64,000 nucleotides of DNA from Candidatus Binatia bacterium (GCA_963666515.2 OY762897.2:3840001-3904000), one strand, 5' to 3'; numbered from the stretch's first letter, positions 1 through 64,000 are shown. The notes: generated by a model from the letters alone, not told the origin. Program-made: numbers and translations.

Positions 1-445
1 TGCCCTTCTCGAGCATGTGGGGGACCACCGCCCGGACGCTCCTCTGGATGGCGTTCAGGTTCAGGTCCATGATGAAGTTCCACTCCTCGTCGGTGTGTTC
101 ATGGGCCTGCTTGCGAATCCCGCCGCCGGCGTTGTTGTAGAGGATGTCCGCGCCGCCGTACCGGTCCATGGCCGTCTTCATCATCTCCTCCGGGCCGCCG
201 TCCGCGGTCACGTTCACGTTCAGGAAGGTGGCCTCGCCGCCTTCGTCGATGATGAGCTGGTCCACCCGCGGCGTCAGGGTCTCCTGGATGTCGCAGCACA
301 CGACGTTGGCCCCCTCGCGCGCGAACAGCCGGGCGGTGGCCCGCCCGATGCCGCTGTTGGCGCCGGTGATGATGGCCACCCGGCCCCGCAGCCGCCCCAG
401 TCCCTCTCTCAGCATGGGATGCTCGTCGTTGTTGGCGTTCGCCAT
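1..445 (-). CDS. SDR family oxidoreductase (3' end outside window)
   Basis: Manual minus-strand translation from ATG 445: ...LRGRVAIITGANSGIGRATARLFAREGANVV...DILYNNAG; TGxxxGIG and NNAG SDR motifs; AAGGAGG RBS upstream. Not in ORF track because no stop in window. Confidence 0.9.
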   Translation of the reverse strand, partial: MANANNDEHPMLREGLGRLRGRVAIITGANSGIGRATARLFAREGANVVCCDIQETLTPRVDQLIIDEGGEATFLNVNVTADGGPEEMMKTAMDRYGGADILYNNAGGGIRKQAHEHTDEEWNFIMDLNLNAIQRSVRAVVPHMLEKG

Positions 446-542
446 CAGCTTGCCTCCTTGAATGGTACGCCTTTCGGCTCACTCTCCCTTATCCGATTGC
501 CGGTGGATTGCCAAGCACGCCTTGGGTTCGACGTTCCGCATC

Positions 543-570
543 CGTCATTCCGGCGAAAGCCGGAATCCAG
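543..570. repeat. REP-like palindrome, family A (GTCATTCC.GCG.AAGC.GGAATCCAG)
   Basis: cgtcattccggcgaaagccggaatccag; similar copies at 7311, 7383, 29919, 36244. Confidence 0.85.
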
Positions 571-647
571 GGGTGGCTGGGGGTGGCCCGGCTCGTTTAA
601 CCTTCCCGGTCCAATCCGCTACAGTGTCATCATCAAGGAGGATCGAC

Positions 648-1529
648 ATGAACCGGGCAGACGAAAAATACGTGGACGTGGACGGCATCCGCACCCGCTA
701 CTTCGAGAAGGGGAGCGGCGAGACGGTGGTGCTGTTCCACGGCGGCAACTTCGGCTCCAACGAGGCGGCCGACGGCAGCCCCGACTGGGGACTCAACTTC
801 GACGCGCTGGCGCAGTGGTTCCACGTCGTCGCCGTGGACAAGCTCGGCCAGGGAATGACCGACAACCCCAAGAGCGACGACGACTACACCATGGCCGCGG
901 TGGTGCGGCACGCGCTGGCCACGCTGGAGACCCTGAAGCTCGGCAACGTCCATCTGGTGGGGCATTCCCGCGGCGCCTACCTGGTGGCGCGCATGACCCT
1001 GGAGCGGGCGGACCTCGTCAAGTCCGTGATCCCGGTGGACACCAACACCCTGGCCCCCGGAGTCGGGCGCAACGACATCGTGCACGCCAACGCGCCGCAG
1101 CCGCGCCTGGGCCGCGAGAGCCAGCGCTGGGTGCTGGAGCGCTATTCCTACGGCCACGACCACATCACCGACGACTGGCTCGACGCCTGCGTGGAAATCG
1201 CCCAACAGCCCAAGTACCGGGAGGCGGTGGAGAAGATGGAGACCCAGGGGCTCAAGACCAACGTCTTCCTGGCCAAGCACGCGCGGCAGAAGGAGGAGAC
1301 CCTGGGGTGGATCCGCGACCGCGGCTTCCAGCGGCCCACGCTGCTCGTGTGGGGCTACAACGACCCCACCGCCACCCTCGACCAGGGCATGCGTCTGATG
1401 GAGCTCATGGCCGGAAGCGAGCGCCGCACCCAGATGCACATCATCAACGAGGCCGGCCACTTCTCCTACCGCGAGCACCCCGCGGAGTTCAACGAGGTGC
1501 TGCGCGCCTTCATCGCCGCGCAGCAATAG
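648..1529 (+). CDS. alpha/beta hydrolase, similar to meta-cleavage product hydrolases (BphD/MhpC type)
   Basis: AAGGAG RBS before ATG 648; LFHGG, GHSRGA nucleophile elbow, WGxND and AGH catalytic motifs. Confidence 0.8.
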   Translation: MNRADEKYVDVDGIRTRYFEKGSGETVVLFHGGNFGSNEAADGSPDWGLNFDALAQWFHVVAVDKLGQGMTDNPKSDDDYTMAAVVRHALATLETLKLGNVHLVGHSRGAYLVARMTLERADLVKSVIPVDTNTLAPGVGRNDIVHANAPQPRLGRESQRWVLERYSYGHDHITDDWLDACVEIAQQPKYREAVEKMETQGLKTNVFLAKHARQKEETLGWIRDRGFQRPTLLVWGYNDPTATLDQGMRLMELMAGSERRTQMHIINEAGHFSYREHPAEFNEVLRAFIAAQQ

Positions 1530-1628
1530 GGGTGAAAGAAGCGAGGCGTCGCGCCTCCGGCTTGAAACAAGCCCGTTCCATGGACCATAAAGGACGGGAA
1601 CAGATCACAATCCTTGGAGGAAAACCAC

Positions 1629-1967
1629 ATGGGCAAATACATGTTCCACACTTCGTACACCGGCAAGGGGCTGGTGGGCCTGCTCAAGGAGGGCGGCAGC
1701 CGGCGGCGGGCCGCGCTGACCCAGACCATCGAGGCCATGGGCGGCAGCGTGGAGGCGCTCTACTATGCCTTCGGCGACACGGACCTCTACATCATTGCCG
1801 ACCTTCCCGACGACGCCACCGCGACCGCGGTGTCGCTCAACATCGCCAACGCCGGCGCCCTCAACATCAAGGCCACCGTGCTGATCCCGCCGGAGACGGT
1901 GGACGAGGCGGTCAAGAAGAAGGTGCCCTACCGGCCGCCGGGCGCCCGCGCCGCGCGCGGCAAGTAG
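1629..1967 (+). CDS. GYD domain protein
   Basis: GGAGG RBS; SYTGKG...RRAAL..IEAMGGSVEALYYAFGDTD pattern. Confidence 0.75.
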   Translation: MGKYMFHTSYTGKGLVGLLKEGGSRRRAALTQTIEAMGGSVEALYYAFGDTDLYIIADLPDDATATAVSLNIANAGALNIKATVLIPPETVDEAVKKKVPYRPPGARAARGK

Positions 1968-2076
1968 GGTCGAGGCCGGGGCGCCGGGCTCCGACGAGCG
2001 TGCGCCGGCGTCCTGTCCTGTGCGTGCGCATGCCACGGTGCGCGCGAGTGATTGCCATCGGCGAGGCGTGGCCGCC

Positions 2077-2101
2077 GTAGGGGCGGGTTTCAACCCCGCC
2101 C
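2077..2101 (+). repeat. GTAG-type REP-like palindrome, family C
   Basis: gtaggggcgggtttcaaccccgccc; related inverted copy at 21542-21565. Confidence 0.65.
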
Positions 2102-2127
2102 GTCTCGAATCGTCCGCTCCACCCGGC

Positions 2128-4038
2128 ATGTCCCTCGTAAGCTTCGAAGACGTCTCGCTCGAACTGGGCGACCAGCGGCTGCTGGCGCACGCCGATTTCG
2201 CCATCGAGCCGGGGGAACGGGTGTGCCTGATCGGCCGCAACGGCGCCGGCAAGACCTCCATGCTGCGGCTCATCACCGGCCGCCTGGAGCCCGACCGCGG
2301 CGAGGTCCACACCCAGAGCCGCATCCGCGTGAGCGAGCTGGAGCAGGCGCTGCCCGAGGAACTCGGGCAGACGGTGCGGGAGTACGTCACCACCGGCCTC
2401 GCCGACCTCCAGGCCCTCATCGACCTCTACCAGCAACGCTCCACGGAGGCCCTGGACCGCAAGGGCCTGCTGGAGCTGGAGGCGCTGCACCGGGAGATCG
2501 ACGCCCACGGCGGCTGGCACGTGGACCAGCGGGTGGAGACGGTGCTGAGCGAGCTGGACCTGCCGGCCGGCCGCCGTCTGGAGGAGCTGTCCGGCGGCTG
2601 GCAGCGCCGCGTCGGCCTCGCCCGCACCATCGTCGGCAACGCCGAGCTGCTGCTCCTCGACGAGCCCACCAACCACCTCGACCTGAGCACCATCCAGTGG
2701 CTGGAGGACCGGGTCTACAACTATACCGGCGCCGTTCTGTTCATCACCCACGACCGCGCCTTCCTGCGGCGGCTCGCCACCCGCATCGTCGAGCTGGACC
2801 GCACCCGGCTCACGAGCTGGCCCGGCAGCTACGACAACTACCTCCGGCTCAAGGAGGAAAGCCTGGCGGAGGACGCCCGCCGCGACGCCCTGTTCGACAA
2901 GCGCCTGGCGCAGGAAGAGGCGTGGATACGGCAGGGCATCAAGGCGCGCCGCACCCGCAACGAGGGCCGCGTGCGCGCGCTCATGGCCATGCGGGAGGAG
3001 GCGGCGCAGCGCCTCAAGCCTCAGAGCCAGGCGCGCATCCACGTGCAGCACGGCGGCCAATCGGGCCGCAAGGTGGTGGAGCTTCGCAACGTCACCCACG
3101 GCTACGGCGGCGAGCCGCTGATCCGGAACCTCACGCTACGCATCATGCGCGGCGACCGCATCGGCCTCATCGGCAACAACGGCGTCGGCAAGAGCACGCT
3201 GCTGCGCATCCTGGTGGGCGAGATCAAGCCCGACTCCGGCGCCGTCGAGATGGGCGCCAACCTGGAGATCGGCTACTTCGACCAGCTTCGGCGCGAGCTG
3301 GACCCGGAGAAGACCGTGGCCGAGACCGTGGCGGACGGCCGCGACCACGTCTTCGTCAACGGCAAGCCGCGCCACGTGGTCGGCTACCTCAAGGGCTTTC
3401 TCTTCAGCCCCAAGCGCGCCCTGACTCCAGTGGCCGCGCTGTCCGGCGGCGAGTGCAACCGCGTCATCCTCGCCCGGCTGCTGACCCAACCGGCCAACCT
3501 GCTGGTGCTGGACGAGCCCACCAACGACCTCGACATCGAGACCCTGGAGGTGCTGGAGGAGCAGCTCGTGCGCTACCGCGGCACCTTGCTGGTGGTGAGC
3601 CACGACCGCAGCTTCCTCGACAACTGCGTCACCAGCACCCTGGTGTTCGAGGACACCGGCCTGATCCAGCGCCACGCCGGCGGCTACAGCGACTGGCTCC
3701 GCCGCGGCAACGCCCTCGCCGTCACCGACGACCCCAACCGCAAGGGAGTGCAGATGCCGGCCGCGGACCGGCGGGAATCACGTTCGCGCCCCAACAAGCT
3801 CAGCTACAAGTTGCAACGAGAACTGGACGAGTTGCCCGACCGCATCCAGGCCATGGAACAGGCCGTGGCCGCGCTGGAGGAACAGACCCAGCAACCCGAC
3901 TTCTACGCCCAGCCCTTCGCCGCCGTCCACCCCGTCCTCGACGAGCTCAAGGCCGCCAAGGCGACCCTCGACCAGGTGTTGGACCGCTGGACCGAGTTGG
4001 AAACCCTGAAAGAACAAACGGAACGGCGCTCGCCGTGA
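2128..4038 (+). CDS. uup: ABC-F family ATPase Uup
   Basis: Two ABC cassettes (GRNGAGKT, LSGGW, LLDEPTNHLD; GNNGVGKS, LSGGE, LDEPTNDLD), WIRQGIKARRTRNEGRVRAL linker and KLSYKLQREL C-terminal coiled coil typical of Uup. Confidence 0.9.
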   Translation: MSLVSFEDVSLELGDQRLLAHADFAIEPGERVCLIGRNGAGKTSMLRLITGRLEPDRGEVHTQSRIRVSELEQALPEELGQTVREYVTTGLADLQALIDLYQQRSTEALDRKGLLELEALHREIDAHGGWHVDQRVETVLSELDLPAGRRLEELSGGWQRRVGLARTIVGNAELLLLDEPTNHLDLSTIQWLEDRVYNYTGAVLFITHDRAFLRRLATRIVELDRTRLTSWPGSYDNYLRLKEESLAEDARRDALFDKRLAQEEAWIRQGIKARRTRNEGRVRALMAMREEAAQRLKPQSQARIHVQHGGQSGRKVVELRNVTHGYGGEPLIRNLTLRIMRGDRIGLIGNNGVGKSTLLRILVGEIKPDSGAVEMGANLEIGYFDQLRRELDPEKTVAETVADGRDHVFVNGKPRHVVGYLKGFLFSPKRALTPVAALSGGECNRVILARLLTQPANLLVLDEPTNDLDIETLEVLEEQLVRYRGTLLVVSHDRSFLDNCVTSTLVFEDTGLIQRHAGGYSDWLRRGNALAVTDDPNRKGVQMPAADRRESRSRPNKLSYKLQRELDELPDRIQAMEQAVAALEEQTQQPDFYAQPFAAVHPVLDELKAAKATLDQVLDRWTELETLKEQTERRSP

Positions 4039-4067
4039 GAACGGGTCATGCCGGGCGCCCCCCTCAG

Positions 4068-4117
4068 GTCTGGATTCCCGCTCGCGCCGGAACGACGGAG
4101 GAAGGGAGGGAATGACG
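4068..4117. repeat. Degenerate family A REP remnants
   Basis: ctggattcccgctcgcgccggaacgacgg and gggaatgacg match the reverse complement of family A. Confidence 0.5.
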
Positions 4118-4145
4118 AAAGGGGGCGTCGGTCCCGCGTCAGGAA

Positions 4146-4715
4146 TTACGGGAAGAAGGTCAGCTTGATCAGCAAGGCCACGATGGCCGGGCCGAGCGTT
4201 AACACGGCGAAATTGAGAACGGCGGTCTTCTTCCCGAGTTTTGCGATGTCCTGGCCCACTGCGGTCCTGAAGTCCGCCATGCCCTGGTTCAACCGCGCCT
4301 TGAAGTCTGCCATGTCTTGACGCACCTCGGTTTTGAAATCCGCCATGTCCTGACCCATCTGCGCCTTGAAGTCTGCCATGCCCTGGTGCATTTCGGCCTT
4401 GAAGTCTGCCATGTCCTGACGCACTTCGGTTTTGAAATCCGCCATGTCCTGGCCCATCTGCGTCTTGAAATCCGCCGTGTCTTGACGGGTTTCGGCCTTG
4501 AACCCGAACATCTCGTGTCTGAGGTCCGCGATGTCCTCTTTGAGGTTCGCGAGGTCCTCTTTGGTGACCATGTTGTTCTCGATCCTCGCGATGTCTTCTT
4601 TGGTGGCCACGTTGTCGGCAGGCGGGACCGCACTGGCTGCTGCCCTTGCCTTGTCCGGAGAAGCCCCGGCTTCGATCAGCGCATCGTAGACTTCGGAAAC
4701 GATCAGACCCATCAT
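4146..4715 (-). CDS. DUF1640/CCDC90-like membrane-anchored coiled-coil protein with 11-aa tandem repeats
   Basis: Head VYDALIEAGASPDKARAAA, neck VATKEDI/VTKEDL, repeats of QDMADFKxxxx, C-terminal hydrophobic anchor. Confidence 0.7.
   Translation of the reverse strand: MMGLIVSEVYDALIEAGASPDKARAAASAVPPADNVATKEDIARIENNMVTKEDLANLKEDIADLRHEMFGFKAETRQDTADFKTQMGQDMADFKTEVRQDMADFKAEMHQGMADFKAQMGQDMADFKTEVRQDMADFKARLNQGMADFRTAVGQDIAKLGKKTAVLNFAVLTLGPAIVALLIKLTFFP
4246..4503 (-). repeat. Coding 33-bp tandem repeat (about 7-8 units)
   Basis: Recurrent ttgaa(a/g)tc(c/t)gccatg spaced 33 bp apart. Confidence 0.85.
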
Positions 4716-5000
4716 TGCAACTCCAGAGGCGTTGTCCTCGGGAATACGGGACGTTCCAGAACACCACGCCAGAAAAAGGCCGGTAAGTCAAGAATGGCCA
4801 TATAAAGAACAATCGGCGCTCGACGTGGATACTTTAGCCGAGTTTGTCATTCCCGCTCCTCACTTTCGCGTAAGACCTGTTTAAGGCCTCCGCGTCAGGC
4901 CCGTCCCATGACGCTTCTGGATTCCGTTCCGATTCTTACGTTCCCGCAGTGTCGTTGCCTGCCCACGGAACTTCCGATAAGAAGGTGTGCGGAGACACCC

Positions 5001-7298
5001 ATGAGAAAACAACGACTGTCAGTGGCCGGGCGCAATTCCATGCGCGTCGACGCGGTGGAGAAGGTGTCCGGCAAGGCTTTCTACACCGGGGACATCGAGC
5101 TTCCGGGCATGGCGTACGCGAAGATCCTGCGGAGCCCGCTTCCCCATGCCCGCGTGCTCAAAGTCGACGCCTCCAAGGCGCGAGCCTTGCCCGGCGTCAT
5201 CGACGTGCTCACCCGGGACGAGATCACCGACCTCAACTACCTGTACGGCGCCACCTACAAGGACCAGTCCGTCGTGGCGACGGACAAGGTGCGCTACGTC
5301 GGCGACCCGGTGGCCGCGGTGCTTTCCGCGGACGAGCTGGTGGCCGAGGAGGCGCTGGCGCTCATCGACGTGGAGTACGAGGAGCTGCCGTTCGTGGACA
5401 ACGTGGACGACGCGCTGGCGCCGGGGGCGCCGCAGGTGCACGAGGGCGACGTGGCCAAGGCCGAGCTGCGGGGCTCCCGGTACGGCGCGCCGGCAAGGTT
5501 CAAGGGCACCAACGTGTGCTACCACTTCGGCTACTCCCGGGGCGACGTGGACGACGGGTTCGCCAAGTCCGACCACATATTCGAGGACGTGTTCCGCTTC
5601 TCCAAGGTGCAGCACTACTCGCTGGAGCCCCACATCTGCCTCGCCCACTACGACGGCGAGCGCCTGACGGTGTGGAGCTCGTGCCAGGACCCGTTCACGC
5701 TGCGCGGGCACTTGGCGGGCATCTTCAAGCTGCCGCTCAACCGGGTGCGGGTGGTGGTGCCCTACGTCGGCGGCGGCTACGGCGGCAAGCTCTACGTCAA
5801 GGCCGACCCCATCGCCGCGGCGCTGTCGGTGCGGAACGGCCGGCCGGTCAAGCTGGCCATGAGCGTCAACGAGAGCTTCAAGACCGTCACGCGCCATCCC
5901 GCGCGCATCCGCATCAAGACCGGGGTCAGCAAGAAGGGCGAGATGGTGGCGCGGGAGCTGGAAGTCTACATGGACACCGGCGCCTACGCCGACGCCGGTC
6001 CCCGTGTGACCCAGAAGGCCGGCTACCGGGCGGTGGGACCGTACCGCGTCGCCAACGTGAAGATCGACGCCCACGGCGTCTACAGCAACACGGTGCCGGC
6101 CGGGGCCTTCCGCGGCTTCGGCGCGGTGCAGGTGGCCTGGGCCTACGAGTCGCAGATGGACATGATCGCCAGGCGGCTCGGCATGGACCCGCTGGACTTC
6201 CGCCTCAAGAACCTGCTGGACAAGGGCGAGCCCTACACCCCGGGCGACACCCCGGTGGACTGCGACCTCAAGCAGGGGCTCCGCAAGGTGGCCCGGGCGC
6301 TGGACTGGAAGAAGGCTTCCCGGCCCAACGTGGGCAAGGGGCTGAGCGTGTGCCTGAAGGACGCCGGCGGCACCTACAAGGTGGCCGGCGCCACCGTGAA
6401 GATGTCCTCGGACGGCAGCGCCGTGCTGCTTACCGGGACGGTGGAAGTGGGTCAGGGGTGCCGCACGGCCCTCAGCCAGGTGGTGGCGGAGGAGCTGGGC
6501 ATCGAGCTGGAGCAGGTGTCCGTGGCCCAGTTGGACACCGACGTGACCCCGTTCGACGTGTCCACCAGCGCCAGCAGCTCCATGACGGTCATGGGCCTCG
6601 CCACCCAGCGCGCCGCCCAGGACGTGAAGAAGCAGTTGCTCAAGGCCGCGGTCAAGGTCATGGGCGAGAAGGCCGCCGACCTCACGCTCAAGGGCGGCCG
6701 GGTGCGCGGCGGCAAGGGCCGCGGCGTGGCCTACAGTGACGTCATTTCCGAATACTTCGGCAGCTCCGCCACCGAGATCGTCGGCCGCGGCGTGTACCAG
6801 GACAGGAAGAGCAAGACCGCGGTGCTGGGCTCCCCCACCACCTTCTGGGAGGTGGGTTGGGGCGGCGTGGAGCTGGAGGTGGACCCGGACACCGGCGTCG
6901 TCCGCATCCTCAAGTACGTGTCCATGGCGGACGTGGGCCGGGCCATCAACCCGTTGCAGTGCGAAGGCCAGGACGAGGGCGGCGTGGTCTTCGCCATCGG
7001 CCACACGCTGCTGGAAGACATGGTGTACGAAGACGGCCAGCTCCTGAACCCGAACCTCATCGACTACCGCGTACCCGGCTTCCACGACCTGCCGGAGAAC
7101 TTCATCTCCGAGCTGGTGGAGAGCGGCAACGGCCCCGGCCCCTTCGGCGCCAAGGGCATGGGCGAGGGCGGCGTGCTGCCGGCCGCGTCCGCCATCGCCG
7201 CGGCCGTGGAGGACGCCGTCGGGGTGCGCATCTGCGACCTGCCGCTGTCGCCGCCCAAGGTATGGCAGCGGCTGCAGGAGAAGGAGAGCGCGGGCTAG
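5001..7298 (+). CDS. Xanthine dehydrogenase/CoxL family molybdopterin-binding subunit
   Basis: RVDAVEKVSGKAFYTGD, RSPLPHA, VGGGYGGK, GAFRGFG, GPFGAKGMGE motifs; ATG 5001 with GGAG upstream. Confidence 0.9.
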   Translation: MRKQRLSVAGRNSMRVDAVEKVSGKAFYTGDIELPGMAYAKILRSPLPHARVLKVDASKARALPGVIDVLTRDEITDLNYLYGATYKDQSVVATDKVRYVGDPVAAVLSADELVAEEALALIDVEYEELPFVDNVDDALAPGAPQVHEGDVAKAELRGSRYGAPARFKGTNVCYHFGYSRGDVDDGFAKSDHIFEDVFRFSKVQHYSLEPHICLAHYDGERLTVWSSCQDPFTLRGHLAGIFKLPLNRVRVVVPYVGGGYGGKLYVKADPIAAALSVRNGRPVKLAMSVNESFKTVTRHPARIRIKTGVSKKGEMVARELEVYMDTGAYADAGPRVTQKAGYRAVGPYRVANVKIDAHGVYSNTVPAGAFRGFGAVQVAWAYESQMDMIARRLGMDPLDFRLKNLLDKGEPYTPGDTPVDCDLKQGLRKVARALDWKKASRPNVGKGLSVCLKDAGGTYKVAGATVKMSSDGSAVLLTGTVEVGQGCRTALSQVVAEELGIELEQVSVAQLDTDVTPFDVSTSASSSMTVMGLATQRAAQDVKKQLLKAAVKVMGEKAADLTLKGGRVRGGKGRGVAYSDVISEYFGSSATEIVGRGVYQDRKSKTAVLGSPTTFWEVGWGGVELEVDPDTGVVRILKYVSMADVGRAINPLQCEGQDEGGVVFAIGHTLLEDMVYEDGQLLNPNLIDYRVPGFHDLPENFISELVESGNGPGPFGAKGMGEGGVLPAASAIAAAVEDAVGVRICDLPLSPPKVWQRLQEKESAG

Positions 7299-7310
7299 AG
7301 CCCCCTGACC

Positions 7311-7411
7311 CGTCATTCCCGCGGAAGCGGGAATCCAGGCGGGGCGGGGCGCGGGAACACGCCGTAGTCCCCCACTGCCACCCCTGGATTCCCGCTTCCG
7401 CGGGAATGACG
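7311..7411. repeat. Inverted pair of family A REPs (REPIN-like)
   Basis: 7311-7339 cgtcattcccgcggaagcgggaatccagg is the exact reverse complement of 7383-7411. Confidence 0.9.
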
Positions 7412-7433
7412 AATACGAGCTTAGGAGCATATT

Positions 7434-8438
7434 ATGTCAGACCCGACCCGTTTCCGAGCCATGGTGGTCAGCGAGAACGAGGACAAGAGCTTCTCCCGGG
7501 CCATTACCGAGCGGTCGGCGGACGACCTGCCGGAAGGCGATCTGCTCGTCTCGGTGGCCTACTCGTCCCTCAACTACAAGGACGCGCTGTCGGCCTCCGG
7601 CAACAAGGGCGTCACCCGCAACTATCCCCACACGCCGGGCATCGACGCCGCGGGCACCGTCGTGGAGAGCGCCTCAAGCGATTTCGCCAAGGGCGAAGAC
7701 GTGGTGCTCACCGGCTTCGACCTGGGCGCCAACACCGACGGCGGCTACGCCGAGTACGTGCGGGTGCCGGCCGCCTGGGCGGTGAAGCGCCCGGACGGGC
7801 TCAGCCTCAAGGAGAGCATGGTCTACGGCACCGCCGGCTTCACCGCGGCCCTGTCGGTGCTGCGGCTCCAGGAGTCCGGGGTCACGCCCGAGTCGGGCGA
7901 CGTGCTGGTGACCGGAGCCACCGGAGGGGTCGGCTGTCTGGCCGTGGCCATCCTGGCCCAGGCCGGCTACCGGGTGGTGGCGTCCACCGGCAAGGAGTCG
8001 GAAAAGGACTTCCTCACGGGCCTGGGCGCGGCCGACGTGATCTCTCGCGAGGACGCGGACGACCAGTCGGGCCGGCCGTTGCTGAGAGGTCTGTGGGCCG
8101 GCGTCGTGGACACCGTGGGCGGCAACATCCTCGCCACCGCCATCAAGGCCTCAAAGTACGGCGGCGTGGTGACCTGCTGCGGCAACGTGGCCTCGATAGA
8201 GCTGAACACCACGGTCTTTCCCTTCATCCTCCGCGACGTGCGCCTCATCGGCGTGGCCACCCCCGACTGCCCCGCGGACATCCGTGCCACCCTGTGGCAG
8301 AAGATGGCCGGCGAATGGAAGCTCCCCAACCTCGACGCCGTCACCATCGACTGCTCGCTGGACGAGTTGGACGCCCACATCGAGAGCATCCTCAAAGGCG
8401 GGGTCCGTGGCCGCGTGGTGGTGGACCTGTCGCGCTGA
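7434..8438 (+). CDS. acuI: Acryloyl-CoA reductase AcuI / YhdH family MDR oxidoreductase
   Basis: YSSLNYKDAL, HTPGIDAAG, GTAGFTAAL, VTGATGGVG, FPFILR motifs. Confidence 0.8.
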   Translation: MSDPTRFRAMVVSENEDKSFSRAITERSADDLPEGDLLVSVAYSSLNYKDALSASGNKGVTRNYPHTPGIDAAGTVVESASSDFAKGEDVVLTGFDLGANTDGGYAEYVRVPAAWAVKRPDGLSLKESMVYGTAGFTAALSVLRLQESGVTPESGDVLVTGATGGVGCLAVAILAQAGYRVVASTGKESEKDFLTGLGAADVISREDADDQSGRPLLRGLWAGVVDTVGGNILATAIKASKYGGVVTCCGNVASIELNTTVFPFILRDVRLIGVATPDCPADIRATLWQKMAGEWKLPNLDAVTIDCSLDELDAHIESILKGGVRGRVVVDLSR

Positions 8439-8462
8439 CGCAACTTTGGTCATTCGGATGGC

Positions 8463-8579
8463 GTCCTTCGACTTCGCTTCGCTACGCTCAGGACGAACGG
8501 TGTTGGGACTATGGCACCGGAGCTTGTTTTCCGTTCGTCCTGAGCGTAGCGCCGCGTCAGCGGCGCGAAGTCGAAGGAC
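8463..8579. repeat. Inverted pair of family B palindromes (CTTCGAC...CTCAGGACGAACGG)
   Basis: gtccttcgacttcgc..ctacgctcaggacgaacgg and its reverse complement 30 bp downstream. Confidence 0.85.
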
Positions 8580-8599
8580 GCCATAACCCGAGGGTCGCC

Positions 8600-10669
8600 A
8601 TGGCATCGTGGATGGTTGGCATCGATACCGGAGGCTCGTTCACCGATCTGATCGCGTTCGATCCCGGCACCGGCGAGCGCCGCATCGCCAAGGTGCCGTC
8701 TAGGCCGGATGATCCGTCGGCCGCGGTGATGGATGCCCTGGACGAGCTGTTCCGGTCCGGGGTGGACCCGGGCGCCGTCGAGTTCCTGGTCCACGGCACC
8801 ACCGTTGCCACCAACGCCATCCTGGAAGGGAAGGGCGCGCGCACCGGGCTGCTGATCACCCGCGGGTTCCGGGCGGTGTACGAAGGGCGCGGCTGGTCGC
8901 AGCCGGCGCCCGAGGACTTGGCAGACCCCTTCTACGTCAAGCCCACGCTGCTGGCTCCGCAATCGCTCACCGAGGAGATCACCGAGCGCCTCGACTACCT
9001 CGGCAACGTGCAGACGCCGTTGGACGAGGACGACGTTCGGCGCGCGGTCGCGAGCTTGAAGGAGAAGGAAGTCGAGGCGGTCGCCGTCAACTTCCTGTTC
9101 AGCTTCCGTAACCCCGAACACGAGGAGCGGACCGCGGCCATCATCGCCGAGATGGCGCCGGAGTGGCGCGTGTCGGTGTCGTCGCGCATCCTGCCCACCA
9201 TCCGCGAGTATCCGCGCCTGTCCACCACCGTCATCGACGCCTTCGTGGGCAGGTCCATGCAGGACTACCTGTTGCGGCTGGTGGACAGGCTGCGCGCCGC
9301 CGGCATCGACACGCCGCAGATATTCCTCATGCAGTCCAACGGCGGCCTGATGCGCATGAACGTGGGCGCCCGCTATCCCAACCAGACGCTGCTCTCCGGT
9401 CCGGCGGCCGGGGTGGTGTCCGGCATCGAGCTGGCCGCGCTGCTGGGACGCAGCAACCTCGTCACCTTCGACATGGGCGGCACCTCCACCGACATCAGCG
9501 TGATCCGCGACGGGCGCTCCGAGGAGACCACCGCGGGCCGGATCGCCGGGCAGGACCTAGCCACCCCCATGCTCGCCGTCCACACCCTGGGCGCGGGCGG
9601 CGGCACCATCGCCTGGATCGGCAAGGACGGCCTCATGAAGGTCGGCCCCCGGAGCGCGGGCGCCGACCCCGGACCGGCCTGCTACGGCAGAGGCGGCGAG
9701 CTTCCGACCGTCACCGACGCCAACCTGCTGCTGGGCGCCCTGGGCGACAGCAGCGCGTTGGGCGGGCGGCTCCGGCTGGACCGCGCCCGCGCGGAGGCCG
9801 CCATTCGCACGGTCTTGGCCGAGCCGCTCGGCCTCGACGTGGTGGAGGCCGCGGCCGGCATTCTCAAGATCGTCAACAACAACATGGCGGTGGAGCTGCG
9901 GCTCGCGCTGCAATACCGCGGCGTCGATCCGCGCGACTTCGTGCTGGTGGCCTTCGGCGGCGCCGGTCCGCTGCACGCCGGCGTACTGGCGGAGGAGCTT
10001 CAGATACCCGCGGTCCTGGTGCCGCCGAACCCCGGTCTCAACAGCGCCCTGGGGCTGCTCCAGACCCAGGTGCGGCATCTCTACCTGCTGTCGGACCTCG
10101 GCCTGGTCAGCGGCTACGACCCCGCGCGCATGAACCAGCGTTTCGAGGAGTTGCGCCTCCGGGCCGTGGAGGACATCCGGGAAGAGCATTTCGACCTTTC
10201 GGAGGCGGTCTTCCGGCGCCAGGTGGACATGCGCTACCTGCACCAAGGGTACGAGCTTTCCGTCGACTGCCCGGACCGGGAGATCGTGGACGCGGACAAG
10301 GCCGGGCTCAAGGCAGCCTTCGACGAGTTGCACGGCAAGGTGTACGGGCTCAGCGCCAAGGACGAGGACGCCGAGATCGTGACGTTCCGGCTGCTGGCCG
10401 AGATCGCGGTGCCGCGGCTCACGCCGCCGCCTCTGGAATCCGGGGAGTCCGGCGTCGAGCACGCCGTCATCGGACGCAGACCGCTCTTCGACCTGGAGCT
10501 CGGAGCGTTCGTGGAGGCCGTGGTGCTGGACCGCGGCCGCCTGCTGGCAGGCAATCGCATCGACGGGCCGGCCGTGATCGAGCAGCTCGATGCGACCACG
10601 GTGCTGTCCGAGTCGCAACATGCCACCGTCGACACGTTCGGCAATATTGTGATCGAGAGGGAGCCGTGA
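8600..10669 (+). CDS. Hydantoinase A / 5-oxoprolinase family subunit
   Basis: GIDTGGSFTD, HGTTVATNA, QSNGG, LSGPAAG, DMGGTSTD, GAGGG, FGGAGPLH; true start ATG 8600 inside ORF 6857..10669. Confidence 0.9.
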   Translation: MASWMVGIDTGGSFTDLIAFDPGTGERRIAKVPSRPDDPSAAVMDALDELFRSGVDPGAVEFLVHGTTVATNAILEGKGARTGLLITRGFRAVYEGRGWSQPAPEDLADPFYVKPTLLAPQSLTEEITERLDYLGNVQTPLDEDDVRRAVASLKEKEVEAVAVNFLFSFRNPEHEERTAAIIAEMAPEWRVSVSSRILPTIREYPRLSTTVIDAFVGRSMQDYLLRLVDRLRAAGIDTPQIFLMQSNGGLMRMNVGARYPNQTLLSGPAAGVVSGIELAALLGRSNLVTFDMGGTSTDISVIRDGRSEETTAGRIAGQDLATPMLAVHTLGAGGGTIAWIGKDGLMKVGPRSAGADPGPACYGRGGELPTVTDANLLLGALGDSSALGGRLRLDRARAEAAIRTVLAEPLGLDVVEAAAGILKIVNNNMAVELRLALQYRGVDPRDFVLVAFGGAGPLHAGVLAEELQIPAVLVPPNPGLNSALGLLQTQVRHLYLLSDLGLVSGYDPARMNQRFEELRLRAVEDIREEHFDLSEAVFRRQVDMRYLHQGYELSVDCPDREIVDADKAGLKAAFDELHGKVYGLSAKDEDAEIVTFRLLAEIAVPRLTPPPLESGESGVEHAVIGRRPLFDLELGAFVEAVVLDRGRLLAGNRIDGPAVIEQLDATTVLSESQHATVDTFGNIVIEREP

Positions 10670-10670
10670 G

Positions 10671-10784
10671 GTCCTTCGACTTCGCGCCGCTGGCGCGGCG
10701 CTACGCTCAGGACGAACGGTTATGACAGCGTTTTCTCCGTTCGTCCTGAGCGTAGCGACGCGAAGCGGTGCGAAGTCGAAGGAC
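10671..10784. repeat. Second inverted pair of family B palindromes
   Basis: gtccttcgacttcgcgccgctggcgcggcgctacgctcaggacgaacgg ... ccgttcgtcctgagcgtagc..gcgaagtcgaaggac. Confidence 0.85.
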
Positions 10785-10827
10785 CGTTCGATTACTCGGA
10801 CAGGATTCTAGCCACGGGGAGGGAACC

Positions 10828-12507
10828 ATGAGCCTGGACCCCATCACCAGCGAAGTCGTGCTGAGCCGGTTGCGGGAGATCACCGCGTCCATGGCCCACG
10901 CGCTGTTCCACAGCGGCTACTCGCCGATCCTGCGCGAGTCCCAGGACGGCACCGCCGGGCTGACCGACGGCACGGGCCGCGTGATCATGGTGGGCGGCGG
11001 CCTGCAATACCATTCCCTGCTGTATTCGCAGTCGGTGGCCGGCGTCCTGGAACGCTACCCCGCGGAGGAGATGCGCGAGGGCGATTCGTTCGTTTCCAAC
11101 GATCCCTACAAGGCGGGAAACAGCCACGTCCCCGACATGGTGGTGGCGACGCCGGCGTTCCACGACGGCAAGGTGGTGGCTTTCGGCGTCAGCGTGGCCC
11201 ACAAGGCGGACGTTGGCGGCCTGGTGCCGGGCTCCAGCGGCGCGGCCTCGCGCGAGATTTTCCACGACGGCATCCTGCTGCCGCCGGTGCGCTTCACCAC
11301 CGCCGAGGGAGTTCTGCCCGAGGTGGAGGCGATCCTGCGCAACAACAGCCGCATCCCGGACGTGGTGCTGGGCGACCTGCGCGGACAGGTGGGCGCGACG
11401 AAGCTCGGCGCGCTCCGGTTCCAGGAGCTGCTGCAGGAGTACGGCGCGGACACCCTGCTGGGCACCATCGACGAGTTGATGACGCGCACTACGGCCCGCG
11501 TGAGGGCCGAGATCGCCTCGTGGCCGGACGGGGAGCACGAGGCGGAAGGGTTCCTCGACCACGACGGCGTGGACCGCTCCAAGCCGGTGCGCATCCACGT
11601 CCGGGCCGTCAAGGCCGGGGACCGGCTGACGCTCGACTTCTCCGGCAGCGACCCCCAGACCCCCGGACCGGTGAACACCACGCGGGTCACGGCCCGCGCG
11701 GTTTCGACCCAGGCGGTGCTGGCGGCCTCGGATCCGAGCATCCCGATGAACGCGGGCGCGTTCGAGGCCATCGAGTTCAACTTGCCGCCGGGGCTGGTGA
11801 TGAGCCCGCAGTTCCCGGCGACCGTCAACCACTACTTCCCGACCTCCCACCTGGTCTACAACTGCGTGCTCGCCGCGGTCGGAAAGTTCAACCCGAACCG
11901 GGCGGTGGCCCCGTCCGGCCTCGGCACCGGCGCCATCGCCGTGGGCTACAAGCAAAGCCGCTCCGCCGGCCGTCCCACCGTCCAGTACGAGATCATGATC
12001 ACGTCGCTGGGCGGCACCAGCGACCACGACGGCGCCGCCATCGTCATGCCGGTCAACCACTTCGCCCCCGGCACGCCCGTGGAGATCCTCGAGACCGAGT
12101 ACCCCGTTGGCGTCCGCCGCTACGACATCTGGCGGGACTCGGCCGGCGCCGGGCGCTGGCGCGGCGGCACGGGCTTCATCCGCGAGTACGAGTTCCTCAC
12201 CGACTGCACCCTCACGGTCCGCTCGGCCAACCATCAACAAGCCTCATGGGGCCTCAACGGCGGCGGCAGCCCGCCCAACTCCAGGACCACCATCCAGAAC
12301 CCCGGCGAGGACCCGGCCGAAGTCGACATGCTGGAAACCCGGCCCCTCAAGTCCGGCGCCCGGCTCGCCATCTACCGCAGCGGAGGCGGCGGCTACGGCG
12401 ACCCCAGGGAGCGCCCCGCCGAGTTGGTGCGGCAGGACGTCGAGGACGGCTACGTGTCGCGGGAAAAGGCCCGGGAAGCGTACGGGTTGGCGGATGAGCA
12501 AGGCTGA
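10828..12507 (+). CDS. Hydantoinase B / 5-oxoprolinase family subunit
   Basis: SPILRESQD, NDPYKAGNSHVPD, AHKADVGG, DSAGAGRWRGG, GGGGYGDP; GGAGG RBS before ATG 10828. Confidence 0.9.
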   Translation: MSLDPITSEVVLSRLREITASMAHALFHSGYSPILRESQDGTAGLTDGTGRVIMVGGGLQYHSLLYSQSVAGVLERYPAEEMREGDSFVSNDPYKAGNSHVPDMVVATPAFHDGKVVAFGVSVAHKADVGGLVPGSSGAASREIFHDGILLPPVRFTTAEGVLPEVEAILRNNSRIPDVVLGDLRGQVGATKLGALRFQELLQEYGADTLLGTIDELMTRTTARVRAEIASWPDGEHEAEGFLDHDGVDRSKPVRIHVRAVKAGDRLTLDFSGSDPQTPGPVNTTRVTARAVSTQAVLAASDPSIPMNAGAFEAIEFNLPPGLVMSPQFPATVNHYFPTSHLVYNCVLAAVGKFNPNRAVAPSGLGTGAIAVGYKQSRSAGRPTVQYEIMITSLGGTSDHDGAAIVMPVNHFAPGTPVEILETEYPVGVRRYDIWRDSAGAGRWRGGTGFIREYEFLTDCTLTVRSANHQQASWGLNGGGSPPNSRTTIQNPGEDPAEVDMLETRPLKSGARLAIYRSGGGGYGDPRERPAELVRQDVEDGYVSREKAREAYGLADEQG

Positions 12508-12588
12508 CGGCCGGTGAAGGGGCCGCACCGGACGTCTGCGCCGCGGAAACCGCGCCTGGGTCGTTTCTGACGGAGATTCATCGTACGC

Positions 12589-15384
12589 ATGGCATCCGGC
12601 AAACAACGTCGCAAGAAACAGAAGCGGAAACCTTCGGGCCACGTGCCGTTGGGCGATCTGCGGGAGCAGGTTCTGCAACTCCTGGCCCGGGGAGATGGTC
12701 GCGGCGCGCTTGATCGGCTGAAGCAGGCAAAATCCGAAAACGGTCAGCCGCCGGACGAACTGCCGGTTCTTCGGTTCTGCGCCTGCGTCGGGCGCGCTCG
12801 ACAGTTGGCGCGGAGCGGTCTGGACAAGGAGGCCGCGGCCATGCGCGCGCAGGCGGCGCAACACCGGGCGTCCATCCCGGCTGCGGCGCTGGCGGAAACG
12901 GACTTGGCGCTTTACCTCCGTTACCTCGACGGCGGCGACGCTCTGGCAGTTTACGGGGATTATCTCAAGGTCCAGCCGCCCGCCCGGGCGGTCGAACGGG
13001 CATTGGCGGATCAGCTCGTGGTCCGCAGGTGCTGGAAGGGCGTCGACGGTCTTGCGCCGGACCATCCGTTGCGCCGGGACGCCGGGCCGGTCCGGGAAAG
13101 CCTCGACGCCATGGACGCCGGTGACTGGACGCGGGCCGCCGAACGCTTGCAGGGCGTGTCGCGGCGTTCGCCGTTCGCGCCTTGGCGCGTGTTCTGCAAG
13201 GCCATGAAGTGCTTCGGAGACCGCGACGACGCGGGTCTTGCGCAGAATCTCGATCTCTTGCCGGCGGATTTCGTCCTTGCCGGGACGGTTGCCGAGTGGC
13301 GCCGCGCATGCGGCCGGGACAGCGCAGGCGGACCGGTTCCGGTGCGGCGGGTTCTGGGCACGGAGGAAACCGCGGTCGAGACTCTGGCGGGAGAACTGTC
13401 CAAGGCGTTGCGTACCAACGGCCACGCGCGCGCCGTCGAGCGGTTGGTGGTCGAGTTGGCCGATGCCCTGTACCCGGATGAACCGCTTCTGGCTCGCATG
13501 GATCTGCTGCTGATCGCCGGCTTGGCCGTGCCTGACGGCGGGTTCTCCAGGGAGAGCCTGATCGGGATGGTGCGGCGGCTCGTTCCCGAGAACCGCTGGG
13601 TCGGGTTGGGAGCCCGGATCGAGCTGCTGCTTGAGCAGGTTTCGCCCGATTCCTGGGACCCGAGCGTGACGGCCGCCTTGCTGAAGCGTCTGGAGACGGA
13701 GTTCCCCCGTCCTGCGGACCGCCCGCTGGCGCGCGCCCGCATGCTCGAAGCGCTCGCTCGAAACGGCCATCGGGCCGTTCGCCCCGAACGGCTCGCGCCG
13801 CAGACCTTGCAGGCGCTGTTGGAACTGCTGAACGGCCGCTTCGACCCGTCGGAGAATGTGTTCGCCGAGTTGATGGCGGCGAGCCTCGAAGCCGATCCGT
13901 ACAACCGTGAGGGCTATCGTTTCCTGATCGAGTTGGTGCAGGGGCGTGCTGGCGCCAAGCCGCGCATACGCCGCACGTTGGAGGCCATGGCGGCGCACTT
14001 CCCGGAGGATCCGGAGCCGTGGCTGGAAATGGCGGGGCTGGACTACTCCATGAATGCGTACCGGCGCGCCGAAACGACTCTGGCCGAGGCGCAACGGCGC
14101 GCGCCCCATGACGAGCGCACCCTGGACCTGCTGGCCGTGGGTTTCCTCAAGTCCGCGGATCAGAGCCGCAAGAGCGGCCGGTTCGAGCTTGCCGCCAAAG
14201 ACCTGCGGCGCGCCGAAGAGATGCGCCGGCCGGGGCTGGAGAGCATTGTCGAAGTGAAGCGCATCCTCCTGAAGGTGGTGTCCGCGGATGCGCTGTCCCA
14301 CGGCGGAGTATCCGAGGCGGAGACCGCCATGATCGTGGAGCCCCACTTGGCGGGCCTTTCGCCGGCCGGACAGATGAGGACCCTCGCCGTCCTGCTGCAC
14401 GACCTGGAAGAGAATCGCAGCGTCAAGAACGTGCACACCGGGATGCTGGGCAGCGTGAGGGCTCTCGTGGCCGCAAGGATGGCGGATATCGACGGACTCA
14501 CCCAGGATGAGAGGATCGATCTGCTCGTTCCGTTGCCGGCCGATCTTCAGGTGCTCTACGAACGCCGGCACGTCGCTCCGGTCCTGACGGATTGGTGGCC
14601 CGACATCCTGGAGCGGCAGGAAGGCGACGGGCTCCTCGCGGTTCTCGATCTTCTGATGGAGTGCGGCGGAAGCGCCGCGGTCCGCGTGGAGATCGGGCGC
14701 CGCCTGCGCGGGGCGAAGGCGCGCGACCGCGATCCCGTGCTGCTCCTGTACCTCGCGGTGATCCGCTACCGGGCCGGCGATGACTATGATTCCCGACGAT
14801 TTACGGAAGCCCTGGAAGCGGCCGGCGCCGCCGGTCGGAAAAAGCTTCGAACGGTGTCGGCCGGGCTCGCGCGGTTCACCGAGGGCCGCCTTTGCGAAGC
14901 GCTTCACAAGTTCGACTTCTCGTTGCTCGACGCGCCGCCCTGGCTCGACGAAGGTCCCTCGATGGCGGAGATGCTGGACGCGATTTTCGGTCTCGAGGAC
15001 GGGTTCGACGAGCCGCCGCCGGCGCTGAGCAGGGAGTTCGACACCGAGGAGGAGGACGGGCCGCCCCTCGACGAACTCATGGACGCCCTGAAAAACGGTC
15101 TGCGGAACGCTGCTTCCGTCGCCGCGGGCCAGATGTCGTTGTTCGGGGACGCGGCCGAGGCGACTCTGCTTACGCTGGAAACCATCCTCGACCGGTACGG
15201 TCTGCGCGGCCATCCCGCGGATATGCTCCGGCGCGTCGCCAGCATCGTGAGGACGGACGCCGCCATCCGGCGCAATCTGGACGCGCTGGCGCAGCAGTGC
15301 GGGGGGGCGGACCTGGGCGATCGGATCACGCCGGAGGCGCGGGTTTTCCTGTTCCCGCATCGGCGCAAGCGGCGCGGCCGCTGA
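12589..15384 (+). CDS. Large helical (TPR-like) protein of unknown function, first gene of Hsp70 operon
   Basis: 931 aa, Ala/Leu/Arg-rich helical; TPR-like units (SLEADPYNREGY, HFPEDPEPWLEMAGL, AQRRAPHDERTL); basic N- and C-termini; acidic linker followed by QMSLF. Confidence 0.75.
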   Translation: MASGKQRRKKQKRKPSGHVPLGDLREQVLQLLARGDGRGALDRLKQAKSENGQPPDELPVLRFCACVGRARQLARSGLDKEAAAMRAQAAQHRASIPAAALAETDLALYLRYLDGGDALAVYGDYLKVQPPARAVERALADQLVVRRCWKGVDGLAPDHPLRRDAGPVRESLDAMDAGDWTRAAERLQGVSRRSPFAPWRVFCKAMKCFGDRDDAGLAQNLDLLPADFVLAGTVAEWRRACGRDSAGGPVPVRRVLGTEETAVETLAGELSKALRTNGHARAVERLVVELADALYPDEPLLARMDLLLIAGLAVPDGGFSRESLIGMVRRLVPENRWVGLGARIELLLEQVSPDSWDPSVTAALLKRLETEFPRPADRPLARARMLEALARNGHRAVRPERLAPQTLQALLELLNGRFDPSENVFAELMAASLEADPYNREGYRFLIELVQGRAGAKPRIRRTLEAMAAHFPEDPEPWLEMAGLDYSMNAYRRAETTLAEAQRRAPHDERTLDLLAVGFLKSADQSRKSGRFELAAKDLRRAEEMRRPGLESIVEVKRILLKVVSADALSHGGVSEAETAMIVEPHLAGLSPAGQMRTLAVLLHDLEENRSVKNVHTGMLGSVRALVAARMADIDGLTQDERIDLLVPLPADLQVLYERRHVAPVLTDWWPDILERQEGDGLLAVLDLLMECGGSAAVRVEIGRRLRGAKARDRDPVLLLYLAVIRYRAGDDYDSRRFTEALEAAGAAGRKKLRTVSAGLARFTEGRLCEALHKFDFSLLDAPPWLDEGPSMAEMLDAIFGLEDGFDEPPPALSREFDTEEEDGPPLDELMDALKNGLRNAASVAAGQMSLFGDAAEATLLTLETILDRYGLRGHPADMLRRVASIVRTDAAIRRNLDALAQQCGGADLGDRITPEARVFLFPHRRKRRGR

Positions 15385-15395
15385 GGAACGGAGCC

Positions 15396-15701
15396 ATGCT
15401 GAGCCACTACCTGACCCTCGGACTGCCGCCGTCGGCTTCCAGCCAGGAGATTCGACGGCGCTACCTCGAACTCGTCCGCGCCCATCCGCCCAGCCGGGAG
15501 CCCGAGTACGGCGAGCGGATCATCGCCGCCTACGAGGCGTTGAAGGACGATCGGCGGCGAGTGGACACCGACTTGTTCGGGATGGCCCGCTGCGGCGGTT
15601 TCGAGCTGGCCCTGGACGCGCTGGTGCGGGCGCGCCCATCGGGACGCGCGACCCCCGGCCTCAAGACGCTTCTCGCCGCGGAAGGCATCGGTGATGACTG
15701 A
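15396..15701 (+). CDS. Small J-domain protein with HPP in place of HPD
   Basis: MLSHYLTLGLPPSASSQEIRRRYLELVRAHPPSREPE...IAAYEALKD matches J-domain helices I-III; 3' part of ORF 14892..15701; GGAG RBS. Confidence 0.85.
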   Translation: MLSHYLTLGLPPSASSQEIRRRYLELVRAHPPSREPEYGERIIAAYEALKDDRRRVDTDLFGMARCGGFELALDALVRARPSGRATPGLKTLLAAEGIGDD

Positions 15702-16380
15702 GCAGGACCGCGGCTGGAAGGAACGCGCGCTGGCGGACTTCCGGGAGTGGCTCGATGAGATGGACGGTGGCGCGGCGCCGGCGGATGCGGACCCGGAAAG
15801 CGTAACGCCGGAGCCCCCCCAGCCCGACCTGCGGTCGCTCTTCGCCGAGTTCGCGGCGCTCCGGCAGGAGGTCCGGCTTCAGAACCGGGAGCAATCCAGG
15901 GCGGTGCGGGAACTCGTCAAGGCGGCGGACGGTTACGAGGACGCGACGCGTCTGGTTCAACGCCGGGAAGACGATCTCGCGGCGTTCGAGAACCGGATCG
16001 CCCGGGAGGCCGAGAATCGCTGCCTGCGCTCCGTTCTGGAGGTGCGCGACGCGCTGGTGCGGGGCCGGGACGCGGCGGTCGCGCTGAGCCAAGGGCGGGG
16101 ACTGTTCCGGCGTCCGTCGCGCGGCGTCGCCGGCGTGGCCGAAGGGTACGAGATCGCGCTTCGGCGCTTCGACCGGATGTTGTCCGGGTTCGGCGTGGCG
16201 CCGGTGAAGACCACCGGGCATCCCTTCGATTCCCGGACCATGCACGCGATGGAAATTCGCCGGGCCGGGGAGAGCGGGAGCGGCGTGGTCGCGGAAGAAT
16301 TGCGTAGCGGCTTCACGCGCGACGGCGAGGTGCTGCGCGTCGCCGACGTGGCCGTGAACCGTTTCGACACAGGAGAGTGA
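15694..16380 (+). CDS. grpE: GrpE-like nucleotide exchange factor
   Basis: Coiled-coil N-half; C-terminal GHPFDSRTMHAM...VVAEELRSGFTRDGEVLRVADVAV; overlaps J gene stop. Confidence 0.8.
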   Translation: MTEQDRGWKERALADFREWLDEMDGGAAPADADPESVTPEPPQPDLRSLFAEFAALRQEVRLQNREQSRAVRELVKAADGYEDATRLVQRREDDLAAFENRIAREAENRCLRSVLEVRDALVRGRDAAVALSQGRGLFRRPSRGVAGVAEGYEIALRRFDRMLSGFGVAPVKTTGHPFDSRTMHAMEIRRAGESGSGVVAEELRSGFTRDGEVLRVADVAVNRFDTGE

Positions 16381-16383
16381 AAC

Positions 16384-18171
16384 ATGGATTCCGAACCCAT
16401 CGTCGGCATCGACCTCGGCACGACCAACTCCGAGGTGGTGGTCCTTTCCGGCGGGAAGCCGGAGGTCGTGCGCGAGGATGACGATGCCATCGTGCCCTCG
16501 TGCGTCGGGCTGGACGAGGCGGGCAACGTCATCGTCGGGCGCCAAGCGCGGAACCAGGCCGCGGTCGCCCCCGAGCGGACGGTGCTTTCCATCAAGCGGC
16601 TGATGGGTTCCGGCGAGCGGGTGGTGATGGGGTCGGAGACGTACACTCCGCAGGAATTGTCGGCCTTCATTCTCAAGGCGCTCAAGGAACGGGCCGCCCG
16701 CGCGCTGGCCCGGGAGGTGCGCAAGGCGGTGATCACGGTGCCGGCCTACTTCACCGACGCCCAGCGTCAGGCCACCCGGGAAGCCGGCCGCATCGCCGGG
16801 CTGGAGGTGGCGCGGATCATCAATGAGCCGACCGCGGCCGCGCTGAGCTACGAGAGCCGCAGCAGCGGGAGCCGCCGAATCCTCGTCTACGACCTGGGCG
16901 GCGGCACCTTCGACGTCTCGGTGGTGGCCATCGAGGACGGCGTGGTCGAGGTTCTCGCTTCCACCGGAGACAATCACCTCGGCGGCGACGACTTCGACGC
17001 CTTGATCGTGAAGCGTCTCAACACGCACGTCGAGAGCGAGCTCGGCATCGAAGGCGCCGGCGACAACCTCCTCCTGCAAGCGCGGCTCCGGCGGGCGTCG
17101 GAGCAGGCCAAGATCGAGCTTTCGACCCAACCCTTCGTCCGGGTCGAGGAGGATCATATCGCCTCGGTGGACGGCGAGCCCAGGCATCTGTCCTTCGAGG
17201 TGAGCCGCGCGGACTTCGAGCAGGACCTCGAGGAGATGCTGGCCCGCACCATGCAGTCGGTGACGACGGCGCTCAACGACGCCGGCGTGGTGCCGAGCCA
17301 GATCGACCGCGTCCTGCTGGTGGGCGGTTCGACCCGCATTCCCCGCATCGCCCAGCTTCTCGCGGAGCGGTTGGGGCAGGAGCCCCACGGCGAAGTGGAC
17401 CCGGACCTGTGCGTCGCTTTGGGGGCCGGCGTGCAGGCGGGCATCGAGATGGGGCACGACATGCAGTCCGTGCTGGTGGACATCACCCCTTATACCTTCG
17501 GCACCAGCGCCGTCGGCGAGCTCTACGGCCTGCCGTACGCCCATCAGTACTTCCCTCTCATCCGGCGCAACAGCAAGCTTCCCGCCACCCACACCGAGGC
17601 GTTTTCGACCTTGACCGAACACCAGGACACGGTGGAGGTCAAGGTCTACCAGGGGGAAGACCCGGATGCATTGAAGAACGTGGAGATCGGCTCGTTTTCC
17701 ATTACCGGCCTCAACCGGCAGCGCGGGGCATACGAGCAGGGCCTGCTTTTTTCCTTTCACCTGGACCTCGACGGCCTGCTCAAGGTCCACGCGGTGGAGC
17801 GGGCCACCGGCCGGGAAATCCGCGGCGTCGTCGAAAACGCCCTGGAGCGTTCCACCGAGGAAAGCCTCGCCGCCTCGATGCAGCGCATCGAAGCGCTGTG
17901 GGGCGAAGAAGAGATGCCCGCCGGCGGCGCTCGGGAGGAAGCGGCGGGGGCCGCCAGCGCTCCGGATCCCGGCAGCGACTTCCAGGCCGGCGATGAGTTC
18001 CAGGAGACGCTGGATCGCGCCCGGGCCGCGCTCGACACCGCTCCCGCTCCGGACCAGCAGGAGATCATCGACCTGATCGAAGACCTGCGCTACGCGTTAC
18101 GGGAAGGGCGCGCCGAAGACGCCGCGACGGTGAAGCAGGATCTCGACGAGATACTCTTCTATCTGGAGTAG
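16384..18171 (+). CDS. Hsp70 family protein (specialised DnaK paralog)
   Basis: GIDLGTTNS, TVPAYF, RIINEPTAAA, DLGGGTFDVS, LGGDDFD, LVGGSTRIP, VYQGE; divergent linker SVLVDIT and lid. Confidence 0.92.
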   Translation: MDSEPIVGIDLGTTNSEVVVLSGGKPEVVREDDDAIVPSCVGLDEAGNVIVGRQARNQAAVAPERTVLSIKRLMGSGERVVMGSETYTPQELSAFILKALKERAARALAREVRKAVITVPAYFTDAQRQATREAGRIAGLEVARIINEPTAAALSYESRSSGSRRILVYDLGGGTFDVSVVAIEDGVVEVLASTGDNHLGGDDFDALIVKRLNTHVESELGIEGAGDNLLLQARLRRASEQAKIELSTQPFVRVEEDHIASVDGEPRHLSFEVSRADFEQDLEEMLARTMQSVTTALNDAGVVPSQIDRVLLVGGSTRIPRIAQLLAERLGQEPHGEVDPDLCVALGAGVQAGIEMGHDMQSVLVDITPYTFGTSAVGELYGLPYAHQYFPLIRRNSKLPATHTEAFSTLTEHQDTVEVKVYQGEDPDALKNVEIGSFSITGLNRQRGAYEQGLLFSFHLDLDGLLKVHAVERATGREIRGVVENALERSTEESLAASMQRIEALWGEEEMPAGGAREEAAGAASAPDPGSDFQAGDEFQETLDRARAALDTAPAPDQQEIIDLIEDLRYALREGRAEDAATVKQDLDEILFYLE

Positions 18172-18179
18172 TCCACGTC

Positions 18180-18473
18180 ATGCGCTGCCCGACCTGCGGA
18201 GCCAGACAGGTGGAAGGCCCCTGCTGCCACCGTTGCGAAACCGACCTGCGCCAAGTGTTCGCCATCGAACGAGCCGCGGCCAACGAGAGGCAGCGCGCGC
18301 TCACCGCCCTCGCCCACGGCCGCCGATCGGAAGCCCGCGCCCTCGCCAACCGCGCCTGCACCCTGCACCGGTCCCGTGACGCCGTCGCCGCCCGCGCCGC
18401 GGTTGCCCTGGCAGACCGCGACTTCCCCTTGGCGTTGCGGCTGTGGCGGGAAACGCGCCGCGCACCAGATTGA
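18180..18473 (+). CDS. Zn-ribbon plus TPR-like small protein
   Basis: MRCPTCG...CHRCETDL (two CxxC) followed by Ala/Arg-rich helices; 8 bp after Hsp70 stop. Confidence 0.7.
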   Translation: MRCPTCGARQVEGPCCHRCETDLRQVFAIERAAANERQRALTALAHGRRSEARALANRACTLHRSRDAVAARAAVALADRDFPLALRLWRETRRAPD

Positions 18474-18544
18474 GACGCAAGAGTTACGGAGGATGGGAAA
18501 GCGCCGGACTGCTGCGAGTCGCCCTGGGTGACTTCGCCGGCTGG

Positions 18545-19525
18545 CTACGTGTCCCGCACGCTCGGGTGAAAGAGTTCCTCCACCGGGTACGGCGAGTCGA
18601 TCAGCGTCTGGTCGGTCAGGTATTTCATGAAGCGTTCGAGGCAGGCGCGGTTGGCCGCGAGGCCCGAAGGCCAGATGTCGGCGCCGAACAGGGTCCGTTC
18701 CTCCTCGAAGTCATTGCGCGCGAAGGCCAGTTCGGCATAGCCCGGGTCGTCATAGAATTCCGCCGCCTGGGCCTTGGAATCCTCCCACATGTCCATCAGC
18801 GCGCGCGGCAGGCCGGGGTGACGGTCGGCGATTTCCTGCTTGTAGACCAGCACGTGCATGATCGGATAGTCGCCGTTCTTCCTGAAATAGCGCGCGCATT
18901 CCTCCTTGGTGTCGGGGAACAGCCGGTGGAGCGATCCCTCGCGCAAGCCCTCCAGCAGCTTGGGCGGCGGATGCGGGTGGATCATCATGGCAAGGTCGCC
19001 CTCGATCAGCGCGTCCGGGGCGCTGGGCTCGTCGATCAGAGTCAGATTGGCGGCCTCGCGGCCCGGCCAGTCGATGAGTTCCGAGCTCATGGTCTGCCAG
19101 TCCAGCTCCTGCCAGGGCACGCCGTACTCGAACGCGAGGTCGCCTTTGGCCAGCACCGACATGGTGGTCTGGAAACTGCGGCAGCAGACCTTCCGGCCGA
19201 TCAGGTCCGCCGGCTTTTCGATGCCGGCCGCGGTGCTGACGAACATGTGGTTCTGGCTGAACAGGCGGCGCGGGAACACCGGCGTCGCCGTGTAGTCAAG
19301 CCCGCGGCTCTTGGCCGTGAGGTAGGACGACAGCGACATCTCGCAAATGTCGAACTCGCCGCCGCGCATGAAGCGCCTGTGGCGGTCGATGCCGTCGCGC
19401 CTCGGCGGCGCCATGCCGACCTCGAGCACTTTCAGGTCGATGCCTTCCGGGGGCGAGACCATTCCCATGAAGAACGGCACGTGCCGGTCATACCGCTCCA
19501 GCGCGATGGTCAATTCCGTCGCCAT
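18545..19525 (-). CDS. 4,5-dihydroxyphthalate decarboxylase-like / ABC substrate-binding fold protein
   Basis: YDRH, EFDICEMSLSSYL, PVFPRRLF, YPIMHVL, WPSGLAANR motifs. Confidence 0.75.
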   Translation of the reverse strand: MATELTIALERYDRHVPFFMGMVSPPEGIDLKVLEVGMAPPRRDGIDRHRRFMRGGEFDICEMSLSSYLTAKSRGLDYTATPVFPRRLFSQNHMFVSTAAGIEKPADLIGRKVCCRSFQTTMSVLAKGDLAFEYGVPWQELDWQTMSSELIDWPGREAANLTLIDEPSAPDALIEGDLAMMIHPHPPPKLLEGLREGSLHRLFPDTKEECARYFRKNGDYPIMHVLVYKQEIADRHPGLPRALMDMWEDSKAQAAEFYDDPGYAELAFARNDFEEERTLFGADIWPSGLAANRACLERFMKYLTDQTLIDSPYPVEELFHPSVRDT

Positions 19526-19541
19526 GTCGGGTTCCCTCGCC

Positions 19542-20705
19542 TTACGCGTCCAGCTTGAACAGCCGCTCCGCGTTGCCGTGGCGGATCAGCTCCTTGGTCT
19601 CCTCGGAGAGGTTCTGGTTGACGGCCAGGAGCTGGACGTCGCGGAACTTCATGCTGCCGCCGGGGTCGTCGTGGGGGTAGTCGGTGGCGAACAGGAAGCG
19701 CTCCGCTCCCAGGAAGTCGATGGCGTCGGGCAGCGCGGCCTCCTCGGTCTCGATGGTGAAGTAGAAGTTGTTGCGGAAGTAGTGGCTGGCCGGCTGCCTG
19801 TTCTTCTCCAGGAACACCTCAGGTCCATAGAACGCCCGGTGGCGGCGCAGCTTGGCCTGGACCCCGCGCATGACGTCAGCGTCGGCGTCCCCGTCGTAGT
19901 CCACCGGAGGGCCGGCGAAGGCCGCGTCCAGCCGTTCCACCAAGGGCCTGATGAAACCCGTTCCGGCCTCGGTGAAGATGAACTGGAGGCCGGGGAAGTC
20001 GTCCAGCAGCCCGCTGGTCACGAGCGACACCAGGCTCACCTGCCCCTCCTGCGGCGCGAACAGGTAGAGGCCGTCCTTCTGGAAGTTGGGCAGGTTGCTG
20101 ATGCGGTGGCCGTGCTGGATGTTGTGGAGGAAGATGGGCATCTCCATCTCTTCGGCCCGGGCGAAGAAGGGCCACAGCTCCTTGTGGCTGCCGAGGCTCT
20201 CGCCGTAGGGGTGGTCCTGCACCGGGTAGACCTTGTCCAGCACCACCGCGCAAAACCCCTCCTTCTGCGCCCACTCCATCTCGCGAATGGCCGCGGGCAC
20301 GTCCTGGAGCTGCACGATGGCCACGCCGACGAGACAGTTGTGGCGCTCCATCATGCGCAGGTTGGACAGGTTGTAGGAGCGGGCGATGGCCGACGCCAGC
20401 GCCGGCTCGATCATGTAGCTCCACCAGCCGGAGAACTGCGGCAGCACGAACTGCCGGTCCACCCCCAGCACCGGCATCTCGTCGAGCCGCACCTGCAGGT
20501 CCACCAGCCCCTTCATCTTGGCCCCGGAGCCCGGCGCGCCCAACGGCGTCACGCCGGGGACTTCGGGCGGCCCGCCGGGAAACTCCATGTCGACGAGCAG
20601 TCCGTCTTCGCCATACACGGGGACCGGCGCCTTGCCGCGGAACTCCTCGGGCACGTAGTCAAAGGCGTCCTCGGGCATGATGTGGGTGTCGCAGTCGATG
20701 ATCAC
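19542..20705 (-). CDS. Amidohydrolase_2 family protein (ACMSD/LigW-like)
   Basis: GTG start 20705 with AGGAGG RBS; IDCDTH, IFLH, FTEAG, FATDYPHDD; 16 bp upstream of the decarboxylase-like gene. Confidence 0.85.
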   Translation of the reverse strand: MIIDCDTHIMPEDAFDYVPEEFRGKAPVPVYGEDGLLVDMEFPGGPPEVPGVTPLGAPGSGAKMKGLVDLQVRLDEMPVLGVDRQFVLPQFSGWWSYMIEPALASAIARSYNLSNLRMMERHNCLVGVAIVQLQDVPAAIREMEWAQKEGFCAVVLDKVYPVQDHPYGESLGSHKELWPFFARAEEMEMPIFLHNIQHGHRISNLPNFQKDGLYLFAPQEGQVSLVSLVTSGLLDDFPGLQFIFTEAGTGFIRPLVERLDAAFAGPPVDYDGDADADVMRGVQAKLRRHRAFYGPEVFLEKNRQPASHYFRNNFYFTIETEEAALPDAIDFLGAERFLFATDYPHDDPGGSMKFRDVQLLAVNQNLSEETKELIRHGNAERLFKLDA

Positions 20706-20835
20706 GGGGTTTCCTCCTGGTCGGATCAGATAGCTATTAGCGCCGTTGGGCGGTGTTGGCAACCTTGCCGGGCCCGGACGAGCGATCGGTCCAGGCACCC
20801 GTCGGAAGAAGAACATACTGACGCCCTGCCTGTCA

Positions 20836-20864
20836 TTGTACAGGCCATAAATTCCTGGCATAGT
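20836..20864 (+). promoter_or_regulatory. Putative sigma70 promoter of the TA operon
   Basis: TTGTAC-N17-CATAGT ending 7 bp before ATG 20872. Confidence 0.4.
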
Positions 20865-20871
20865 TTAAGCC

Positions 20872-21141
20872 ATGCCAATGCCACGTCACAATATGCATGT
20901 TCCTCTTCCGACGGACACCCATGCGCGACTCAAAGCGGAGTCCAAGCGCTCTGGGCGGCCCACGACGGCGCTGGCCCGCGAAGCTATCGAGACATGGCTG
21001 GCCGAGCGGGAAAAAGAGTCCCTGCACGATGCAATCGCCGAGTATGCGCGGGTGGCTGCCGGGACACCGGCTGATCTGGATCCGGAGTTGGAAAGCGCCG
21101 CGGTGGATCATCTGCTGGATACCGAGCGGGGCGACGCGTGA
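20872..21141 (+). CDS. Ribbon-helix-helix antitoxin
   Basis: HVPLPTDTHARLKAESKRSGRPTTALAREAI RHH pattern, acidic tail, 4-bp overlap with toxin. Confidence 0.75.
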   Translation: MPMPRHNMHVPLPTDTHARLKAESKRSGRPTTALAREAIETWLAEREKESLHDAIAEYARVAAGTPADLDPELESAAVDHLLDTERGDA

Positions 21142-21485
21142 AACGCGGGGATGTTTACTGGGCAACCCTGACGCCTCGGTCGGGCTCGGAACAGAAGGGT
21201 CGGCGCCCCGTCATCGTCGTTTCCCATGACGGTTTCAATCAGACATCCGCATGGCGTTCCATCATCGTCGTCCCGCTGTCAACGTCTATCCCCCAACGGC
21301 AACGTGGACCGACGTCCGTTGCCTTGCCTGAAGGCGTCGCAGGCCTGAACCGGGACGGCGTTGCGCTATGCCACCAAGTCACCACGCTCGATCGGGCCAA
21401 GCTGTCGCGCCATATCGGCACCCTGCCTACGGTGGCCATGAGCGCGGTGGATGCCGGCCTCAAGGCCGCGCTCGCGTTGTGGTAA
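21138..21485 (+). CDS. mazF: PemK/MazF family toxin
   Basis: MKRGDVYWA...GSEQKGRRPVIVVS.D.FN...VVPLST...QVTTLDR. Confidence 0.9.
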   Translation: MKRGDVYWATLTPRSGSEQKGRRPVIVVSHDGFNQTSAWRSIIVVPLSTSIPQRQRGPTSVALPEGVAGLNRDGVALCHQVTTLDRAKLSRHIGTLPTVAMSAVDAGLKAALALW

Positions 21486-21642
21486 ACCGCCGGTACGGAA
21501 GCGGCAGCCCACCGTCTCCTGAAACGTACACGGTGCCCATCCGGGCTTGAAACCTGCCCCTGCACCCGGACCGTCCTGCGGCGCAGGCTCCCAAGGACGG
21601 CGGGACTTCACGGACCACGGGCGAATCGGTAAGAAGAGCGTC

Positions 21643-24405
21643 ATGGAACGGTCACTGAAGAAGGCAGGACGCAGTCGCCCGCGGTTGGTGAACGAGCGGC
21701 CGCCGACGTTTCGCGGCTGGCTCTCCACCGATGAAGACGAGGTCCGGCGGAGGGAGTGGCGCGGGCGGACCGAGATCGACGAGATACGTGCGCTCGACCC
21801 GAAGCACCGCCCGTTCGGCGACTACCGTGTCGCTTCGTCGAGCGGCGGCCGCTACGTGGTCGAGATACGCTCGCTCCGCCAACGCATCAATTCCTGCGAG
21901 TGTCACGACTACCGCACCAACCGTCTGGGGACCTGCAAGCACATCGAAGGGGTGCTGCGCCGTGCGGACGGCGTCCGCGCCGGAGGCGCGGCGAGTGGAA
22001 GATCGAACGGCCGTATCGAGATATTCGTCGACGAGGCCAACGGGCGGGCGCTACGACGGACCGTTCCGACGGCGAACGGGCGCGGCGCGCCGGAAGTCGT
22101 CGCGGAAACGGAGCGGCTCTTCCGCAGCCTGCGCCGCGGCTCCCCGAAGGCGCTCGCCGGGCTTCGCCGGATGGCGTCGGACCACCCTGGCGCGTTGCGG
22201 GTCTCACGCCTGCTGGAGGGTTGGGTCGAGGCCAGGCAGGCGTCGGAGCGCAAACGCCGCGAACGGGCGCGTTTCGCCGCGGACCTCAGCGAAAGGCGCC
22301 GCTCCCTCGATTTTCTCAAACGTCCGCTGCTGCCGTACCAGGTGGAGGGCGTCCTCCATCTTGCGTTCGGGGAGCGCTCGTTGCTTGCGGACGACATGGG
22401 CCTCGGCAAGACGGTGCAGGCCATCGCGGCCTGCGCGCTCCTGCGCGAACTCCGCGGCGTCGAGCGGGTGCTGGTGGTGTCGCCGGCCTCCCTCAAGGCC
22501 GAATGGGAGGAACAGATCGCGACCTTCTCCGACCTTCCCGCCACGGTCGTGTTCGGGGGACCCGCGGCCCGCCGCGCGGCCTACGAGCGGGGCGCCTTCT
22601 TCACGCTCTGCAACTATGAGCAGGTGGTGGTGGACCGGAGGGAACTCATCGAGACGCTCCGGCCCGATGTCGTGATTCTGGACGAAGCCCAACGCATCAA
22701 GAACTGGCAGACCAAGACCGCCAACGAGGTCAAGAAGCTCGACAGCCGCTACGCCTTCGTCCTCACCGGCACCCCCCTCGAGAACCGCATCGACGAAGTC
22801 TACTCGATCGTCCAGTTTCTCAATCCCGATCTCCTCGGCCCGCTGTTCCGCTTCAACCGGGAGTTCTATGAGTTGGACGAAAAGGGCCGCCCCGTGGGCT
22901 ACCGCAACCTGGAGGCGCTGGCGGAGCGGGTGTCGTCGGTGATGCTCCGCCGGCGGAAGGAGGACGTCGAGAGCCAGCTTCCGGGGCGGACGACGAAGAC
23001 GTTCTTCGTTCCCATGACCGAGACCCAGCTCGACGTCTACGACGGTTACGAGCGCCTTGCGCAACGGCTCGCCGCCATCGCCGCGAAACGGCCGCTTACG
23101 CCCGAGGAGTTCAAGTCGCTCCAGGGGAATCTCGCCTGCATGCGCATGGCCTGCGACACCCCTTACATCCTCGACGGCAGGACGCGCGAGTGTCCCAAGA
23201 TGGAGGAGATCGAAGGGCTCTTGCCGGACCTCTTGGAAGACCCCGCGCGCAAGATCATCATCTTCTCCGAATGGGTGCGGATGCTGGAGCTGGTCCGCGA
23301 CTACGCGGTGGAGGCCGGCATCGAGTTCGCGTGGCACACGGGAAGCGTCCCCCAGCTTCGGCGCCGCGCCGAGATCCAACGGTTCCGCAAGGACCCCGAA
23401 TGCCGGCTGTTCCTCTCTTCCGAGTCCGGCGGGGTGGGACTGAACCTCCAGGTGGCCGACACGGTCATCAACATGGACCAGCCGTGGAACCCCGCACGGC
23501 TGGAGCAGCGCATCGCCCGCGCCTGGCGCAAGCACCAGACCCGCGCCGTCCACGTCATCCACCTGGTGAGCGAGCACACCATCGAACACCGCATGCTCGG
23601 GCTGCTGGACGCCAAGCGAGCGCTGGCCGAAGGCGTGCTCGACCGCAAGGGCGATCTCGCCGGCATCCGTATGCCCAACAGCCGGGCCGCGTTCATGGAG
23701 CGGCTGCAGGCCGTGCTCGACACCCGGCCGAAAGAGGAGGAGGCCGCGGCCGGGGCGCAACCTCCGGTCACCACCCTCGACCGCCTGCGCGATGAGCTGG
23801 TCGCCGGTCACGGTGCGGCGTTGCAGCGGATCCTTGCGCGCGAAGGCGCCGGCGCCGCGCTGGTCGTGCTCAACCTCCCAGCCCCTCGTCTGGCGGAGGA
23901 AGAACGCCGCCTCAGCGAATCCACGGGACTGAGCGTCAAGGTCATCGCCCCTGACGCCTACGAGTCGATGCGGCGTCTGGCGGAAGCCGGGTTGATCTCG
24001 ATGCCGGCGGAGGACCTCCGCGAGGTGTATCCTGCCGCCGGCGCGGAGGACGACGGGAGCGCCGGCCGCCTGCTTCGCGCCAAGGCGCTGGCCGAACGCG
24101 CGGAGCACAAGCTCAAGGCCTCGGCGTTGCTCGAAGGCGGCGGCTTCCCGGAGGAAGCGCGCGCCCCCGCGGTGGAGGCGGCCCGGCTCGCCGCCGGATG
24201 CCTGGCCGTGGCGGAGGGTGCGCCGGAGCCCGAGGACGCCGAAGCCGCGGCGGCGTTTCTGCTTGAGCACGAGGTGGCGGCCGGCGGTCTCCCGCTCGAC
24301 GCGGTAGGCATACTTTCCGGCGAGGCGCCCGAGGCGGAAGTGGCGGCCCCTGTGCGCAGCCTGCTGGACGCGGTGGCTGCGCGCCTCGATCCCGCCGCGG
24401 GCTGA
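21643..24405 (+). CDS. SWIM zinc finger-SNF2 family helicase with extra C-terminal region
   Basis: CECHDYRTNRLGTCKH (SWIM); LADDMGLGKT, DEAQRIKN, LTGTPLEN, GGVGLNLQ, QRIARAWR; start uncertain (ORF open from 21547). Confidence 0.88.
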   Translation: MERSLKKAGRSRPRLVNERPPTFRGWLSTDEDEVRRREWRGRTEIDEIRALDPKHRPFGDYRVASSSGGRYVVEIRSLRQRINSCECHDYRTNRLGTCKHIEGVLRRADGVRAGGAASGRSNGRIEIFVDEANGRALRRTVPTANGRGAPEVVAETERLFRSLRRGSPKALAGLRRMASDHPGALRVSRLLEGWVEARQASERKRRERARFAADLSERRRSLDFLKRPLLPYQVEGVLHLAFGERSLLADDMGLGKTVQAIAACALLRELRGVERVLVVSPASLKAEWEEQIATFSDLPATVVFGGPAARRAAYERGAFFTLCNYEQVVVDRRELIETLRPDVVILDEAQRIKNWQTKTANEVKKLDSRYAFVLTGTPLENRIDEVYSIVQFLNPDLLGPLFRFNREFYELDEKGRPVGYRNLEALAERVSSVMLRRRKEDVESQLPGRTTKTFFVPMTETQLDVYDGYERLAQRLAAIAAKRPLTPEEFKSLQGNLACMRMACDTPYILDGRTRECPKMEEIEGLLPDLLEDPARKIIIFSEWVRMLELVRDYAVEAGIEFAWHTGSVPQLRRRAEIQRFRKDPECRLFLSSESGGVGLNLQVADTVINMDQPWNPARLEQRIARAWRKHQTRAVHVIHLVSEHTIEHRMLGLLDAKRALAEGVLDRKGDLAGIRMPNSRAAFMERLQAVLDTRPKEEEAAAGAQPPVTTLDRLRDELVAGHGAALQRILAREGAGAALVVLNLPAPRLAEEERRLSESTGLSVKVIAPDAYESMRRLAEAGLISMPAEDLREVYPAAGAEDDGSAGRLLRAKALAERAEHKLKASALLEGGGFPEEARAPAVEAARLAAGCLAVAEGAPEPEDAEAAAAFLLEHEVAAGGLPLDAVGILSGEAPEAEVAAPVRSLLDAVAARLDPAAG

Positions 24406-24409
24406 AGCC

Positions 24410-25099
24410 ATGTGCGGCCGGTACACGCAGACGGCGAAGCTCGACGAGCTTGTCAATAGATTCGGCATCGACGAGCCGGATTTCGACCTGACGCCCCGGT
24501 ACAACCTGGCGCCCAGCCAGGATGCGCCGGTGGTGGGCGTCAACCCCAATACGCCGGGGACCCGCACCCTGCGGCTGATGCGCTGGGGCCTCGTGCCCTG
24601 GCACGCCAGGGACGCCTCCAAGCCCATCATCAACGCCCGCGCCGAGACCCTCGCCCAGCGGCCCGCCTTCCGGGACTTGGTGCCGAGGCGGCGCTGCCTG
24701 GTTCTGGCCGACGGCTTCTACGAGTGGCGCCGGGACGGCCGCTTCCGGACCCCCATGCGCTTCACCCTCCGAAGCGGCGAACCCTTCGCCTTCGCCGGCC
24801 TCTGGGACCGCTGGCGCCGGCCCGACGGCGCCTCGTTCTATTCGTTCACCATCGTCACCACGAGTCCCAACAACCTCCTCGAGCCGATCCACAACCGGAT
24901 GCCCGCCATCCTGCTTCCGGACGAAGAAGCCAAGTGGCTCGATCCCGCTAACACGGACCCCACGGCCCTGTCGGCGTTGCTGAAATCCTATCCCGCCGAG
25001 TTGATGGATGGGTACTGCGTCTCACGAGCCGTCAACTCGCCCGTTAACGACTCCGCGGAGTGCATCGCGCGAGACGAACCGCCGGTAACTTGGTTGTGA
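24410..25099 (+). CDS. SOS response-associated peptidase (SRAP/YedK/HMCES)
   Basis: N-terminal MCGRY, YNLAPSQ, INARAET, RRCLVLADGFYEW, IHNRMP. Confidence 0.93.
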   Translation: MCGRYTQTAKLDELVNRFGIDEPDFDLTPRYNLAPSQDAPVVGVNPNTPGTRTLRLMRWGLVPWHARDASKPIINARAETLAQRPAFRDLVPRRRCLVLADGFYEWRRDGRFRTPMRFTLRSGEPFAFAGLWDRWRRPDGASFYSFTIVTTSPNNLLEPIHNRMPAILLPDEEAKWLDPANTDPTALSALLKSYPAELMDGYCVSRAVNSPVNDSAECIARDEPPVTWL

Positions 25100-25316
25100 C
25101 GTAGATGACGGTCGTCCCGAGCAAGGTGGGGCTTGCGGATCGGCCGATAGCGGGATAATTCTTGTACGGTGTAGGGAGGTTGACGCGGATTCGTAAGGAT
25201 CGTGCTCGGTCGAAAGAGCACAAAGGTGGTGATTGGATGAGGCTGAAGCAGTATCGTGCACTTGTCGGCTGGGCCATTCTGGAATGGTATGAGGGAGACG
25301 ATCAATAGGTGGCGCT

Positions 25317-26667
25317 ATGGGCGCGATTAGGCGGTTTTTTGTTCGCGATGTACGCTGTTTCGAGGGTGACCACACGCTCGAGATACGTCCATTGACATTC
25401 CTCGTGGGCGAGAATAGCACAGGCAAGTCAACCGTTTTGGGTTGCCTCCATGCACTAGGGAGCTTTCTCGAATACCGTCATACGAATATCGATTTCAATT
25501 CGGAACCCTACCAGATGGGCGCTTTCGCCGACATCGTGAGGAGGTCGCGGCCCAGAAAACAAGACTTCCAATTGGGTATCGAACTCTCGACAGACGGCGG
25601 CAGCAATCTTCGATTTTTTGTTGTCCTGACGGAGGAGGAGAGGGGGTCCGAGCCCTTCTTTCGAAGTGCAAGATGGGTGTTCGAAGACGGCGAGATCGCG
25701 TTGTCAACCCCGGACGACGGAGAGGAGCAGACTGAGCGTGGTTTTCACGTGACTCAGTCCTCCGCAAACCGTTTTCATATCCAGTTGAGCAACGCCAGGC
25801 TTTGGCAGTTCGTCTTCTTCGAACTGCCGTATATGGGGGATTATCTGGAGAGCGCGAAGTCATCGAGCGGCACCCAAGCGGACTTGGGGACTGCAGCGAA
25901 GAATCTGAAAGACTTCATCAATCGGCAATTCTCCAAGGATGCCGGCGTCCCTGGAACATATCGATACGGCCCCTTGTTTGGTTTGCACTCGTACTCCATC
26001 CACAGCATTGCACCAGTGCGTTCCAAACCCAAGCGGACATACGACCCTTTGAAGGAGACAGAAACACCAGACGGCAGCGAGATTCCGGTGGCGCTGATGA
26101 ATCTTAGCGTTTCAAGAAGGGGGGAATGGACGGAGTTACGCGAAGGCCTCTTGGCGTTTGGCCGGGAGTCTGGCCTGTTCTCGGACATCGCTCTTCGTAG
26201 ATTGGGCGGGTCTCGAGGGGGACCCGTTTCAGTTGCAGATCAAGGTCAGTGGCCCGAGGGCCAATTTGATGGATGTGGGGTACGGCGTCAGCCAAGTTCT
26301 ACCTATCCTCGTACGGATTCTGACGGGGCGGCATGCTACCTTTTTGTTGCAGCAGCCGGAAGTCCACTTACACCCGAAAGGGCAGGCCGAATTGGCGTCT
26401 CTGTTGGTAGATGTTCACCACAGCCATGACAACGCTTTCGTTATTGAAACGCACAGCGATCACATGATTGATCGTGTTCGTATCGAGATCAGACGCGGTA
26501 GGATCAAGCCAGAGGACGTTTCGCTAATCTATCTCGAACCTATTGGCAATCACGTGAGGACCCACAACATCGGCTTCGACGCGCGCGCCAATATGGTTGG
26601 CGTTCCCCAACACTACCGTGATTTCTTCCTGAACGAGGCGGATCGCTTGCTGGGATTGGCGGATTGA
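25317..26667 (+). pseudogene. ABC-type (AAA_21/DUF3696-like) ATPase split by a +1 frameshift in a G5 run
   Basis: Walker A GENSTGKS in ORF 25317..26429; VGYGVSQVLP, LLQQPEVHLHP, ETHSDH in ORF 26158..26667; removing one G at 26217-26221 joins them as GGSRGDPFQLQ. Confidence 0.8.
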
Positions 26668-26670
26668 GAC

Positions 26671-27083
26671 ATGTGCGTGATTCTGGATGCCAACAGCTAC
26701 AGCGACTTTCTTGACGCGGACAACGCCGGCATGCGGGCGCTGAGAGATTGGCTCAGGACACAAGGGAAACTCGTCTACGCGCCAACCCGAAGGATAAAGG
26801 CCGAGCTTGATTCTCACGGACCCATGAAAAGCGGTTTGTCGAGTACTCTCAGGCGGGTAGAGTCAAGGAAGTGGCTGGGGAAGAAGTCGTCGCCAAGGAG
26901 GTCGAACTAACGGATCTATCATCCGATGACGGGCACATAGTCGCGCTTGCGCTCGTTGCCGGGGTCGAGGTGCTGGTTTCCCACGACAAGAAACTCCACG
27001 ATGACTTCAAGAGACTCGTCAAGGGCAAAGTGTACCAGAACGAGAAACACAAACATCTTCTGCGACGCGACACCTGTCCCTGA
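26671..27083 (+). pseudogene. PIN domain protein split by a -1 frameshift in an A4 run
   Basis: MCVILDAN start and SDDGHIVALA...LVSHDKKL end; adding one A at 26827-26830 gives one ORF (PMKKRFVEYSQAGRV). Confidence 0.75.
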
Positions 27084-27145
27084 GTCTGGCAAGGGCTCCC
27101 GTTCACACCCGGGCCCCGGGTAAGCCCGGGACCCCGCGAGAGAAG

Positions 27146-27490
27146 CTACTTCGCCGCGCAGACCATGATCTCAACCAAGGTGCCCGGCGTGAGCGCCACG
27201 CCGATGGCGGCGCGGGCGGGCAGGTTGTCCTTGTCGATCCACGCCATCCATGCCTCGTTCATCTCGTCCTTGGCGTCGATGTCGGCGAGATAGACGGTGG
27301 ACGTGAGGATGCGGGACTTGTTGGTGCCGGCGGCGGCGAGGACGTCGTCGATCTTGGCCAGCACCTGCTCGGTCTGGCCTTTCGTGGACAGGGACTTGTC
27401 GTCGGCTACCAAGCCGGACAGGTACACAAGGTCGCCGTGCACCACGGCGCGGCTGTTCCAAACCTGCGGTCTGATGTGTTCAATGCTCAT
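27146..27490 (-). CDS. RidA family protein (YoaB/Rid2-like)
   Basis: SRAVVHG..VYLSG, QTEQVLAKID, MNEAW, PARA, VEIMV. Confidence 0.88.
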   Translation of the reverse strand: MSIEHIRPQVWNSRAVVHGDLVYLSGLVADDKSLSTKGQTEQVLAKIDDVLAAAGTNKSRILTSTVYLADIDAKDEMNEAWMAWIDKDNLPARAAIGVALTPGTLVEIMVCAAK

Positions 27491-27568
27491 TGGACTGTGA
27501 CCTCCGTTTGAGTGATTTCCGGGTGCTTTTCCGTACCGCGAAACGCTATCAGATTTTACCTGAGACGC

Positions 27569-29014
27569 CTACGCACCCGACGATTCCGCGTCCGCCTTCT
27601 CCTGCCCGTTCCGCTCCTGCCGCTTCCCCCCACGCCGGAACAGCGACGCCGCTGCGGCCAGCCCGCACAACACAGCGGCCGTCAGGAACACGAGCTGGAA
27701 GGCGGTCACGAAGGCGCCTACCTCCCCCAAATCCACGTGGGCGACGCGCCAGCGTTCGAACAGGAGGCTGGCTCCGGTGACGCCGAAGACGATGCCGGCG
27801 GTGCGCATCATCTGGTTGACGCTGCCGGCGACGCCTTGGTGCTCGCGCGGGATGGCGCCCATAACGAAGCTCATGTTGGGCACCTGGAAGGTGCCCAGGC
27901 CGAGCCCCACCAGGGCCAGGGAAAGGGCGGCGGTGGGGTAGTCGGAGCCGGCATCCAGGCCGCTGGCCAGCCACAGGCCCACGGACTGGACGGCCAGCCC
28001 CGCCGAGCTGAGCCAAGCGGTGCCGATGCGGTCGGACAAGCGGCCGACGAACGCGGCGGCAAAGATGGTCATCACCGCGGGCGCGAAGATGAGCAGGCCG
28101 ACCACGACCCCCCGGTAGCCCAGGATGTCCGCGGCATAGTAGGGGACCAGCAGGCCGATGGGGAACCGGGTGGCGTTGGCCGCCAGGGTGAGCAGGTTGG
28201 CCAGGGTGAAGGCCGGCCAGCGGAACAGGTCGAGGTTGATGACGGGCGCAGCCACTCGCTTCTCGGTGACGAGGAAGACCACCAGGCTGACCGCCCCGGT
28301 CAGCGCCAGCGCGAGCACCTCCGGATCCGTCCAGCCGAGGTCGCGGCTCCGGGTCATGGCCAGCAGCAGCGCACCGGCCGCCAGGGTGAGGGTGACGGCG
28401 CCCAGAAGGTCGAACCGCTCGCCGGACGTCGCTCGTTGCCCGGATCGGACGCGCCCGGACGTGAACCAGGCGATGAGCAGCGCGGGCAGCGCCCGGTAGA
28501 GGTAGACCCCGCGCCAGCCGAAGGCGTCCACCAGCACGCCGCCCAACAGCGGCCCCATGGCGTACCCCGTGGCCGTGTTCATCTGGTAGAACCCCAGCGC
28601 TTTGCCGCGTTCGTCGCCGCTGACGGCCAGGGTCACCAGCGCCGGGGCCGCGCCGAAAACCAGCGCCACGCCCACCCCCTGGAGTATCCGCCCCATGAGC
28701 AGCCACGCGAATGTCTGGGCGAAGCCGCAAACGAGGAACGCCACGGCGCTGATGAGGAGGCCGATGGTGAGGATGCGCCAGTGGCCGAAGATGTCCGCCA
28801 GCCGTCCGCAACCCAGCAGCAGGCTGGCGTGGGTCAGCACGTAGCTGACCACCACCCACTGAATCGACAGCAGGTTTATGCCGAACGCCTCGGTGATGGC
28901 CGGGAACGCGATGTTCACCGACGTGTCCAGCGAAGCCAGCAGGCCGCTCAGCCCGGCGATGAGCAGCGTCGGATTCGACCAGATGCGGGTCGGTGGTGAT
29001 GTCGTCTCAGGCAA
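27569..29014 (-). CDS. MFS transporter (DHA2/EmrB-QacA-like)
   Basis: LDTSVNIAFP, GRLADIFG, GRILQGVG, GPLLGG, many hydrophobic segments. Confidence 0.88.
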   Translation of the reverse strand: MPETTSPPTRIWSNPTLLIAGLSGLLASLDTSVNIAFPAITEAFGINLLSIQWVVVSYVLTHASLLLGCGRLADIFGHWRILTIGLLISAVAFLVCGFAQTFAWLLMGRILQGVGVALVFGAAPALVTLAVSGDERGKALGFYQMNTATGYAMGPLLGGVLVDAFGWRGVYLYRALPALLIAWFTSGRVRSGQRATSGERFDLLGAVTLTLAAGALLLAMTRSRDLGWTDPEVLALALTGAVSLVVFLVTEKRVAAPVINLDLFRWPAFTLANLLTLAANATRFPIGLLVPYYAADILGYRGVVVGLLIFAPAVMTIFAAAFVGRLSDRIGTAWLSSAGLAVQSVGLWLASGLDAGSDYPTAALSLALVGLGLGTFQVPNMSFVMGAIPREHQGVAGSVNQMMRTAGIVFGVTGASLLFERWRVAHVDLGEVGAFVTAFQLVFLTAAVLCGLAAAASLFRRGGKRQERNGQEKADAESSGA

Positions 29015-29028
29015 GGAACCCTGCTACT

Positions 29029-29841
29029 TCAACTCCCCGCCAGCCATTGCTCCAGCCGCTCGTTGTACGCTTCGGGCCGGGTGCCACGCATCATGTGCCC
29101 CACGCCTTCCCAGAACTCGAACACCACCTGCGGCGAGGCAATGCTCTGGAGATGCCCCAGCTCCTGGGCGAGGATGGCGCCGGGCTGCGGCGACACAGTG
29201 GCGTCCCCCACCAGGATCAGCGTCGGCGCCTGGATGCGCCGCAGGCGCTCCTCGGACGCCAGCGCCCAGTCGCGGTTGTCGGTGAGGAGGCGGGTCAGGG
29301 CGTGGGGCGAGAAGTGGCGGTTGCGGTAGACCTCCCAGTCCTCCTGTTCCGGCGAGAGACCGTTCTTTCGGGCCTCGGCGCGGATCTCCTCCTCGGGGCG
29401 CGCGAGCCGCGCCAGCGCGCCGGGCAGGGCGGTGACGAAGGCGTGCTGCATGCGCCAGTACACCGGGTCCTCCAGGAAGGCGCGGGAGATGCACTCGGGA
29501 TGGTCCGCCGCCAGGATGGTGCCGATGTTGCCGCCCCAGGAGTGGCCGGCGTAGGCCGGGCGTTCGAGCTTCAGGTTGACGATGAATTGGCGCACGTCCT
29601 CCGCGAAGTCGCGCAGACGGTAGCCGGTCACGGGCTTGTCCGACTCGCCGTGGCCGCGCAGGTCCGGCGCCACCACGTGGTAGCGGCCGGCGAAATGCTC
29701 GGCCACGCCCGCCCAGCCCAGGCTGTAGTTGGTCCAGCCGTGCACCAGCAGGAGGTCCGGCGCCGCGGGGTCGCCCCACTCCCGGTAGTGCATCCGGATG
29801 CCCTGCACCTCGGTGAAGCCGCTTCTGGGTTCTTCAGCCAT
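29029..29841 (-). CDS. alpha/beta hydrolase
   Basis: LLVHGW, PDLRGHGES, GHSWGG, GVGH; ATG 29841 with GGAGG RBS. Confidence 0.85.
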   Translation of the reverse strand: MAEEPRSGFTEVQGIRMHYREWGDPAAPDLLLVHGWTNYSLGWAGVAEHFAGRYHVVAPDLRGHGESDKPVTGYRLRDFAEDVRQFIVNLKLERPAYAGHSWGGNIGTILAADHPECISRAFLEDPVYWRMQHAFVTALPGALARLARPEEEIRAEARKNGLSPEQEDWEVYRNRHFSPHALTRLLTDNRDWALASEERLRRIQAPTLILVGDATVSPQPGAILAQELGHLQSIASPQVVFEFWEGVGHMMRGTRPEAYNERLEQWLAGS

Positions 29842-29918
29842 GATCGCCGTCCTCCCTGTGCCACGAACGTGGAATACGTGATACACGTTTAGAGAAGTTC
29901 TGACCAATTGACCCCCTC

Positions 29919-30007
29919 CGTCATTCCCGCGAAAGCGGGAATCCAGGTGGAGTCCCTCCCCCTGGATTCTCGCCTCGATCGAGGACTAGCTTTCGCGGGA
30001 AGGACGG
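29919..30007. repeat. Family A REP pair with degenerate right arm
   Basis: cgtcattcccgcgaaagcgggaatccagg ... cctggattctcgc[insert]gctttcgcgggaaggacgg. Confidence 0.75.
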
Positions 30008-30025
30008 TCCCGGGAGCCAGCCCCA

Positions 30026-30493
30026 ATGCCGGAGTTCATCACCGCAACCACGGAAGAACACTACCGAGAAGCGAAGGCCTTGCTGCGCGAGTACGAGGTC
30101 GAGATCGAAGTGGACCTGTGCTTCCAGGGGTTCGAGGAGGAACTTGAGACTCTGGATCGCGTCTACGGTGCGCCCGGAGGAAGGTTCTTTCTCCTACGCC
30201 AGGGAGACCGGACCGCTGGCTGCGTCGCCCTCAGGGACCTGGGCGGCGGAATCTGCGAGATGAAGCGCCTCTTTCTGCGGCCGGGTTTTCGCGGCAACGG
30301 CCTGGGGAGGGAGTGCGCCGAGCGGATCGTGCAGACGGCGCGGGAGATGGGTTACCGCGCCATGCGACTCGACACGCTTCGCGCCATGCACTCGGCCATC
30401 GCCCTGTATCGCTCCATGGGCTTCACCGAGATCGCCGCATACACTGTAAATCCATGCGAAGGCGCCCTGTTCATGGAGTTGGGGTTGGGATAG
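30026..30493 (+). CDS. GNAT family acetyltransferase
   Basis: DLCFQGFEEEL, CEMKRLF, RGNGLG acetyl-CoA motif, AIALYRSMGF. Confidence 0.9.
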   Translation: MPEFITATTEEHYREAKALLREYEVEIEVDLCFQGFEEELETLDRVYGAPGGRFFLLRQGDRTAGCVALRDLGGGICEMKRLFLRPGFRGNGLGRECAERIVQTAREMGYRAMRLDTLRAMHSAIALYRSMGFTEIAAYTVNPCEGALFMELGLG

Positions 30494-30529
30494 GGTCCGA
30501 ACGGAGATACCGCCATACGGAGGAATGAC

Positions 30530-32023
30530 ATGAGCCCGAACACAGACTCGTTCACGCTGCTTGAAGCCACCATCGCCGACATCCACGCCGCTTATGCCGC
30601 GGGCAGCCTCACCGCGCGCCAACTGGCGCAGATGTACATCGACCGCATCGACGCCTATGACCGGGGCGGTCCCCGGATCAACTCCATCATCACGGTGAAC
30701 CCGGCGGCGTTGGAGGAGGCGGACCGCCTGGACGCGGCGTACAAGCAATCGGGCAAGACGGGGCCGCTCCACGGCATCCCGGTGGTCATCAAGGATCAGG
30801 CGGACTTGAAGGGCACCCCCACCACCCTGGGTTCGGTGCTTTTCAAGGACTACTACCCGGATCGGGACTGCCGGGTGGTGGAGAAGCTCAAGGAGGCCGG
30901 CGCCATCGTGCTGGCCAAGACCACGCTGGGCGAGCTGGGCGCAGGCGATACCCACGGCTCGCTGTTCGGCTCCACCCGAAACCCCTATGACGTGGAGCGC
31001 ACCGTGGGCGGCTCGTCGGGCGGCTCCGGCGCCGCGGTCTCGGCCAACTTCGGCGCCGTCGGCATCGGGCAGGAGGGCATGGCCTCCATACGCCGGCCCT
31101 CCACCTGGAACTGCATCGCCGGCATGCGTCCCACCGCCGGCCTGGTGAGCCGGACCGGCGTCTATTCCGGCTGGCCGCAGGAAGCCGGATCGTTGGGCCC
31201 CATGGCGCGCACGGTGAGGGACATGGCCGTGCTGCTGGACGTGATGGCCGGCTACGACGGCGACGACCCGCTCACCTCCAGGGGGGTGGGGCACGTCCCG
31301 CCGAGCTACACCGACTTCCTGGATGCGGACGGCCTGCGCGGCGCCCGGATCGGCATCCTGCGGGAGCCCATGGGCATCAACAGCGATCCCGAGGCGGAAG
31401 ATTTCAAGAGCATCACGGCGATCCTCGACAACGCGGTCGAGGAGCTTCGGGCCGCCGGCGCCGAGGTGGTGGACCCGGCGGAGCTGGCGCGGCTCAACGA
31501 GTTGCTGGCCAGGCGCCGCGCCCACCCCACCACCGGGGAGACGGCCTTCGGGGTCTACATGGCCCGTAGCGCCAACCCGCCGTACAGGACGCGCGAAGAC
31601 GCCATGAACTCGCCGGAGTTCGCCAAGCTGTCGGACCAGGCCAAGGTACGGCTCAAGACCACCTCCGACCCCGCGGAACACTACGAGTACCTGCTGGCGC
31701 GGGACCACCTCATGATCCACCTGCTCAAGACCATGGCCGAGCACCGGCTGGACGCCATCGTCCACAAGTCCGTGGAGCACCAGCCCACGCTGATCGTCGA
31801 CGGCGTCAACCCGCCTTACGTCAACCACACGGGAGCGCCGCACCTGAACACGTTCCTCGTTTACGTGCCCACGGTCGTGGTGCCCGCAGGATTCACCACC
31901 GACGGCCTCCCGGCGGGCATCAGCTTCCTCGGACGGCCCTACGACGACGGCCGCATGATCCGGCTCGCCTACGCCTACGAGCAGGCCACCCATCACCGGA
32001 GGCCGCCGGAGACCACGCCGTAG
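30530..32023 (+). CDS. Amidase signature family protein
   Basis: GPLHGIPVVIKD, GGSSGGSG, ASIRRP. Confidence 0.9.
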   Translation: MSPNTDSFTLLEATIADIHAAYAAGSLTARQLAQMYIDRIDAYDRGGPRINSIITVNPAALEEADRLDAAYKQSGKTGPLHGIPVVIKDQADLKGTPTTLGSVLFKDYYPDRDCRVVEKLKEAGAIVLAKTTLGELGAGDTHGSLFGSTRNPYDVERTVGGSSGGSGAAVSANFGAVGIGQEGMASIRRPSTWNCIAGMRPTAGLVSRTGVYSGWPQEAGSLGPMARTVRDMAVLLDVMAGYDGDDPLTSRGVGHVPPSYTDFLDADGLRGARIGILREPMGINSDPEAEDFKSITAILDNAVEELRAAGAEVVDPAELARLNELLARRRAHPTTGETAFGVYMARSANPPYRTREDAMNSPEFAKLSDQAKVRLKTTSDPAEHYEYLLARDHLMIHLLKTMAEHRLDAIVHKSVEHQPTLIVDGVNPPYVNHTGAPHLNTFLVYVPTVVVPAGFTTDGLPAGISFLGRPYDDGRMIRLAYAYEQATHHRRPPETTP

Positions 32024-32071
32024 GACGCCATTGAACATGGCCGACGAAACCAGAAACCGAAAGGCGTGCGC

Positions 32072-32704
32072 ATGAGCGACAAGCCCGAAAACGTGATCCA
32101 GTGGATATACTCCTCGCAGAACAACGCCGAACTGGAGGAGCGCTACGACGAGTGGGCCGCGTCCTACGACCGGGACCTCGAAACCGACTTCGGCTGGCTG
32201 AGCCCGCGCAAGGCCATGGACGCCTTCGCCAAGCGGGTGCCCAGGCACGGCCGCATCCTGGACGCGGGCGCCGGCACGGGCATCGTGGGGGAGTTGCTGC
32301 ACGACGCGGGCTTCGAGTTCCTGGTGGCCATGGACCTGTCCCAGGGGATGCTGGACGAGGCCGCCCGCAAGGGCGTCTACAGTGAGTTCCACCGGATGGC
32401 GATGGGTTCCCCGCTGGACTTCCCGCCGCGCTGGTTCGACGGGGTCATCAGCGTGGGCGTCTTTACCGTGGGGCACGCCCCTCCCGGCTCGTTCGACGAA
32501 CTGGTGCGCGTGACCCGCCCCGGCGGCCACATCGTCTTCTCGCTTCGCCCGGACACCTACGAGCAGGACGGCTTCCGGGAGAAGCAATCATCGTTGGTGG
32601 CCGCGGAGAAATGGACGCTGGTGGAAGAAGGGGAGAAGTATCAGCCCATGCCCAAGGGAGAACCCGAAGTCTACCATCAGGTGTGGACGTACCAGGTGCT
32701 GTAG
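32072..32704 (+). CDS. Class I SAM-dependent methyltransferase
   Basis: YDEWAASYD, ILDAGAGTG, DLSQGML, RVTRPGG. Confidence 0.88.
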   Translation: MSDKPENVIQWIYSSQNNAELEERYDEWAASYDRDLETDFGWLSPRKAMDAFAKRVPRHGRILDAGAGTGIVGELLHDAGFEFLVAMDLSQGMLDEAARKGVYSEFHRMAMGSPLDFPPRWFDGVISVGVFTVGHAPPGSFDELVRVTRPGGHIVFSLRPDTYEQDGFREKQSSLVAAEKWTLVEEGEKYQPMPKGEPEVYHQVWTYQVL

Positions 32705-32720
32705 AAAATCGTTGAAACCC

Positions 32721-32750
32721 TTGATGTAGATCGACGGGGAACGGTATAAG
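32721..32750 (+). promoter_or_regulatory. Putative sigma70 promoter
   Basis: TTGATG-N18-TATAAG about 40 bp upstream of ATG 32791 (AAGGAGG RBS). Confidence 0.35.
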
Positions 32751-32790
32751 GGACAGAAATCAGGGGCGATTCGAAGGAGGTAGAACGATC

Positions 32791-33903
32791 ATGTCCGGTC
32801 AACTGAACACACGCATTATCGACGGCGACGGCCACATCCTGGAGGACAACCCGGGAATCCTGGAGCACATGGAAAAACCCTACCGGGACATCGCCGCCAA
32901 GAAGGGCATCATCTTCCCGCCCATCGACCATCTTCACGACGGCCGCGCGGTGGAGACGCCGCCGCTCCGGGACGGACGCGAGAAGGTGGGGCCGGACGGC
33001 TGGCTGCAGTTCCTGGAGGACGTGGGCATCGACTGGACGGTGATGTATCCGACCCAAGGGCTGGGCTACGGCAAGATCGTCAGCCTCGACTACGCCATCG
33101 CTGCCTGCAAGGCGTACAACGACTGGACGTACCACACGTACCTGCAGCGCGACCCGCGCTTCAACGCCATGGGCCTGATCCCCATGCAGGACCCGGAGGA
33201 GGCGGTCAAGGAATTGCGCCGCATCGTCACCGAGCAGGGCATGATGGGCGCCATGATGCCGTCCAACGGCCTGCCGCTGCCGCTGGGCGCCAAGGTCTAC
33301 TGGCCCATCTATGAAGAGGCCGACCGGCTGGGCTGCTGCCTCGCGGTGCACGGCGGCTGCCACGACCGCTTCGGGCTCGACCACATGAACATGTACACGC
33401 CGGTGCACGCGCTGGGCCACCCTTGGGGCATCACCCTCAACTGCGCCAACATCCTGTACAACGGCATCTTCGATCGCTTCCCCAACGTGCGCATCGCCTT
33501 CCTCGAAGGCGGCGTGGCCTGGCTGCTGCTATTGCTGGAGCGCCTGCACGCGTCCCACGAGACGCACTTCCAGTACGTCCCGGACGGCGAGTTCAGCATC
33601 GGCGAGGAAGACGATCCGGCCAGGATCATCAAGCAGCTCATCGAGGAAGACCGTTTCTACCTGGGCATCGAGACCGAAGAGCTGACCCTGCCCTTCGCCA
33701 TCAAGACCGTCGGGCACCGGCCGTTCCTGTACTCGTCGGACTTCCCCCACGAGGTCACCACCAAGAGCTGCATCCACGACATCGGCGAGCTGATGGAGAG
33801 CGAAGAGATCACCGACGACGACAAGGCCGCCATGCTCTATCGCAACGCGGAGCGGTTCTACAAGCCGGAGACCGGGGACGCGCAGGCCGCGGCCAAGGCA
33901 TAA
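32791..33903 (+). CDS. Amidohydrolase_2 family protein
   Basis: IDGDGH, AVHGG, FLEGG, SSDFPH. Confidence 0.88.
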   Translation: MSGQLNTRIIDGDGHILEDNPGILEHMEKPYRDIAAKKGIIFPPIDHLHDGRAVETPPLRDGREKVGPDGWLQFLEDVGIDWTVMYPTQGLGYGKIVSLDYAIAACKAYNDWTYHTYLQRDPRFNAMGLIPMQDPEEAVKELRRIVTEQGMMGAMMPSNGLPLPLGAKVYWPIYEEADRLGCCLAVHGGCHDRFGLDHMNMYTPVHALGHPWGITLNCANILYNGIFDRFPNVRIAFLEGGVAWLLLLLERLHASHETHFQYVPDGEFSIGEEDDPARIIKQLIEEDRFYLGIETEELTLPFAIKTVGHRPFLYSSDFPHEVTTKSCIHDIGELMESEEITDDDKAAMLYRNAERFYKPETGDAQAAAKA

Positions 33904-33932
33904 CCGCTTTCCGCAGCGGTTTCCCGAATCTG

Positions 33933-33967
33933 AAGGGGCAGGGCGTAGGTCACGCTCTGCCCCTTTT
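33933..33967 (+). terminator. Intrinsic terminator-like hairpin
   Basis: aaggggcagggcgt-aggtc-acgctctgcccctt followed by T residues, 30 bp after stop. Confidence 0.6.
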
Positions 33968-34015
33968 CAAATGGACGCGCCAGGGACGTCTCAAGTCCCG
34001 AAAAGGAGAAATGTC

Positions 34016-35101
34016 ATGGACGAATGCCGCGCCGCCGTAGTGGTATCCCACAACGAACCCCTGGAGATTCAGAAGGTGCCGGTCCCCGAGCTGGAGCCGG
34101 GGGCGCTGCTGGTGCGTATCGAGGCGTCCACCATCTGCGGCACCGACGTGCACCGCTGGCACGGCCCCCTGGGCGGCGGCGACACGCTGCCCATCATCAC
34201 CGGGCACGAGCCCTGCGGCTACATCGAGGAGATCAACGGCGATCGCACCGACATCCTGGGCAAGCCGGTGAAGCCCGGCGACCGCATCGTCTGGAGCTAC
34301 GTCGCCTGCGGCCACTGTTATTACTGCACCGTGGCGCTGCAGCCCTGCATCTGCCCGGGCCGCGCCTCCTGGGGACACAACCGCAGCGACAAGTATCCGT
34401 ACCTGCTGGGCAGCGTCTCCGAGTACATGTACGTGCCGCCGCCCTGCGAGATCATCAAGGTGCCCGACGACGTGACTTCGGCGTCCGCGGCCGCCTCGGC
34501 CTGCGCCTACCGCACGGTCATGCACGGCTACGACCGCCTCGGCGCCATCAAGAGCCACGAGACCGTGGTGATCCAGGGCAGCGGCCCGCTCGGCAACTTC
34601 GCCACCGCGGTGGCCAAGGACCACGGCGCCAAGCAGGTGCTGGTCATCGGCGCCCCGGCCGCGCGCCTGGAAGTCAGCAAGCGCATGGGCGCCGACGAGG
34701 TGCTGAACCTCGAAGAGGTCACCGACCCCAAGGACCGCCGTCAGTGGGTGCGCGACCACACCGACGGCCGCGGCGGCGACGTGGTGATCCAGGTGGCCAA
34801 CAACATGGCCGTGCCCGAGGGCCTCACCCTGCTGCGCGGCGGCGGCACCTACGTCAACATCGGCGCCGGCGGCAAGGCCGACATCGGCGTCCAGAACCTG
34901 CCCCAGGAGATGATCCTGCACACCATCCGCTCCGGCGAGCCGCGCCACTGGCTCCAGGCCATCGACTTCCTCTCCTCGCGCAAGGACACCTTCCCGTTCG
35001 AGGAGATGATCTCCGCCGAGTACACCCTGGAGCAGGTCAACGAGGCGCTGCACGCCATGGCCAAGTACGAGATCGTCAAGGGGGTCATCTACTTCAACTA
35101 G
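34016..35101 (+). CDS. Zinc-binding alcohol dehydrogenase
   Basis: ICGTD, GHE, CGHCYYC..C structural Zn site, GSGPLG; AAAGGAG RBS. Confidence 0.9.
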   Translation: MDECRAAVVVSHNEPLEIQKVPVPELEPGALLVRIEASTICGTDVHRWHGPLGGGDTLPIITGHEPCGYIEEINGDRTDILGKPVKPGDRIVWSYVACGHCYYCTVALQPCICPGRASWGHNRSDKYPYLLGSVSEYMYVPPPCEIIKVPDDVTSASAAASACAYRTVMHGYDRLGAIKSHETVVIQGSGPLGNFATAVAKDHGAKQVLVIGAPAARLEVSKRMGADEVLNLEEVTDPKDRRQWVRDHTDGRGGDVVIQVANNMAVPEGLTLLRGGGTYVNIGAGGKADIGVQNLPQEMILHTIRSGEPRHWLQAIDFLSSRKDTFPFEEMISAEYTLEQVNEALHAMAKYEIVKGVIYFN

Positions 35102-35161
35102 CAGGGTCAGACCTTGTACGTGGCTATAGGCGACATAACTAGCTGACTACAAGGAGTTTTC

Positions 35162-36163
35162 ATGCGCGCAATCGTCATGGGCGCCGGCCCCATCGGCGGC
35201 ATCATCGGCGGGCGTCTGGCTCGCGCCGGCCAGGACGTCACCTTCGTCGACGTGGACCGCGAACACGTCGCCGCCATCCGCGAAAACGGGCTTCAGGTGG
35301 ACGTCCCTGACGGACCGTTCAACGTGAAGGCCAACGTCGTCTTTCCCGACGAAATCGAGGGAACCTTCGACACGGCCTTCATCGCCGTCCGCTGCAACTA
35401 CACACGAGACACGCTGGCGGCGGCGCTGCCGCACCTGAGCGACGACGGTCTGGTGGTGTCGATGCAGAACGGCATCAACGTCCCGCTCCTGGAGGAGGCA
35501 GTGGGCGCGGATCGGACCGTGGGCATGGGCATCCGCATGGGGAGCCGGCGCACCGCTCCGGGGTGCGTGCACACCTCCACCCGCGGCCACCTCTACGTCG
35601 GCCATTCCCACGGCCGCACGACGCCGCGGCTGCAACAACTCCACGCCATGCTCGACGCCGTGATCCCCAGCGAGACCACCGACAACATCATCGGAGTGCT
35701 GTGGAGCAAGCTCACCTACACCTGCTACGGCTACTACGGCTCGCTGGCCAACACGTCGATGGTGGAAAGCTGCGCAAGCCCCGACGACCGGCGGCTGCTG
35801 GTGGATTTCCTGGGCGAGGTCGTAGCCGTGGGCACGGCCGCCGGCGCCCGGTTCATCCCCCTGCGCGAATACAATCCGCCCGATCTCCATCCCGACAAGC
35901 CCGTGGAAGCGCGCCTGGCCGTGATCAACGGCTACGCGGAGTCCTGGAGGTCGGACGACCTCAAGGGACCCCTCCGGCAACTGCTGAACGGCACCCGGCT
36001 CGAAGTCGAGTTCACGCTGGGCCACGTGGTGCGGGAGAGCGCCCGCCTCGGCCTCTCCACGCCCCTGTGCGACAACCTGCTGGCCATGCTGCTCGACCTG
36101 GAATCGGGCAAGCGCGCCCTCGGCCTCCACAACTACGCCGAGCTGGCAGCCTGCCGCGCCTGA
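35162..36163 (+). CDS. Ketopantoate reductase (PanE/ApbA) family protein
   Basis: MGAGPIGG Rossmann motif, SMQNG, LWSKL, E..F..G.VV. Confidence 0.8.
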   Translation: MRAIVMGAGPIGGIIGGRLARAGQDVTFVDVDREHVAAIRENGLQVDVPDGPFNVKANVVFPDEIEGTFDTAFIAVRCNYTRDTLAAALPHLSDDGLVVSMQNGINVPLLEEAVGADRTVGMGIRMGSRRTAPGCVHTSTRGHLYVGHSHGRTTPRLQQLHAMLDAVIPSETTDNIIGVLWSKLTYTCYGYYGSLANTSMVESCASPDDRRLLVDFLGEVVAVGTAAGARFIPLREYNPPDLHPDKPVEARLAVINGYAESWRSDDLKGPLRQLLNGTRLEVEFTLGHVVRESARLGLSTPLCDNLLAMLLDLESGKRALGLHNYAELAACRA

Positions 36164-36243
36164 CCGACGCTCGCATTCGGCATTCCCGCGCAACAGGTGT
36201 GTCAAACTCCGGCCTGCGTGCGGAAAGGCGACGACGCTCGAAT

Positions 36244-36271
36244 CGTCATTCCGGCGAAAGCCGGCATCCAG
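36244..36271. repeat. Family A REP
   Basis: cgtcattccggcgaaagccggcatccag. Confidence 0.8.
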
Positions 36272-36332
36272 GGAACGCTTCGCCGTCTAATGGAATACGG
36301 CGCTCATATTGGGCCACTGGAGGACTCATCAC

Positions 36333-37847
36333 ATGAAGCGTGCCGCGCTGGGACTGTTGATTCTCGTCCTGTTATCGGGAGTGGCCGTCTACTGGCTGAG
36401 TTTCATCCGGGTCACCAACGGCGGGCTGACCTTCGAGAACAAGCTGCTGATTCCCGAGCAGCTATTCGGAACCGTCGTGGACGGCCGCCGGCAGTTCCAC
36501 CTGACCGTTGACGAGGGCAGCCGGGAGTTCCTGCCGGGCAAGCAAACGCCGACGGCCGGCGTCAACGGCCCGTATCTCGGACCGACGGTGCGGCTGCGTC
36601 GAGGCGACGACGTCGATCTGATCGTCCGGAACAACCTGGACGAAATGACGACCATGCACTGGCACGGGGCGCACGTTCCCGCCCGCATGGACGGCACGCC
36701 CCATCAGAAGATCCAGCCAGGCACATCGTGGACCGCCAGCTTCGGGGTCCATCAACAGGCCGCTCCGCTGTGGTACCACCCGCATCCGCACGGCACCACG
36801 GGGCGACACTCCTATATGGGGATCGCCGGCTTCATGTGGATCGACGACGACAACAGCGAGGCGCTGGACCTGCCCAAGACCTACGGCGTCGACGACATTC
36901 CAGTCGTGATCCAGGACAAGCTGTTCACCGACGACGGTGCGTTTAACTTCGCCATCAGCCAGGGCGCCGTTTACGGCGACACCATGCTGGTCAACGGCAC
37001 CTGGAGTCCGTTTCTCCAGGTCGAGTCGCGGCGCATCCGACTCAGACTGTTGAACGGCTCGAACGCGCGGATCTACTACATCGGCTTTGACGACAACCGC
37101 GTGTTTCACCAGATCGCCACCGACGGCGGATTCCTCGATACACCCCTCCAGACCAACCGCGTGACCCTCGCTCCCGGCGAGAGGGCCGAGATCCTGGTGG
37201 ACTTCAGCGACGGCGCCGAGGTGGTGTTGAAGAGCTACCCGGAAGCCGATTTTCTGGACACCATCGGGTCGTTTTTCGTGGGACTCGGCAACGGGCACCT
37301 GGACTTGTTGAAGATCGTTCCCCGGCCGGCAAAACGCGCATCTCACGCGCTGCCGGAGCGCCTCAACACCATCTCCCGCATCAAGGCCGCGGACGCCGCC
37401 AAGACCCGCCCGATGGTATTGGGAGGGCTTTTGCGGGACGGAACGCCGGCCGGACCAGGTATGGGGCCGCCGATCAACGGCAAGCTGATGGATATGGAGC
37501 GAATCGACGAGGTCGTGCGATTGGGAGACATCGAGATCTGGGAAGTGAGCAATCCCGGCGGTCAGGACCACCCCTTCCACGTCCACCTGGTCCAGTTCCA
37601 GATTCTCGATCGCAACGGCCAGCCGCCCACCGGCGCCGAACTCGGCTGGAAAGACACGGTCCTGGTGTCTGCCGGCGATACCGTCCGCATCATCATGCCC
37701 TTCGACCGATATGCCGACCCCCAGGTCCCATACATGTACCACTGCCACATCATGGAACACGAAGACGCCGGCATGATGGGACAGTTCCTGGTCGTGAAAG
37801 ACCCGGAGAAACTCGGCAACCGCACGAGAAATCCGCGGGACAGGTAA
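36333..37847 (+). CDS. Multicopper oxidase (CueO/CotA-like)
   Basis: HWHG, WYHPHPH, HPFHVH, YHCHIMEHEDAGMM; N-terminal hydrophobic segment. Confidence 0.92.
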   Translation: MKRAALGLLILVLLSGVAVYWLSFIRVTNGGLTFENKLLIPEQLFGTVVDGRRQFHLTVDEGSREFLPGKQTPTAGVNGPYLGPTVRLRRGDDVDLIVRNNLDEMTTMHWHGAHVPARMDGTPHQKIQPGTSWTASFGVHQQAAPLWYHPHPHGTTGRHSYMGIAGFMWIDDDNSEALDLPKTYGVDDIPVVIQDKLFTDDGAFNFAISQGAVYGDTMLVNGTWSPFLQVESRRIRLRLLNGSNARIYYIGFDDNRVFHQIATDGGFLDTPLQTNRVTLAPGERAEILVDFSDGAEVVLKSYPEADFLDTIGSFFVGLGNGHLDLLKIVPRPAKRASHALPERLNTISRIKAADAAKTRPMVLGGLLRDGTPAGPGMGPPINGKLMDMERIDEVVRLGDIEIWEVSNPGGQDHPFHVHLVQFQILDRNGQPPTGAELGWKDTVLVSAGDTVRIIMPFDRYADPQVPYMYHCHIMEHEDAGMMGQFLVVKDPEKLGNRTRNPRDR

Positions 37848-37892
37848 TACACGGGCGCCCTCGGTCTCATCAACTGCATTTGCTGGCCGCTA

Positions 37893-37921
37893 TGGACAAA
37901 TTTTACTTATGACCCCATAAT
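37893..37921 (+). promoter_or_regulatory. Putative sigma70 promoter giving a leaderless mRNA
   Basis: TGGACA-N17-CATAAT ending 6 bp before ATG 37928, no SD. Confidence 0.45.
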
Positions 37922-37927
37922 ATCCGG

Positions 37928-39139
37928 ATGCAGTATCCCAGGATACTCGGCGACCGGCTGCTCCGGCTTGCGGCGCACTTTCCCGCGGTGGTGGTCACCG
38001 GCGCGCGGCAGGCGGGCAAGACGACCCTGATGCGCGCCACCTTCCCGGATCATCACTACGTTTCCCTGGACCTGCCCACCACGGCCGATCAGGCCGAGCG
38101 CAACCCGGACCTGTTCCTGCACCACCATCCGGCGCCGGTGCTCATCGACGAGGTGCAGTACGCGCCCGGCCTGTTCCGCCACCTCAAGGCGGCCATCGAT
38201 GACCGTCGCCACGACATGGGCCGCTACATCCTCACCGGGAGCCAGAACTTCACGCTGATGAAGGGGATCTCGGACAGTCTTGCCGGCCGTTGCGGGATCG
38301 TGGAGCTGGAAAACCTGGCGTTGCGCGAGATCGACGCCGTGACCCCTCCCGGTGACGACGCGGCCAGCCTCGCCGGACTGATGGCCCGGGGGCAGTTCCC
38401 GGAGCTGTGGCGCGCCCCGGAACTGCCGGCCGCGGATTTCTTCGCCGCCTATCTGGCCACCTACCTCGAACGCGACGTACGGCAGATCCTCAACGTCGCG
38501 AGCCTGCGGGATTTCGAGCGTTTCGTGCGCGTCCTGGCGGCGCGATCGGCGGCCATGCTCAACAAGAGCGACGTCGCCCGGGACACCGGGGTGGCGGTGA
38601 AGACCGTCGGGGAGTGGGTGAGCGTGCTCCAGGCGTCCGGCCAGATCGTGCTGCTGGAACCCTGGCACGTGAGCTTCGGCAAACGCGTGGTGAAGACGCC
38701 CAAGGTCTATTTCCGTGACAGCGGCCTCCTCTGCTTCCTGTTGGGGCTCGACGCCTCCACGCTGCTCGCGTCGCCGGCCCTGGGCGCCGTATGGGAGACC
38801 TTCGTGTTCGCGGAGATGCGCAAGCTGAACGAGGCCGAGTCCGCGCCTGCCAACTTCTGGTACTATCGCGACCAGCGCGGCCAGGAGGTGGACTTCGTGC
38901 GCGACGCCGGCGGCGTCCTCAGCCTCATGGAGTGCAAATGGAGCGAGCGGCCCACCCTGCGCGACGCGCGCGGCCTGCTCCGGGTGAGCGCTGGGCTGGC
39001 TGCATCCAACAGCCCCTGGCGCCCCGGCCCGCACTACGTCATCGGCCGGCCCGCGTCCAGCCATTCCCTCGGCGAAGGCGTGACCGCGGTGGCGTTGCGC
39101 GACCTCCCCGCCATCGTCTCCGGGAACGAGCCCGCCTGA
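37928..39139 (+). CDS. AAA_14 ATPase with DUF4143 C-terminal domain
   Basis: GARQAGKT, IDEVQ, LTGSQ, SLAGR, YLERD, KTPKVYFRDSGL, EVDF...ECK. Confidence 0.88.
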   Translation: MQYPRILGDRLLRLAAHFPAVVVTGARQAGKTTLMRATFPDHHYVSLDLPTTADQAERNPDLFLHHHPAPVLIDEVQYAPGLFRHLKAAIDDRRHDMGRYILTGSQNFTLMKGISDSLAGRCGIVELENLALREIDAVTPPGDDAASLAGLMARGQFPELWRAPELPAADFFAAYLATYLERDVRQILNVASLRDFERFVRVLAARSAAMLNKSDVARDTGVAVKTVGEWVSVLQASGQIVLLEPWHVSFGKRVVKTPKVYFRDSGLLCFLLGLDASTLLASPALGAVWETFVFAEMRKLNEAESAPANFWYYRDQRGQEVDFVRDAGGVLSLMECKWSERPTLRDARGLLRVSAGLAASNSPWRPGPHYVIGRPASSHSLGEGVTAVALRDLPAIVSGNEPA

Positions 39140-39259
39140 CCGGCCGCGCTGGACACCGTTGCCTCTCCGCTTCCAAAGACGTAGTTATGGCATAGCCTGG
39201 AACTACGGCCTCCAGGCGAGACGAGGCCGCCAACGAGAAGCCAATCAGGAGAAACGCAC

Positions 39260-40240
39260 ATGGAATACCGCCAGTTCGGCGCCACCGATTGCAAGGTGTC
39301 GCCCATGGGGCTCGGCTGTCTGAGCATGTCGGGCATGTACGGCGCGGGTGACGACGACGAGTCCATCGCTACCCTGCACCGGGCCTTCGACCTCGGCATC
39401 AACTTCCTCGACACCTCGGCCAGCTACGGCAACGGCCACAACCACGTGCTCATCGGCAAGGCCATCAAGGGGAGGCGCGACCAGGTGGTGATCCATTCCA
39501 AGTCGGGCAGCCCGCGGGCCGCCGACGGCGCCGGCCTCGACGGCGGCAGCTCGCCCGAGTATCTCGTCCAGACCTGCGAGGAGAGCCTCCAGCGGCTGGG
39601 CATCGACTGCCTGGACATCTACTGCATGTCCCGCATCGACCCCGCGGTCCCGGTGGAGGAATCGGTAGGCGGCATGGCGCGGCTGGTGGAGCAGGGCAAG
39701 ACCCGCTACATCGGCCTCTCCGAGGCCAGCGCCGACTCCATTCGCCGCGCGCAAAAGGTCCACCCCGTCGTCTCGCTCCAGATCGAGTACTCGCTGTGGT
39801 CCCGCGACCCCGAGCAGGGCAACATCGAGGCCTGCCGCGAGTTCGGCATGGGCCTCATGGCCTACTCGCCCCTGGGCCGCGGCTTCTTCGCCGGCGCCGT
39901 CCGCAGCCTGAACGAGCTGGGTGAACGCGACGGCCGCCGCAACCAGCCCCGCCTCCAGCCCGGCAACATCGAGAAGAACCTGGAGCTGTTGGCTCAGGTG
40001 GACGAGGTCGCCCGGGACAAGGGCGTCACCACCACCCAGCTCGCCCTGGCCTGGCTCATGGCCCAGGGCCCCGACATCATCCCCATCCCCAGCAGCAAGA
40101 GCCGCGACCACCTGGAAGAGAACGTCAAGGCCGTGGACGTGAAGCTCACCGGCGAGGACCTGGCGCGGCTGGACGCCATCCTCCCCTACGGCGCCGCGGC
40201 CGGCAACCGGACGCGGGACATGAAGCGGGTGAACGTGTAG
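39260..40240 (+). CDS. Aldo/keto reductase
   Basis: GLGC, DTS..YG, SLQRL, GKTRYIGLSE, YSPLGRG, IIPIP. Confidence 0.92.
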   Translation: MEYRQFGATDCKVSPMGLGCLSMSGMYGAGDDDESIATLHRAFDLGINFLDTSASYGNGHNHVLIGKAIKGRRDQVVIHSKSGSPRAADGAGLDGGSSPEYLVQTCEESLQRLGIDCLDIYCMSRIDPAVPVEESVGGMARLVEQGKTRYIGLSEASADSIRRAQKVHPVVSLQIEYSLWSRDPEQGNIEACREFGMGLMAYSPLGRGFFAGAVRSLNELGERDGRRNQPRLQPGNIEKNLELLAQVDEVARDKGVTTTQLALAWLMAQGPDIIPIPSSKSRDHLEENVKAVDVKLTGEDLARLDAILPYGAAAGNRTRDMKRVNV

Positions 40241-40269
40241 TCCGCCGGATGCGGTTCAGTGAGTCCTCC

Positions 40270-43200
40270 ATGATCCGTTTCTTCGTCCGCCACCCCACGG
40301 CTGCAAACCTGGTGATGATCGGGTTCATCCTGGTGGGGCTGGCGTTCGCCGGCACCATCAAGCGCGAGACCTTTCCCGAAATACCGTCCAAGTTGGTGGA
40401 AGTGCAGGTGCGTTTTCCGGGAGCCTCGGCGCTGGACGTGGAAGACGGCATCTGCCTGCGCATCGAGAGCGTGGCGGACGCCATCGACAACCGCGCGGAG
40501 ACCCGTTGCGAGGCTCGGGAAGGGCTGGCGGTGGCCACCCTGGAGATGCGCGAGGGCGGCGACCTCGACCGCTTCCTCGACGACGTCAAGAACCAGGTCG
40601 ACGGCATCCAGGACTTTCCCGACGAGGCCGAGCCGCCGGTGGTGCGGCAACTGGGGCTGAGGGACACGGTTGCGAACATTGCCGTGGCCGGGCCGTTGCA
40701 GCCGGAAGGACTGAAGGCCTACGCGGAACGAGTCAAGGACGACCTGCTGGCGATTCCGGGGGTCGCCCGGGTCCGGCTTCAGGGTTTCTCCCAGCGTCAG
40801 ATCCGCATCGAGGTCCCGGCCTCCACCATGCGCCAGTTCGGGCTCAGCGTGGACGACTTGGCCGATGCCGTAGCCGGCCAGAGCGTGACCCTCCCGGCGG
40901 GGTCGGTGGAGACCCGCGACAGCACGGTGCTGATCCGGTTCGACGACGAACGGCGGAGCCCCCAGGCGTTCGAAGGGCTGGTGGTGGTGGCTTCGGCCAG
41001 CGGCGCCGTGGTCCGGTTGGGGGACATCGCCACCATCACCGACCGATTCGAGCGACTCGGGGAAAAGAACGTCTTCAACGGCCAGCCGGCGGCCTTTCTG
41101 GTCGTGGAGAAGAACCGGGACGACGACATCCTCCACGTCATCGACGAACTCAACGCCTACCTCGAAGATCAGCGCCGCCGCGCGCCGCCGGGCATGGTGT
41201 TCGAGGTCACCCGCGACATCGCCTCCATCGTGCGGGACCGCCTGACCATGCTGTTGAACAACGGCATGCAGGGGCTCGGGCTGGTGTTCCTGGTCCTGTG
41301 GCTGTTCTTCGGGTGGCGCTATTCGTTCTGGGTCACCGCGGGGCTGCCGGTGGCCTTCATGGGCACCGTCGCCGGCATGGCGTTCATCGGCTACTCCTTC
41401 AACATGATCACCATGGTGGCCCTGCTCATCGGCGTCGGCCTGATGATGGACGACGCCATCGTCATCGCGGAGAACATTGCCCGCCATCGCAGCGCCGGGC
41501 GGTCGGTCACGGATGCGGCGGTGGAGGGAACCCGCGAGGTGGCCCCGGGGGTGGTGGCGTCGTTCCTGACCACGGTCGCCGTGTTCGGGGCGCTGGGCTT
41601 TCTCCGGGGCGACATCGGCGCCGTGCTGCGGGTCTTGCCGGTGGTCATAATCCTGACGCTGTCGTTCAGCCTGGTGGAGGCGTTCCTGATCCTGCCGCAC
41701 CACTTGATGGGGACGTTGGAGGCCGTTGGCCCGGCGCGGCCCCGCGGTTTCCGTGCTCGATTCGAGACCGGCCTGGAGCGCTTCGCCGATGGGTTCGTGG
41801 GACGCCTGGTGGATGCCGCGGTGTCGTGGCGCTACCTCACGGTGGGGGTGGTCGCGGGCCTGTTCCTGGCGTCGGTGGCGGTGATGGCCGGCGGCGTGCT
41901 CAAGTTCAAGGTCTTCCCCAGTACCGAGGGCAACATCCTCGAGGCGCGCCTGCTGCTTTCGCAGGGGACGCCGCTGGCCCGCACCGAAGCCGCGGTGGAA
42001 CGGGTGGTGGCGGCCATACGGGCCGTGGACGAGGCCTACGCCGCCGGCCGGGCCGATGGCCGGAAGATGGTCCAAAACATCGGCATTCAGTTCAGCCGCA
42101 ATCTTGATGCCAATGAGTCGGGGGAGCACCTGGCCACCGTCACCGTGGACTTGGTGGGGCCCGAGTCACGCTATGCGTCGCTGGACGAGATCGCCGGCCG
42201 GTGGCGGGACGAGGTGGGGATGCCGCCGGACATGGTTGCGCTGAGCTTCGGGGAGCCGCGCAACCCGGTCTCCGCGAGGCCCATCGACCTCCGTCTGCTG
42301 GGGGACGACGTGGAAGCGCTGAAGGCCGCTTCCGGGGAGTTGTTGGAGTGGCTCCGCGGTTATGACGGCCTGCTCGATCTCTCCGACGACCTGCGCCTCG
42401 GCAAGCCGGAGCTGCGCGTGCGGCTGCGGGAGGGCGCCCTGGTCTTGGGGCTCACCGCGTCCGAGGTGGCGCGGCAGCTTCGGGCGGCGTTCTACGGCCG
42501 CCGCGCCGGCGAGTTCCAGGTCGGGGCGGAGGACTACGAGATCGACATCCGTTTGTCCGGCCGCGACCGGGACAGCCTCGCCGACCTCGGGCGCTTCACC
42601 GTCACCCTGCCGGGCGGAGAGCAGGTGCCGTTGCACACGGTGGCCACGCTGACCTCCGAGCGGGGCTATGGCCGCATTCACCGCATCAACGGCCGCCGCG
42701 CGGTGACCGTCCAGGGTGAGCGGGATTCTACGAGGGCCAATGCCGCGGAGGTTCTCGACGATACGAAGGCGCGGTTTCTGCCCGGGCTTCTGGCCCGGTA
42801 CCCGGGCGTCAGCGTGGGGCTCGAGGGTCAGGCGCGCCAGTCGGAGGAGACCGGGTCGTCGCTGGGGCGCAACTTCCTGGTCGGGCTGGCCGCCATCTTC
42901 CTCCTGCTGAGCTTCCAGTTCCGCAGCTACATCGAACCCCTGGTGGTCATGGCCTCCATTCCCGTGGGCCTCCTGGGGGTGGTCGTCGGGCATCTTGCCC
43001 TGGACCTGGAGCTTTCCATGCCCAGCCTGGTGGGGTACGTCTCCCTTGCGGGTGTGGTGGTCAACAACGCCATCGTGCTGGTGGCCTTCATCAAGATCCA
43101 CCGCCGCGGCGGCGAGTCCGCGGAGGCCGCCTCGCGGCGCGCCGCCCGGCAGCGCTTTCGCGCCATCCTGCTGACCTCGCTGACCACGGTGGCGGGGGTG

Positions 43201-43362
43201 CTTCCGCTCCTCACGGAGACCAGCCTCCAGGCCCAGGTGCTGATCCCGCTGGTGACCAGCCTCGCTTTCGGCTTGGCCGCGTCCACGTTCCAGGTGCTGT
43301 TCCTGGTGCCTGTGCTGTATTCCATCCTGGACGACTTCGGTTGGACCGAGGACGTGAGGTAG
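40270..43362 (+). CDS. RND family efflux permease (AcrB/MdtB-like)
   Basis: About 1030 aa, G..MDDAIVIAENI, GVVVNNAIVL, RFRAILLTSLTT; start 40249 or 40270. Confidence 0.9.
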   Translation: MIRFFVRHPTAANLVMIGFILVGLAFAGTIKRETFPEIPSKLVEVQVRFPGASALDVEDGICLRIESVADAIDNRAETRCEAREGLAVATLEMREGGDLDRFLDDVKNQVDGIQDFPDEAEPPVVRQLGLRDTVANIAVAGPLQPEGLKAYAERVKDDLLAIPGVARVRLQGFSQRQIRIEVPASTMRQFGLSVDDLADAVAGQSVTLPAGSVETRDSTVLIRFDDERRSPQAFEGLVVVASASGAVVRLGDIATITDRFERLGEKNVFNGQPAAFLVVEKNRDDDILHVIDELNAYLEDQRRRAPPGMVFEVTRDIASIVRDRLTMLLNNGMQGLGLVFLVLWLFFGWRYSFWVTAGLPVAFMGTVAGMAFIGYSFNMITMVALLIGVGLMMDDAIVIAENIARHRSAGRSVTDAAVEGTREVAPGVVASFLTTVAVFGALGFLRGDIGAVLRVLPVVIILTLSFSLVEAFLILPHHLMGTLEAVGPARPRGFRARFETGLERFADGFVGRLVDAAVSWRYLTVGVVAGLFLASVAVMAGGVLKFKVFPSTEGNILEARLLLSQGTPLARTEAAVERVVAAIRAVDEAYAAGRADGRKMVQNIGIQFSRNLDANESGEHLATVTVDLVGPESRYASLDEIAGRWRDEVGMPPDMVALSFGEPRNPVSARPIDLRLLGDDVEALKAASGELLEWLRGYDGLLDLSDDLRLGKPELRVRLREGALVLGLTASEVARQLRAAFYGRRAGEFQVGAEDYEIDIRLSGRDRDSLADLGRFTVTLPGGEQVPLHTVATLTSERGYGRIHRINGRRAVTVQGERDSTRANAAEVLDDTKARFLPGLLARYPGVSVGLEGQARQSEETGSSLGRNFLVGLAAIFLLLSFQFRSYIEPLVVMASIPVGLLGVVVGHLALDLELSMPSLVGYVSLAGVVVNNAIVLVAFIKIHRRGGESAEAASRRAARQRFRAILLTSLTTVAGVLPLLTETSLQAQVLIPLVTSLAFGLAASTFQVLFLVPVLYSILDDFGWTEDVR

Positions 43363-43842
43363 TCAAGGCAACAGGAGGTGCCGCTGTACCTTCGGGAGAC
43401 CACTTTGACTGAGTCGCCGGGCTTGAGGGGAATTACGGGAAATTGTGATACTCGAACTGGCAATCCACACGAAACGGCGATTGTCGCTGGCGAAATCGGT
43501 CAGCCGTCGGAGTTCCGGCGCCTCGCCATTCAACCAGTCTTTCAGCCATTGGAGCTTCTTGAGAACAGCAGAAACTTCACTTGTCGTCGCCGAATGAACT
43601 TCGACCCAGATTGCCTGCTCCTTCCCGTGTGTTGGCTTATAGCCGAGACCGTAATCCCACCGCGGTTTAGCGGCGTGGGCTGGCGTTTTCTGGAGTGCTG
43701 AATCAAGATCTATACTCCCGGTCAGCCGCCGTGCATCTGGGCATGTCACACGGCTGCTATACTTCGCCAAAGCCTGTTTCCCGGCACGATAGGCCTCGTT
43801 CACTGGGGAAGGCGCGGTTTCAACAGCCGCCTTGAAGGTCAT
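43363..43842 (-). CDS. Hypothetical protein, possible PD-(D/E)XK-like nuclease fold
   Basis: ATG 43842 overlaps ATPase stop (ATGA); IDLD...RWDYGLGY...AIWVEVH...KKLQWL pattern. Confidence 0.65.
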   Translation of the reverse strand: MTFKAAVETAPSPVNEAYRAGKQALAKYSSRVTCPDARRLTGSIDLDSALQKTPAHAAKPRWDYGLGYKPTHGKEQAIWVEVHSATTSEVSAVLKKLQWLKDWLNGEAPELRRLTDFASDNRRFVWIASSSITISRNSPQARRLSQSGLPKVQRHLLLP

Positions 43843-45002
43843 GACGTTTCGGCCGACCTGCGGGTTGCGACTTCGGCGACTACATCCCCAACCTTGCCGG
43901 AGAATTCGGTGAGTCCACCCCATCCTCCTTCGGCGATGTTGTCCGATCCGGGATCGAGGTCCGATATGTCGTGAACAATGCCGTCGCGTTTGAAATAGTA
44001 GGTTCTGAACGCGCTCTCTAGAGCAGACCCAGCAAGTTCTTTCGTCTTCTTGTTGGAGGCCAAGCCAAGAAGCTTCAGGACATCCCTGGTCTGTCCGCCG
44101 TTCTCCTGGAAGAAGCGTAGCGCCCAAACGACGTCAAGGACATGGGGCGAATGGGTAGAGATGCAGATGCGGTATCCACGCAACCGCAACTCCATGATAA
44201 GATTGAGGACAGCGCCGATTCCGTTCGGATGCAGCCCCGTTTCCGGTTCCTCGATCACAACCCACTCAAGATCGTCGCGTCGCGACACTTTCGACGGTGG
44301 CAAGAGCCAATACAGCCCGAGCAACAGCGGCACGAATTCACGCTGCCCGGCTGACCATACGAGGTATGGCAAGGCCTGAACCATACTTCGGTTCAGAACA
44401 AGCCGGCCTTGGTGTCCCGACGTATCGGTGCGCAACTCGAAACCGCCGAAAATGTGTCTGTCCAACGGTACTCGCAGGGTTTTCGCCAAACGTTGTCGAC
44501 GCGGAAAGACACCTTCATCGAGACCTATTTCGTTTTGCACGATGCCATGGAGTTTTTCGCTGAAGTCCCGCAGGACGAACGGATCGCCGGCCCGGTACTC
44601 CGTGAACGGACGGGTCATTCCGTCGCGTAAGCTCATCACCCGCTGCGCGGGAATGTAGAACAGTTTCTCCGGAGCATCGGATCGACTTGGGCGTGTGTAG
44701 GTCAAGAGATCGGTTGTCTTATGTGCTCGGCCGAGAAACAATCGGCTGTTGTCCTTGGACCAAATGGACGCCATTCCTTCACCGAAATAAAGATCGAAGA
44801 AATTGCTCGCATAACCCCGCTGCGCCAAACCAAAACGCTGCATGGTTTTGTGAATCGCAGGTCTGTCCAAGAGCAATTTCAGAAGTTGGAGGAAGATGCT
44901 TTTTCCGGTCGCCTGCGGCCCTACGAATATTGTAACGTCACCGAGCTGGATATCCGCTTCGGTGACCGGCCCAATATTGGTTGCTCTTAGCCGCTGGATC
45001 AT
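43839..45002 (-). CDS. ABC-type (AAA_15/AAA_21-like) ATPase
   Basis: NIGPV, Walker A GPQATGKS, YIPAQR, signature-like WSAGQ, Walker B VVIEEPETGLHP, H-loop STHS. Confidence 0.88.
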   Translation of the reverse strand: MIQRLRATNIGPVTEADIQLGDVTIFVGPQATGKSIFLQLLKLLLDRPAIHKTMQRFGLAQRGYASNFFDLYFGEGMASIWSKDNSRLFLGRAHKTTDLLTYTRPSRSDAPEKLFYIPAQRVMSLRDGMTRPFTEYRAGDPFVLRDFSEKLHGIVQNEIGLDEGVFPRRQRLAKTLRVPLDRHIFGGFELRTDTSGHQGRLVLNRSMVQALPYLVWSAGQREFVPLLLGLYWLLPPSKVSRRDDLEWVVIEEPETGLHPNGIGAVLNLIMELRLRGYRICISTHSPHVLDVVWALRFFQENGGQTRDVLKLLGLASNKKTKELAGSALESAFRTYYFKRDGIVHDISDLDPGSDNIAEGGWGGLTEFSGKVGDVVAEVATRRSAETS

Positions 45003-45252
45003 GCCTGGACTGCCTCCGTTTCCATGAGCACTACTCCGACAAGCTGAAACCTGCGCCGCAACTTACAGGAAGATCCTCTCGGAAAGCAAGTTGATCACCG
45101 GACGCCCGTCTTTGGTGTGCCTCGCGCAAATCCCTCCCGTTCTGTTGCTTTCTCCAATAACTACGATAGCTTGTTGACTTGTGGGTGCGTGAGATTCGAG
45201 TCACCGGACCGGGCGGACCGGTGCCCGCCCGCCGGTGTCGGAAGGGTGGACG

Positions 45253-47061
45253 ATGCCTACCAGGGAGATCGCCACACTCGGTGACCTGCTCCGGTATCGG
45301 GCGGCGGCGACCCCGGACCGGACCGCCTTCGTGTTCCAGTCCTGGCGCCTGGACGAACCCGACGAGGAAGAGCTGACGTACCGCGGCCTGCTGGCCCGCT
45401 CGCAGGCGGCTGCGGATGCGCTGAAGGCGCGCTGCCGCCGGCGCGACCGTGCCCTGATCCTGTGCCCGCCGGGGCTTGACTACATCGTATCGTTCTTTGC
45501 CTGCCAGCTTGCCGGTCTCGTGGCGGTGCCGGTGTATCCGCCGCGCAACGTCCAGCACATGGGCCGGCTCAGGGCCATCATCGAAGACGCCGGCGCGTCC
45601 GCCATCCTGACTCCGGAGAAGGCGACGGGCCGGCTGATGGACCTGTCCCGCTCCGGCGGCCCGGCCGCGGCCGTTCCGCTCCCGCCCCTGATCGCGGTTG
45701 ACTCCCTGGACGGCGCTGCCGCCGCGGATTCCTCCGGCCGCGCCCCCGGCATCGGCGCCGCCGACCTGACCTACCTGCAGTACACCTCGGGCACCACCGG
45801 AAGACCGAAGGGGGTGATGGTCAGCCATGCCGCCGCCCTGGCGCAGCTCAAGGCCCTCCAGGACCGGCTCCGCCTGGACGAAACGGACGTCGGCGTCTTC
45901 TGGCTGCCGCTGTTCCACGACATGGGCTTGGTGGGGGGGATGTTGCAGCCGCTCTTCAGCGGCTTCCCGTGCTACATGATGGCCCCGACCGCGTTTGCGC
46001 AGCGGCCCATGTCCTGGCTCCGCACCATCTCCAGGGTGCGGGGGACTTTCTCGTACGCTCCGAACTTCGCCTATGACCTATGCGCGTCGGCCTTCGATCC
46101 GGCCGTGCACGGCGACGGACTCGACCTGTCCTGCTGGTCTTTCGCCGGCAACGCTTCGGAAATCGTCCGCGCGGCAACGCTCCAACGGTTTGCCGACCGT
46201 TTCGCCCCGTACGGCTTCGTGGCCGAAAGCCTCTCGCCGTGTTTCGGCCTGGCCGAGTTCACGCTGATCGCCACGGCCCGGACGCGGCGCGTCAAGCCGT
46301 CCGCGCCCGCCGAAACCGCGAGCCGCGACAACGGGCCCGCGGGCGGCGGCGAGCCAGGCGAGCCAAGGGACGCGTCCGGCGGAGCGGTCGGCTGCGGTTC
46401 CATCGTGGACGATCATGCATTGAAGATCGTCGATCCCGACACCGCGGTCGAGTGCGCCGCAGGAGAGACGGGGGAAGTCTGGCTGTCGGGACCCTCCGTA
46501 GCCGGGGGTTATTGGCATCGCGCCGAGGAGACCGAGGCCGCCTTCGGCGCCCGGCTCGCGGAAGAGCCCGGCAGCGGGCCCTGGCTGCGCACCGGAGACA
46601 AGGGCGCGTTGATTGGCGGGGAGTTGCGTCTGCTGGGCCGTTTCAAGGAAATGATCATCGTCCGCGGGCGCAACCACTACGCCCAGGACCTGGAGGAGAG
46701 CGTGGCGGAAGCCTGCCCGGGCCTGAAGCGGGACCGGGCCGCGGCCTTCGGCGTCGTGGTGGACCTGCAGGGCCGCGCCGCGGCGCCGGACGGCGCTCTG
46801 GCCGAGGGCGAGGAGCGGGTGGTGGTCATCCAGGAACTCGACCGCGCCGGCCTGCGCCGCGGGGACACCGGCGCCGCCTGCGACGCCATGCGGCGCGCCA
46901 TCGCCCGCGACCACGAGGTGGAGCCCTACGCGGTGGTGCTGATCAAGCCGGCGACCCTGCCCCGCACGTCGTCGGGCAAGATTGAAAGAACGCGCGCCCG
47001 GACCCTGTTCCTGTCCGGAGGACTGGCCGAAGTGGACCGTTGGCAGCGCCCGGGCGACTGA
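45253..47061 (+). CDS. Fatty acyl-AMP ligase (FAAL)
   Basis: YLQYTSGTTGRPKGV, WLPLFHDMGL, APNFAYD, FGLAE.TL, IIVRGRNHY.QDLE, LPRTSSGKI. Confidence 0.9.
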   Translation: MPTREIATLGDLLRYRAAATPDRTAFVFQSWRLDEPDEEELTYRGLLARSQAAADALKARCRRRDRALILCPPGLDYIVSFFACQLAGLVAVPVYPPRNVQHMGRLRAIIEDAGASAILTPEKATGRLMDLSRSGGPAAAVPLPPLIAVDSLDGAAAADSSGRAPGIGAADLTYLQYTSGTTGRPKGVMVSHAAALAQLKALQDRLRLDETDVGVFWLPLFHDMGLVGGMLQPLFSGFPCYMMAPTAFAQRPMSWLRTISRVRGTFSYAPNFAYDLCASAFDPAVHGDGLDLSCWSFAGNASEIVRAATLQRFADRFAPYGFVAESLSPCFGLAEFTLIATARTRRVKPSAPAETASRDNGPAGGGEPGEPRDASGGAVGCGSIVDDHALKIVDPDTAVECAAGETGEVWLSGPSVAGGYWHRAEETEAAFGARLAEEPGSGPWLRTGDKGALIGGELRLLGRFKEMIIVRGRNHYAQDLEESVAEACPGLKRDRAAAFGVVVDLQGRAAAPDGALAEGEERVVVIQELDRAGLRRGDTGAACDAMRRAIARDHEVEPYAVVLIKPATLPRTSSGKIERTRARTLFLSGGLAEVDRWQRPGD

Positions 47062-47190
47062 ACCATATCATTTTAGATATTGTATTTTTGAATATTGTTA
47101 TGAATTGTGTTCGGTTGTGCTTCAAGATTGGGGTATAATGGCGGTATCTTCTCGATATGTATGAATTTGTTCAGATTTTGTCAGCCGGTA
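47062..47190 (+). promoter_or_regulatory. AT-rich intergenic region with perfect -10 box
   Basis: Strongly AT-rich against the GC-rich flanks; TATAAT at 47134-47139. Confidence 0.5.
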
Positions 47191-47212
47191 TCTGCTCGCG
47201 AGGGAGACCGAG

Positions 47213-47452
47213 ATGAGTGCCGACAGGACTGACCCGAGAACGTTGGAGGCGTGGCTGCGGTCACGGATCGCGGAGGCCGCGGGTCTGCCGTCCGGCGAGG
47301 TGGGTCTGGACCGGGAACTGGCGGAGTTGGGGATCGACTCGCTGCGCGCGGCCCAGGTGGCCGCGGAGATAGAGGAGCGTCTGGGGGCGAGGTTCGACGC
47401 CAGCGAAATCTACGATCACCCGACCATCCGGAGGCTGGCGGCGTACCTGAGC
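47213..47452 (+). other. PKS N-terminal loading ACP
   Basis: LAELGIDSL...[11 protein letters not shown]. Confidence 0.85.
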
Positions 47453-50400
47453 GGCGGGCCGGACCGGGCATCGGAGGAGCGCAACAGGGCGCCGGCGGCG
47501 GAGCCCATAGCCATCGTCGGGATGTCGTGCCGTTTTCCCGGCGGCGGAGGATTGCCGGGATTCTGGCGGTTGCTGGAAAGCGGCGGCGATGGAGTGAGTC
47601 CGGGTCGCGGAGGCGACCTGGAGGAGCGGCTGGGACGGGTGTGGGCTGACGTGGGGACGATGGGACCGGGCGGCTACATCGGGGGGGTGGATCTGTTCGA
47701 CGCGGAGTTCTTCCGCATTGCGCCGGTGGAGGCGCGGCTGATGGACCCGCAGCAGCGGCTGTTGCTGGAGACCACCTGGGAGGCCCTGGAATGGGCGGGG
47801 ATTGACCCCGAAGGCCTCCGGGGAAGCCGGACCGGAGTGTACACGGGGATATCGAGCCACGATTACTGGGATTTGCTGTTGGCCTGCGGGGGGGAGGACT
47901 CGGAGAGCCTGTACATGGCGACGGGCGCGAGCATGAGCACCGCGGCGGGCCGGATCGCCTTTGCGCTGGGGCTGGCGGGGCCGGCGCTGGCGGTGGATAC
48001 GGCCAGCTCGTCCTCGCTTGTGGCGGTGCACCAGGCGGTGACGGCCTTGCAGTGGGGGGAGACGGACTTGGCGTTGGCGGGCGGGGTGAACGTGATGCTG
48101 TCGCCGGCGTTGACCGCGGCGTTCAGGAGCGGCGGGGTGCTGTCCCCGGACGGGCGCTGCAAGACGTTCGACGTGTCCGCCAACGGGATCGTGCGGGGCG
48201 AGGGCTGCGGGATGCTGGTGCTGAAGCGGTTGCGGGACGCGGAGGCTTCGGGTGACCGGATATGGGCCGTGATCCGGGGGTCGGCGGTGAACCAGGACGG
48301 GGCCAGCGCGGGCTTGGCGGCGCCGAACAGGTCGGCGCAAGAACGCGTGATCGAGGGCGCGCTGGCGCGGGCGGGGCTGGCGCCCTCGGAGGTGGACTAC
48401 CTGGAGGCGCACGGGACCGGGACGGAGTTGGGCGACCCGATCGAGATCCGCGCGGCGGCGACGGCGTATGGCGCGGGGCGCGACCCCGGGCGTCCTCTCC
48501 TGATGGGATCGGTGAAGACCAACATCGGACACCTGGAGGCTGCGGCCGGGGCAGCGGGATTGATCAAGGTGGTGCTGTCGATGGCGCACGGGGTGGTTCC
48601 GAAGCACCTGCATCTTCGCACGCCGACCCCGCGCGTAGAGTGGGAACTTCTGCCGGTGCGGGTGGCGCCGGACGGAGAGGCGTGGCCGGTGCGGGAGGGT
48701 CGTCCGCGGCGGGCGGGGATCAGCTCGTTCGGTTACGCGGGGACCAACGCTCACATGGTGGTGGAGGGATACGGAAGGGCGTCGGAGGCGGCCGGGTTCC
48801 TGCTGGCGGCGGGACCGGCGGTGGAGGTGAGCTGGCCGGAAGAGGTCGCGCGCCTGCGCCCCGAGGGGGGTGAAGCGCGGGCGGCCTCGCGGGGAAGGCG
48901 TCTGCTGCCGTTGTCGGGCCGGACCGAAGACGGGCTGCGGGCGCTGGCGGGCCGCTATCTGGAGTGGCTGGACGAAAGTACGCAGTCCACCTCCGACCCT
49001 GCCGGGGGGAGTCCGGGTCCGGGCGGGACGGACTGGCTGGGGGACGTGGCGTGGACGGCCGCGGTAGGCCGGAGCCACCGCGGCTTGCGCGCGCGGGTGA
49101 CGTTCGGCGGCGTCGAGGAGTTGCGCGAGAAGCTGGCGGCGCTGGCGGGCGGCGTGGATGCGGCCTCGGCGGCGTCGGGATCGGCGGGCGGAGCGCGGGT
49201 GGGGTTTCTTTTCACCGGACAGGGGAGCCAGTGGCCGGGCATGGGCCGGGACCTCTACGAGAGCGAACCCGTGTTCCGGGCGGTGCTGGACCGGTGCGAG
49301 GCGGAGGTGCGCGGCCTGCGCGGGGAGTCGTTGCTGGAGGTGATGTTCGAGCCGGGGCGCGGGGACGATCTGGCGGACACGCGCTGGACGCAGCCGGCCC
49401 TGTACGCGCTGGAGGCGGGTCTGCTGGAGCTGTGGCGGAGCGTCGGGGTGAGGCCGTCGGCGGTGCTGGGCCACAGCGTGGGAGAGATCGCCGCGGCCTA
49501 CGCCGCCGGCGCGTTCACGCTGGAGGCCGGGGCGCGGTTTGCCGCGGTGCGCGGCGGGTTGATGGGGTCGGTGAGCGAGGCGGGCGCCATGGCCGCAGTG
49601 TTCGGCCCGGCGGATTGGGTGTCGGGTCTGGTGGCGGAGTTGAACCGGGACGGCGCGGCGCCGGAACTGAGCGTGGCCGCGTACAACGGCGGGCACCAGG
49701 TCGTGAGCGGGGCCGCGGACGCCGTGGTCGCGGCGCTGGAGCGTTGCCGGTCGGAAGGGGTGCGGGCGGAGCGTCTTCGGGTGAGCCACGCGTTCCACAG
49801 CGGCTTGATGGAGCCGGTCCTGGACGAGTTGGAACAGGCGGCCGAGGACTTGCAGGCGTCGCCGCCGCGGGTGCCCCTGGCGAGCAACGTGACCGGCCGG
49901 ATGGCGGCGCCGGGAGAGGCGCTGGACGGGGCGTACTGGCGGCGGCACGCGCGGGAGCCGGTGGCGTTCGCCGCGGGGGTGCGGGCGCTGGCGGAGTCCG
50001 GGGTGGACGTGCTGGTGGAGGTGGGGCCGCGGCCGGTGCTGGGGCCCATGGCATTGCTGGCCTGGCCGGGAGAGGAGGCGGGTGAAGCGGCCGGGTCTTC
50101 CGGGGAATCGCCGGGCACGCGGCCCGGAAGACCGCTGGTGCTGCCGAGCCTGAGGCCGCCGGAACAGGGCGGCGGCGGGGGGTTCGCGGAAGCGGCCGCG
50201 GGCGCCTACGAGGCGGGTTTGAGCCTGAGCTTCGAGGGATTGTTCGTCGGCGAGGCGCGCCGGCGGGTGACGTTGCCGGGTTATCCGTTCCAGCGGCGGC
50301 GGTACTGGGTGGACGCGGCGCACGAGGTGCGCCGGGGCGTGGACCGGCATCCGGTCGGGGGCCGCGCTGACGATCTCCCGTACACGCAGGTGTGGCGGGA

Positions 50401-53400
50401 GGCGGAGAATTGCGGACCGCAGCCGGCGGCGTTCCTGCTGTCTCCCGAAGCCGCGGCGGCCGCGGCGGGCGGAATTGAAGAACACCTGGGGGCGGAAGGG
50501 TTGTCGCTGCCGGAGGCCGCGGCGTTGGCCGGCGACCTGGAACGGGTGTCCCGCGGGTATGCGTTGGCGACGTTGGACGCGTTGGGGTGGCGGCGGGAGC
50601 GCGGCGAGGAGGTGGAGACGGAGGCGTTGCGGCGCCGCCTGGAAGTGGTTCCGGACCACTCCGCGGCTTTCGGCCGGCTGTTGAGGCTGGCGGCGGCCGC
50701 GGGAGTCCTGGCGCCGGCGGCGGGCGGCCCGGACGGTTCCATGTGGCGCGCGGTATCGGGTTCGGAGGAAGGGTTGGCGGACGGCGCGCTGGCGGACCCG
50801 GACGGCCTCGCCGCGGCGCTGGCGGAGCGTCGCCCCGCGATGGCCGTCGAGCTGGCCCTGCTGTCGCGTTGCGCGGGTTCGCTGGCGGAGGTCCTGCGCG
50901 GGCGGTCGTCGCTGGTGGGTCTCCTGTTTGGCGAGGCGAGGCCGAACGCCGCGGAGCTGTACCGGGAAGCGCCGGCGATGCGCGCGGTGAGCCGGTTGGC
51001 AGGGGCGGTGGCGGGTGCGGCGGTCTCGGAGCTGCCCGCGGGGCGCCGGTTGCGCGTCCTGGAGCTGGGAGCGGGCACCGGAGGCACGACGGATTGGGTC
51101 CTGGCGGCGCTGCCGGAGGGGCGGTACGAGTACGCCTTCACCGACGTATCCGCGGGATTCTTCCCCGCGGCGCAGGAGCGGTTCGGCAACGGCGATCCGC
51201 TGGAATACCGGGAGCTGGACGTCGAGCGGGACCCGGTGGAACAGGGATTCCCCGCGCACGGGTACGACCTGGTGGTGGCGGCGAACGTGCTGCACGCGAC
51301 GCGGGACCTGAGGGAGACGCTGGCGCATTGCCGCCGGTTGCTGGCGCCGGACGGTTTGCTGGTGGCGCTGGAGGGCATGGAGCCGCAGGGGTGGCTGGAC
51401 GTGGCGTTCAGTCCGTTGGAGGGCTGGTGGCGGTTCCGGGAGGGAGCGGACGGATATCGTGAAGACTACCCGTTGATGGGGGCGGGTGAGTGGCGGCGGG
51501 CGCTCGGGGACGCCGGGTTCGGGGAGATGACGGTGGCGGGGCTGGCGGAAGAAGGCGCGTGGCAGGGCGTGGTGGTTGCGCGCGGGCCCGCGGAGTTGGA
51601 GGAGCCGGAGGGGTTGTGGGTGGTGGCCCCGGACGAGGGCGGCGAGGGCTTGGAGTTGGCGCGGCGGCTGGCGGAGCGCAACCAGCGGGTGGTGGTGGCG
51701 CTGGACGAGTCCGCGGGAGAGGCCGGGGATCCGACGGCGGCGGGCGTGGCCTCGGCGCGGCTGGACACGTCGAGCCGGGACGGCTGGTGCGGACTGCTGG
51801 CGGGGCTGTCCGGGGCGCCGTTGCGCGGGGTGGTGCATCTGGCGGCGTTGTCGGGACACGGCGGAAGCGCGGACGCGGCCGGGCCGGCGGCGGACGTGGA
51901 ACGCCTCGTCGGCAGCGCGCTGGCGCTGGCGCAGGGGTTGGCGGACGCCGGCGCGGAGCCGTCCGCGGGGTTGTTCCTGGTGACGCGCGGCGGGCAGGTG
52001 GTGGAGCGGGAGACCGGCGGGCAGTTGTCCGGCGCGGCGTTGTGGGGTTTGGGGCAGACGCTGGCGCAGGAGGCCGGGCCGTCGCGGCTGCGGATGGTGG
52101 ACCTGGACCCGGCCGCGGACGCCGGCATCGGCGGGTTGGTGGACGAGTTGCTGCACCCGGACGGGGAGACGCGGGTGGCGCACCGAGGCGGCGGCCGGCG
52201 GGTATTGCGCCTGGTCGGCGCGGAGGCCGGTCCGGGGCTGCCGGAGGACGGCGAGTCGCGGCTCGGGGCGGGCGCTGGCGGGGGGCCGGCGCGGCTGGCC
52301 GCGGGCGTTGGCGACGGCGCCGCAGAGCCGCCGGCCGGCCTGTTGGAGCGGTTGCGGCAAGCGCGGGCGTCGGATCGGGAGGAGCTGCTGCTCGGATTCG
52401 TGCGGCGGGAGCTGCAGGCGGTGTTGGGGCTTCCGTCCCTGCCCGCGGCCGGGGTGGGGTTCTTCGACCTCGGCATGGACTCGTTGATGGCGGTCAAGTT
52501 CCAGACCGGCCTGAACCGGGGTCTGGCGGGGGTGTATTCCGCGCCGAGCACCGTGGCCTTCGACTACGCCAGTTGCGAGCTTCTGGCCCGTCACCTGGCG
52601 GAGCAACTGGGGGTTCTCGATGCGCCGGCGGAACCGGCGCACCGGGCGCCGGCGCCGGGCGGCGACGAAGAGGTGGCGGTGGTGGGGATGGCGTGCCGTT
52701 TCCCCGGCGGCGGGGACCTGGCAGCGTTCTGGCGGCTGCTGGAGTCCGGCGGGGATGCGGTCACGGAGGGGCGTGACCGGCTCCCCGGGTCTTCCGCGGT
52801 AACGCCCTGGAGCGCGGCGCTGGCCGAGGGGTCGAACCGGTGGGGCGGTTTCATCGAGGGGCTGGACCTCTTCGACGCCGAGTTCTTCCGTATAGCGCCG
52901 GTGGAGGCGCGGCTGCTGGACCCGCAGCAGCGGTTGCTGCTGGAGACGAGCTGGCAGGCGCTGGAGTCGGCGGCTACGGACGCGGCGCGGCTCAAGGGCA
53001 GCCGCACCGGAGTGTACGCCGGGATATCGAGCCACGACTACTGGGACATGTTGTCGGCCGCGGGTGGGGAGGACGCGCTGGCCATGTACGCGGCCACCGG
53101 GGCCAGCGGCAGCACCGCCATCGGCCGGGTGGCGTTCGTGCTGGGGCTGGAGGGACCGGTGCTGGCGGTGGACACGGCGTGCTCGTCGTCGCTGGTGGCG
53201 GTGCACCAGGCGGTGCTGGGATTGCAGCGGGGCGACGCCGACCTGGCGCTGGCGGGCGGGGTGCACGTGATGCTGTCGCCGGCGGTGACGGAGTCGTTCC
53301 GGCGCGGCGGGATGCTGTCTCCGGACGGGCGCTGCAAGACGTTCGACGCGTCGGCGAACGGGTACGTCCGCGGCGAGGGCTGCGGGGTGGTGGTGCTGAA

Positions 53401-56400
53401 GCGGCTGCGGGACGCGGAGGCGGACGGGGACCGGATCTGGGCCGTGATCCGTGGGTCGGCGGTGAACCACGACGGCGCGAGCGCGGGGCTGACGGTGCCG
53501 AGCGGGCCGGCTCAGGAGCGTGTGATCGGGACGGCGTTGGCGCAGGCGGGTCTGTCGCCCGCGGAGGTGGACTACCTGGAGGCCCACGGGACCGGGACGG
53601 AGCTGGGGGACCCGATCGAGGTGAATGCCGCGGCCGCGGCGTATGGCGCGGGCCGCGAGCCGGAGCGTCCGCTGCTGCTGGGGTCGGCCAAGACCAACGT
53701 GGGACACCTGGAGGCGGCTGCCGGGGTGGCGGGGCTGATCAAGGTGGTGCTGTCGATGGCGCACGGGGTGATCCCCAAGAGCCTGCATTTTCGGGAGCCG
53801 AATCCGCACGTGGACTGGGCGGGGCTGCCGGTGCGGGTGGTGTCGGAGCAGGAGGAGTGGCCGGTGCGGGAGGGGGCGCCGGCGCGGGCGGGGGTGAGTT
53901 CGTTCGGGTTTTCGGGGACCAACGCGCACGTGGTGGTGGAGGGGTATGGAGACGCGTCGGAGCAGGGGAAAGGGCTGACGGGTTCCGGGCGGGCGGTGCC
54001 GGTGGGATCGCCGGACGGGCTCGTGGAGGAAGGGCCGGAGGGTGGTGATGAGTGTGAGGCACGGGAGCGCCGGCTGCTGGCGTTGTCGGGCCGGACGGAG
54101 GGGGCGGTGCGGGAGTTGGCGGGTCGTTACGTGGAGTGGCTGGAGGAGCAAGGGCCGTGGACGGACGAGGGTGTCGAGGATGGGGATTTGTCCGGGCGGG
54201 AGAGGTTGGCGGACATGGCGTGGACGGCCGGGGTGGGACGGAGCCACCACGGGCATCGGGCGGGGGTCACGTTTGCGGGTGCCGAGGAGTTGCGCGGGAA
54301 GCTGGCGGAGCTGGCGGAGGGGAGGAGCGCGCCGGGGGTGTCGGCGGGATCGAGGGCGGCGCGGGAGAGCGAGGAGGCGCCGAAGGTGGGCTTTCTGTTC
54401 ACGGGCCAGGGGAGCCAGTGGGCGGGGATGGGCCGCGGGCTGTACGAGCGGGAGCCGGTGTTCCGCGGGGTCCTGGACCGGTGCGAGGCCGCGGTGCGTG
54501 AGCTTCGCGGGGAGTCGCTGCTGGAGGTGATGTTCGGGGAGGAGGGAGCCGAGGGGTCTCTGGACGACACGCGGTGGACGCAGCCCGGGTTGTACGCGCT
54601 GGAGGCAGGGTTGTGCGAGTTGTGGGCGAGCATGGGTGTGAGGCCGTCGGCGGTGCTGGGCCACAGCGTTGGGGAGATAGCGGCGGCGTATGCGGCGGGG
54701 GTTTGGACGCTGGAGGAAGGGGTGCGGTTTGCGGCGCGGCGCGGAGAGTTGATGAGGAATTTGCCGGTGTCGGGGCCGAGGGCAGGAGCGATGGCCGCGG
54801 TGTTCACGACGGCGGGGGGAGTGGAGGAGCTGGTGGCGGCGGTGAACGGGACGAAGGGTGGAGAGGATTGGCTGAGCGTAGGGGCGTACAACGGAGCGCA
54901 CCAGGTGGTGAGCGGAGCGGCCGGGGCCGTGGAGGCTCTGCTGGAGCAATGTGAGGGGAGCGGGATACGCGCGGCGCGGTTGCGTGTGAGCCACGGGTTC
55001 CACAGCGTGCTGATGGAGCCGGTTCTGGAGGAGTTGGAGGGGTTGCTGGAGGGGGTGGGTGTATCGGCGCCCGGGGTGGATTTGGTGAGCAACTTGACCG
55101 GGCGGGTGATGGGAGCGGGAGAGTTGATGGACGGGGCGTACTGGCGGCGTCACGCGCGGGAGCCGGTGGCGTTCGGGGCCGGGGTGGCGGCGTTGTCGGA
55201 GATGGGGGTGGAGGTGCTGGTGGAGTTGGGGCCGGGGCCGGTGCTGGGCGCGATGGCGGCATTGGCGTGGCCGGTGGGAGAGGTCAACGGCGCCGCGGCG
55301 CCTTCGGGCTCGGGGGCTGGGGGGCCGGTGGTGGTGCCGAGTCTGAGAGGCAAGGGTGAGGATGGCGTCGGGGGAACGTCGGACGGCGGTTTCGTGGAGG
55401 CGGTGGCGGGGGCGTATGCGGCCGGGTTGGAGGTGGGCTTCGCGGGCCTGTTCGTGGGAGAGGAGCGCCGCCGGGTGTCGTTGCCGGGGTATCCCTTCCA
55501 GCGGCAGCGGTACTGGGCGGATGCAACCGCGCCCGAGTTCCCGTCGGTGGCAAGGCGCGCGGAGGAACTGCTGTACACGCCGGTCTGGCGCGAGGCCGCG
55601 TCCGCGGGCGAGCCGCGGCAGGGGGTGGCCGAGGCGGAAGCGGCGCCGGGGCTGTGGGTGGTGGCGTTGGACCATGAGGGCGAGGGGATGGAGCTGGCGG
55701 GAGAGCTGGCGGCGCGGAATCAGCGCGTGGTGGCGGTGGCGGACGAGGGGGTGGAGGTAGATGAGGCGTCAGGAGCGGACGTGGTGCGGCTGGCGACCTC
55801 GAGCCGGAAGGGATGGCGGGGACTGCTGGAGGGGTTGTCGCAGGAGGGGTTGCGGGGCGTGGTGCATCTCGGAGCGTTGTCGGGTCACGGGTGCGGCGCG
55901 GCCGCGGCGGAGATGGCGGAGGACGTGGAGCGCGGGACCGGGAGCGCGCTGGCGCTGGCGCAAGGGCTGCTGGACGCCGGGGTGGAGCCGGCCGCGGGGC
56001 TGTGGCTGGTGACGCGCGGGGCGCAGGTGGTGGCGGAGGAGCGGGCGGGCGAGTTGGCGGGAGCGGCGCTGTGGGGGCTGGGGAAGACGCTGGTGCTGGA
56101 GGCGGGGCAGGTAAAGCCCCGGTTGGTGGATTTGGACCCGGAGGAGGAGAGCGGGTTCGAGGCTCTGGTGGAGGAGTTGCTGCGCCCGGACCGGGAGACG
56201 GAGGTGGCGTATCGCGGCGGCCGACGGGTGTTGCGCCTGGTGCGCGGGGTTGTGCGGCCGGCGTTGCCCGAGCAGGCGGACGGGCGGCCGGCGCCGGAGG
56301 CGGACGGTCCGTTGGAGAGCGTGGCGCCGTCGCCGGGCGGGCTGCGGGAGGACGGCACGTACCTGGTGACCGGAGGGCTGGGAGGCATCGGCCTGGAGTT

Positions 56401-59400
56401 GGCCGGGTGGCTGGCGGACCGCGGCGCGCGGAGCCTGGTGCTGAACGGCCGGCGGGAGCCGGGAGAGCCGGCCAAGGCGGTGGTGGAAGGGCTGCGCGGG
56501 AGGGGGGTGGACGTGCGGGTGGAGCTGGCGGACGTGACCGACGAGGCCGCGGTGGCGGCGATGCTGGAGCGCGTGGAAGGGGAGATGCCCCGGTTGGCGG
56601 GGGTGTTTCACAGCGTCGGGGTGTTGTCGGACGCATCGGTCCTGAACCAGGACTGGAGCCGGTTCGAGCGGGTGCTGTGGCCGAAGGTCCTGGGGGCGTG
56701 GCGCCTGCACCGGGCGACCGCGGAGCGGGAGCTGGACCTGTTCGTGCTGTTCACGAGCCTGATGGGAGTGCTGGGCAATCCCGGACAGGCGAACTACGCC
56801 GCGGCCAATGCGTTCCTGGACCAGTTGGCCCGGCACCGCCGGGCGTCGGGACTGGCGGGGCAGTCCATCGCGTGGGGAGCGTGGTCGGGGACGGGGGAGG
56901 CGGAAGAGCAGCGGGATCAGATCGCCAAGCGGTTGGCGGCTGCCGGAATGGGCTGGATGACGGCGCAACAGGGTCTGGAGGCGTTGGACCGGGTGTTGCG
57001 CGCCGGAGCGGCCACCAGCGTGGCGGCGTCGGTGGACTGGCGGTTGTACGGAGAGCGCGTGAAGGAGGCGCCGCCGTTGCTGGAGGAGCTGGTGGCCGCG
57101 GCCGCGGGCGGCGGCCCGGAGCCGGGACGGGACCTGATGGACCGGCTGCGGGAGGCGCGGGAGCCGGAGCGGGAAGGGATGCTGCTGGAGTTCGTGCAGC
57201 GGGAGTTGCAGGGGGTGTTGCAGACCCCGGCGTTGCCGGACGCGGAGGTGGGCTTTTTTGACCTGGGGATGGACTCGTTGACCGCCGCGGAGTTGCGGAA
57301 CCGTCTCAACCGGGGATTGGCGGGCGTCGCGGTGCTGCCGGGCACGGTGGTGTTCGACCACGGCAGTCCGGCGGCGTTGGCGCGGCATCTGGCGGAGGAA
57401 TTGGGGTTCCTCGACGCCCCGGCGGCGCCGGCGCGGCGCGCGTTGTTGCCGCGCGGGGACGACAGGATCGCGGTCGTGGGCATGGCGTGCCGTTTTCCCG
57501 GCGGCGGCGGCCTGGAGGGGTTCTGGCGGCTGCTGGAGTCGGGCGGGGACGTGGTCACCGAGAGTCGTGTCAGCCCGGTGGGCGGTCCCGCGGCAGGACT
57601 CTACGGGGACGTCCCGGACGACGGGTCGTGGGGAGGCTTCATCGAAGGCGTGGACCTGTTCGACGCGGACTTTTTCCGCATCGCCCCGGTGGAGGCGTAC
57701 GTCCTGGACCCTCAACAGCGGTTGCTGCTGGAGACGAGCTGGGAGGCGCTGGAGTCCGCGGGAATCGACGCCGGGCGCCTCAAGGGGAGCCGCACGGGGG
57801 TGTACGCGGGGATCACCTCCCAGGACTACCGGGAACTGGTGGCGGCCAGCGGGGTGGATTCCGCCAGCCTGTACGTCGAGTCGGGAAACGGCGGCAGCAC
57901 GGCCATCGGCCGGATCGCTTTCACGCTGGGCCTGGAGGGTCCCGCGATGGCGGTGGACACGGCGTGCTCGTCGTCCCTGGTGGCGCTGCACCAGGCCGCG
58001 TCGGCCCTGCAGCGCGGGGAGGCGGACTTGGCTCTGGCGGGCGGGGTGAACGTGCTGCTGTCCGCGGCCATGACCGAGTCGCTCCGCAACGGCGGGATGC
58101 TGTCGCCGGAAGGACGCTGCAAGACCTTCGACGCGTCCGCGGACGGATACGTGCGGGGCGAGGGCTGCGGCGTGGTGGTGTTGAAGCGGCTGCGGGACGC
58201 GGAGGCGGACGGGGACCGCATCTGGGGGGTCATCGTCGGCTCCGCGGTGAACCACGACGGGGCGAGCGCGGGGTTGACGGTTCCCAACGGTTCGGCGCAG
58301 GAGCGTGTGATCGCGGAGGCGCTGGCGCGCGCGGGGCTGGAGCCCCGGGACGTGGACTACCTGGAGGCGCACGGCAGCGGCACGGAGCTGGGCGACCCCA
58401 TCGAGGTGCGCGCCGCGGCCGCGGCCTATGGCGCCGGCCGCGACGCCGGGCGTCCGCTGCTGCTGGGGACGGTGAAGACGAACATCGGGCACCTGGAGGC
58501 GGCCGCGGGAGTGGCGGGCCTGATCAAGGCGGTGCTGTCGATGGCGCACGGGGTGATTCCCGGGAGCCTGCACTACCGGGAGCCGAACCCGCACGTGGAC
58601 TGGGCGCGGCTGCCGGTGCGGGTGGTGTCCGAGGCCGAGGACTGGCCGTCGGGCGCCGGGCGCCCGGCGCGCACAGGGGTCAGCTCGTTCGGGTTTTCGG
58701 GCACCAACGCGCACGTGGTGGTGGAGGCATACGGCGCGGACGCGGAGGCCGGCGATGCCGATTCCGCCGCGGGCCGGAGTCCGGCGGCGCCGCGCGACGG
58801 CGCGGCCTCGGGGCCCGCGGTGGCGGTGGAATGGCCGGAGGGAGTAGCGGAGCTGCGGCCGGCGGCGGCAACCGGCGCTGTCCCCGCGGCGCGGGAGCGG
58901 CGGCTGCTGCCGTTGTCCGGGCACACCGCGGAGGCGCTGCGGGCGCTTGCCGGACGCTATGCGGACTGGCTGGAGGAGCGCGGGCCGTCTCCGGCCGGCG
59001 ACGGCGACCCGGGCGCCGTCGCCGGCGAGTGGCTGGCGGACGTGGCGTGGACGGCCGGGGTCGGACGGAGCCATCACCGGCGTCGGGCCGGGGTGACGTT
59101 CGGCGACGCGGGAGAGTTGCGGGAGAAGCTCGCAGAGCTGGCGTCGGGGAGCGGGGAGGAGGCCGCGGTCTGGCCGCGGACCGGGCCGGAGCCGAAGGTG
59201 GGGTTCCTGTTCACCGGTCAGGGGAGCCAGTGGGTGGGGATGGGGCGGGAGTTGTACGACCGCGAGCCGGTGTTCCGGGCCGTCCTGGACCGGTGCGACA
59301 CCGTGGTCGCGGCACTGCGGGGGGAGTCGCTCCTGGGGGTGATGTTCGGGGACGCGGGGAGCGCCGGATCGTTGGACGACACGCGCTGGACGCAGCCGGC

Positions 59401-62400
59401 GCTTTACGCGCTGGAGGCGGGCCTGACGGCGTTGTGGGCGAGCGTGGGGGTGAGGCCGTCGGCGGTGCTGGGGCACAGCGTGGGGGAGATCGCCGCGGCG
59501 CATGCGGCCGGGGTGTTCTCGCTGGAGGAGGGGCTGCGTTTCGCGGCGCGGCGCGGCGAGCTGATGGGATCGTTGCCGGCGGAGGGACCGGAGGCGGGCG
59601 CCATGGCCGCGGTGTTCGCGCCCGCGGCGCGGGTGGAGACGCTGGCGGCGGCGGTGAACGGGGCCGCGGGGGGCGAGGGCCTGTGCTTGGCGGCGTACAA
59701 CGGCGGGCACCAGGTGGTGAGCGGGCCGGCGGCGGCGGTGGCCGCGGCGTTGGAGCGGTGCGCGGACGCTGGCATCCGCGCCGAGCGGCTGCGGGTGAGC
59801 CACGGGTTCCACAGCGGGCTGATGGAGCCGGTCCTGGAGGAGCTGGAGGGATCGCTGGAGGGGGTCGAGGCCGCGGCGCCCAGGGCGGCGCTGGTGAGCA
59901 ACGTGACCGGCGCGGTGTGGCCCGCGGGCGAGGTGATGGACGGGGTCTACTGGCGGCGGCAGGCGCGGGAGCCGGTGGCGTTCGGCTCCGGGGTGGCGGC
60001 GCTGGCGGGTCTGGGACTGGACGTGCTGGTGGAGTTGGGGCCCGGGCCGGTGCTGGGCAGGATGGCGGCGCTGGCGTGGCCGGCCGCGGAGGACGGGGAC
60101 GGCGTGTCTTCGGGTTCGGGTTCCACGGGACCGGCGGTGCTGTCGAGCCTTGCGGGCAGGACCGCGGGGGCGGGATCGGGGTCGCGGGACGGGGGGTTCC
60201 TGGAGGCGGCCGCGGCAGCGTATGCCGCGGGCGCGGGATTGAGCTTCGAGGGGCTGTTCGTGGGCGAGCAGCGCCGGCGGGTGTCGTTGCCGGGGTATCC
60301 GTTCCAGCGGCAGCGGTACTGGATCGACGCGCCGAGGCGCCGCCGCGCCGTGGACGCGGCCCACCCGTGGCTGGGAGAGCGGCGGGAGTCGGCCCGCGGC
60401 GAGACCACGTTCGAGACCGAGCTGTATCCGTCGGAGCCGGAGTGGCTGTCGGACCACCGGATCTTCGGCCGGGTGGTGGTTCCCGGGGCGATGCACGGGA
60501 CGCTGGCGTTGAGCGCGGCTTCGCTGGTCGCCGGGCGGCGGACCGCGGGCGGCGCGGACGGGAAGGTCGGCCTGTCGGACATGCGCTTCCATACGCCGTT
60601 GCTGTTGCCGGAGGAGGCAGGCGACCGCGGCGAGCCCGGGCGGACGGTGCAGGTGGTGCTGGGGGCGGCCGACGGCTCGCCGGAGCGGCCGGTGGAGGTC
60701 TACAGCAAGGGGAGCGATGAGGCGGACTGGACGCTGCACGCGGAGGCGCGCGCGGGCGTGGCCGCGGCGTCCGGCCCGCGCGCGGACCTGGAGGCCTTGA
60801 GGGATCGGTTGTCGGAGCGGGACGTGGGCAAGGCGTACCGCGGGTTCGAGGCCGCGGGATTGAATCTGGGGACTTCGTTCCGCGCGGTGCGGCGGCTGTG
60901 GGCGGGGGCCGGGGAGGCGCTGGGGGAGGTGTCGGTGCCGGAGGCCGTCAAGGACCGGGAGGCGGGCCTGCATCCGGTGCTGCTGGACGGCTGCTTCCAG
61001 ATGCTGGTGATGGTGCTGGCGCAGCGGGAAGAGCAGGACGAGGGCGACGTCGCGACGTATCTGCCCTTCGGCTGGGAGCGGCTGTGGGTGAGCGGGGCGT
61101 TGCCGGCGGGGGTGACGTGCCACGCGCGGCTGCGGCAGGAGTCCGGCGCGGACGCCGGCGCCCGCAACGGGCTGGGAGAGGTCCTCACCGTGGACTTGGG
61201 GCTGTACGGCGAGGACGGCGCGGCGCTGGGCGCGGTGACGGGACTGGCGCTGAAACGGGCGACGCGGGCGGCGTTCCTGTCGGGCGCGGTCCGGTCGGAG
61301 GAGCTGCTGTACACGCCGGTGTGGCGGGAGACGGGTCTCGGCGGAGCCTTGGCGCAGGGCGAGGCCGACGGCGTAGGGCAGGACGAGGCCGACGGCGTAG
61401 CGCGGGGCGTGGCCGTGGCGCCGGGACCGGCGGAGGTGGAGGAGGCTCCGGGGTTGTGGGTGGTGGCGTCGGACCGGGGCGGCGAGGGCCTGGATCTGGC
61501 CGCGCGGCTGGCGGAGCGGAGTCAGCGCGTGGTGGTGGCGGTGGACGAGCACGCGGCCGGGGCGGAGACGGGGGGAGTGCCCGGGGTGGAGCTGTCGCGG
61601 GTGGACACGTCGAGCCGGGAGGCGTGGCGCGGGCTCCTGGAAGGACTGCCCGGGGAGCCGCGCTTGCGCGGGGTGGTGCATCTGGCGGCCTTGTCCGGGC
61701 ACGGCTGCGGCGCGGAAGCCGCGGAGTTGGCCGAAGACCTGCGGCGAAGCGCCGGCAGCGCGCTGTCGCTGTCGCAGGGACTCCTGGACGCCGGCAAGGA
61801 GCTGGAGAATGGGCTGTGGTTGCTGACGCGGGGGGCGCAGGTGGTGGAGCGGGAGCACGGCGGCGAGTTGTCGGGCGCGGCGTTGTGGGGATTGGGCAGG
61901 ACGCTGGCGACGGAGGTGGAGATGCTGCGGCCGCGCATGGTGGACCTGGACCCGGACGAGGGGCCGGATCTGGACGGATTGGTGGAGGAACTGCTGCGCC
62001 CGGACGGTGAGCGGGAGGTGGCGTATCGCGGCGGCCGGCGCCTGGCGCTTCGCCTGGTGCGTTCCGGGCGCGGTTTGCCGGAAGGGACGGAGTGGCGGCT
62101 GGCCGCGGGCGCGGACGGGCTGCTGGAGAGCGTGGGCACGGAGCGGGCGCCGGCGCGGGCGCTGGAGGCCGGGGAGTTGCGGGTGGCGGTGGAGGCCGCG
62201 GGCCTGAACTTCAGGGACGTGGTGCTGGCCCTGGGGTTGATCGAGGGGGGGCCTTTGGGGGCCGAGTTCTGCGGCCGTGTGACGGAGCTGGGACCGGGGG
62301 TGATCGGTTTCTCGGAGGGGGACCGCGTGGTGGGGCTCTTGCTGGGGGCATTGGCGCCGGAGGTGACGGCCCGCGCCGGGTTGGTGGCGCGCGCGCCCGC

Positions 62401-64000
62401 GGGGCTCTCGCCGGAGGCTTTGGCGGCGACTCCGGTAGTGTTCGCGACCGCGTCGCTGGCGTTCGGGATGGCGCGGCTTAAGGCGGGGGACCGGGTGCTG
62501 GTGCACGCGGGCGCCGGGGGCATGGGCCTGGCGGCGATCCAGTTGGCGCAGAGTGTGGGCGCGGAAGTGTACGCCACCGCCAGCGCGGGCAAGCGGGGAT
62601 ACCTGAGATCGCTGGGAGTGTCGCACGTGTTCGACAGCCGGAGCACGGGGTTCGGGGAGGAGATCCTGTCGGAGACGGGTGGAGCCGGGGTGGACGTGGT
62701 GCTGAACAGCCTGACGGGAGAGGGTTTCATCGAGGCGAGCCTGTCGTGCTTGGGCGAGGGGGGGCGGTTCGTGGAGATCGGCAAGCTGGGCATCTGGAGC
62801 GCGGAGGAGATGAGGGCGGCGCGGCCGGACGTGGAGTACCACGTGCTGGCGCTGGACGAGCTGCTGGAGGAGGACCCCGGGCAGGTGGGCCGGGTATTCC
62901 ACGAGTTGATGGGGCGGATGGAAGCGGGGGCGTTGCGGCCGTTGCCGTGCGCGGTGTGGGGGATGGATGAGGCGGCGCCGGCGCTGGAGTGGCTGCGATC
63001 GGGTCGCAGCGTCGGGAAGCTGGCGTTGCGGGTGCCGGGGCTGCTGTCGGCGGGGAGATTGCGTGAGGACGGGACGTACCTGGTGACGGGCGGCCTGGGC
63101 GGAGTGGGTCTGGAGGTGGCGGGATGGCTGGCGGACGGTGGGGCGCGGAGCTTGGTGTTGAACGGGCGGCGGGAGCCGGACCCGGAGGCGCTGGTTTCGG
63201 TCGAAGCGTTGCGGGAACGCGGGGTGGACGTGCGGGTGGAGTTGGCGGACGTGACGGACGGGGAGGCGGTGGCGGCGATGCTGGCGCGGATGGGCGCGGC
63301 GCTGCCGCGGCTGGCGGGAATCGTGCACTGCGTGGGGGTGTTCTCGGACGCGTCGCTGGCGAACCAGGACTGGGAGCGGTTCGAGCGAGTGCTGTGGCCG
63401 AAGGCGCTGGGAGCGTGGCATCTGCACCGGGCGACCGAGTCGCGGGAGCTGGATCTGTTCGTGCTGTTCTCGAGCGTGGCCGGGGTATTGGGCAACCCGG
63501 GCCAGGCCAATTACGCCGCGGCCAACGCGTTTCTGGACCAGTTGGCGCGGCACCGCCGGCGGTCGGGGCTGGCAGCGCAGTCCATCGCCTGGGGGGCGTG
63601 GTCCGGCGTGGGCGAGGCCGAGGAGCAGCGCGCGCGGATCGGCGGGCGGTTGGCGGCCGCGGGCATGGGCTGGATGACGCCGCGCCGGGCGCTCGGGGCC
63701 CTGGAGAGCGTGGTGCGGCGGGGAACGGCGACCAGCGTGGCCGCGCTGGTGGACTGGGAGACCCATGTGGCCGCGGCGAAGCAGGCGCCGGCGCTGCTGG
63801 AGGAGCTGGCCGCGCCCGCGGCCGGCGCCGCCGCGGGTTCGGGGGAGGGGTGGTTGGAGCGGCTGCGGGAGGCGCCGGCATCGAGGCGGGCGGGGTTGCT
63901 GCTGGAGTTCGTGCAGCGGGAGCTGCAGGCGGTGTTGGGGCTCTCGTCGCCGCCCGCGCCCGGGGTGGGGTTCTTCGACCTCGGCATGGACTCGCTGATG
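47213..64000 (+). CDS. Modular type I (cis-AT) polyketide synthase, more than 5500 aa, runs off the window
   Basis: ATG 47213 with GGGAG RBS; motifs I checked at 47996, 51062, 52460, 53171, 57956 and 63971 share one frame; ORF track lists no closed ORF in that frame. Confidence 0.93.
47501..52615 (+). other. PKS module 1: KS(Cys->Ser)-AT-cMT-structural KR half only-ACP
   Basis: DTASSSSL (47996), [15 protein letters not shown]; GHSVG/HAFH; LELGAGTGG and ANVLHAT; no TGGLGGxG before FFDLGMDSL (52460). Boundaries approximate. Confidence 0.85.
52667..57410 (+). other. PKS module 2: KS-AT-KR-ACP
   Basis: DTACSSSL (53171), [44 protein letters not shown]. Boundaries approximate. Confidence 0.88.
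57460..64000 (+). other. PKS module 3: KS-AT-DH-ER-KR-ACP (ACP truncated by window edge)
   Basis: DTACSSSL (57956), [25 protein letters not shown] and HPVLLDG, ER LNFRDV and [35 protein letters not shown]. Confidence 0.88.

Follow-up and report, generated by a model that had tools for sequence, protein, structure and literature searches.

We interpret five co-oriented genes in the genome of a Candidatus Binatia bacterium as an operon-like module for a dedicated Hsp70 machine, separate from the housekeeping one, whose fixed partner is a TPR solenoid of about 900 amino acids, and assign this reading a probability of roughly 0.55. It draws on the content, order and tight spacing of the genes, the separate lineage of the Hsp70, the near-obligate co-occurrence of all five genes, the loss of the HPD motif from the J-like protein and the terminal motifs of the proteins. 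In the window (the whole stretch of 64,000 nucleotides that was analysed), the ORF listing places five plus-strand ORFs at 12589-18473 with successive gaps of 11, -8, 3 and 8 bp, as described in the initial annotation:

12508..12588, no strand: left junction, the spacer from the hydantoinase B stop to the start of the large gene; contains the left indel edge
12589..15384, plus strand: large protein (called BIG), 931 aa, all-helical TPR-like solenoid
15396..15701, plus strand: J-like protein, 101 aa, ATG at 15396
15694..16380, plus strand: GrpE, 228 aa, Pfam GrpE
16384..18171, plus strand: specialised Hsp70, 595 aa, Pfam HSP70
18180..18473, plus strand: Zn-ribbon and two-TPR protein (called Zn-TPR), 97 aa
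18474..18544, no strand: right junction, the spacer from the Zn-TPR stop to the end of a 326-aa gene on the minus strand

The first 8 bp of grpE are shared with the end of the J-like gene (a GTG at 15691 is an alternative start), and in distant relatives neighbouring cassette coding regions often abut or overlap. Upstream of the cassette are the genes for hydantoinases A and B; downstream, on the minus strand, are those for the 326-aa protein, which has no Pfam family, and for an Amidohydro_2 protein. A MazF-type toxin pair and an SNF2 helicase are encoded 2.4-3 kb downstream of the cassette, within the window. The left junction was defined by alignment with three cassette-free congeneric genomes, in which the same two flanking genes are joined by 103-182 bp: homology to these genomes spans the hydantoinase B stop, fades inside the left spacer and picks up again at window position 18545. 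The cassette was found in 5 of the 28 genomes of the genus, each time beside hydantoinase B, which together with the three empty sites identifies it as an accessory indel. Its distribution is accessory, patchy and sometimes multi-copy, with occurrences in 4 of the 401 genomes sampled from the phylum and at least five copies in one MAG. Copies within the same genome are under purifying selection (dN/dS 0.15-0.54; a single Zn-TPR pair with 4 changes only gave 1.17), the values of 0.3-0.4 for paralogous Hsp70 copies being high for an Hsp70.

Among 64 genome loci from 5-6 phyla that were informative because at least 3.3 kb follow BIG, 62 have the order BIG, J-like protein, GrpE, Hsp70, Zn-TPR; so do 35 of the 38 metagenome loci with 3.6 kb or more beyond BIG. 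The arrangement is therefore far beyond chance. Both the co-occurrence of the large and Zn-ribbon genes, on which the initial annotation had staked its proposal, and the conserved gene order within a patchy distribution that it had anticipated are borne out by these counts and by the 5/28 congeners. The host MAGs are labelled Binatia, Gamma- and Alphaproteobacteria, Latescibacterota, Acidobacteriota/Vicinamibacterales, Spirochaetia and Syntrophobacterales. In the metagenome loci, BIG is 23-43% identical and the GC content of the locus ranges from 0.29 to 0.63; among the shorter ones, the J-like gene directly follows BIG in 19/20. Conservation between phyla is high (Hsp70 57-87% and BIG 31-76% identical), and the identities of the five proteins to the window copies covary over 55 loci (Spearman rho 0.63-0.83), a correlation that is descriptive only because these loci are kin. 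In the flanks examined, conservation between lineages stops at the five genes; the neighbours are metabolic and differ by lineage.

The locus had been described as self-contained and distinct from the housekeeping system, and a separate canonical operon of grpE, dnaK (923.6 bits) and dnaJ (J, CXXCXGXG and DnaJ_C domains) is indeed found elsewhere in the genome, at a distance of about 300 kb. In all 11 host genomes checked, the cassette Hsp70 coexists with a housekeeping DnaK that scores 875-932 bits against PF00012, compared with about 400-450 bits for the cassette protein. The cassette itself contains, as previously noted, no canonical dnaJ: Pfam revealed no dnaJ that also encodes a Zn-finger and a C-terminal domain, and the 101-aa J-like protein is the only candidate. 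The cassette GrpE (PF01025) scores 64.3 bits against a Pfam gathering threshold of 25.8 and lies under all NCBIfam GrpE equivalog cut-offs (best 32.9 vs 152); the housekeeping grpE of the genome scores 166 bits. The cassette Hsp70 scores 458.4 bits with Pfam HSP70 and falls under the DnaK equivalog cut-offs (NF001413, 491.2 vs 648; TIGR02350, 481.6 vs 822.55) and under that of HscA (TIGR01991, 378.7 vs 708.55). It is 38% identical to the genome's own DnaK, 40.2% to E. coli DnaK and 36.5% to E. coli HscC, and its best solved relative is Geobacillus DnaK (2v7y, 2.4e-115).

Alignment with E. coli DnaK, HscA and HscC showed a full NBD, linker and SBD-beta, with DnaK residues about 76-101 (NBD lobe I) missing, an 8-aa insert in loop L1,2 of SBD-beta (the 'LPYAHQYF' region) and a short lid whose final helix is the one aligning with DnaK residues about 590-600. 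The NBD motifs, the arginine equivalent to DnaK R167, the 'VLVDITPYTFG' linker and a stretch equivalent to the GrpE signature are all retained, and 119 columns are invariant across 36 sequences. The extreme C-terminus (...LDEILFYLE) is conserved and aligns with the last lid helix, and it may be a structural element rather than a docking motif. In the phylogeny that had been proposed as a test, the cassette Hsp70 is placed apart from the genome's DnaK: the cassette Hsp70s form one clade separate from DnaK and E. coli HscA (SH-aLRT 80 in a 33-row tree, 95 in a 16-row tree), and 12 DnaK rows form a clade of their own. The cassette clade is not joined to HscC, as seen in a quick tree with a single long-branch HscC (E. 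coli) in an ill-resolved region.

A J domain that stimulates ATPase activity is defined by the HPD motif (His-Pro-Asp) between helices II and III. The J-like protein matches Pfam DnaJ (PF00226) over residues 4-57 with 31.7 bits (cut-off 27.8) and, aligned with the J domains of E. coli DnaJ, HscB, DjlB and DjlC, carries HPPS in place of HPD. Neither HPD nor an acidic third motif residue occurs in any of its 69 close relatives; HPD is likewise missing from all 57 distant relatives, 56 of which have [HYFNS]-x-P-E, with His in only 19. Because close and distant relatives both lack the motif, canonical ATPase stimulation by this protein is doubtful, and the Hsp70 cycle may need the host DnaJ or work differently. 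The 'private chaperone cycle' proposed earlier has to be corrected in this respect: since the J-like protein is devoid of HPD, a complete cycle is not established. At its C-terminus this protein carries a conserved 'PGLKTLLAAEG' motif.

Four cysteines of the 97-aa protein (C3, C6, C16 and C19) show no variation across 36 sequences, no Pfam family was matched, and the AF2 model (pLDDT 94.5) consists of a ribbon and four helices. Profile searches of the PDB returned consensus TPR proteins (1.4e-12) and the TPR domains of Hop/STIP1 (7.9e-5 to 6e-3), with zinc ribbons (ribosomal L32 and TniQ) only at E>0.3. Cysteines, model and TPR matches together uphold the original 'Zn-ribbon/TPR' description. 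Foldseek aligned the model to TPR domains with a TM of about 0.6 and an E no better than 0.19, and it superposes on the TPR domains of Hip, RPAP3, CHIP and Hop with a TM of about 0.6. Assignment to Hep1/Zim17 (DNL zinc-finger) was rejected given the lack of a Pfam match and the TPR identity of the PDB profile matches.

BIG qualifies as a TPR/alpha-solenoid protein by a TPR profile match, its sole Pfam match (TPR_19, 28.4 bits, cut-off 25, residues 463-516), and by an AF2 model that is helical throughout (pLDDT 81.2), with an acidic, low-confidence tract at about 783-826 followed by a C-terminal helical domain. Among its 72 PDB matches at E<=1e-3, those listed are TPR-type scaffolds; the Foldseek matches include the TPR scaffolds Ski3, Naa15, TTC7B and IFT-A with a TM of only 0.12-0.21, indicating a generic solenoid. 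Both ends of the protein are polybasic, the C-terminal tail being preceded by a 'REA..FLFP' motif. The polybasic N-terminus is present in 66/67 close and 46/47 distant sequences and the acidic tract in every sequence counted (67 close, 47 distant), features pointing to a scaffold that may be autoinhibited or bind polyanions. A hydrophobic triplet near the C-terminal end was found in 64/67 close and 29/47 distant sequences, and the C-terminal polybasic tail in only 11 of the 47 distant members. The family comprises 1064 representatives at E<=1e-3, many of about 780 aa; together with two metagenome loci (L170 and L172) that encode a 777-aa relative with no adjoining chaperone genes, these indicate that the solenoid can occur without an adjacent module.

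Several known systems share parts of this layout. The housekeeping GrpE-DnaK-DnaJ system has the same Hsp70 and GrpE folds with conserved NBD, linker and SBD-beta, but the cassette lacks a type I DnaJ and its Hsp70 belongs to a separate clade; the Hsp70 was rejected as a DnaK on account of the missed equivalog cut-offs, its own clade and the lack of a full-length dnaJ alongside. In the HscA-HscB system, which serves Fe-S cluster assembly, a dedicated Hsp70 and a small J protein act on IscU via a short motif. The principle proposed for the cassette would be analogous, i.e. a dedicated Hsp70 and a small J protein with one protein partner, but no isc genes are near the cassette. HscA is devoid of the GrpE-signature stretch according to our alignment and to excerpts of a review (PMC8215388), while the cassette Hsp70 has it; this retention and the missed TIGR01991 cut-off led us to reject an assignment to HscA.

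The E. coli hscC locus is similar in that a specialised Hsp70, HscC, which is also non-essential, is encoded alongside its J partners DjlB and DjlC, and in that TPR-like Sel1-repeat genes (ybeQ, ybeT) are present. The cassette Hsp70 shares the HscC hallmarks given in excerpts of the same review, namely loss of DnaK residues about 76-101, an L1,2 insertion and a shortened lid (PMC8215388). There the HscC insertion is put at 4-8 residues, residues about 76-101 are also reported missing from many non-proteobacterial DnaKs, and peptide binding by HscC is ascribed mainly to positive charge (PMC8215388). The L1,2 insert of the cassette Hsp70 sits a few residues from that of E. coli HscC, and the [HYF]xPEK[DN]P loop of the wider J-like family resembles 'HPETDP' of DjlB/DjlC in being a short helix II-III loop. 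In contrast to HscC, which the excerpts describe as GrpE-independent and lacking the GrpE signature (PMC8215388), the cassette includes grpE in the operon and its Hsp70 has the signature stretch; unlike DjlB/DjlC, the 101-aa J-like protein has no long extension and its clade no acidic motif residue; and the cassette lacks the DUF1266 gene of the E. coli locus.

In Myxococcus xanthus, going by excerpts of PMC11019930, grpE (MXAN_6672) and MxDnaK2 are bicistronic, not heat-induced and have specialised roles. MxDnaK2 is therefore comparable, by description, as a DnaK paralogue encoded with its own GrpE, but no J gene lies beside either MxDnaK and the excerpts mention no TPR or Zn-ribbon gene (PMC11019930). 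The Zn-TPR protein recalls Hop/STI1, Hip and CHIP in matching TPR domains, as does the cassette Hsp70 in conserving its extreme C-terminus; against this likeness, Zn-TPR has two TPR motifs only, whereas a carboxylate clamp has three, designed generic TPRs match better, and the Hsp70 tail is hydrophobic (ILFY[ILM]) rather than EEVD.

In the mechanism we favour, the Hsp70 would be a complete ATPase capable of allostery, equipped with a substrate-binding domain and reset by its GrpE. The J-like protein would dock on it by its basic helix II and mark the site of action rather than act as a classical HPD-dependent ATPase trigger, and the Zn-ribbon/TPR protein would serve as a small accessory factor in the style of Hop or Hip. 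We infer that the cassette proteins bind one another and propose that the Hsp70 binds short hydrophobic-plus-basic linear motifs carried by the module itself, one in the C-terminal tail of the solenoid ('..REA.IFLF(P/G)+K/R') and one in the tail of the J-like protein ('RRR.GL..LL / PGLKTLL'), although which motif binds which site is equally an inference. At the cost of ATP, the Hsp70 would then open, assemble or release the solenoid, which would be the object of its cycle rather than an adaptor.

The sequence of BIG would by itself be compatible with either a client or a TPR co-chaperone/adaptor and does not decide between them. If BIG and Zn-TPR were co-chaperones or adaptors that, like Hop, Tom70 or DNAJC7, recruit many clients, the cassette could be a general-purpose second Hsp70 stress system. 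The folds of all five proteins are of chaperone or co-chaperone classes, the profile of Zn-TPR finds the TPR domains of Hop and its model superposes on Hsp70/Hsp90-binding TPR domains, no enzymatic domain was found in the solenoid (window copy and 8 longer relatives), and bacterial DnaK paralogues are frequent and mostly unexplained according to excerpts of reviews (PMC13580251; PMC11019930). We nevertheless regard this as unlikely: the rarity of the cassette (5/28 congeners, 4/401 phylum genomes) and a conserved 900-aa partner from a single family would be unexpected, the matches to Hsp70-binding TPRs are weak, with generic TPR proteins matching equally, and no heat-shock-type regulatory element was detected (no Rfam match, no promoter-like site). 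No RNA runs are among those listed as holding the stretch.

Less probable still is an anti-phage or conflict system, as had also been suggested, in which the solenoid would sense an invader protein and the Hsp70 module set a threshold or trigger the response. The patchy accessory distribution with indel polymorphism among congeners, the several copies in one MAG and the toxin pair and helicase downstream would fit, as would the predicted GAP1-N2 GTPase-centred conflict systems (Kaur et al. 2020), which in excerpts of that article (PMC7159879) combine HSP70 and GrpE with DnaJ- and TPR-fused proteins in a non-housekeeping locus like that of the cassette. However, a GTPase and an FNIII-repeat protein are the defining components of those systems, which are found mainly in actinobacteria and firmicutes (PMC7159879); Pfam found neither GTPase nor FNIII in the five proteins or their immediate flanks, and the cassette was rejected as a member. 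Nor did Pfam detect an effector of the nuclease, protease, TIR, pore or NTPase kind in the five proteins, and no effector domain was seen in 8 longer BIG family members. PADLOC-DB 2.0 gave only marginal matches to DruH (15.8 bits, J-like protein) and PDC-M61B (18.3 bits, Hsp70) and none for the other three proteins, searches of phages, plasmids and viral contigs gave no cassette matches, the neighbours are metabolic and vary by lineage, and the cross-phylum identities of Hsp70 and BIG are unlike those of fast-evolving sensors. The anti-phage suggestion thus found no backing.

The remaining alternative, a host-interaction factor of animal-associated bacteria whose eukaryote-like solenoid with NLS-like polybasic ends is kept export-competent by the chaperones, is improbable, since the 'sponge metagenome' run holding 0.35 of sampled words (almost the whole stretch is present in four runs of study P1), the eukaryotic scaffolds that are the best Foldseek matches, the conserved polybasic termini and the TPR-type eukaryote-like proteins discussed in the sponge-symbiont literature are set against the lack of a signal peptide, secretion gene or translocon in the flanks examined, the spread of the wider family over many metagenome records of GC 0.29 to 0.63 and the generic-solenoid TM values.

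For the dedicated Hsp70 machine with its solenoid partner, our literature search found no functional study of this operon type, in line with the initial annotation. The cassette, with its second, non-housekeeping Hsp70, the helpers of this Hsp70 and the helical repeat protein, turns up in many bacteria that are only distantly related, and its function has apparently not been investigated so far.

The cassette consists of five genes on the plus strand, and the open reading frame listing agrees exactly with the intergenic gaps of 11, -8, 3 and 8 bp that the initial annotation had given for these co-oriented genes.

Genes of the cassette and features downstream of it
12589-15384, plus strand: BIG, a 931-aa TPR-like protein (ORF; only Pfam match TPR_19, 28.4 bits, residues 463-516)
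15396-15701, plus strand: J-like protein, 101 aa (Pfam DnaJ, 31.7 bits vs a cut-off of 27.8)
15694-16380, plus strand: GrpE, 228 aa (Pfam GrpE, 64.3 bits)
16384-18171, plus strand: Hsp70, 595 aa (Pfam HSP70, 458.4 bits)
18180-18473, plus strand: Zn-ribbon protein, called Zn-TPR here, 97 aa (no match in Pfam)
20872-21485, plus strand: 89-aa ORF (no Pfam family) and 115-aa PemK/MazF-type toxin (103.8 bits), overlapping by 4 bp
21547-24405, plus strand: SNF2-family helicase, 952 aa (SNF2-rel_dom 152 bits, Helicase_C 74.6 bits), immediately following the toxin gene

NCBIfam contains no model for BIG or for the 97-aa protein. The cassette is flanked upstream by hydantoinase A and B and downstream, on the opposite strand, by a 326-aa protein without family followed by a protein assigned to Amidohydro_2 in Pfam. 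The 89-aa ORF and the toxin, 2.4 kb downstream of the cassette, are probably a type II toxin-antitoxin pair. Rfam gave no match at E<=0.1 between 12000 and 19000, the promoter scan of the cassette region detected no sigma-70-like site, and the single terminator-like site lies within the Hsp70 gene (mean in shuffled sequence higher, at 3.7). Among the runs listed for this stretch there were no RNA runs; runs labelled marine, coral reef or sponge metagenome had small shares (0.07-0.16), from which no habitat is read.

The distribution of the cassette was followed with BIG as the query. A word-based search yielded 229 protein clusters, and the 120 listed were 45-95% identical over the full length and carried the names 'hypothetical' or 'TPR repeat protein' and nothing further. 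A scan with one genome per species identified 71 BIG loci in MAGs labelled as Candidatus Binatia, Gamma- and Alphaproteobacteria (including Rhodobacterales and Rhodospirillales), Latescibacterota, Acidobacteriota/Vicinamibacterales, Spirochaetia and, in one case, 'Syntrophobacterales'. BIG was followed by J-like, GrpE, Hsp70 and Zn-ribbon genes in this order at 62 of the 64 genome loci with at least 3.3 kb after BIG; the two exceptions were a locus with an altered BIG C-terminus (L041) and one with a BIG fragment (L067), and the seven genome loci cut by a contig end carried whichever genes fit. In a profile search of 1.84 billion representatives, the BIG family numbered 1064 members with the cut-off at E<=1e-3, and 211 with E<=1e-30. 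From an alignment including BIG members at 19-36% identity, 69 distant metagenome loci were retrieved (BIG identity 23-43%, GC 0.29-0.63; called the distant clade, as opposed to the close clade of window-like sequences). All four partners were present in the same order at 35 of the 38 metagenome loci where BIG is followed by 3.6 kb or more. At L147 the partner genes were rearranged, and L170 and L172 encode a 777-aa BIG without partners and with unrelated genes downstream, these two relatives stopping just before the acidic tract and the C-terminal domain. At the shorter metagenome loci the J-like gene was found directly after BIG in 19 out of 20 cases. No neighbour beyond the five genes was conserved across lineages in the flanks of the genome and metagenome loci.

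Many representatives of the BIG family have a length of about 780-800 aa, and one locus (L180) has a 797-aa form within a full cassette. An NtrC-type response regulator (REC, sigma-54 AAA+ and HTH, about 475 aa) was observed on the same strand after the Zn-ribbon gene at 11 metagenome loci (L122, L126, L127, L130, L131, L133, L135, L140, L143, L145 and L146), all on contigs with the prefix Ga0272440, the two genes overlapping by up to 58 bp or lying up to 38 bp apart; at L156 and L160 a PAS-sigma-54 activator lies upstream. Control of the operon by sigma-54 was considered and rejected, since TGGCACG-N4-TTGCW scores in the 300 bp upstream of BIG were no better than those of 300-bp pieces within BIG.

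The genome of the window (4.67 Mb, 2 contigs, 98% complete) encodes a second Hsp70 about 300 kb from the cassette, which scored 923.6 bits to PF00012 and has as its neighbours a GrpE gene (166 bits) and a complete dnaJ, with J, CXXCXGXG and C-terminal domains. The cassette Hsp70 shares 38% identity with this DnaK and 40.2%, 36.5% and 35.8% with E. coli DnaK, HscC and HscA, respectively, and falls under the NCBIfam cut-offs for DnaK (491.2 vs 648; 481.6 vs 822.55) and HscA (378.7 vs 708.55). A housekeeping DnaK (875-932 bits) is also present in each of ten other cassette-carrying genomes. Two quick maximum likelihood trees were calculated with IQ-TREE, with SH-aLRT support only and without bootstraps. 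In the first (33 cassette rows vs 14 others) the cassette group had a support of 80 and the DnaK clade of 100; in the second, with 16 cassette rows, 12 DnaK rows and the three E. coli proteins DnaK, HscA and HscC, the cassette group and the group of DnaK plus HscA both had 95. HscC, represented by E. coli only, was placed on a long branch in a part of the second tree without resolution, and by these sequences HscC as sister of the cassette Hsp70s is neither shown nor excluded. The initial annotation had rested on two points that could have refuted it, namely that the Hsp70 is distinct from the genome's housekeeping DnaK and that the BIG and Zn-ribbon genes accompany it elsewhere. The finding survived both, because the cassette Hsp70 forms a separate lineage, with a canonical grpE-dnaK-dnaJ operon elsewhere in the genome, and the gene order is kept across loci.

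Alignment of 36 cassette Hsp70 sequences from both clades revealed 119 invariant columns. The NBD motifs, an Arg aligned with DnaK R167, the linker 'VLVDITPYTFG' and a stretch aligned with the GrpE-signature region are retained, DnaK residues ~76-101 are absent, the SBD-beta loop L1,2 carries an 8-residue insert and the lid is short; the last three are listed as features of HscC in a section of a review that distinguishes three prokaryotic Hsp70 types (PMC8215388). In anatomy HscC is nearest to the cassette Hsp70, but the cassette includes a GrpE, unlike HscC, together with a J-like protein lacking HPD and two TPR proteins. TPR-like proteins are found beside the HscC system too, as the E. coli K-12 hscC locus (L112, 675-684 kb) contains, in duplicate, a set comprising one Sel1-repeat (TPR-like), one DUF1266 and one djl gene. 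The extreme C-terminus of the Hsp70 is conserved (...LDEILFYLE in the window, ..EILFY[ILM][GED] in distant members), a conservation that may be structural, given that DnaK has its last lid helix at the aligned positions. Only seven positions of the Hsp70 alignment separate the close from the distant clade, among them D463 of the window Hsp70, which aligns with DnaK D481; Asp at this position goes with J loops lacking an acidic residue (HPPS/HRPG), Asn with loops containing Pro-Glu. D481 of DnaK lies at the NBD/SBD-beta interface near R167. We regard the pattern as a lead, not as evidence, because it mirrors one single phylogenetic split. A Vicinamibacterales MAG with multiple cassette copies (G005) encodes two more divergent Hsp70-like proteins (L097 and L098) of 609 and 615 aa, which lie on very long branches and share 32% and 29% identity with the cassette Hsp70. 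The taxon label of the MAG named uncultured Syntrophobacterales (L008/L100) may be off, since its cassette and its housekeeping DnaK cluster closely with those of the window's genome and of Binatia-labelled MAGs.

The J-like protein lacks the HPD motif. When aligned with the J domains of E. coli DnaJ, HscB, DjlB and DjlC, the window protein has HPPS at this position, and the third residue there is not acidic in any of the 69 close sequences (variants HPPS, HRPG, YPPS, TPPS and others). HPD was likewise absent from all 57 distant sequences, 56 of which carry [HYFNS]-x-P-E-(K/R)-(D/N)-P, with His in only 19. The distant loop is like HPDKNP plus one extra residue and similar to the 'HPETDP' found in the HscC partners DjlB and DjlC; its Glu has also been lost in the window's clade. 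A review gives the frequency of HPD among J domains as 99% and states that triggering of hydrolysis requires it (PMC13580251). Of the private chaperone cycle proposed in the initial annotation, the cassette's own Hsp70, GrpE and J-like genes are indeed kept together, but a complete private cycle cannot be assumed for a J-like protein without HPD. The C-terminal third of the protein contains a conserved basic-plus-leucine motif ('PGLKTLLAAEG' in the window, 'RRR.GL.ELL' in distant members).

AF2 models BIG as a solenoid made entirely of helices (pLDDT 81.2, pTM 0.51), with low confidence in the tract 783-826. Foldseek matched it to TPR scaffolds only (Ski3, Naa15, TTC7B, IFT-A, Ctr9; TM 0.12-0.21), the ESM Atlas to unnamed or generic TPR clusters only, under the usual mark for recognition, and its profile to nothing specific among PDB sequences; eight longer relatives contained no extra domain (J, enzyme or other). 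The N-terminus is polybasic, with 6 or more K/R among the first 20 residues, in 66/67 close and 46/47 distant sequences. An acidic tract lies within the last 220 residues; its richest 30-residue window has a median D/E count of 11 in close and 16 in distant sequences. The C-terminal motif is '(L)SREA.IFLF(P/G)', whose hydrophobic triplet is present in 64/67 close and 29/47 distant sequences; a polybasic tail comes after the motif in 54/67 close and only 11/47 distant ones. The most conserved block is 467-510, 'FP.DP.P.LELA..Y...NAYR.AE......A..RAPHD'. In the Zn-ribbon protein C3, C6, C16 and C19 are invariant (36 sequences), and its AF2 model (pLDDT 94.5) shows the ribbon followed by four helices. 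Its profile matched designed TPR proteins (1.4e-12) and Hop/STIP1 TPR domains (7.9e-5 to 6e-3) in the PDB. Foldseek superposed 61-67 residues on many TPR domains including those of Hip, RPAP3, CHIP and Hop (TM about 0.6, rmsd about 1-1.5 A), with E never better than 0.19 and generic TPRs ranking equally. A single complex prediction of Hsp70 and Zn-TPR, run without controls, gave a score of 0.01 (mark 0.32) and is evidence in neither direction; no fused 'Rosetta-stone' form of Zn-TPR was found among proteins of 301-2000 aa, which is weak evidence.

The cassette is accessory. BIG was detected in 5 of 61 related genomes: the window's genome, 4 among the 27 other species of the genus, and none of the 33 genomes from other genera of the order; an even sample of the phylum contained it in 4 of 401 genomes, at full length in only two. 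In all five carriers of the genus the cassette lies directly after hydantoinase B. In three congeners without it (G037, G018 and G017) hydantoinase B and the 326-aa gene are separated by 105, 103 and 182 bp, respectively, and the alignments with cassette-free congeners lose homology within the spacers 12508-12588 and 18474-18544. Because the same flanks are joined in congeners and homology is lost in both spacers, the cassette is a clean indel of about 5.9 kb. The spot between hydantoinase B and the amidohydrolase (window ~12500-19550), compared in the window's genome and 27 congeners, is a variable site: it can be empty (130-290 bp), contain either the 326-aa gene or the cassette by itself or both together, or be occupied by 0.9-3.4 kb of other DNA. 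The multi-copy Vicinamibacterales MAG (G005) carries broken copies besides at least five intact ones; the copies are 94-99.8% identical over ~6.0-8.4 kb and have different flanks, the shared unit extending from about 300 bp before BIG to shortly past the Zn-ribbon gene. In four copies (L022, L028, L042 and L045; MAG CBDHGC...) the duplicated unit includes an HU/IHF-type gene (104 aa, Bac_DNA_binding 70.5 bits) on the opposite strand, ~240-500 bp after the Zn-ribbon gene, which was not found at the other cassette loci or in the window. Two copies (97% over 6.1 kb) occur in an alphaproteobacterial MAG. Between copies within a genome dN/dS was 0.15-0.54 for all genes, with the exception of one Zn pair with four changes. 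The ~6.2-kb repeated unit contains no recombinase, none of 83 candidate stretches in viral contigs matched BIG, and phage and plasmid records gave no match.

The cassette is a real, sharply bounded and widely conserved specialised Hsp70 operon. The near-obligate linkage over a deep family, with nothing else conserved, argues for one machine, and we favour, at a probability of roughly 0.55, a dedicated Hsp70 machine acting on or with the solenoid, with the J-like and Zn-TPR proteins as partners. The Hsp70, reset by the cassette GrpE, would act on or with BIG, the J-like protein would serve as a targeting or regulatory partner and the Zn-TPR protein as a small accessory factor; likely Hsp70 binding sites would be the hydrophobic-basic tails of BIG and the J-like protein. 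We infer the binding, the role of the solenoid as client or adaptor, and the cellular output of the machine. The orphan 777-aa BIG relatives and the absent HPD weaken this reading.

It is conceivable, though we consider it doubtful, that the cassette represents a fourth, widespread and horizontally spread bacterial Hsp70 class beside DnaK, HscA and HscC, operating as an ATP-driven scaffold switch. Its combination of Hsp70 and dedicated GrpE with a J-like regulator lacking HPD, a small Zn-TPR factor and a solenoid of 900 aa would then resemble a eukaryotic Hsp70-TPR co-chaperone network, and the ATP cycle would be spent on switching BIG between a closed state, with its acidic tract paired to the polybasic ends, and an open one binding polyanions or partners. 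That the cassette is a general stress chaperone in which the TPR proteins serve as adaptors appears unlikely. Still less probable is a conflict or defence system, as suggested by the anti-phage proposal of the initial annotation, given that an effector domain is absent, PADLOC matches are marginal only, the neighbours are metabolic and variable, and conservation across phyla is high. A host-interaction factor we consider quite improbable.

The cassette is best filed under the known kind of dedicated Hsp70 systems and is apparently uncharacterised so far. No description of this operon was found in the openly accessible full-text literature; the architecture may be listed in subscription-only work such as the J-domain survey of Barriot et al. 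Portions of published work describe DnaK derivatives as 'dark matter' (PMC13580251), a grpE-dnaK2 operon in M. xanthus (PMC11019930), GTPase-centred systems with HSP70, GrpE and DnaJ/TPR proteins (PMC7159879) and EACC1-protease modules fused to DnaK-like domains (PMC12642450). Among dedicated Hsp70 systems the cassette offers a sharply defined, portable and testable example, as five genes in about 5.9 kb need no further conserved neighbour and the candidate partner or client comes from one large family. Its Hsp70 lineage has kept a private exchange factor, yet its J partner is HPD-less, and the contrast between the clades (HPPS/HRPG with Asp at the DnaK D481 position in the close clade vs xPE with Asn in the distant one) provides a natural experiment. 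If the Hsp70 cycle runs without the HPD trigger, this would bear on how J domains activate Hsp70, and if the solenoid is the client, the cassette would contain a second bacterial Hsp70 devoted to one protein, after HscA-IscU.
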